A stretch of DNA of 11,596 nucleotides from the IMG/VR virus record IMGVR_UViG_2740892036_000005, positions 1-11,596 of that record; one strand, 5' to 3'. The number at the start of each line of letters is the position of its first letter. Positions within the stretch are counted from its first letter, which is position 1. This DNA is from a virus (Duplodnaviria; Heunggongvirae; Uroviricota; Caudoviricetes). The notes below the pieces were generated by a model, which did no database searches, was not told the origin of the DNA, and was given only the letters and a program-made list of their open reading frames with translations. Below are positions 1 through 11,596 of the stretch, in pieces. The translations under genes and the position numbers were made by a program.

Positions 1-340
1 GATTAGCTTCTTCCAATAATTAAAATTTTACCAAGCGTTTATGCCTTACAATATGTATTGTATCTCACCGTAAAACATATTTATATGGTTTTAAACCTAT
101 CTGTAAATCTTGACACCTTGGCAAGAACCTAATCCTACATTTTAATATCAATCTATATAATATAGCCAGTGTCATAATAATCGGGCTTGTCATAGTTAAG
201 TATTCTCCTCCGATATCCCAATGAGATAAGCAAGTCATCAGTGTTATAAATGAAAAGATCACATTTTTCAAAGAGTTATTATGATGAAATATTATTCAAA
301 ACGCAATGTAGCTGAAACGAGTCTGAGTTTAACATCCGCT
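1..340. other. AT-rich non-coding flank (module boundary)
   Basis: Base composition drops abruptly to strongly AT-rich compared with the GC-rich tail genes to the right. All three plus frames and all three minus frames have stop codons within the first ~65 nt, so no gene can enter from the left edge with meaningful coding length. The only ORFs are short, hydrophobic/AT-biased and lack a Shine-Dalgarno sequence. A TATAAT hexamer is at 156..161 and TTGACA at 110..115, but the spacing is not canonical. Confidence 0.5.
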
Positions 341-537
341 CCTAGTACATAGCAGTCCTAGGGACAGTGGCATAAAGTCTTAGATGGTCGGTGGGAGGTG
401 GTGGAAATCCCCTCATGCAAAAAACACATAAAATCGATAACAGCTGGAAATCATTCAATACTCGCACTATTGAAAGTTCACCAGCCAGCCGCAGCACGTT
501 CCTGCATACGACGTGTCTGCGGCATATCACAAAACGA

Positions 538-720
538 TTACTCCATAACAGGGACAGCAGGCCACTCAATATCCGGTGCAGTTGATGTATCAACACGGTT
601 CAGCAACACCCGATACTTTTTCCATGCGGCCAGTAACGCTTTCTCTTCCTCCGTTGCGATTTCCAGCTCAACAACAGTCTGAACGTACCGGGAACAGCCT
701 CCTTCAGAGCTTGAAGGATA
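538..720 (-). pseudogene. tfa: 3' remnant of tail fibre assembly gene (tfa), no start codon
   Basis: Manual translation of the minus strand immediately after the stf stop (TGA, 721..723), in the same frame, gives 60 sense codons ending in TAA (538..540): [60 protein letters not shown]. The last ~43 residues (about 541..670) match, from memory, the conserved C-terminus of lambda/Rac/e14-type Tfa proteins (the ...[22 protein letters not shown]... motif). There is no ATG/GTG/TTG start with an RBS and the N-terminal ~150 codons of a normal tfa are absent. The ORF track does not list it because it has no start. Confidence 0.55.
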
Positions 721-3700
721 TCAATGTTCGCTTCCTGTTAACTGCCGGACAAGTGCAACCAGTTCGCTTACCTGATTTTCCAGAGTGCTGATCCGGGTGT
801 CTGCTGTTGCCAGATTTTCACGTAGCGTTGTGTTTTCCTCTTCCAGCGCGGTAACGCGATCATCTGTTTCACGGGCGACCTGAACAAGTAAACCCGTCAC
901 GGCGGCGTAGTCAACATTAAGATAGCGCGTTTCTTCGCGTAGCTCGTTGCCGTCAACGGTCGGGCCTTGCAACTCTTCACCGTAATGGATGAATGAACCA
1001 ACGGCCTCCGGGATGGCCTCTTCAACTTCCTGGGCTATAACCCCGGCGCAATGTGCCCCATTCTCCTTGAGCGTGTACGTGTATCCATTAATTTTGCGGA
1101 TTGCGTCAGTCGCGTTATCGATAATCTCGATATTTTCTTTCAGTCTGCGGTCTGATGACTGATTCAGTGTGGTGCAGTTAACACTTCCGTTTACAGTAAG
1201 GTTTTGCCCGTCTGTTGTTTTTTGCGCATAAAACAGATACGCAGCAGACGTGCCAACCTCAAAAACGTTTTGTCGAGTACTGGAACCCCACACCCTGACA
1301 GAAAACGGTAGTTCTGCATTACCTGAGTTCTGTAAAACAAAACGATTACCAGTCCCTGATTGCTTTGTAAGGGTTAAATCAACGGTTGAGTTAACCTCAT
1401 TCCTGTTGATAGTGAGCGCCTGCGCTGTAGCCCCGTTAACAGCACCTGTTTTGAGTTGAACCGCGCCGTCATTACCATTTAACAGTATCTCAGCTCCGCT
1501 AAAGAAATTTTTTAGCGACAGCATCTTACTTACGCCGACTGATGAACCCAACGCCCACGCGAGAGAATTACCGGTGCTATCAAACCCACGTACAAAGCAA
1601 TCCATTTTGCTATAGTCTGACGTGCTTCCAAGGACATCAATCCGCCCTCCGCCAGATTTTACCGGACTAGATGTGGTTAACGACCTGACAGTTATATCCT
1701 GATTCCATCCGGAAACAACAACCTGACTCCACGCTGTCCAGTTTCCATTAACAACAAAGCGAACGTATATACGTTTTGTGTCGCTGTTAATCAGCGTTTG
1801 CATGTTCGCATAATCTGAATCCCTAACCTTACGAGTCGATTCAACACGGAGCAAAAAGTTACCTGTTACGCCGTCAGGCTTGTTGGTGATATTTGCACCA
1901 CCTGCAGAGGATGGACAAATATAGTATTTAACTGCCCCGGCATCTGACTTGATGATGGTCAGGTTGTTAAGATTAACCGTCTGGCCGTCAATGTTTTCCG
2001 GCTCGATGGCTCCTGCTATCCCGGCACTGAACGTAGCAACGGCTGAAAACGCTGTCGTACCTTTGAAAGCCAGTTGACCACCAATCGTTAATCCCTTGTC
2101 GAGTTTCGCTTGCGTGATCAATTTGCTGTTTTGTTTCTGATCAGGACTCTCACCAAAAGCCAGATCCCCATTAGTATCAATTCCAAGATACTTTGGGTTC
2201 ACGTTGTCTAACTTAAACCCAATGGACACATTTTCAGAAGAACCAGAACGCGTTAAAACTAACGGCGTGTGCTGTACTCCATAGATGCTTAGCGTAGTTG
2301 CCGATGAGCCAGTGTCGGTATTTGCAATCTCAATCGTTCTGCTTTTAATTTTATACGCTACTGTGAGATCACGGACTTCAACCCTCCCGTCGTGACGAAC
2401 AACAAGATCCCCTCCTGATGTCCCCCCTGCTGTCTTTGCCCTGATGCGAACTTCGCCAAGCGAATCAGTGTTAGGACCAGCATAGATTATGCCGCGCTCT
2501 GTGTTATCGCCAGTATAAAACCGCAAAGCGGTGACTCCACTGTCTGCCCGCAGGAAGACTGACGGTGTACCTTTTTTGATTGTCAAGTCACCGGTCATTG
2601 TATCGCCGGTTTTTTTTACCTGCGCATCGTTCGTTACGTTGCCAAGTCCAACATCCGATTTCGACGGCTTGTTTGCCGAGCCGTATAGCTCATTGATGCT
2701 AAAAGTCCCGTTGTTAAGCCGGGCATCGTTGCCGGCATAGATCTTAATCTTCGCGGTTGAGTAGTCGATATTGATCGCTGACCACGTATCGCCGCACCGC
2801 GAGAATATACCAGAACCGTGGCTATAAATGGTCGCCGTGCTTCCGGTCGGCTTATCACCGCGCCAGAAATGACCACCTTTGTCACGCAGAGCTTTTAAGA
2901 TCTCTACATCGCTCATCTTGCCGTTTGTTGATATCCCGCTACCGCCAAGACCGAAAGCGCCTGTAAGCATAGCATTAGAAAGACCCAAATCTGCTTTAGT
3001 CGGCTTGTTTAACTGGTCGTAAATCCTTACAACGGGGCTTTCAACATATCCAGAAGGCGCGGCGGTTTGCTTAACAAATCCGTCTGGAATGTATAATTCC
3101 GTGCGTGCCGTCTGCGCCAGTACCGCAACCTTTGCGCCGTTGATAAATGCACGCTGGAAGGCCCAAACCTCAATAAAGCCATCATCTTTAACCAGGCCGT
3201 AACGCATTTGCATGCTATTGATTAGCCCGGTTGGCCCTAAACGGCGTATACTCAGGTAACGAGATACATTATCAGCAGTAAGCGAAGAAGGCAGACCGCG
3301 CGCCGAGATCTCGATAAAGTCAATGTTTCCGTAAGGGGAGCCGTAGTCACCGCCGTTAGTAACCATTAGCGTTACATGGCAATTGTTGCTTCCGGGATCG
3401 GAAAGTTTCGCGATCTTTATGTAAAAAGACTCATTACCAGTAACAACGGGCCAATCGTATTGCGTCATCGGGCTGACGAGTCCCCCGACCTTGTCGAGAT
3501 ATTCTTTCGCCTTGTTCTCTGACGCTTTAGCGTTGGTTTCGCTGACCTTTGCTGCTGACTCACTATTTTTCGCGTTGGTTTCTGATTTTTTGGCTGCTGT
3601 CGCGGAATTTGCCGATGCAGTTTGTGAGTCTGCTGCCGCCTGTGCGCTGTTATCCGCATTCATCTCAGACGTTTTTGCGGCCTTCGCGGAATTTCCTGCC

Positions 3701-4497
3701 GCCGTTGCCGAGGAAGCTGCACTGCCGGCGCTCGAGGCTGCGCTCGTTTCTGATGATTTTGCCGCCACTTTTGAAGCCGACGCATCCCGGGCTGAGGTGG
3801 CAGCTTCTGACGCTTTCGTGGTCGCGGTGGATGCAGAAGTGGCCGCAGATTTTTGTGATGCTGCGGCATTCGTTTCTGACGTTTTCGCTGCACCGGCACT
3901 GGTGGCTGCCGCGCTTTTTGAAGACTCTGCAGCGGCAGCACTTTTTGATGCTTCAGTAGCCTTTGCTGATGCCGTTCCTGCGCTGGAAGACGCTGACTGA
4001 GCCGACGACGCGGCCTGTCCGGCTGACGTGCTGGCTGCGCGTGCTGAGTCTGCAGCATCAGTCGCATGGGTTGCCGCCTCACGGGCAGATGTGCCGGCAT
4101 CGCTGGCTGACTTCTTTGCGGCTGCCGTGTTCTGTGCCACTGCGGACGCGTTACGCGCCACCTCTTCCACCATCAGCTCAAAACGGCGCAGTGCCTCCGG
4201 ACGGGCATCATCCTCCGTCATGGCACCGAGAAAATCATTCAGCGTACCGGGTTGAGAATCTTCATACACGGTGATGGTCCCGGCATGTGACGGCGGGAAT
4301 CCTTCCACCAACAGAATAACGCTGTACTGACCGTACTCAACGTCCATGCTGTAACGCCCGGCTTCATCCGGATTTTCTGAGGCCAGCGTGTTCACCACCA
4401 CCGTGGTGCTGTTACGTTTTGCTTTCAGCTGGATTGTGCAGTTCTGTACCGGTTTTCCTGTGCCGTCTTTCAGTACACCTGAAATCTTTACTGCCAT
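721..4497 (-). CDS. stf: Side tail fibre protein (lambda Stf-like N-terminus, Ala/Ser-rich repeat shaft, distal fibre region, C-terminal S74 intramolecular chaperone)
   Basis: ORF 721..4503 (1260 aa). The likely true start is the ATG at 4495..4497, giving MAVKISGVLKDGTGKPVQNCTIQLKAK..., the N-terminus I recognise from lambda Stf and the StfR/StfQ family; the GTG at 4503 is an upstream in-frame alternative. Stop is TGA at 721..723. The protein contains tail-fibre motifs (KPSKSDVGLGNVTNDAQVKKTGDTMTGDLTI). It follows lom, as stf does in lambda. Confidence 0.88.
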   Translation of the reverse strand: MAVKISGVLKDGTGKPVQNCTIQLKAKRNSTTVVVNTLASENPDEAGRYSMDVEYGQYSVILLVEGFPPSHAGTITVYEDSQPGTLNDFLGAMTEDDARPEALRRFELMVEEVARNASAVAQNTAAAKKSASDAGTSAREAATHATDAADSARAASTSAGQAASSAQSASSSAGTASAKATEASKSAAAAESSKSAAATSAGAAKTSETNAAASQKSAATSASTATTKASEAATSARDASASKVAAKSSETSAASSAGSAASSATAAGNSAKAAKTSEMNADNSAQAAADSQTASANSATAAKKSETNAKNSESAAKVSETNAKASENKAKEYLDKVGGLVSPMTQYDWPVVTGNESFYIKIAKLSDPGSNNCHVTLMVTNGGDYGSPYGNIDFIEISARGLPSSLTADNVSRYLSIRRLGPTGLINSMQMRYGLVKDDGFIEVWAFQRAFINGAKVAVLAQTARTELYIPDGFVKQTAAPSGYVESPVVRIYDQLNKPTKADLGLSNAMLTGAFGLGGSGISTNGKMSDVEILKALRDKGGHFWRGDKPTGSTATIYSHGSGIFSRCGDTWSAINIDYSTAKIKIYAGNDARLNNGTFSINELYGSANKPSKSDVGLGNVTNDAQVKKTGDTMTGDLTIKKGTPSVFLRADSGVTALRFYTGDNTERGIIYAGPNTDSLGEVRIRAKTAGGTSGGDLVVRHDGRVEVRDLTVAYKIKSRTIEIANTDTGSSATTLSIYGVQHTPLVLTRSGSSENVSIGFKLDNVNPKYLGIDTNGDLAFGESPDQKQNSKLITQAKLDKGLTIGGQLAFKGTTAFSAVATFSAGIAGAIEPENIDGQTVNLNNLTIIKSDAGAVKYYICPSSAGGANITNKPDGVTGNFLLRVESTRKVRDSDYANMQTLINSDTKRIYVRFVVNGNWTAWSQVVVSGWNQDITVRSLTTSSPVKSGGGRIDVLGSTSDYSKMDCFVRGFDSTGNSLAWALGSSVGVSKMLSLKNFFSGAEILLNGNDGAVQLKTGAVNGATAQALTINRNEVNSTVDLTLTKQSGTGNRFVLQNSGNAELPFSVRVWGSSTRQNVFEVGTSAAYLFYAQKTTDGQNLTVNGSVNCTTLNQSSDRRLKENIEIIDNATDAIRKINGYTYTLKENGAHCAGVIAQEVEEAIPEAVGSFIHYGEELQGPTVDGNELREETRYLNVDYAAVTGLLVQVARETDDRVTALEEENTTLRENLATADTRISTLENQVSELVALVRQLTGSEH
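724..1152 (-). other. Peptidase S74-type C-terminal intramolecular chaperone domain of the tail fibre (predicted autocleavage at Ser|Asp, codons 1153..1155 | 1150..1152)
   Basis: The last 143 residues are ...NQSS|DRRLKENIEIIDNATDAIRKINGYTYTLKENGAHCAGVIAQEVEEAIPEAVGSF... followed by a heptad-like helical tail. The S-D-x-R-x-K-x-N-I and G-V-I-A-Q-E-V-E-E-x-I-P-E-x-V signatures are characteristic of the self-cleaving chaperone domain of endosialidases and of phage tail fibres/spikes such as T5 pb1 (Pfam Peptidase_S74 family). This is a motif-level call made from memory. Confidence 0.7.
3500..4160 (-). repeat. Degenerate ~42-nt (14-codon) tandem repeat array encoding the Ala/Ser/Thr/Lys-rich fibre shaft
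   Basis: Protein residues ~115-335 of Stf read as 14-aa periodic units (AKTSETNAAASQKS / AATSASTATTKASE / AATSARDASASKVA / AKSSETSAASSAGS ...). The plus-strand DNA shows recurring gtttctga(c/t)g(c/t)ttt(c/t)gc-type units. It also generates a spurious Ala/Phe-rich antisense ORF (3491..4000 plus). Confidence 0.65.
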
Positions 4498-4508
4498 ATT
4501 CACCCCAC

Positions 4509-4535
4509 AAAAAAGCCCGCCTGAACCGGCGGGCT
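4509..4535 (-). terminator. Intrinsic terminator downstream of lom (between lom and stf)
   Basis: On the minus strand: AGCCCGCC-GGUUCA-GGCGGGCU followed by UUUUUU. This is a perfect 8-bp GC-rich stem (plus 4514..4521 pairing with 4528..4535), a 6-nt loop, and a 6-U tract (plus A-run 4509..4514). It lies 26 nt downstream of the lom stop. Confidence 0.65.
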
Positions 4536-4561
4536 GTCATAACACTGTGTTACCTGGCTAA

Positions 4562-5161
4562 TCAGAACTTATAACCGACACCCATGATGAAACCGTCAGT
4601 GCGCCAGTCGCCACTGCCGGAGCCTTCATAAGCAATATCAATGGCCACGGATTCGGTCGGGTTAAACTGCACGCCAGCTCCCCACGCCAGAGACGTGTTG
4701 CTGTGGCGACCGTCATCACTTCCGGTCAGCACATCGTGCGTTTTCCCCTTGTTGTCAGTTACGCGGAGATAATCCCCGGAGAAAGTCGACACACGGCTGT
4801 AAGCCACACCCGCCATCGCATACGCGCTGAACCATTCATTCACGCGCACAGACGGCCCCGCCATCACGCTGAACCAGCGGTTACGCACGGAATCCTCATG
4901 CCAGCGGGTATCGCTGTAATGCGTTTTTTGCTCATCTTCAGCGTTGGCATAACTGAATGACGTAATCAGCCCCAGCGTGTCCGTAAACTCATAACGGTAT
5001 TTCACGTTAATCCCGTTCAGATCATCACTACCGGGAACGTTCGTCGAGGCATGAAGATACCCTGCGCTCAGTGTGGCCTGCTGCTCAGACGCCCATGCAG
5101 GCGCACCGGATACGGCCAGACAGATGGCTGCGGACAAAATGGCTGCACAAACTTTACGCAT
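4562..5161 (-). CDS. lom: Lom-like outer membrane protein (Ail/Lom/PagC/Rck family beta-barrel)
   Basis: 199 aa, ATG at 5159..5161 with a GAGAGG Shine-Dalgarno sequence upstream. It has an N-terminal signal peptide (MRKVCAAILSAAICLAVSGAPAWA|SEQ) and the family C-terminus ...DIAYEGSGSGDWRTDGFIMGVGYKF that I recognise from lambda Lom. Its position between J and stf is the same as in lambda. Confidence 0.9.
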   Translation of the reverse strand: MRKVCAAILSAAICLAVSGAPAWASEQQATLSAGYLHASTNVPGSDDLNGINVKYRYEFTDTLGLITSFSYANAEDEQKTHYSDTRWHEDSVRNRWFSVMAGPSVRVNEWFSAYAMAGVAYSRVSTFSGDYLRVTDNKGKTHDVLTGSDDGRHSNTSLAWGAGVQFNPTESVAIDIAYEGSGSGDWRTDGFIMGVGYKF

Positions 5162-5185
5162 AATTACCTCTCGCTTTTCTGCAAT

Positions 5186-5210
5186 AAAAAAGGCGCCAGA
5201 AATGGCGCCC
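5186..5210 (-). terminator. Intrinsic terminator-like hairpin between J and lom
   Basis: On the minus strand: GGCGCCA-UUUC-UGGCGCC followed by UUUUUU (stem plus 5192..5198 / 5203..5209; U-tract from plus A-run 5186..5191). It starts 19 nt downstream of the J stop and ends 24 nt upstream of the lom ATG. Confidence 0.55.
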
Positions 5211-5228
5211 GCATATGGGTTATAAAAT

Positions 5229-8200
5229 TCAGCTGATACTGATACCTGCTGTGGATTTCTTCATCACCACAACCAGCAAATCACTGATACTGGCTGTGGG
5301 ATACCAGTCATTTACCAGCCACGCTGATACCGAAAACTCCAGCGTCATGTGACCGCGACCAGCAGGCATATCAATAACACCTGTATAAACCAGCGTATTA
5401 TCCAGCGCGGTACGGTTATAAATTTCAGCACCGTTTTTCTTCACCATCAGGCGGCATGACGAATAAATATCGTTATTCTCCCGCTCATGTTTAGCGCCAC
5501 GAAACGCCACCGCGGGAATAACAATCTGCCGGTCAAACGGCTGATCGTCATAAACCCTGACGGTAATGGTCCCTGATGGCCACCGCTCCGGTGCACGGGA
5601 GTCCCGGGGGAAAGCTTTGCCCACTGTTTTAACGAGATCGCCTTCAATCTGGTTCGCAGACAGTTTTCCCAGAACCCGACAGTTCTCGTTAATCGTGACG
5701 TTGTTGAGCGTCCCGGAGTTCGCATTCACGTTACCGCTGATATCGGCATTTTTCGCCGTCAGCCGCCCGTCCGGTGTCAGGGAAAATACCGGAGGATTAC
5801 CGCCGCTGGTAATGGTGGGAGCCGTCAGGCGTTTCAGGAACACTTCGTTCATGAATATCTGATCGCCCTGACCAACAAACATCGGCTTTGTGTTGCCATT
5901 CGCAGGATTAATCATCGCAATCCTGTCTGCCGCCAGCAGCACCTGACTCTGCATGCCGTCAGGGGTGTTCTCAATACCGGCACCAATACCCGCGATATAA
6001 AGGCGTCCGTCCTGCATCTGCTGCAGCTTCACAGCCCACATGCTGTTCAGGTTATTATTTGTATCAACCTGAACCTTCTGTATCTGCTGAATTGCCGCAC
6101 TCTGGTCTTCCAGTTTCTTATTGACGGTCTGTGTGATTTCATTGCTGACATCCGTAATGGATGTCCTGATTTCAGCCAGGTCAGGCGCAAGCTGACCGTT
6201 ATCAATCTGCGTCCACAGCTCCTGAGCCAGATGGGTTTTCCCTATCTCGCCTTTGAAAAAATCCAGATAGCCGGATGCGTCATCACTCGGCTGACCAACA
6301 GCCTCCACGAATGCCGATTTGCCAACGGTGTTCACACTGCGAACGTAAAAATAATAATTATGGCCCGGCCTGATATTGATACTGGCGGCTATCCAGTACA
6401 GCGCCGTGCCAAGATAGCGTGCTGTGGTTTCAACCTGCCTGATATCCGCAATCCGCTTTTCCGAGAACCAGAACTCAAACTGTACCGTCGGATCATAAAC
6501 CGCAAGATGCGGCGTGGCGGTTATCTGAAAATAGCCCGGCGTCAGCTCAATCCGCGACGGCGCTGCCGGTGCGGCAATCCGGAACGATACCGACGCCGGA
6601 TCGCCCTGCTGTCCCCACGCATTTACCGCCCGGACTGTCAGCCTGTAGTTTCCCAGCGCCAGCTGCGTGAAGCGGTATGTGGTTTCCGTCGTCCTGGCTG
6701 TGCTGACCAGCCGCTCACTGCCGTCATCCGCTGTCACGGTCAGACGGAGCAGGAAGCTCACGCCCTTCACCACCTTCGGTGTGTCCCAGCGCGCCAGAAC
6801 CTGATATTCCCCGCTGTCTGCGGTGACTTCGGCGGTCAGGTGCTGCACCGCTGGCGGCGTGACACCATTCACCGTGCCGCTCTGGTCGCCGTCAAAGTGC
6901 GCCCCGTTATCCACGATGGCCTCTTTTTCCGGTACATGCTGCACGGCGGTGATGGCATACGTACCGTCATCGTTCTCACGGATACTCACACAGCGGAACA
7001 GGCGCTGGCGCAGCGTCGGCAGCTTCAGCCCCCACACGCTGTATTCGGCAACGCCGTCAGGAACACGGCTCACTTTCACCTTCACGCCGTCGGTGACGGA
7101 CTGGACCTCCACGCTGACCGGATTGCCATTTCCGTCAACCAGGCTTATCAGCGTGGTTCCGGAGGATGGCAGCATGATTTCACGGTCGAGCGTCAGTGTC
7201 CGGGTCTGGCTGTTTACCGCAAGCACGCGCCCGCCGACGCTGATACCCGCATAGTCATCATCGCAGATTTCAATGACATCGCCCGGTACATGGCGAAGCC
7301 CTTCTGCGCCCACGCTGAAGTCCACAGTCTGCGTTTCCAGCAGCTCCGTTTTAATCAGCCACAGCCCGGCGCGGTGTGCCTGCCCCCGGCTGGTACAGCC
7401 AAAGGCATCCATCTTCGTGACGTTACGACCGTAACGGGCAATGGCCTGCGTGTCCTCCACAAGCTCTGTTGCCGTCTCCCAGCCGTTGTCCGGGTCAATC
7501 CAGTTCACCTCAACGGCATTATGGCGGTCCTTCAGGGCGCTGAAGCTGTAGCGGAACGGCGCGTCATCATCCGGCATCACCACATTACTGCGGTTATAGG
7601 TCCACACCTTATCCGACGGTCGGTCCTGCACGAACGTCAGCGTCTGCCCGTTCCATACCGGCATACAGCGCATCGCCGAGCAGAAATCACTGAGCACATC
7701 CCACGCCTTTCGCTGTGTGGTCAGGTAGGCATTACAGGTGATGCGCGGCTCCGTGCCGCCAAAACCGTCCGGCACCGACTGGTCGCAATACTGGCCGATG
7801 ACATACAGCGCCCATTTGTCCACATCCGCCGCACCAAGACGTTTCCCCATGCCGTAGCGCGGGTGGGTCAGCATATCCCACAGACACCAGGCCGGGTTGT
7901 TGCTGTATGCCGGCTTAAACGTTCCGTCCCAGATACCGCTGTATTGCCGCGTCTGCGGGTTATAGTTCGACGGCACCTGCAGAATGCGCCCGCGAAGATG
8001 ATAATTACGGCTCACCTGCTGGCTGCCGAACTGCTCCGAGTCCACCTGCACGCCGACCAGTGCCGTGTTCGGGTAGCACTGTTTCACATCGATGATTTCG
8101 GTGTATGACGACCAGAGCGTTTTGTTCTGCAGCTGGTCTGTGGTGCTGTCCGGCGTCATCCTGCGCATCCGGATATTAAACGGGCGCGGCGGCAGGCTAC

Positions 8201-8708
8201 CCACCACCACCGAGGCCAGATACTGCGAGGTGGTTTTGCCCTTAATGGTGATGTCTTTTTCCGTCACCCAGCCACCATTACGCTGTATCTGAACCAGCAG
8301 GCGGACTTCCGACGGATTCCGGTCCCCCTTTGAGGTGGTTTCCACCAGTGCCTGTACACCGAAGGTAAAGCGCAGACGGTCGATGTTTGCCGACGTAATG
8401 GTGCGGGTGATCGGCGTGTCATATTTCACTTCCGTACCCAGCACCGTCTCGGAGCCGGAGGATTCAAATCCCTCCGGCGGTGACTGCTCCTGCTCACCTG
8501 CCCGGAACACCACCGTGACGCCGGATATATTGGTATTCCCCTCACTGTCCAGCACCGGCGTACTGTTCAGCAGCACGCTTTTTAATCCATCCACCGGACC
8601 TTCAATCGGCCCTTCGCTGATGGCATCAATCACACTCAGCAGCTGCGTGGATTTCAGGTTGTCCTTCGCTTCGCGCGGGGTATGCCCCTTACTGCTGCCT
8701 TTACCCAT
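5229..8708 (-). CDS. J: Tail tip / central tail fibre host-specificity protein J, with a divergent C-terminal receptor-binding region
   Basis: 1159 aa, ATG at 8706..8708 with GGAG upstream, stop TGA at 5229..5231. The N-terminus [54 protein letters not shown]... and roughly the first 800 residues read as lambda J. The last ~350 residues (about 5232..6290) are recognisably homologous but substantially diverged, and the protein is ~27 aa longer than lambda J (1132 aa). Confidence 0.95.
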
Positions 8709-8721
8709 TCGTCATGCTCCA

Positions 8722-8750
8722 TAAACGATAAAACCGCCCGGAGGCGGTTT
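8722..8750 (-). terminator. Hairpin plus U-rich tract between I and J (weak terminator or RNA-stability element)
   Basis: On the minus strand: AAACCGCC-UCCG-GGCGGUUU followed by UAUCGUUUAU (stem plus 8731..8738 / 8743..8750). The U-tract is interrupted, so this is weaker than the two hairpins flanking lom. Confidence 0.4.
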
Positions 8751-8768
8751 CACATAAAACGTTTTTCA

Positions 8769-9410
8769 TCAGCGACCAATCACCACAACCTGACCACCAT
8801 CACCTTCATCTGCTGTGCTGATCTCCTGAGATACCACACGTGATCCCACGCGCATTTCACCGTACAGAACGGGCAGAACATTGCCCTGGGCAACCATATT
8901 ATCCAGTGAAGAAAAATAGGTGTTCTGTTTGCCGTTATCCGTTGTCTGTGTGCGGGGGGTTTTGGGTTTAGGGGCCAGCATCTGTGCAACACCGCCAAGC
9001 GTCATACTGGCACCGAGAGAAAACAGCAGATTACTCGCCATAATTCCTACCCCCGGCATCCATATAGCAACCGCCATAACAGCCGCCCCCAGCACAGCCT
9101 GAAACACACCGCCACTTTTGGCTCCTGCCAGACGCGGCACGATATGGATCACAGCACCATTTGCCAGCGGTTCATTAAGACGGGCTGATAATTCCGTTTC
9201 ACCTGTATCACGCCCGGCAATGCGTACCTGATACCAGCCGTCGCTCAGCTTCTGACGAAACGCCGGGATCTGCATGGCCAGCGCCCGGATGGCTTCGGCC
9301 CCCGTTTTCACACGCAGATCGATGCGGCGGCCAAATCGTTGTAAATCCCCGTAAAGGCAGATGCGTGCCATGCCTGGTGACGCCAGAGGGAGTGTGTGCG
9401 TCGCTGCCAT
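8769..9410 (-). CDS. I: Tail assembly protein I
   Basis: 213 aa beginning MAATHTLPLASPGMARICLYGDLQRFGRRIDLRVKTGAEAIRALA... and ending ...MVAQGNVLPVLYGEMRVGSRVVSQEISTADEGDGGQVVVIGR, which I recognise as lambda gpI. The ATG at 9408..9410 lies inside the 3' end of K in another frame. The SD spacing is poor, so the start could instead be the internal Met-14. Confidence 0.88.
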   Translation of the reverse strand: MAATHTLPLASPGMARICLYGDLQRFGRRIDLRVKTGAEAIRALAMQIPAFRQKLSDGWYQVRIAGRDTGETELSARLNEPLANGAVIHIVPRLAGAKSGGVFQAVLGAAVMAVAIWMPGVGIMASNLLFSLGASMTLGGVAQMLAPKPKTPRTQTTDNGKQNTYFSSLDNMVAQGNVLPVLYGEMRVGSRVVSQEISTADEGDGGQVVVIGR

Positions 9411-10051
9411 TTGTCGGTATACCTCTCTCGTTTGCTCAGTTGTTCAGGAATATGGTGCAGCAGCTCGCCGTCACCACAGTAAATGGCGGCATGATTCGGC
9501 ACCGATGAACCAAAACAGCACAGCAGCACATCGCCCGGCTGCGCCGCTGACAACGGCACCTGATACAGCCCTGTGGCCTCCAGATTATCCAGATAGAGAT
9601 TCTGACCTGATTTCCACCAGTCATCATGTCGGTAAAAATCCGGCAAATCGATACCTGCAAGATGATAGGCATCGCGGAACAGCGTATAACAGTCCGTCAC
9701 CCCGTGCTCAAAGCGCCGCCCGGTGAGATGCGGCACACAGCGGAACTTGTGAATCGCCCCCCGGCAGACCAGCCACCACGGCAAATCACTCTGCACCTGC
9801 AGCCGCCGGTCAGCCTCACTCAGCCAGGGCAGACCACCGGGATGACTGTGGACCAGTGCCACAATCTCACCCTGCATCTCTGCCTGCAGCCAGTCCTCCG
9901 GAGCCATCCGGAAATAATCCTCCGGCTCACCGGAGATATTCACGCAGGGAAAATATCGTTCCCCCTCCGGCGCTCTCACCACGAAGCCGCACGACTCCGC
10001 TGGCGCACATCGCCGGGCGTGCGCCAGAATCGCTGATTCTGTCTCTGTCAT
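9308..10051 (-). CDS. K: Tail assembly protein K (MPN/JAMM domain plus NlpC/P60 domain)
   Basis: 247 aa, ATG at 10049..10051, 5 nt after the L stop. It contains a JAMM-type motif HSHPGGLPWLSEAD (H-x-H-x7-S-x2-D) and a C-terminal NlpC/P60-like region (VTDCYTLF ... NHAAIY). The sequence matches lambda gpK over the region the classical annotation covers; this ORF includes an N-terminal extension that completes the MPN fold. Confidence 0.88.
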   Translation of the reverse strand: MTETESAILAHARRCAPAESCGFVVRAPEGERYFPCVNISGEPEDYFRMAPEDWLQAEMQGEIVALVHSHPGGLPWLSEADRRLQVQSDLPWWLVCRGAIHKFRCVPHLTGRRFEHGVTDCYTLFRDAYHLAGIDLPDFYRHDDWWKSGQNLYLDNLEATGLYQVPLSAAQPGDVLLCCFGSSVPNHAAIYCGDGELLHHIPEQLSKRERYTDKWQRRTHSLWRHQAWHASAFTGIYNDLAAASICV

Positions 10052-10056
10052 GGGAT

Positions 10057-10755
10057 TTACTGCGAAAGTTTGTTAATGGAAAGGAAGCCGCCAAAGTTGC
10101 CGACGTTATTGCGAAACTTACAGCCGCTCAGGCATTTGCTGCATTTATCCTTCGTGATATCGGACGTTGGCTGGTCATATTCATCCGCGACAGCCGGACC
10201 GTGATAACCGCACTCATCACCGCGATAGGTCCAGGTGCAGGTGTTGGCCAGCATGATACGTCCCGGAAAAACAGCGCCGTCCGTTTCCGTCGGCGTGGAC
10301 AGTACAAAGGAGGCACTCACCGCGCTCAGTTCGCTGCACTGCTCGATGCGCCAGCGGCTGATCACCTCCTGCTCCGGATCGGCGTCACTGTTTCCGTTGA
10401 CGAAGTTCACCGCATCCAGAAAACGGGCGTAAACCTTACGCCGGACCACCGTTCCGCCGACCAGACTCTGCAGATCTTCCGCCATCCCGGTGACCATACC
10501 GTACAGGTTAGAAACCGTCAGCGTGGGGCGCGTACTGGTGCCTTTGCCATTCAGTTCAAAACCGCTCCCCTGAATGGGATACGGCTGATACTGTCGCCCC
10601 TGCCAGGTGACCGGCTCACCTTTTTCGTTCTGCTCATTACAGAAAAAATAACGTTCTCCACCGACCTCTGTCAGGTCGATTTCCCAGAGCACCACGCTGG
10701 CCGACTGCTCCGCACGGGTGCATTCATTCAGTGTTTCCTGCCGGATATCCTGCAT
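10057..10755 (-). CDS. L: Tail tip assembly protein L
   Basis: 232 aa, MQDIRQETLNECTRAEQSASVVLWEIDLTEVGGERYFFCNEQNEKGEPVTWQGRQYQPYPIQGSGFELNGKG..., recognised as lambda gpL. The ATG at 10753..10755 overlaps the M stop (TGATG). Confidence 0.93.
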   Translation of the reverse strand: MQDIRQETLNECTRAEQSASVVLWEIDLTEVGGERYFFCNEQNEKGEPVTWQGRQYQPYPIQGSGFELNGKGTSTRPTLTVSNLYGMVTGMAEDLQSLVGGTVVRRKVYARFLDAVNFVNGNSDADPEQEVISRWRIEQCSELSAVSASFVLSTPTETDGAVFPGRIMLANTCTWTYRGDECGYHGPAVADEYDQPTSDITKDKCSKCLSGCKFRNNVGNFGGFLSINKLSQ

Positions 10756-11084
10756 CAGTTCACCACCTGTTCAAACTCTGCGCTGAACTCAACACGCAGC
10801 ATACTGACCCGCGACGACCATTTTGCGCAGGTCACCTTTATCTGCCGCCACTCATAAGGCGGCGTCCACAGAAAGGCTTTCCAGCCCCCGTGCTCTTCCA
10901 GAAACGACTCCAGTACCGTGGCCTCCCAACGGGGGACAGAAAGCGTCACGCTGTACGTTTTCAGGTTGGCATTCAGCCCGGCAGGCGCTCGCTGGGAATA
11001 GCCATCACCAAAGCGCACCTTTCTTACAGAAGGGGCCGAAGCCACATCCATACCGGGTTTCACTTTCCAGCGGAAGGTTTTCAT
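10755..11084 (-). CDS. M: Tail tip assembly protein M
   Basis: 109 aa, MKTFRWKVKPGMDVASAPSVRKVRFGDGYSQRAPAGLNANLKTYSVTLSVP..., recognised as lambda gpM. The ATG at 11082..11084 overlaps the H stop (ATGA). Confidence 0.93.
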   Translation of the reverse strand: MKTFRWKVKPGMDVASAPSVRKVRFGDGYSQRAPAGLNANLKTYSVTLSVPRWEATVLESFLEEHGGWKAFLWTPPYEWRQIKVTCAKWSSRVSMLRVEFSAEFEQVVN

Positions 11085-11596
11085 CGTCCACCTCCGGAGA
11101 ACAGGCCACCATCACGCATCTGTGTCTGAATTTCATCACGGGCACCCTTGCGGGCCATGTCATACACCGCCTTCAGAGCAGCCGGACCTATCTGCCCGTT
11201 CGTGCCGTCGTTGTTAATCACCACATGGTTATTCTGCTCAAACGTCCCGGACGCCTGCGACCGGCTGTCAGCCAGACTGCCCGGTGTACCGACATAACCA
11301 CCGGTGGCATAGCCGCGCATCAGCCGGTAGAGATTCCCCACGCCAATCCGGCTGGTTGCCTCCTTAGTGAAGACAAATTCACCACGGTGAACAATCCCCG
11401 CTGGCTCATATTTGCCGCCGGTTCCCGTAAACCCTCCGGTCGCAAAATGGAATTTCGCCGCAGCTGCCTGAATGGCTGTACCGCCTGACGCGGATGCGCC
11501 GCCACCAACAGCCCCGCCAATGGCGCTGCCGATACTCCCGACAATCCCCACCATTGCCTGCTTAAGCAGAATTTCTGTCATCATGGACAGCACGGA
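11081..11596 (-). CDS. H: Tail tape measure protein H, C-terminal portion (gene continues beyond the right edge)
   Basis: The reading frame is open to the window edge (codon 11594..11596 is in frame). The C-terminal sequence ...TEILLKQAMVGIVGSIGSAIGGAVGGGASASGG...GGKYEPAGIVHRGEFVFTKEATSRIGVGNLYRLMRGYATGGYVG...QMRDGGLFSGGGR is the Gly-rich C-terminus I recognise from lambda gpH. Stop is TGA at 11081..11083. Confidence 0.9.
   Translation of the reverse strand, partial: SVLSMMTEILLKQAMVGIVGSIGSAIGGAVGGGASASGGTAIQAAAAKFHFATGGFTGTGGKYEPAGIVHRGEFVFTKEATSRIGVGNLYRLMRGYATGGYVGTPGSLADSRSQASGTFEQNNHVVINNDGTNGQIGPAALKAVYDMARKGARDEIQTQMRDGGLFSGGGR

Follow-up and report, generated by a model that had tools for sequence, protein, structure and literature searches.

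Organization of the locus

The window, by which we mean the whole stretch of 11,596 nucleotides analyzed here (positions 1 to 11,596 of the IMG/VR virus record IMGVR_UViG_2740892036_000005), carries on its minus strand the side tail fibre gene stf and, directly behind it, a start-less 3' piece of the tail fibre assembly gene tfa. The genes in this part of the window are all oriented along the minus strand. The features of this region, together with the other classes of tfa remnants described below, are summarized in Table 1.

Table 1. Features around the 3' end of stf in the window, and classes of tfa remnants with other junctions; the junction points of these other classes are approximate tfa codons counted from alignments.
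Feature	Position in window	Strand	Description
Conserved stem-loop	489..522	(-)	CCGCAGACACGT...ACGTGCTGCGG; just 3' of the tfa stop; ~34 nt with a ~12-bp stem; travels with the tfa 3' end
Native tfa stop TAA	538..540	(-)	same place as the stop of lambda tfa
tfa 3' remnant	541..683	(-)	start-less; corresponds to lambda tfa codons 147-194 (conserved Tfa C-terminal domain); blastn, Pfam, tblastn
Junction filler, ~43 nt	684..726	(-)	apparent filler: last stf codon CAT, TGA stop and 37 nt including the start-less AAGGAGG at 704..698
stf (side tail fibre)	721..4497	(-)	likely start ATG at 4497 (the PGAP start); TGA at 723..721
Peptidase_S74 intramolecular-chaperone region of stf	724..1155	(-)	aa 1117-1260, from the S-D-R-R-L-K motif; Pfam
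Remnant class AVY/ATEEE...			junction at ~tfa codon 153
Remnant class ...VLVV/EAWKKY			junction at ~tfa codon 161
Remnant class MLPQHSD...FYIQEF/SEHIAPLQD			~88 aa, own ATG; K-12 TfaX, phrog_2341
Remnant class IWNIK/WNGTAW			junction at ~tfa codon 108
Further remnant copies			with nonsense mutations

In the ORF list, stf was open from a GTG at 4503 (721..4503, 1260 aa), and residues 3-136 of its product matched the Pfam family phage_tail_N (E = 1e-71), which is the N-terminus of lambda-type Stf; the 5' 1 kb of the gene was 87% identical to lambda stf. Translation of the minus strand (window 900..340) revealed the end of stf, VALVRQLTGSEH followed by a stop codon, and then a 60-codon open run. 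As an earlier note on this DNA had proposed, the TGA of stf was followed in the same frame by 60 sense codons (720..541), which ended at the TAA. Stop-to-stop runs of at least 60 codons made up 6.9% of all those in the window; an open frame of this length is in itself weak evidence, and it is homology that decides.

In the source genome, the 4.4-kb AVAST type 2 anti-phage gene avs2 lies directly downstream of the remnant (locus L001 in our numbering, 7101-11555), just past position 1 of the window, and the AT-rich window positions 1-340 are the upstream region of avs2. The same arrangement was found in the E. coli genomes EC25 and Ryan-0026. This gene thus represents defence cargo at the position of the lambda b-region, after the fibre genes.

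Identity of the tfa remnant

The Pfam profile Caudo_TAP (PF02413) matched the 60-aa translation with E = 4e-21 and 76 bits (cut-off 22.1), residues 13-57 being aligned with positions 86-130 of the 131 positions of the profile, and the PHROG tail-fibre-assembly families matched it with E values of 3e-18 to 2e-14, exclusively by their C-terminal ends. In a tblastn search of the phage collection, every match to an intact Tfa started at query residue 13; residues 1-12 had no match in any Tfa, either in this search or in the comparison with lambda. At the nucleotide level, blastn aligned window 683..489 with lambda 22412..22606 (88% identity, E = 2e-67), a span that comprises tfa codons 147-194, the stop codon and 49 nt downstream, and the remnant itself was likewise 88% identical to lambda 22412-22557. 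The similarity to Tfa that the earlier note had anticipated was therefore found in both protein searches, and the alignment with lambda tfa placed the homology boundary at window 683.

These results also refined the extent of the remnant. The earlier note had recognized the C-terminus of Tfa in the final ~43 residues; the string was exact, and Pfam, PHROG and blastn all agreed with the assignment, but the homology proved to be longer, covering 48 residues (13-60). The part of tfa presumed lost had been put at the N-terminal two-thirds, whereas three quarters are missing, since only the equivalent of lambda Tfa 147-194 has been kept. In particular, the N-terminal fibre-binding domain was missing in both the Pfam and the lambda comparisons, and the two-domain architecture of Tfa is thus absent from the remnant.

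The remnant had further been described as having neither a start codon nor a ribosome-binding site. No in-frame ATG, GTG or TTG was present ahead of codon 38 of the 60-codon frame, codon 38 being the first of this kind, so that the former statement held up to this codon; the latter had to be corrected, as a Shine-Dalgarno-like AAGGAGG is located at 704..698, although no start codon follows it in range. Judged by a start codon combined with a ribosome-binding site, the remnant is not an expressible gene for Tfa. The plus-strand and other small ORFs overlapping 345-791 gave no Pfam match.

The S74-type tip of Stf

Peptidase_S74 (PF13884) was detected at residues 1117-1168 of the 1260 residues of Stf with E = 2.5e-16 and a score of 60.2 bits against a gathering cut-off of 22, and the SDRRLK sequence at residues 1117-1122, which conforms to the S-D-x-x-x-K pattern, was aligned with LNVSSDRRIKKDI (SDRRIK) of PDB 6f45, a solved long-tail-fibre tip. 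The C-terminus of Stf coincided with the ends of the S74 fibres of MagusPhagus, the mEp01x phages and T5-like, Seuratvirus and rV5-like phages, as well as with the last position of phrog_6578. The stf stop is thus at the C-terminus native to this family, which places the remnant beyond the fibre gene.

The Ser and Lys of the S-D-x-x-x-K pattern are, as we take from the endosialidase literature, presumably the catalytic dyad of S74. S74 fibres such as the K1F endosialidase and T5 pb1 need no separate chaperone for folding and trimerisation, after which they cleave off the S74 domain. Considering this family biology, we infer that Tfa became dispensable behind the self-chaperoning S74 tip. The viable phages mEp460, Ayreon and PhiR70_1 possess this S74 fibre with only the tfa remnant behind it, and no tfa was annotated in the surrounding ~4 kb of mEp460 and Ayreon; these phages are consistent with a Tfa-independent assembly and lend it indirect support.

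The window and the mEp460 stf region shared the 5' part (window 5246-3524, 94%) and the S74 end with the remnant (1691-423, 87%), while the central ~1.8 kb of stf (window 1692-3523) was not common to them. The S74-type stf is itself a three-part mosaic, and this central ~1.8 kb is presumably the receptor determinant. As for its annotation, the stf ORF is intact (1260 codons; L001 2604-6380), yet PGAP splits it into a 435-bp N-terminal 'pseudogene' and a C-terminal CDS of 268 aa, which leaves ~2.5 kb without annotation. Similar splits were seen in other genomes, whereas a full-length gene is annotated in mEp460 and Ayreon.

Structure of the junction and replacement of the fibre module

Comparison with lambda revealed that window 4689-3656 is colinear with lambda 19458-20491, a stretch that begins in the last part of lom and takes in ~280 codons from the start of stf. 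There follow 2.97 kb without a match and then window 683-489, the tfa 3' end. We also compared mEp460 with its relative mEp460_ev081, in which stf is intact and both a 191-aa tfa and a Ser recombinase are present. The two had J, lom and the 5' end of stf in common and differed over 2.7-2.8 kb, after which the homology restarted exactly at codon 147 of the mEp460_ev081 tfa, 37 nt past the stf stop of mEp460.

On the left of the junction, the nucleotide homology to the S74 gene of MagusPhagus ended at the GAA at 729..727, and that to other S74 fibres ended at ~727-729. After this GAA, MagusPhagus has AAA-TAA and an unrelated terminator, whereas the window has CAT-TGA and 37 nt. As far as can be judged from these alignments, the junction is composed of the S74 gene end, a filler of ~43 nt (726..684) that contains the present stop codon, and tfa from codon 147 onward. 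The filler showed no homology to MagusPhagus beyond the GAA or to tfa genes, and a tblastn search of phages with its alternative-frame peptide returned the same junction alone. Furthermore, scanning the GTDB species representatives for an exact pattern yielded 0 matches, and blastn of a 45-nt stretch of the filler against all complete E. coli genomes found junction copies only.

According to the earlier note, a fibre module carrying its own chaperone had replaced the stf 3' end plus most of tfa, with the crossover inside tfa and the breakpoint at ~670..720. Each element of this interpretation was supported: the tip of Stf is of the S74 type, both flanks are shared with lambda and mEp460_ev081, in which stf and tfa are intact and only the module differs, the homology restarts at tfa codon 147 in either comparison, and the Tfa homology begins at 683, within the proposed range. 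At the level of sequence comparison, the replacement of the module can thus be regarded as demonstrated.

Distribution and existing annotation

A 251-nt junction probe, which reaches ~34 nt into the remnant, was found at an identity of at least 95% in 803 of 5426 complete E. coli genomes (~15%), at 1436 places and with no more than 5 per genome, and 806 of the 812 records with this stf end covered at least 80% of the probe. The filler alone identified the same genome set (805 E. coli genomes) and was found in no other context. The same junction was present in phages mEp460, Ayreon and PhiR70_1. It therefore is not private to this prophage but a single old junction that has since spread.

The window was 100% identical to E. 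coli EcPF20 (NZ_CP071441.1), where PGAP/RefSeq annotates window 538..672 as the pseudogene J1F34_RS19485 ('tail fiber assembly protein; incomplete; missing N-terminus'). An identical pseudogene annotation was found in EC25 and Ryan-0026, and both NCBI and UniRef already list 60-aa entries under the name 'tail fiber assembly protein, partial'. The earlier contention that the remnant cannot appear in a start-dependent ORF track is at odds with the pseudogene called by PGAP in the identical RefSeq record. Thus, the fragment is already known and annotated as a tfa pseudogene, is common in E. coli, and is not a new kind of thing; our search of the literature found no prior description of this exact junction.

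Sequence variation of the remnant

Besides the window, 55 copies were examined, from 50 IMG/VR loci and from four records of phages and genomes. Across them, hardly any variation was found in the filler and in the first ~10 codons of the remnant, while the distal part of the remnant comprised many tfa 3' alleles (...AVPVME, EEPDTM, TNPVRE, ALP, VAPIG and others), several of which were also present in the sampled intact tfa genes. Such mosaic distal alleles behind an invariant junction are the pattern expected from homologous recombination with other tfa copies, which would account for them, and crossovers inside tfa have been observed experimentally in lambda x Rac crosses (PMC3945230).

Three polymorphisms were found in the filler (S/P, R/W and G/S), all of them non-synonymous in the stf/tfa frame. 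One remnant copy (L016) was frameshifted, and E>G, E>K, P>L (mEp460) and P>T changes occurred in remnant copies at residues nearly or fully invariant in 72 intact Tfa, these singleton changes at otherwise invariant residues being used qualitatively only; W>stop, W>R and W>L were seen in other remnant classes. The private variants of remnant class A relative to the 72 intact tfa genes amounted to N27:S10, a ratio inflated by tfa alleles outside the exact-match sample. The remnant was open in ~49 of the 50 sampled copies, which is more intact than naive neutral decay suggests. This openness can be explained by the short length of the remnant together with repeated distal replacement from intact tfa, although weak selection would fit it as well, and the variation as a whole is consistent with neutrality, though not proof of it.

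In the more than 50 copies, all three polymorphisms of the filler (window 684-720) fell on third positions and were synonymous in the +1 frame. A hidden +1 coding frame in the filler was considered and rejected: it has no usable start and gave no homologue in tblastn against phages, and three events of this kind were attributed to chance.

Other tfa remnants

Scanning for the conserved motif of the tfa 3' end yielded 72 intact tfa genes, 43 copies of the present junction and 39 short remnants with other junctions (Table 1). Among tfa alleles, the nucleotide conservation was concentrated in the 3' region. According to the summary of North et al. (2019) in PMC9608196, what has been kept is the conserved helical domain at the C-terminus of Tfa, and what has been lost is its variable fibre-binding domain. 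Two other Peptidase_S74 fibres, as well as a 109-aa ORF, were located ahead of the AVYATEEE class. This second junction class stands behind different S74 fibres, so that the 5' part of tfa has been lost more than once behind a fibre with its own chaperone.

Many prophages contained two tfa 3' ends ~1 kb apart (L010, L038, L067, L076, L078, L096 and L100), and the same paired ends were found in L104, L110, L118, L124, L138 and L158 and in K-12 (L168 10876-11061). The second of the two, a TfaX-type ORF of 88-89 aa, starts at an ATG of its own, carries a foreign N-terminus, MLPQHSDIEIAWYASIQQEPNGWKTVTTQFYIQEF, that is joined on at ~tfa codon 139, and matches phrog_2341; it might be a real small protein with a Tfa trimerisation domain. 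Between other S74-type fibres and tfa remnants, a conserved ORF of 109-112 aa (...YGAIAGCTFFIAREHTQAEYRWIEMFGHGK...) was located (L080 5879-6205; L120 reverse complement 10585-10924), for which no Pfam match was obtained. In addition, L167 (IMGVR_UViG_2908572912_000001, ~3570-3950 of the reverse complement) proved to be a deletion derivative in which the whole of stf is gone and lom, after its first ~56 codons (...DLNGINVKY), runs in frame straight into the filler and remnant (PSSPEGGCSWYVQTVAELEIAT...).

The downstream stem-loop and IS009 matches

The stem-loop at 489-522 followed almost every tfa copy, whether intact or truncated, and one compensatory variant of it (AACGT/ACGTT) was seen. 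As it is not followed by a T-run, it is not a canonical intrinsic terminator. In lambda, two direct copies of the stem-loop flank ea47 (22571-22606 and 24161-24196; L003 3672-3707 and 5262-5297), and the window has one copy followed by homology to lambda 24161-24348, which indicates that the ea47 segment between the repeats is absent relative to lambda.

In K-12 MG1655, the Rfam family IS009 was matched at 581856-582054 (L168 9857-10055) with 227.8 bits, and these positions are the last ~200 nt of the tfaD CDS. Because this match lies within tfaD, the IS009 matches in prophages resemble tfa 3' ends and not an RNA gene of their own, and they should be read as tfa 3' sequence.

Proposed origin of the locus

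Taken together, the window at 538-720 is very probably an untranslated, decaying tfa relic at the scar of a fibre-module replacement. In the course of events that we propose, an ancestral lambdoid prophage exchanged the last two thirds of its stf, together with codons 1-146 of tfa, for an incoming fibre module, the Peptidase_S74 chaperone at the end of which would have made a separate Tfa superfluous. The right-hand join would be an illegitimate junction, in which the native S74 end is followed by the ~43-nt filler supplying the TGA, and tfa sets in thereafter at codon 147. From this one origin, the junction subsequently reached many E. coli prophages and phages, most likely by homologous recombination through conserved flanks, with the stf 5' end or the S74 domain serving as the left arm and the tfa 3' end with its stem-loop as the right arm; this route we infer from the published lambda x Rac crosses. 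The in-frame position of the remnant after the stf stop is best read as being without functional meaning, that is, as a 1-in-3 coincidence fixed with the junction.

A readthrough or recoding of the TGA, by which Stf would be extended by the C-terminal trimerisation domain of Tfa, could be envisaged from the fact that stf and the remnant share one frame and have no more than 12 codons between them, the kept piece being the conserved Tfa C-terminal domain thought to drive trimerisation (PMC9608196). The frame match, however, has a chance of 1 in 3 and was fixed along with a junction of single origin, and the three polymorphisms of the linker, including R>W, are all non-synonymous, which is not the constraint that readthrough would impose. 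Moreover, one copy is frameshifted (L016) and another has lost the whole of stf, the homologous S74 fibres stop at the same residue with nothing downstream, and no recoding signal was seen. The S74 domain is cleaved off after folding, as known for the family, and an extension would therefore be discarded with it. A stop-excluding pattern scan for variants without the TGA gave the same loci and one stf-deletion derivative but no sense-codon variant. We accordingly regard readthrough as exceedingly improbable, and the 60-codon open frame should be called neither a gene nor a readthrough extension. It is also highly improbable that the region functions as RNA, be it an IS009-type small RNA or a 3'-UTR element stabilising or terminating the late transcript. 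IS009 (RF02111) did match window 581-781 on the minus strand (E = 1e-18), and the tfa stop is followed at a distance of 15 nt by a conserved stem-loop, in which one compensatory change was seen; the IS009 score, however, was 81.5 bits against a gathering threshold of 117, the half of the model that aligned well was the unpaired one, which corresponds to tfa coding sequence, and the alignment was poor at paired positions, with non-canonical pairs flagged. In addition, the fold of 538-723 was no better than those of shuffles (MFE z = -0.11), no terminator-like site was found in the region, and the stem-loop lies outside the remnant and is also found 3' of intact tfa genes. The small RNA reading by way of Rfam IS009 was rejected on account of the sub-threshold score and the K-12 family match within the tfaD CDS.

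An unlikely but not negligible alternative is that the tfa 3' end and the stem-loop act as a portable homology arm that lets fibre cassettes swap between lambdoid prophages; cassettes with such an arm would spread, and selection would act on the module and not on the host phage. The same last 80-190 nt of tfa are kept in at least five independent junction classes, two of them behind S74 fibres; the distal alleles of the remnant are mosaic and the junction fixed; the carriers differ downstream (Avs2 in the window, DinI and an integrase in mEp460, other genes in Ayreon); and lambda x Rac recombinants cross over in tfa (PMC3945230). Such an arm, however, would be a consequence at the population level, plausible as such and fully compatible with the relic, the same data fit a survivorship bias, and the S74 domain itself could be the right-hand arm. 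It is a longer shot that the last ~130 nt of tfa with the stem-loop would form a selected, portable right-hand boundary of lambdoid fibre cassettes, acting as a recombination arm, as a late-operon 3'-end RNA element, or as both. If true, such a boundary element would explain why at least five independent truncations stop short of it, as well as the open and near-identical state of the sequence in hundreds of prophages that no longer need Tfa.

The decaying relic records a textbook case of modular tail-fibre exchange, in which a self-chaperoning S74 tip took the place of a Tfa-dependent one, and adds little beyond bookkeeping; it also reveals the conserved tfa 3' end as a recurrent mosaic boundary. 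For the engineering of lambda-type Stf chimeras, the S74 domain together with the remnant could be used as a natural and widely shared right-hand junction.

Comparison with known systems

The pseudogene J1F34_RS19485 called by PGAP in EcPF20 is the same DNA, but it marks 45 codons, whereas the homology goes on for another 11 nt, as far as 683, and the open frame reaches 720. The Rfam family IS009 (RF02111) has ~100 nt of tfa 3' sequence in common with the window, whose score was under the gathering threshold. Residues 147-194 of lambda Tfa (orf-194) correspond to residues 13-60 of the open frame with 81-83% amino acid and 88% nucleotide identity, at the same place after stf, and the lambda stf-tfa region has the same downstream stem-loop as the window. 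In contrast to lambda Tfa, the remnant lacks codons 1-146 with the fibre-binding N-terminal domain, a start codon and a ribosome-binding site that could serve it, and the tip of its partner fibre is unrelated. The tfaX gene of the K-12 prophage DLP12 (b0563) and the TfaX-like ORFs of 88-89 aa (phrog_2341) likewise retain only the C-terminal region of Tfa downstream of a fibre/tfa locus; they differ in their own ATG, a foreign N-terminus of 35 aa and a junction at ~tfa codon 139, and the K-12 copy ends at a premature stop.

Phages mEp460, Ayreon and PhiR70_1 have the same stf 3' end, filler and junction as the window, but differ from it in the central fibre segment, the distal alleles (WLEEPNTM in mEp460) and the downstream genes, the remnant being unannotated there. 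As for the tip, the K1F endosialidase, T5 pb1 and the MagusPhagus fibre all end in a C-terminal S74 with the Ser...Lys motif, as does the Stf of the window; unlike in these fibres, the S74 domain of the window is grafted on a lambda-type Stf N-terminus and has a tfa relic behind it.

Follow-up and report, generated by a model that had tools for sequence, protein, structure and literature searches.

A lambda-anchored side tail fibre ending in an S74 chaperone domain, with a truncated tfa behind it, in an Escherichia coli prophage

The stf gene of an apparently complete lambda-like prophage in E. coli EcPF20 encodes a mosaic side tail fibre. As shown by sequence comparison, a lambda-type collar and shaft are followed by a different, multi-module fibre that carries a C-terminal Peptidase_S74 chaperone. 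We consider it very probable that this Stf chaperones its own folding and does so free of Tfa, and that the tfa stub behind it is a recombination scar. The fibre architecture itself is already known and has been named by NCBI. The window analysed is the whole stretch of 11,596 nt; all coordinates refer to it, and the features given with coordinates below lie on its minus strand.

The stf gene is one intact ORF of 1258 codons (721-4497; ORF list and translation) closed by a TGA stop (721-723), and it matches PHROG tail fibre families with E=0. Counted from a GTG, the uninterrupted reading frame spans 721-4503; from the ATG at 4495-4497 the product is 1258 aa long and begins MAVKISGVL, the same start as in the solved lambda Stf N-terminal domain. 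The strings SDRRLKENIEII and GVIAQEVEEAIPEAV, quoted in an earlier sequence-only reading of this DNA, are both found in the sequence. The prophage adjoins a tRNA-Thr and is annotated with integrase, repressor, lysis, terminase, portal, capsid and tail genes. Gene order in the source record is gpJ, Ail/Lom and then the fibre (PGAP), with the identity of Lom backed by OmpX/Ail matches (NCBIfam); stf lies 3′ of J and lom in the lambdoid tail operon, as expected of a Stf gene. A consensus scan placed a terminator-like hairpin between lom and stf (4514-4535), and terminators are annotated at the equivalent place in phages Ayreon and mEp460. Compared with Ayreon, dN/dS is 0.16-0.27 in every segment of stf, and purifying selection, judged by these ratios, acts on all segments, the chaperone included.

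The N-terminal collar domain (residues 1-134; window 4096-4497), predicted to attach the fibre to the tail tip, matches PF08400 phage_tail_N (E=1.2e-71, Pfam). Residues 1-94 match the lambda Stf structures PDB 9e7m and 9mgh (E=4.7e-52 for 9e7m_Ta) and thus have the collar fold of a lambda-type Stf. In Ur-lambda, the collar round the tail tip is built from twelve copies of the Stf N-terminal domain (PMC12617516). The likeness to lambda extends well beyond the ~110 residues that the sequence-only reading had allotted to a lambda Stf-type N-terminus. The left arm of DNA homology is 87% identical to lambda NC_001416 across 905 nt (3656-4560; BLASTN) and ends at about residue 281, and similarity to the lambda Stf protein covers residues 1-348 (75% aa identity). 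Within this region lies an Ala/Ser-rich shaft, a predicted proximal trimeric coiled coil (~residues 102-335; window 3493-4194) delimited by autocorrelation and by alignment with lambda orf-401; the lambda proximal coiled coil occupies residues 102-393 (PMC12617516). The shaft had been described as periodic at 14 aa. It is periodic, but autocorrelation is strongest at a lag of 7 and at multiples of 7 (z=10.3 versus shuffles; ~residues 105-335), so that 14 is a multiple of the base period and the repeat reads as a heptad coiled coil. Tandem Repeats Finder detected no repeat in the DNA of the shaft region, and the periodicity therefore exists at the protein level only.

The non-lambda distal part comprises ~770 aa and the 144-aa chaperone. 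In agreement with the earlier description of this region as not lambda-like, it has neither DNA nor protein similarity to lambda stf (BLASTN against NC_001416; orf-314 unmatched). Nothing significant was found in Pfam for residues 341-1114, and neither the fibre nor the tfa stub matched an NCBIfam family. A first module (residues 341-503; 2989-3477), covered by ~30 representative clusters, matches PHROG tail fibre families only. The second (residues 504-655; 2533-2988), covered by representative matches, ends in the linker motif NKPSKSDVGLGNVTNDAQVKKTGDTMTGDL, which is widespread in tail fibres and is matched by PHROG long tail fibre families. The third (residues 656-803; 2089-2532) again matches PHROG tail fibre families only and is 50-65% identical to the Ayreon allele. 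It is followed by an R-pyocin-knob-like domain (residues 804-944, confident core 833-923; window 1666-2088), in which a fold search recovered the knob fold. The NCBIfam library did not reproduce the "pyocin knob" of RefSeq names, which was therefore checked structurally. Searching PDB sequences with a profile of this region gave antibody light-chain matches only, which were discarded as spurious. The distal tip module (residues 945-1114; 1156-1665) abuts the predicted cleavage site and is the candidate for the end that binds the receptor. Over the final ~55 aa it is similar to a T4 gp34 fibre element (residues 1059-1109 match 5nxf and 4uxe with E about 2e-7 in a profile search against PDB sequences).

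The last 144 of the 1258 residues, at the extreme C-terminus of the fibre, form an S74 intramolecular chaperone domain (residues 1115-1258, 16 kDa; window 724-1155). A C-terminal chaperone of this type had been proposed, with a Pfam search as the check, and the match is strong. PF13884 Peptidase_S74 hits residues 1115-1166 of the whole protein (E=2.5e-16, 60.2 bits) and the last 144 aa searched alone (E=1.2e-17, 64.3 bits), in both cases far above the curated cut-off of 22 bits. An alpha/beta part is followed by a C-terminal coiled coil (~residues 1197-1254), the same layout as in the T5 chaperone (PMC4690869), and coiled-coil family matches fall at residues 1215-1256. In an AlphaFold2 model of residues 880-1258 (24 close homologues; mean pLDDT 35), one long helix at ~1197-1254 is the only part confident enough to be used (pLDDT 72-87).

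The serine that had been picked out at codon 1153-1155 is Ser1115, the predicted catalytic and scissile residue. It is the equivalent of T5 Ser1264 (PMC4690869) and aligns with the S16 gp37 motif SSDRRIK and with the Ser-to-Ala position of MYRF. Lys1120 (1138-1140), the predicted general base, lies five residues further on in the same SDRRLK motif, with the S-x4-K spacing of Ser1264/Lys1269 in T5 pb1. This Ser/Lys pair is invariant in all 120 of 120 related protein clusters. T5 pb1 combines its Ser1264/Lys1269 pair with a coiled-coil chaperone, and its binding site is unmasked after cleavage (PMC4690869); Arg/Asp sensor residues have also been described for T5. A processed fibre ~143 aa shorter than the ORF had been expected, and 143 aa do come after Ser1115. 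The released length is probably 144 aa instead, because the cut falls N-terminal to the Ser in the T5 pb1 and K1F precedents and would by analogy fall before Ser1115 here.

Downstream of stf are the last 48 codons of a lambda-type tfa (residues 147-194) and its stop (538-684; tblastn, PGAP), 81% identical to lambda Tfa (E=9e-22, tblastn). The remnant has no start codon and only part of the two-domain Tfa, as the N-terminal fibre-binding domain is missing; PGAP calls it a pseudogene with a missing N-terminus. In Tfa, it is the N-terminal domain that binds the fibre (PMC7291167, citing North et al.). Since this is exactly the part deleted, the stub is expected to be non-functional. Lambda DNA homology is limited to 4560-3656 and 683-489 (BLASTN), and the latter, right arm takes in the tfa 3′ end and ~50 nt beyond it (489-683; 87.7% over 195 nt against NC_001416). 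A gp37-like distal tip and a full-length Tfa, both features of lambda-type Stf systems, are absent. Thus, stf is a lambda-type Stf by anchor and shaft only, because similarity to orf-314 is lacking and tfa is cut to 48 codons.

The tfa-stub junction is identical in phages Ayreon, mEp460 and PhiR70_1 and, at a threshold of at least 90% identity, is present in 804 of 5426 complete E. coli genomes. The stub is conserved at 95-100% identity across hundreds of genomes, and the same truncated-tfa pseudogene is annotated behind this fibre type at other chromosomal sites. The degraded tfa of the sequence-only reading is therefore a real remnant (541-684), but not a decayed one: random mutational decay was rejected on the identical junction in independent phages and hundreds of genomes, and the remnant is better described as a clean recombination scar. 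All copies of the stub descend from one cassette, and for this reason its conservation is not independent evidence of function.

From the precedents of T5 pb1, the K1F endosialidase and MYRF, we infer that the stf product self-cleaves, in the following way. Three C-terminal chaperone domains would associate by way of the coiled coil and seed the folding of the tip into a trimer. Lys1120 would activate Ser1115 only once the trimer is correctly folded, and the chain would then be cut at or beside Ser1115, most likely at the Ser1114/Ser1115 bond. Cleavage would free the 16-kDa fragment, leave a mature fibre of ~116 kDa and probably unmask the receptor-binding end. A Tfa protein would be unnecessary for the folding of such a fibre, because folding is built into it. 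We count in favour of this presumed Tfa independence that the same truncated tfa lies behind this fibre type in three isolated phages and 804/5426 genomes. Another prophage's Tfa, or a host chaperone, may act on the fibre in trans. The fibre is presumably assembled on virions. Both the lytic and the lysogenic cycle are confirmed for phage mEp460 (10.1101/2022.06.30.498228). Because lambda can do without its side fibres (PMC7291167), the viability of Ayreon, mEp460 and PhiR70_1 is no proof of fibre assembly.

The distal module is likely to have entered a lambda-type stf-tfa locus through recombination, with one crossover on the left, within the DNA that encodes the shaft, and one on the right, within the conserved tfa 3′ end. 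Such an event would have removed the distal stf of lambda together with ~146 codons from the start of tfa, leaving the 48-codon stub as its scar and not as a product of slow decay. Side-fibre host range would then be set by modules exchanged between conserved arms. A more specific version of this idea is tentative, and we regard it as possible but rather doubtful: the shaft would serve as the left arm, the C-terminal half of the chaperone with the tfa scar would serve as a universal right arm, and receptor-binding modules would be swapped between them without a matching Tfa. This distal module is covered to at least 80% in only 306 genomes, versus 804 with the junction at 95-100% identity, and a self-contained cassette design would account for a junction that is much commoner than any single distal module and also better conserved. 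In a stronger form of this cassette reading, the in-frame tfa stub may still be in use, e.g., by UGA read-through.

Other readings of the locus account for parts of these data. The gene could be a silent relic, with the prophage or its side fibres non-functional as in lambda PaPa, and with the S74 domain and tfa stub as useless leftovers. Such a reading draws on the non-essential nature of side fibres in lambda (PMC7291167), the truncated tfa and the appearance of stf as fragments in RefSeq. We find it unlikely, however, as the 3.8-kb ORF is intact, dN/dS is 0.16-0.27 in each segment, chaperone too, 120 clusters keep the catalytic motif unchanged and the same cassette is carried by three isolated phages; the RefSeq split is an annotation artefact in DNA without a frameshift or stop. 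A T2/S16 gp37-type fibre, whose tip after C-terminal removal would be capped by a gp38-like adhesin or would need a trans chaperone, is very unlikely. Among solved structures, the S74 region is best matched by Salmonella phage S16 gp37, a long tail fibre distal subunit (6f45_A, E=2e-9), and S16 gp37 bears a separate gp38 adhesin at its tip. Yet the match is restricted to the chaperone motif, and the region from the stf stop to avs2 holds only the 48-codon tfa stub, with no gp38-like or other ORF. Ayreon and mEp460 likewise have no gp38-like ORF. A separate gp38-type adhesin was rejected, as there is no candidate gene downstream of stf.

It is highly improbable that the stub still matters, either through TGA read-through that would append the Tfa C-terminal segment to the chaperone or as a small peptide. 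The stub does lie in the stf frame, 12 sense codons past the TGA, and is 95-100% identical in hundreds of genomes, but an in-frame placement has a one-in-three chance and this conservation reflects single cassette ancestry. Moreover, no start codon with a ribosome-binding site stands ahead of the stub, and the Tfa fibre-binding N-terminal domain is absent.

The closest known fibres are the side tail fibres of Escherichia phages Ayreon (ATP61598.1), mEp460 (AFM76057.1), vB_EcoS-640R1 and PhiR70_1, which share both the architecture and the locus (J-lom-stf-tfa stub). The Ayreon fibre is collinear with the stf product over all 1258 residues (82% identity), with allelic divergence of 50-80% in residues ~520-1160 and a recombination breakpoint near residue 520, where dS climbs from 0.02 to 1.0. 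The mEp460 fibre differs in its middle section (residues ~330-920). Over the distal 918 residues (341-1258), identity is 93-98% for more than 120 database clusters, which also contain PF08400 and PF13884. RefSeq relatives are named 'peptidase S74', 'pyocin knob domain-containing S74 family peptidase' or 'prophage tail fiber N-terminal domain and S74 family endopeptidase-containing protein'.

Lambda (Ur-lambda) Stf shares with stf the collar domain, the proximal coiled coil and the place after J and lom. The lambda distal part is gp37-like, binds OmpC and requires Tfa, whereas that of stf is unrelated and S74-ended, with a tfa of 48 codons. T5 pb1 and the K1F endosialidase (MEROPS S74, PF13884) have, like stf, a C-terminal domain of ~130-150 aa with a Ser, a Lys five residues on and a coiled coil, and by analogy the same function, trimer folding followed by self-release, is expected for stf. 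The receptor-binding part of stf is unrelated to theirs in sequence, and its attachment domain is lambda-type. Compared with the knobs of R-type pyocin tail fibres (PDB 6cu2, 6cl6), stf has a single knob inside a far longer fibre, and pyocin fibres rely on a separate chaperone, not an S74 domain. K1F gene 17, the endosialidase, carries an S74 chaperone. Brodel et al. (2024, PMC11338833) used this gene to engineer a lambda Stf(1-528)-K1F fusion, which is functional on lambda particles. Like stf, this chimera joins a lambda Stf N-terminal part to a distal module; it is artificial, with the junction at lambda residue 528 and an endosialidase as its distal part, whereas in stf, a natural analogue, the distal part is of fibre type.

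The stf case points to self-chaperoning as a property of a common class of E. coli prophage side fibres. S74 side fibres would be convenient natural templates to retarget lambda-based delivery particles, because no partner chaperone needs to be moved along. A single module replacement has left its natural record in the shared tfa scar. The present picture of how tail fibres assemble is not altered by stf, and the practical value is modest.

RefSeq (PGAP) annotates the intact 1258-codon stf of the source strain as two fragments. The DNA of the RefSeq source record is identical and the ORF is likewise intact there, open and without a frameshift or stop, which rules out a real disruption. Mis-annotation as fragments is the type of error that makes prophage-completeness tools underrate an element.

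The window maps to the reverse strand of the E. coli EcPF20 chromosome (NZ_CP071441.1 4074489-4086084) and contains the tail end of a lambda-like prophage, with the minus-strand gene order tape measure, minor tail genes, gpJ, lom and stf. The sole mismatch in 11596 bases, at window 10564 (G in the window, A in RefSeq), falls within the minor tail protein L gene. The prophage begins with an integrase adjoining a tRNA-Thr and looks complete, because repressor, replication, Q, lysis, terminase, portal, capsid and tail genes are present. The side tail fibre gene, stf, lies on the minus strand at window 721-4497, where the ORF list has one uninterrupted ORF (721..4503). The ATG at 4495-4497 gives a protein of 1258 residues, and its opening is identical to the solved lambda Stf N-terminal domain. 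In RefSeq this intact ORF (NZ_CP071441.1 4081588-4085364) is annotated in two pieces, a 267-aa 'tail fiber domain-containing protein' CDS at window 721-1524 plus an N-terminal pseudogene at 4063-4497, and the stretch between them has no annotated feature. The DNA of stf has no frameshift or stop, and thus the split is an annotation artefact. Two terminator-like hairpins, GC-rich and with T runs, flank lom (4562-5161) on the minus strand, at window 4514-4535 and at 5191-5210, and are likewise annotated in the Escherichia phages Ayreon and mEp460. With hairpins on either side of lom, transcription of stf would hinge on read-through of the late transcript.

The N-terminal part of Stf is lambda-like and contains PF08400 (prophage tail fibre N-terminal; residues 1-134, E=1.2e-71). 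A reading made from the sequence only had limited the lambda match to about the first 110 residues, but residues 1-348 align to lambda orf-401 at 75% identity, and the DNA is 87% identical to lambda from window 4560 to 3656. That reading also described a 14-aa periodic, Ala/Ser-rich shaft. The shaft is present at about residues 105-335, but its base period is 7 (z=10.3 vs shuffles), which indicates a coiled coil. It is equivalent to residues 102-393 of Ur-lambda Stf, a proximal trimeric coiled coil that follows the collar of twelve copies formed by residues 1-94 on the tail tip (PMC12617516).

The C-terminal end carries the S74-type chaperone that had been proposed. PF13884 (Peptidase_S74, chaperone of endosialidase) matches residues 1115-1166 of the full protein (E=2.5e-16), and the last 144 residues searched alone, where a missing S74 profile match would have spoken against the proposal, gave E=1.2e-17 and 64 bits vs a threshold of 22. 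The codon at window 1153-1155 (minus strand) encodes the expected serine, Ser1115, and that of Lys1120 is at 1138-1140 (minus strand). The motif QSSDRRLKEN is unchanged in 120/120 related protein clusters retrieved. Within the chaperone domain (residues 1115-1258), the S74 alpha/beta part precedes a predicted coiled coil (about residues 1197-1254), an arrangement also reported for T5 pb1. In T5 pb1 the trimerising chaperone assists folding of the tip, Lys1269 activates Ser1264 only once the trimer has folded correctly, the chain is cut between Thr1263 and Ser1264 so that the serine departs with the chaperone, and chaperone removal unmasks the receptor-binding end (PMC4690869). By analogy with this cut, Stf would most likely be cleaved between Ser1114 and Ser1115, giving a predicted 115.8-kDa mature fibre and a 16.0-kDa fragment of 144 residues. 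The site suggested earlier, S|D with 143 aa released, is an alternative modelled for phi29 and lies one residue away.

Among 1.8 billion representative proteins searched, just 218 clusters are related to residues 341-1114. Cluster coverage divides this region into modules at about residues 341-503, 504-655, 656-803, 804-944 and 945-1114, and residues 1059-1109, in the last ~55 before the predicted cleavage site, are similar to a T4 gp34 element (E about 2e-7). The Ayreon side tail fibre is collinear with Stf at 82% identity. Against Ayreon, dN/dS is 0.16-0.27 in all segments (0.16 in the chaperone), which counts against a dead gene. Near residue 520 (window ~2940) dS climbs from 0.02 to about 1.0, marking a second recombination boundary nested inside the non-lambda part. 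Synonymous divergence falls again after residue ~1160, and identity past residue 1160 is back to at least 90%. Variable modules thus lie between arms that are conserved. Of 5426 complete E. coli genomes, 306 contain the full distal module at a coverage of at least 80%, and 2063 have pieces of it.

Downstream of stf is a stub of tfa, exactly the last 48 codons of the lambda-type gene (tfa residues 147-194; window 541-684, minus strand; 81% identity). The sequence-only reading considered this a degraded tfa; the truncation is real, but gradual decay is countered by an identical stub and junction 3′ of the fibre gene in Ayreon, mEp460 and PhiR70_1, also an Escherichia phage, and by the presence of the 201-nt junction fragment (at least 90% identity) in 804/5426 genomes. 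Since the junction is common to phages and genomes and lambda DNA homology picks up again at window 683-489, the stub is a recombination scar. A single event swapped out the lambda distal stf plus the first ~146 codons of tfa. Annotations at unrelated chromosomal sites list the stub as a tfa pseudogene with a truncated N-terminus. It is in the stf reading frame, with only the TGA stop and 12 sense codons between (window 685-723, minus strand), an arrangement identical in Ayreon and mEp460. The shared frame probably arose by chance (odds of one in three) and was passed on with the cassette.

The fibre-binding domain of Tfa is at the N-terminus (PMC7291167), in the deleted part. Lacking this domain, the stub cannot serve as Tfa. 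Independence of Stf folding from Tfa is supported by this loss, by the viability of mEp460 and by a working fusion to K1F, whose gene 17 carries an S74 chaperone. mEp460 has been confirmed as viable and temperate (10.1101/2022.06.30.498228), and the engineered lambda Stf-K1F fusion is functional on lambda particles (PMC11338833). This falls short of proof because lambda side fibres are dispensable (PMC7291167).

At the level of annotation, this type of fibre is not new. Both Pfam domains are present in more than 120 database clusters that share 93-98% identity across the distal 918 residues (341-1258) and bear the name "peptidase S74" or a similar one, and an NCBI product name spells out exactly the PF08400-type plus S74 architecture. 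Our literature search found no experimental studies of this fibre class. The original observation on stf is confirmed and its interpretation supported with minor corrections; the EcPF20 Stf is an ordinary object.

The slot that follows the tfa scar appears to take variable cargo, because window 1-540 is found in only 87/5426 genomes, far fewer than the stf/tfa-scar junction, and its contents differ between prophages. Others have pinQ or a DinI-like gene, or directly abut sitABCD. In EcPF20, the AVAST type 2 anti-phage gene avs2 lies on the minus strand and starts directly past position 1 of the window, and window 1-340 is an AT-rich (36% GC) region upstream of it. An antisense ORF of 625 codons inside gpJ (window 6231-8108, plus strand), in a stretch of ~60% GC, is most likely a compositional artefact.

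Follow-up and report, generated by a model that had tools for sequence, protein, structure and literature searches.

The gene lom is a textbook example of 'lysogenic conversion', and to our knowledge its promoter has never been defined. In the stretch of viral DNA analysed here (11,596 nt, hereafter the window), lom lies between the tail genes J and stf, with a hairpin and a U-run close to it on either side. This arrangement raises two questions. First, do the two hairpins belong to lom or to the operon in which lom resides? Second, from where could lom be transcribed, when only 24 nt separate the upstream hairpin and its U-run from the start codon? A full-text literature search on lom transcript 5′ ends and lom-flanking terminators returned no mapping data.

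The lom locus and its two hairpins

Read as its reverse complement, the window shows a lambdoid tail module: the minus strand, that of the late genes, encodes J, lom and stf. The features of the locus are as follows.

5229..8708, minus strand: J (tail tip / host specificity protein) CDS, from the ORF list, seven Pfam gpJ domains and the RefSeq annotation gpJ
5191..5210, minus strand: T1 hairpin, GGGCGCCA-UUUC-UGGCGCCU, from its predicted fold, covariation and the same hairpin in lom-less junctions
5183..5191, minus strand: T1 U-tract, TTTTTTATT, with the T run invariant in the alignment and the same tract meeting the stf Shine-Dalgarno (SD) sequence in empty sites
4510..5182, minus strand: lom cassette (indel), 673 nt, from the comparison of occupied and empty junctions
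5162..5182, minus strand: lom leader, 21 nt, GCAGAAAAGCGAGAGGTAATT, with the SD sequence GAGAGG at 5172-5167
4562..5161, minus strand: lom CDS, 199 aa, Ail/Lom outer-membrane beta-barrel, from Pfam PF06316
4536..4561, minus strand: lom trailer, 26 nt, with a small AU-rich hairpin GUAACA-CAG-UGUUAU in the intergenic fold
4509..4535, minus strand: T2 hairpin, AGCCCGCC-GGUUCA-GGCGGGCU (4535-4514), and U6 run (4514-4509), from its predicted fold
4495..4508, minus strand: stf ribosome-binding region, GTGGGGTGAAT, and ATG (4497-4495), directly adjoining the T2 U-run
721..4497, minus strand: stf (side tail fibre) CDS, from the ORF list, Pfam phage_tail_N and Peptidase_S74, and alignment of the lambda stf start

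The lom product, read from the ATG at 5161 to the stop codon at 4564-4562, matches PF06316 (Ail_Lom) over residues 1-199 of 199 (E = 1e-126, 420.8 bits, cut-off 23). The listed stf ORF begins with GTG at 4503, and the lambda-like start MAVKISG... corresponds to the ATG at 4497.

The T1 stem begins 18 nt beyond the J stop codon (TGA, 5231-5229), and positions 5210-5203 pair with 5198-5191 through six G-C pairs, one A-U pair and a basal G.U pair around a loop of 4 nt. Its tail is UUUUUUAUU (5191-5183), T5191 belonging to both the stem and the U-tract, and the U6 run is followed by the 24 nt (5185-5162) that lead to the lom ATG. The T2 stem begins 26 nt past the lom stop codon; positions 4535-4528 pair with 4521-4514 through seven G-C pairs and one A-U pair around a loop of 6 nt, and the tail UUUUUUGUG has a U-run that ends 11 nt ahead of the stf ATG. 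The minimum free energies are −14.8 kcal/mol for T1 (z = −2.9) and −18.2 kcal/mol for T2 (z = −3.2), both far beyond the −8 kcal/mol that the first-pass annotation had set as the limit for refuting its reading. That annotation had described stems of 7 and 8 bp, U6 runs and distances of 24 and 26 nt, figures that the coordinates and the fold all bear out; its term 'GC stem' is apt in that G-C pairs dominate, and slightly generous in that each stem contains one A-U pair.

T1 and T2 head the terminator list obtained by scanning the window, as had been claimed from the letters alone. Under a strict criterion, which asks for 7 or more pairs, 5 or more G-C pairs and 5 or more T in 6, three distinct sites remain in the window. 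The best are T1 and T2, and both of these fall in the non-coding DNA on the two sides of lom, which totals ~130 nt. First-order Markov shuffles gave a mean of 0.185 strict matches, with two or more in 3.5% of the shuffles. A T-run adjoining T1 or T2 on the opposite strand was looked for and not found, so that both are unidirectional and serve the late-gene strand.

The hairpins are conserved more as structures than as sequences. Of 34 distinct upstream classes, 24 have a hairpin with a T-run 27–30 nt ahead of the lom start, corresponding to ~214 of the 230 lom ORFs found, in a set that includes Lom alleles only 46–69% identical; several of the other ten classes stem from a misplaced ORF start. 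The T1 stem occurs in at least six sequence versions (GGCGCC, GGCACC/GGTGCC, GGCGTC/GACGCC, GGCACCU/AGGUGCC and AGCGCUC/GGGCGCU, with CGUCCG/CGGGCG in lambda). Over 32 distinct T1 sequences, 94.5% of the cells are paired, as against only 37–60% in slid controls, and both sides have changed in four of the eight pairs; the cells with changes on both sides number 24, relative to a shuffle mean of 6.6, and none of 500 shuffles did as well. T2 is present in most of the lom loci fetched, being missing from 12 of 47 downstream classes (~31 loci). Its stem variants are mainly C-to-U changes on the sense strand that keep G.U pairs, together with one compensatory change of a C-G to an A-U pair, and the G.U-keeping variants point to selection on the sense RNA. 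The U6-7 run is nearly invariant across alleles, beside very different stems.

Could such hairpins be chance palindromes, or recombination 'linkers' at mosaic joints with no function in RNA? The lom-stf spacer and the 5′ end of stf are 90–100% identical where Lom is only ~49% identical, as mosaic boundary blocks would be, and a loose terminator scan of the whole window found no enrichment (13 sites, 11.5 expected). Against this, compensatory changes hold the T1 stem in at least six sequences, the corresponding position holds unrelated stems in Gifsy-1, PhiR12_2_star, lambda and Citrobacter, and both T1 and T2 were observed where the strict scan expects ~0.19 matches. The covariation already contradicts an absence of RNA function, and we regard this reading as highly improbable. 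Both T1 and T2 combine a stable G+C-rich stem-loop within the usual range for terminators, with a stem of about 5–14 bp and a loop of 3–8 nt, a 3′ U-tract and conservation at the level of structure; judged by predicted RNA structure and conservation, they are genuine, conserved Rho-independent terminators of the late-gene strand.

A different role in RNA is conceivable, in which the hairpins act mainly as stability, processing and translation elements of a long late mRNA, with the stems as barriers to 3′ exonucleases for the J and lom segments and the U-tract 5′ of each SD sequence as an S1-binding translational enhancer. Each hairpin and U-run does stand directly 5′ of the next SD sequence (those of lom, stf and the Gifsy-1 cargo gene described below), a hairpin of this kind is also found after the major capsid gene (positions 9579-9596 of locus L002), the Citrobacter locus L090 keeps a pre-stf hairpin (GCCCGC-UUCCCG-GCGGGC) that has no U-run, and the G.U-preserving substitutions likewise fit selection at the RNA level. 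An almost invariant U6-7 run beside very different stems is a hallmark of termination rather than of a decay barrier, and the geometry and energy fit canonical strong terminators. As the main role of the hairpins we find this improbable, although it is compatible with the termination-based explanation favoured below.

lom as an optional cassette between J and stf

A junction between J and stf without lom was found in 43 E. coli genomes and 65 IMG/VR viral contigs. In the 43 genomes, the J stop codon is followed by 58 nt, including a T1-type hairpin, and then by the stf ATG. The 65 contigs read ...GGGCGCCAGAAATGGCGCC TTTTTTATT|TGTGGAGTGAATATGGCAG, with the left part identical to T1 of the occupied site and the right part identical to the sequence past T2. 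In these lom-less phages the T1 hairpin and its U-tract run straight into the stf SD sequence. The presence of the same hairpin and U-tract in lom-less junctions shows that T1 is the resident terminator between J and stf. The first-pass annotation had treated T1 and T2 as a bracket around lom; this cannot be maintained for T1, which has the same sequence in phages without lom, as only T2 lies within the indel.

The left edge of the indel is the T1 U-tract. The edges of the occupied and empty junctions share only a TT microhomology, which leaves an uncertainty of ~2 nt in the length of 673 nt. The indel holds the leader, lom, the trailer and T2 with all of its stem and the greater part of its U-run, and no promoter was detected in it. 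Almost all loci of the E. coli type keep the leader; in lambda and in loci L090 and L093 it diverges together with the lom allele. As far as the junctions tell, lom is a promoterless cassette set precisely at the joint where the T1 U-tract meets the stf SD sequence, and T2 re-creates the order of hairpin, U-run and SD sequence ahead of stf. With only the TT shared at the junctions, and with a T2-like hairpin beside stf in Gifsy-1 as well, the indel could have arisen either by insertion of the cassette or by its deletion from the sites that are now empty. What is new here is anatomical: T1 is resident between J and stf, and the cassette comprises a leader with an SD sequence, an ORF, a trailer and T2. 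This provides a base-pair-precise example of how a cargo gene can be slotted into a late operon with the succession of terminator and SD sequence ahead of the next gene left undisturbed.

Is lom then a moron, as had been proposed? It is present in some and absent from other collinear genomes, and it has a factor-independent terminator of its own downstream, T2, within the indel and 26 nt after the lom stop codon. A promoter of its own was not detected: no more than 21 nt of the cassette precede the ATG, and the sigma-70 matrix described below is blank within 500 nt. Atypical composition was also looked for and not found, the G+C content of lom (~55%, range 52–58%) showing no difference from that of its neighbours (47–60%). 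The designation therefore holds for an optional insert with its own terminator, and does not extend to a promoter of its own or to atypical G+C. A terminator-flanked lom is otherwise ordinary, being common to lambda and thousands of E. coli prophages.

Transcription of lom

The earlier statement that there is no room for a promoter between T1 and the lom start is upheld, given that only 24 nt are available. A sigma-70 matrix was calibrated on lambda, where it placed pR′ at rank 2, pL at 4, pR at 6 and pRM at 21 of 484,710 positions, and the region upstream of bor at 33. On the sense strand within 500 nt upstream of lom, the best score ranks only 134 of 115,650 in the window and only 198 in lambda, and the promoter scan of the window returned no minus-strand promoter-like site near lom. 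A sigma-70 promoter in the 3′ end of J or over T1 was rejected, the matrix scans of the window and lambda being at background there. The first-pass suggestion that a promoter may be embedded in the 3′ end of J is without sigma-70 support, with a rank of 134 of 115,650 set against ranks 2 to 21 of 484,710 for the real promoters of lambda. By its nature, a sigma-70 consensus matrix is blind to activator-dependent and alternative-sigma promoters. Several candidates picked by eye were dismissed, all of them weak and without conservation in lambda or Citrobacter. They comprise the TATAAC that follows the J stop codon (5224-5219), the TATTGC of the T1 tail, a GGTTTA-N5-GTGTTA resembling a PhoP box at ~5391-5375, and −10 motifs of the sigma-E and sigma-S types. 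An antisense promoter inside lom has a strong candidate in lambda (19072..19044, the third-best score of the genome) with no counterpart in the window.

In the RefSeq annotation of EcPF20, one strand carries, in order, a gene for an antiterminator Q family protein, the lysis genes, terminase, head and tail genes, J, lom and stf. The Q-family gene thus lies upstream of the lysis, head and tail genes on the same strand, as in a late operon. Polymerase modified by lambda Q bypasses terminators within the late operon. With a Q-family gene upstream on the same strand, read-through of both T1 and T2 is expected in lytic growth. We infer that lom is most likely transcribed by Q-antiterminated late polymerase, and is at most leaky in the lysogen. 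Under such a mechanism, lom would be reachable only by polymerases that get past T1. In lytic growth, the Q-modified, terminator-resistant polymerases of the late operon would pass T1 and then T2, and continue into stf. In the repressed prophage, T1 would block Q-independent transcription coming from J, so that Lom synthesis would be low and would derive from terminator leak or from a weak non-consensus start, and T2 would halt any leaked transcripts ahead of stf-tfa.

Some published observations bear on transcription in the lysogen. According to later papers that cite the original studies, lambda lom is expressed in lysogens (Reeve & Shaw 1979; Barondess & Beckwith 1990, via PMC1151598 and PMC7067206). 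Separately, lomW of O157 Sakai rises at entry into stationary phase (PMC2241611). Together they imply some Q-independent, regulated transcription, which the Q-gated mechanism covers only as leak or as a weak start.

These same observations favour an alternative, that lom has a non-consensus or activator-dependent promoter of its own overlapping T1 or the last codons of J. The −10 element could then be the T-rich terminator tail itself, or transcription could depend on an activator or an alternative sigma factor; lom would be a true lysogenic-conversion moron, and T1 a mere insulator. A TATTAT is indeed present in the tail of the T1 counterpart of lambda (18939-18944), 20 nt before the ATG, and the TATAAC past the J stop codon of the window recurs in many alleles. 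However, the lambda TATTAT is TATTGC in the window family and lacks the critical last T, which is also lacking in TATAAC, and the latter has no −35 partner and is missing in lambda and in the Citrobacter locus L090. Neither TATTGC nor TATAAC scores with the calibrated matrix. With only 21 nt of cassette 5′ of the ATG, such a promoter must come from the variable J/T1 side, and a start just upstream of T1 would hit the terminator at once. We therefore consider a dedicated promoter possible and rather unlikely. The preferred explanation, which unites genuine terminators at T1 and T2, a promoterless lom cassette behind a resident T1 and Q-gated expression, seems to us reasonably probable. Finding the mobile lom unit to be promoterless, and placed downstream of a strong terminator whose structure is conserved, turns what was a vague gap into a simple test.

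Comparison with known systems

The order J-lom-stf (orf-401) is the same in lambda (NC_001416, 18,904-19,649), with spacers of 61 and 64 nt compared with 67 and 64 nt in the window. Identity between the two is 94% over T2 and the entire lom-stf spacer and 100% over the lom trailer, whereas the Lom proteins are only 48.6% identical. A hairpin and U-run are found at the same distance upstream, with 29 nt from the stem end to the lom ATG. The stem of this T1 counterpart is different and weaker (CGUCCG-GGAA-CGGGCG, about −8 to −9 kcal/mol; centroid −8.1, z = −0.5), compared with −14.8 kcal/mol for T1 of the window, and its U-run, UUUUAUUAU, is shorter and holds TATTAT where the window has TATTGC. 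With a weaker hairpin and a TATTAT in its tail, lambda may behave unlike this prophage.

In having a Q-family gene upstream on the same strand, the locus resembles lambdoid late-operon antitermination (pR′-qut-tR′). Unlike in that paradigm, the distance from the expected Q loading site down to T1 and T2 is ~25 kb, and no report of their bypass by Q-modified polymerase was found in the literature consulted. Among known RNA families, an Rfam scan of the whole window at gathering thresholds returned nothing, and a permissive scan of 4350-5450 gave only sub-threshold matches, none near the gathering score of its family. The small RNA 24B_1 of phage Phi24B ('lom-vb_24B_43 region'), reported by its authors to be absent from lambda, was rejected as a relative of T2, since its position is another spacer, of 428 nt, in a phage of another type.

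The same architecture is found in the J-stf slot of Gifsy-1, which reads J, hairpin with a T-rich tail, SD sequence, cargo ORF, hairpin GCCUGCC/GGCGGGC with U6, SD sequence and stf. The cargo, STM2589.1n, is an ORF of 80 aa with a hydrophobic, signal-peptide-like N-terminus, and has no relationship to Lom. From the J stop codon to the upstream hairpin the distance is 83 nt, and the tail of this hairpin, UCUUUCGUUU, is weaker. STMMW_26411 of Gifsy-1 was considered as another candidate J-stf cargo, one with expression data, and was set aside because the published text gives no position for the gene. The slot of PhiR12_2_star contains no cargo, and in both phages a hairpin with T6-7 stands directly 5′ of the stf SD sequence. 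It is tempting to speculate that the U-tract/SD junction between J and stf is a docking site for promoterless cargo, made up of SD sequence, gene and terminator, that is gated by Q antitermination. Lom would then be mainly an outer-membrane protein of the late lytic phase in this E. coli prophage family rather than a lysogenic-conversion factor, and the strength of T1, which varies by allele (weak in lambda, strong here), would set the level of Lom in the lysogen. We put this forward as a tentative idea, with the odds rather against it; were it true, Lom might act, for example, on the envelope or debris of the lysing cell.

A further comparison is with the morons of HK97 and HK022, which, as summarized in a review (Juhala et al. 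2000, reviewed in PMC3594210), have their own promoter and usually an atypical G+C content. Like these, the lom cassette is extra DNA between two late-operon genes that is missing in close relatives, encodes a protein that affects the host rather than a virion protein, and has a factor-independent terminator at its end. Unlike these, it has no detectable promoter, its G+C content of ~55% matches that of its neighbours, and the resident terminator stands before the cassette, not after it.

The lom locus and its two hairpins

The window is 100% identical to positions 4,074,489-4,086,084 of the E. coli EcPF20 chromosome (NZ_CP071441.1); the strain was isolated from urine. Read as its reverse complement, the window is the tail end of a lambdoid prophage, whose integration site adjoins tRNA-Thr and proA. 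A Q-family antiterminator gene lies 5′ of the lysis, head and tail genes of this prophage, on the same strand. The features concerned are:

M, L, K and I, minus strand, tail genes in the window
5229-8708, minus strand, J
5210-5203 paired with 5198-5191, minus strand, T1 hairpin between J and lom, GGGCGCCA-UUUC-UGGCGCCU, tail UUUUUUAUU
5182-4510, minus strand, lom cassette: 21-nt leader with SD, lom, 26-nt trailer and T2
4562-5161, minus strand, lom (Pfam Ail_Lom, E = 1e-126)
4535-4514, with the U6 run to 4509, minus strand, T2 hairpin between lom and stf, AGCCCGCC-GGUUCA-GGCGGGCU
721-4497, minus strand, stf, side tail fibre, 1260 aa

The stem of T1 begins 18 nt past the J stop, and its U6 run is separated from the lom ATG by exactly 24 nt. 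T2 begins 26 nt past the lom stop, and 11 nt separate the end of its U-run from the stf ATG. Every number that the first-pass annotation had given for the two hairpins (stems, U6, 24 nt, 26 nt) was confirmed, and the folding energies of -14.8 kcal/mol for T1 and -18.2 kcal/mol for T2 (z about -3 for each) lie far beyond the -8 kcal/mol that it regarded as too weak. T1 and T2 are the top two entries in a consensus terminator scan of the window. Since that scan is loose and as a whole was not enriched (13 sites found, 11.5 expected), a strict filter was applied, requiring 7 or more pairs, 5 or more of them G-C, and no fewer than 5 T in 6. T1 and T2 came out best among the three distinct sites that it returned, against an average of 0.185 matches in first-order Markov shuffles. 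The opposite strand has no T-run at either hairpin, and both are thus unidirectional.

The sole other intergenic terminator-like hairpin on the late-gene strand passing the strict filter lies directly 3′ of the major capsid gene of the same prophage (9579-9596, plus strand, of the fetched prophage locus L002; AUGGCCC-UUCG-GGGCCAU with the T-rich tail UUUCUCUC). The stf open reading frame (721-4503, minus strand) is unbroken over 1260 aa and has a C-terminal Peptidase_S74 intramolecular chaperone domain, whereas RefSeq splits this stretch into a truncated pseudogene and a 'tail fiber domain-containing protein'. At the prophage end, the anti-phage gene avs2 (AVAST type 2; L002 26597-31051) starts just past window position 1 on the late-gene strand, and two high-scoring minus-strand promoter-like sites within window 1-300, at 271..243 and 51..25, could serve it.

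Conservation of the hairpins

Three Lom queries, which share 46-100% identity with the protein of the window, served to collect about 240 lom loci from genomes in IMG/VR and GTDB. Of 34 distinct upstream classes, 24 carry a T1-type hairpin and T-run 27-30 nt 5′ of the start of lom, corresponding to about 214 of the 230 ORFs found for lom; several classes lacking a match owe this to a misplaced ORF start. The T1 stem occurs as GGCGCC, GGCACC/GGTGCC, GGCGTC/GACGCC, GGCACCU/AGGUGCC, AGCGCUC/GGGCGCU (Citrobacter) and CGUCCG/CGGGCG (lambda). When 32 distinct sequences are aligned, pairing holds in 94.5% of cells, and both sides have changed in four of the eight pairs. Doubly changed cells number 24, with 6.6 expected, a count equalled in 0 of 500 shuffles, and slid controls pair in only 37-60%. 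This covariation excludes chance, or a pure 'recombination linker' role, as the reason why the hairpins are conserved.

T2 is missing from 12 of 47 downstream classes (about 31 loci), is present in all other fetched lom loci and shows little variation. Most changes in its stem are sense-strand C-to-U substitutions; these preserve G.U pairing in the sense RNA, but the antisense RNA would lose the pairs concerned. At one pair the change is compensatory, from C-G to A-U. The substitution patterns of T1 and T2 show that selection acts on an RNA hairpin with a U-run, transcribed from the late-gene strand, the defining trait of an intrinsic terminator. Rfam holds no family for T1 or T2. It is quite improbable, albeit compatible with termination, that in the long late mRNA the hairpins also protect against decay and the U-runs enhance translation.

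The T1 loop (5199-5202, minus strand) is UUUC in the window and in only a small minority of the T1 sequences collected (7 of about 200 occurrences), and GAAA in most others (e.g. loci L006 and L010). Because the T1 stem is a perfect palindrome, this swap is equivalent to inverting the entire hairpin, as template switching at a quasipalindrome would be expected to do, and it shows the loop sequence to be unconstrained. In about 25 loci (L065, L066, L088, L141-L144) the sequence diverges straight after the lom stop codon, and T2 is replaced by a longer spacer that holds a hairpin, ACGCAGGUUCA...UGAACUGCGU, but lacks a U-run; the lom genes there may lack an efficient downstream terminator. Citrobacter meridianamericanus (L090 2100-2144) keeps the pre-stf hairpin GCCCGC-UUCCCG-GCGGGC, followed by AUCUUAU instead of a U-run. 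This hairpin may be non-terminating, which hints at a second role.

Empty sites and the extent of the cassette

A chimeric query of the last 200 nt of J and the first 200 nt of stf matched 43 E. coli genomes with a gap of 58 nt between its halves, as against 731 nt. The empty spacer, TGA-ATGTTCAGAAACCAGACCGG-GUGCCA-GAAA-UGGCAC-C-UUUUUUAUU-UGUGGAACGAAUAUG(stf), contains a single T1-type hairpin, a further compensatory allele, and the T1 tail, fused to the stf ribosome-binding region. An exact-pattern scan of viral contigs gave 65 further empty sites, most with the same T1 context as occupied ones, ...ACGGGCGCCAGAAATGGCGCC TTTTTTATT joined to TGTGGAGTGAATATGGCAG. Occupied junctions have ...TTTTTTATT joined to GCAGAAAAGCGAGAGGTAATTATG on the left and ...GGCGGGCTTTTT joined to TGTGG(A/G)GTGAATATG on the right. 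The comparison places the indel at window 5182-4510 (673 nt), with edges uncertain by about 2 nt owing to a TT microhomology.

By this comparison of sequences, T1 is the resident terminator of the J-stf spacer and not an element of lom itself. The first-pass annotation had described lom as a moron bracketed by two terminators of its own strand; both hairpins are real and T2 lies within the indel, but T1 belongs to the spacer, as the 43 and 65 empty sites indicate. As the cassette ends in T2, the order of hairpin, U-run and SD of stf is unchanged with or without lom. lom may have been inserted into empty sites or deleted from occupied ones. The base-pair-precise limits and the residence of T1 are useful refinements that would not surprise a phage specialist, and they open the long-standing question of how lysogens express lom to direct experiment.

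Expression of lom and comparison with known systems

A sigma-70 matrix (two hexamers, spacer, extended -10) was calibrated on the whole lambda genome, where pR′, pL, pR and pRM rank 2nd, 4th, 6th and 21st of 484,710 positions, and the region 5′ of bor, the other lambda gene expressed in lysogens, ranks 33rd. Sense-strand sites in the 500 nt before lom stay at background level: the highest-scoring one is 198th in lambda and, in the window, 134th of 115,650. A separate promoter scan listed nothing on the minus strand close to lom. Phages with shared lom flanks have J 3′ ends that are only about 60% identical, so a promoter embedded there would not travel with lom; the promoter that the first-pass annotation had suggested in this part of J gains no support from the best rank of 134th. 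The cassette itself contains no promoter. In lambda, the tail of the weak T1 counterpart includes a hexamer, TATTAT, 20 nt 5′ of the ATG; the window family has TATTGC at that position, without the essential last T.

Three plus-strand sigma-70-like sites, at 3071-3097, 6028-6058 and 6331-6358 (ranks 1, 4 and 5, three of the window's best five), are antisense to stf and J. Lambda carries the third-best sigma-70 score of its whole genome at 19072..19044 (minus strand of L244, the lambda locus; TTGAAA-17-TACCAT), antisense in the 5′ part of lom and directed towards J, with no counterpart in the window. Antisense RNAs inside tail genes are known in other prophages, e.g. STnc6030 of BTP1.

What the analysis shows is a pair of conserved terminator structures, with a cassette that lacks a promoter behind the first of them, and, upstream, a Q gene. 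Late transcription in lambda is carried out by a Q-modified, terminator-resistant polymerase. Following established lambda biology, such a polymerase would pass T1, transcribe lom, pass T2 and continue into stf, while in the repressed prophage unmodified polymerase would halt at T1 and T2, so that lom would receive only leak-through or weak non-consensus initiation and stf nothing. We consider this model of late Q-dependent lom transcription, as a whole, to be probably correct. Its main rival, an unrecognised activator-dependent or alternative-sigma promoter overlapping T1 or the J end, is rather unlikely. Lambda lom is expressed in lysogens according to the passages of PMC1151598 and PMC7067206 that cite Reeve & Shaw 1979 and Barondess & Beckwith 1990; no transcript-end mapping for lom was found in the literature searched. 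Under Q-dependent transcription, lysogenic Lom is predicted to be lower in the window prophage than in lambda, because T1 is much stronger in the former (-14.8 kcal/mol, U6) than in the latter (about -8 to -9 kcal/mol, U4AUU).

The J-lom-stf region of lambda is homologous to that of the window and appears to work alike, and the hairpins are not new, being already present in the long available lambda sequence. T2 and the lom-stf spacer are 94% identical between the two, whereas Lom is only 48.6% identical. Lom proteins 46-69% identical (window 4562-5161 against lambda L244 18965-19585, the divergent allele L093 and Citrobacter L090) lie between near-identical flanks, the lom-stf spacer around divergent alleles being 94-100% identical. 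This suggests allele replacement by flank recombination, with diversifying selection on the surface protein. Sequence matching the lom flanks occurs in 4,770 of 5,426 complete E. coli genomes. In the lom-less Gifsy-1 the same slot holds an ORF of 80 aa that is unrelated, has a hydrophobic N-terminus resembling a signal peptide and is flanked like lom by hairpin and T elements, and the lom-less PhiR12_2_star has no cargo but an unrelated 12-bp hairpin and U7 directly 5′ of the stf SD; the slot architecture would thereby generalise to lom-less phages. A classical moron has its own promoter and terminator, atypical G+C and is absent from relatives (PMC3594210). The moron label fits the lom cassette in its presence or absence among relatives and its own terminator, but not in promoter or base composition, and the most apt description is that of a cargo cassette of the late operon that lacks a promoter, a variation on the moron concept.

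Follow-up and report, generated by a model that had tools for sequence, protein, structure and literature searches.

The J gene carried by the window, the whole 11,596-nt stretch of DNA that was analysed (IMG/VR record IMGVR_UViG_2740892036_000005), is likely a lambda-like gene of an E. coli EcPF20 prophage in which at least three recombined modules are joined and whose receptor-binding domain (RBD) most likely docks on OmpC. As a tail-tip gene of an E. coli prophage it is unremarkable, and its C-terminal modules are already known. Separate recombination of the J specificity region and OmpC-binding variants of J have both been published before, and the gene itself is present in RefSeq as gpJ.

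The J Locus

The product of J is identical to WP_061091480.1, annotated as "phage attachment tail tip protein J" of E. coli EcPF20. The entire window is 100% identical to the EcPF20 prophage locus NZ_CP071441.1, in which the gene is already annotated as gpJ. The gene and its neighbors are as follows.

5229..8708, minus strand: J, encoding the tip attachment or central tail fibre protein; an intact ORF of 1159 aa plus stop, from the ORF list and its translation
5191..5210, minus strand: terminator-like hairpin directly 3' of the J stop codon, from a consensus scan
4562..5161, minus strand: lom, encoding an Ail/Lom outer-membrane protein (Pfam Ail_Lom, E 1e-126), directly downstream of J, as in lambda
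721..4503, minus strand: stf, encoding the side tail fibre; a continuous ORF of 1260 aa (Pfam phage_tail_N, 3-136; Peptidase_S74, 1117-1168)

All of these genes lie on a single strand. According to the RefSeq annotation of the EcPF20 locus, J is preceded by the tape measure gene, M, L, K, and I and followed by lom and stf, the last two being supported by Pfam matches as well; this is the genomic context of a gpJ. Lambda J sits between the same neighbors, with L, K, and I ahead of it and lom and stf behind, and has the same Pfam architecture. Terminators are annotated at the equivalent post-J position in phages 21, 434, and Ayreon, and the stf product ends in an S74 intramolecular chaperone domain. 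Six Pfam families (Phage-tail_3, FNIII-A_GpJ, Ig_J, Ig_J_second, Phage_Tail_Tip, and Ig_GpJ_C) match J in the lambda order, all above their gathering thresholds, giving it the architecture of a lambda-type gpJ. The 98% identity of its hub and FNIII domains to the solved lambda gpJ suggests that J would form, as a trimer, the tail-tip cone and central fibre of the virion.

Segments of J and Their Relatives

Lambda gpJ (P03749/NP_040600; PDB 8IYK, 8XCK, 8XCJ, and 8XCG) is the LamB-binding central tail fibre. Compared with lambda J (NC_001416; 1132 aa), the 1159-aa window protein is 83% identical overall, and this average conceals four segments of 98% (aa 1-805), 38% (aa 806-934), 87% (aa 935-1003), and 46% (aa 1004-1159) identity. 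The segments and the boundaries between them are listed below.

6294..8708, minus strand: lambda-like body, aa 1-805, with hub domains and two FNIII/Ig domains, delimited by amino acid identity
6243..6341, minus strand: junction 1 (relative to lambda and 434), at the end of the second Ig/FNIII domain and the start of the helical shaft
5907..6293, minus strand: alternative alpha-helical-shaft/upper-fibre allele, aa 806-934, ~28 aa longer than lambda's
5700..5906, minus strand: conserved lower central-fibre joint, aa 935-1003, containing TAKNADISG, delimited by amino acid identity
5607..5717, minus strand: junction 2 zone, the exchange site of the RBD module (~5700-5717 versus Ayreon; ~5607-5641 versus phage 21)
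5229..5699, minus strand: Ig-like receptor-binding module of the 1A2/640R1 type, aa 1004-1159 plus stop (Pfam Ig_GpJ_C, aa 1029-1159; 5232-5624)

The body is 98% identical to those of lambda, 434, Ayreon, and 640R1 and 97% identical to that of phage 21; at the nucleotide level, its identity to lambda is 88-99% in windows of 90-100 nt. A preliminary description of this DNA had read residues 1 to ~800 as lambda J, and the body bears this out. That description had also treated the last third of the protein as a single diverged and longer block. The divergence and extra length are real, with 93 residues between GYLDFF and AGIG in place of the 65 in lambda, but the region consists of three parts, and similarity to lambda returns in the joint (84-89% nt identity at aa ~946-990).

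The shaft allele is 38% identical to lambda's, 62% to that of phi330, 98% to that of phage 21, and 100% to those of Ayreon and 640R1. The name of this domain is taken by homology from lambda gpJ (PMC11101478). A single-sequence AlphaFold2 model of aa 800-1159 is too poor for structural statements (mean pLDDT, 38.9; pTM, 0.27), and the helix that it predicts for aa ~812-900, at a pLDDT of only 50-74 (a range reached chiefly at aa ~841-900), is suggestive at most. The joint is 87% identical to those of lambda and 434 and 96-99% identical to those of phage 21, Ayreon, and 640R1. From these comparisons, aa 935-1003 appear to be homology common to the fibre and RBD modules and to act as a recombination joint.

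In the RBD, identity falls from 94% to 640R1 to 68% to phage 21, 65% to phi330, 46% to lambda, and 42% to 434. The best PDB match is "A8 gpJ 713" (9wca; E 9e-127), followed by lambda gpJ (8xcj/8xck). The peptides quoted in the preliminary description are present at aa 827-880 (LAQELWTQ...QKVQ; 6069-6230) and aa 1124-1159 (EFSVSAW...GISIS; 5232-5339), and its statement that the C-terminus differs from that of lambda holds. In the comparison with lambda residues ~1000-1132, indels in the variable loops accompany the 46% identity and set the window RBD apart from the lambda-type, LamB-binding form.

The relative that shares all three modules is J of vB_EcoS-640R1 (ON470612; URC10086.1), also of 1159 aa, which is 96.4% identical in nucleotide sequence over the full gene; 9 of its 27 amino acid differences from the window protein fall within the last 90 residues. 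J proteins of PhiR55_1, PhiR46_1, and several Stx2a-converting or PPompW prophages group with it. Phage 21 J (OL657228; UMO75436.1) is 97-98% identical to the window protein through aa ~1020, the long shaft included, and has an RBD nearer the A8/phi330 type than the window's. Ayreon J matches at 100% over aa 806-934 and 99% over aa 935-1003, and 434 J matches at 98% over the body. The RBDs of 434 and Ayreon, which are OmpC-binding and of the 434 type, are only 42-44% identical to the window RBD and belong to a different type (…NITDCTVIVTKKAASGISIR).

The Receptor-Binding Domain and Its Probable Receptor

The evidence on the receptor comes chiefly from gpJ 1A2 (Brodel et al. 2024, Nature, PMC11338833), an OmpC-dependent chimeric lambda gpJ whose upstream part is the lambda short shaft. 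Over aa 1004-1159, 136 of 150 readable codons are identical between 1A2 and the window, as are 191 of 211 over aa 942-1159, with no indels; this gives ~91% identity across the graft, which runs from lambda aa 964 to the C-terminus, with an error of a few percent, because both 1A2 and A8 were read from OCR-damaged supplement text by frameshift-tolerant alignment. Plain tblastn and blastn searches of that OCR text returned only broken, low-identity HSPs, owing to OCR indels. By the same alignment, the 640R1 RBD is identical to that of 1A2 at 144 of 150 readable codons. When fused at lambda aa 964, the 1A2 module allowed DNA delivery to lamB-deleted cells carrying EDL933-type OmpC and none to cells with K-12 OmpC (PMC11338833). 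Because the window RBD so closely resembles a module that uses OmpC in a lamB-deleted host, we regard OmpC, with moderate confidence, as the most likely receptor. The next RBD relatives, A8 gpJ (PDB 9wca/9wcb) and the phi330 tail fibre (PV189401), belong to the same clade and are OmpC-dependent on K-12, as established by Keio knockout and complementation (PMC12502783). Their extreme C-termini are identical to that of the window protein, although the RBD as a whole is 65% identical. These data agree with the proposal of the preliminary description that the receptor is probably not that of lambda, an agreement based on homology.

Three variable loops of the RBD correspond to segments of other phages for which contacts with OmpC have been predicted.

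5580..5603, minus strand: variable loop DSRAPERW, aa 1036-1043, with 4 more residues than its counterparts in phage 21, phi330, and A8 (alignment)
5469..5486, minus strand: variable hairpin ERENND, aa 1075-1080, with 5 fewer residues than its counterparts in phage 21, phi330, and A8 (alignment)
5298..5315, minus strand: variable hairpin VNDWYP, aa 1132-1137, with D1134 replaced by N in 640R1 and 1A2 (alignment)

The assignment of these loops relies on the AlphaFold3 description of another phage, phi330 (PMC12502783). The first matches phi330 T918-Y921, and the equivalent 434 loop is predicted to touch OmpC; the second matches E953-S962, a segment that, according to an AlphaFold3 prediction, points inside the barrel of OmpC; and the third matches A1015-P1020, a predicted contact with the OmpC rim (PMC12502783). 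Relative to A8 and phi330, the window thus has a shorter 1075-1080 hairpin and a longer 1036-1043 loop. Relative to 1A2, loop lengths are equal and the C-terminal motif is of the same type. The ~12-14 substitutions between the two include R1070S, R1076K, N1078H, N1079T, R1118H, and D1134N, of which R1076K, N1078H, N1079T, and D1134N lie in the predicted contact loops. Within the hairpins whose contacts are assigned from the phi330 AlphaFold3 model, ERENND differs from EKEHTD at three of six positions and VNDWYP from VNNWYP at one of six.

By homology, the trimeric RBD would most likely dock on the trimeric porin OmpC rather than on LamB, through its variable distal loops (aa 1036-1043, 1075-1080, and 1132-1137). 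This contact would set off the cascade described for lambda gpJ (PMC11101478), in which the RBDs spread apart and the fibre twists, after which the helical shaft unfolds and the tube opens. Like the receptor itself, the OmpC alleles recognized and this triggering mechanism are proposed by analogy. FhuA- and BamA-dependent tail tips were considered and set aside, since the RBD matches are strong and specific within the lambda/1A2/A8 Ig_GpJ_C family; that BamA users are short-tailed phages also counted against the BamA comparison. A search of the literature found no receptor data for 640R1, the PhiR phages, Chlobot, 2G7b, or JLK-2012, and none of these is mentioned in the Genome Research paper on lambdoid phages.

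Within this RBD clade, sequence identity appears to be a loose guide to the receptor, because the RBDs of phage 21, a LamB user, and A8, which uses OmpC, match at 120 of 149 readable codons (~80%, subject to the uncertainty of the OCR-derived A8 sequence). Phage 21 is the natural model for a window RBD that still uses LamB, possibly a LamB variant, and differs from lambda as an alternative solution to the same receptor. Its native receptor is LamB, its RBD lies in the same clade and is as far from lambda's as the window's is, and one substitution, I1025T, is enough to switch it to OmpC; the window has L1025 where phage 21 has I1025. We nevertheless consider this reading unlikely, as the window RBD is far closer to 1A2 than to phage 21, and two of its three variable loops carry indels relative to the latter.

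Slightly less probable still is that the RBD binds a different outer-membrane protein, be it OmpF, some further porin, or a protein of another kind, or that it accepts only a few OmpC alleles, distinct from those that 1A2 recognizes. Substitutions relative to 1A2 and 640R1 do lie in the predicted contact hairpins or close to them, OmpF comes within reach of evolved phage 21 and lambda after a few mutations, and the exact RBD (at least 99% nt identity) occurs in only 10 genome records. However, nothing in the data points positively to any receptor other than OmpC, and ERENND is identical in 640R1, whose RBD otherwise equals that of 1A2 at nearly every codon. Another reading, that the sub-allele defined by L1025, R1070, ERENND (1075-1080), R1118, and D1134 has a specificity that may differ from that of 1A2 (other OmpC alleles, LamB, or OmpF), is tentative, with perhaps a modest chance of being right. 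If this holds, the J RBD family that is commonest among E. coli prophages would offer a natural example of receptor retargeting on a fine scale.

Junctions and Mosaic Origin

OmpC remains the preferred receptor, and the boundaries of the module that would bind it can be located from the distribution of mismatches. Against lambda, the first 2367 nt of the gene show few mismatches and nt 2368-2408 none; from nt 2409 (window 6300) onward, mismatches are dense. The maximum-chi-square breakpoint lies at gene nt 2466 (window 6243), with a chi2 of 772, where 500 permutations gave at most 18.8. Mismatch rates are 0.048 on its left side and 0.426 on its right. GC content drops across the junction from 0.59 to 0.51. 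The collapse of identity at window ~6243-6341 far exceeds chance, and the preliminary description, which had placed a mosaic junction near nt ~6290, was right to within ~50 nt. There is more than one such junction, however. Against Ayreon, no mismatches occur in the 650 nt between gene nt 2341 and 2991, and they become dense from nt 3009 (window 5700-5717). The corresponding maximum-chi-square breakpoint is at nt 3015 (chi2 1085; null maximum, 16), with 48% mismatch beyond it. Against phage 21, the break falls at gene nt ~3068-3102 (window 5607-5641) and, like those against lambda and Ayreon, is sharp and of high significance. At least two junctions are therefore present, and the second, near window 5700, delimits the receptor-binding module.

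The same modules occur in other combinations elsewhere. Lambda pairs a short shaft with the lambda RBD, and 434 pairs a short shaft with the 434 RBD; Ayreon joins the long shaft to a 434-type RBD, phage 21 joins it to the phi21 RBD, and the window and 640R1 J proteins join it to the 1A2-type RBD. Sequence comparison thus shows both the module boundaries and their reassortment among phages. The breakpoints and the reassorted shaft and RBD alleles of lambda, 434, Ayreon, phage 21, and the window match the behavior of the recombining specificity region of J (aa 960-1132), whose phylogeny is unlike that of the rest of the gene (Maddamsetti et al. 2018, PMC6646904). Homologous recombination would have joined at least three interchangeable modules into J, and the lambda-type hub and FNIII region (aa 1-805) would keep J able to work with the lambda-like tail genes beside it.

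The preliminary description had spoken of a heavily substituted C-terminus, and what is observed in place of gradual divergence is the replacement of whole modules by alleles widespread in E. coli. It is very improbable that the C-terminal difference arose in one lineage, without recombination, from point substitutions accumulated under diversifying selection: such selection on the J specificity region is documented (PMC6646904) and scattered substitutions do separate the window from 640R1 (9% nt mismatch in the RBD versus 3% elsewhere), but the step from perfect identity to 48% mismatch, the module-sized indels, and the recurrence of the same alleles at 98-100% identity in differently combined phages all speak against it, so that mismatch distribution, module identities, and breakpoint tests contradict it at the module level.

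The recombined modules differ in what they say about the receptor. The helical segment that the preliminary description had noted is indeed reshaped, but its supposed bearing on receptor choice does not follow. Because this shaft allele is 98-100% identical in phage 21, a LamB user, and in Ayreon, with its 434-type RBD, it is, as a common allele paired with several different RBDs, no guide to the receptor. Judging from these alignments, junction 2, and not junction 1 at the helical shaft, bounds the receptor-binding module and would set specificity.

Implications

Each of the two non-lambda modules of this J is present in about two thirds of the complete E. coli genomes: the shaft allele in 3545 of 5426 and the RBD type in ~3350, with EDL933 itself carrying 7 copies of the 1A2-type RBD. 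Lambda's own LamB-binding RBD, found in 98 of the 5426 and mostly in laboratory lysogens, is the rare form in nature, and the RBD family of the window is the common one. Receptor specificity would not be set at the helical shaft, conspicuous though its junction is. In phage engineering, the window RBD and other natural sub-alleles of the 1A2 type are candidate building blocks for directing lambda-based vectors to specific OmpC variants.

J gene and its surroundings

The attachment gene J encodes a central tail fibre in which Pfam recovers the complete lambda gpJ architecture; the feature under study lies in its 3' third.

Features of J (window coordinates; Pfam domains in J residues)
5229-8708, -: J, 3480-nt ORF, 1159 aa
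aa 86-207: FNIII-A_GpJ
aa 330-498: Phage-tail_3
aa 610-714: Ig_J
aa 716-818: Ig_J_second
aa 872-1000: Phage_Tail_Tip
aa 1029-1159: Ig_GpJ_C
5210-5191: terminator-like hairpin, 3' of the J stop codon

A terminator is likewise annotated after J in phages 21, 434, and Ayreon. The entire window matches, at 100% identity, a prophage in the chromosome of E. coli EcPF20 (urine isolate, NZ_CP071441.1); the annotation there names J as gpJ, "phage attachment tail tip protein J" (WP_061091480.1). Upstream of J in that locus are the tape measure and M-, L-, K-, and I-like genes, and lom, followed by the side-tail-fibre genes, lies downstream.

In the window, the side-tail-fibre gene (721-4503, -) is a single unbroken 1260-aa ORF whose N-terminus carries phage_tail_N and whose residues 1117-1168 form an S74 intramolecular chaperone domain. 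RefSeq calls only two pieces in the identical EcPF20 locus, a CDS at 721-1524 and a partial pseudogene at 4063-4497, leaving the middle ~2.5 kb of the ORF unannotated. The gene avs2 (AVAST type 2 anti-phage gene, WP_061091478.1) lies directly past the prophage tail-fibre end, left of the window (EcPF20, L007:1-3000), and may be a defence gene that the prophage carries at its end or that sits on its boundary. A "tail fiber assembly protein" pseudogene remnant (window ~538-672) separates avs2 from stf, and GC drops to 0.36 in window 1-500.

Modular structure of the C-terminal third

J is 83% identical overall to lambda J (NC_001416) and 27 aa longer. The preliminary description held that a lambda-like body gives way to a diverged C-terminus near nt 6290, and both peptides quoted there are found in J. 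Segment identities of 98% (aa 1-805), 38% (aa 806-934), 87% (aa 935-1003), and only 46% (aa 1004-1159) confirm this division; uniformly high identity to lambda J is not seen. Nucleotide mismatches are few until gene nt 2367 and absent from 2368 to 2408; from 2409 (window 6300) onward they are dense. In a maximum-chi-square scan the breakpoint falls at gene nt 2466 (window 6243; chi2 = 772, null maximum 18.8 in 500 permutations), and GC falls from 0.59 to 0.51 at this junction. An antisense ORF (6231-8108, +; 625 aa, ATG start) lies inside the lambda-like, ~60% GC part of J, its 5' end approximately at the GC drop and the mosaic junction; an artefact of codon bias is the most likely explanation for it.

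The junction near 6290 therefore stands, but a second, at window 5700-5717, had been overlooked. Comparison with J of lambda, 434, phage 21, Ayreon, vB_EcoS-640R1 (640R1), and phi330 indicates that the last third comprises three modules rather than one diverged region. Residues 806-934 correspond, by homology to the lambda gpJ structure from which the domain names are taken (PMC11101478), to the alpha-helical shaft and upper central straight fibre, and are an alternative allele. The stretch from GYLDFF to AGIG spans 93 residues versus 65 in lambda, and the module is 100% identical to those of Ayreon and 640R1, 98% to phage 21, and 62% to phi330. Single-sequence AF2 predicts aa ~812-900 to be helical, with overall confidence too low for use (pLDDT 38.9). 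Residues 935-1003 are kept across the whole panel. The receptor-binding domain (RBD) begins at aa ~1004: against Ayreon, mismatches are absent from gene nt 2341 to 2991 and dense from nt 3009 (chi2 1085, null maximum 16), whereas the junction against phage 21 falls slightly later (window ~5607-5641).

Shaft and RBD alleles of J
lambda: short shaft; lambda RBD
434: short shaft; 434 RBD
Ayreon: long shaft; 434-type RBD
phage 21: long shaft; phi21 RBD
window and 640R1: long shaft; 1A2-type RBD

Shaft and RBD alleles occur in differing combinations, a pattern that recombination, not gradual divergence, generates, and the proposal of a mosaic origin is upheld. This pattern agrees with the published history of the J specificity region (aa 960-1132), whose phylogeny is very different from that of the remainder of J (PMC6646904). 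The phi330 homologue (PV189401, L002:17195-20610) also has the long helical-shaft form. Its annotation, a 1042-aa "tail fiber protein" with an overlapping 116-aa hypothetical ORF ahead, suggests a frameshift or mis-called start.

Receptor assignment

The receptor-relevant part of J is the RBD, which is 94% identical to that of 640R1, 68% to phage 21 (LamB), 65% to phi330, 46% to lambda (LamB), and 42% to 434 (OmpC). The natural gpJ C-termini 1A2 and A8, grafted on lambda gpJ, both deliver DNA to lamB-deleted cells via OmpC; 1A2 uses EDL933-type but not K-12 OmpC, and A8 uses both (Brodel et al. 2024, PMC11338833). Their DNA was taken from supplement OCR text containing indels and compared by frameshift-tolerant protein-to-DNA alignment, with identities counted on readable codons only. 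The window matches 1A2 at 191/211 codons over aa 942-1159 and at 136/150 within the RBD, where it matches A8 at 95/156. The 640R1 RBD matches 1A2 at 144/150, and that of phi330 matches A8 at 143/151 and is essentially of the A8 type. Phage phi330 depends on OmpC, as established by Keio knockout and complementation (PMC12502783). The top solved-structure match of the J C-terminus is "A8 gpJ 713" (PDB 9wca/9wcb, E 9e-127; no publication was found in a literature search), ahead of the lambda gpJ structures 8xcj/8xck/8iyk. Seven copies of the window-type RBD occur in E. coli O157:H7 EDL933, whose OmpC type is the one 1A2 recognizes.

The 1A2-like RBD, the A8 structural match, and the EDL933 copies together make OmpC the most likely receptor, and the suggestion of a receptor change relative to lambda probably holds. 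The "reshaped helical segment" cited as a sign of that change was over-read: phage 21, whose native receptor is LamB (PMC11336670), has the same long segment, which is thus no evidence of such a change.

However, identity maps only loosely to receptor within this RBD clade. LamB-using phage 21 and OmpC-using A8 share 120 of 149 readable RBD codons (~80%), and a single change, I1025T, is enough for phage 21 to acquire OmpC use. LamB is an unlikely, though conceivable, receptor for this J. At aa 1025 (window 5634-5636, -) the window, 640R1, and 1A2 carry L; phage 21, phi330, A8, and lambda have I at the equivalent position, and 434 and Ayreon have F. The window RBD differs from 1A2, as read from OCR text, at ~12-14 positions, including ERENND versus EKEHTD at aa 1075-1080 and D1134N within VNDWYP (aa 1132-1137); the loop at aa 1036-1043 is unlike those of phage 21, phi330, and A8 in length. 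Several of these substitutions fall in stretches aligned to phi330 hairpins with predicted OmpC contact, so another receptor, or a shifted OmpC-allele range, retains a small probability.

Entry can be sketched by homology to lambda (PMC11101478). The distal loops of three RBDs at the fibre tip would enter a trimeric porin through its extracellular mouth, and the RBD bases would then splay apart. The beta-prism fibre would twist, the helical shaft would unfold and flip, the FNIII strings would be released, and the hub would open for DNA ejection. With the long shaft allele, the closed fibre should be a few nanometres longer.

Prevalence

Genomes carrying each module, among 5426 complete E. coli genomes (megablast coverage at least 80%)
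window-type RBD: 3350; mostly 90-95% nt identity, at least 99% in 10 records only
long shaft allele: 3545; mostly 95-99% nt identity
lambda RBD: 98 (96 at coverage of at least 80%); the matches listed are laboratory strains
lambda short shaft: 2561

In the phage collection, 640R1, PhiR55_1, PhiR46_1, and 500465-3 match full-length J at 95-96% nt identity. The feature is of a known kind in a known, already annotated gene; isolated phages carry close relatives, and a near-relative of its RBD has been characterized functionally. By the module counts in E. coli genomes, the J studied here has the usual arrangement in nature, and lambda is the exception.
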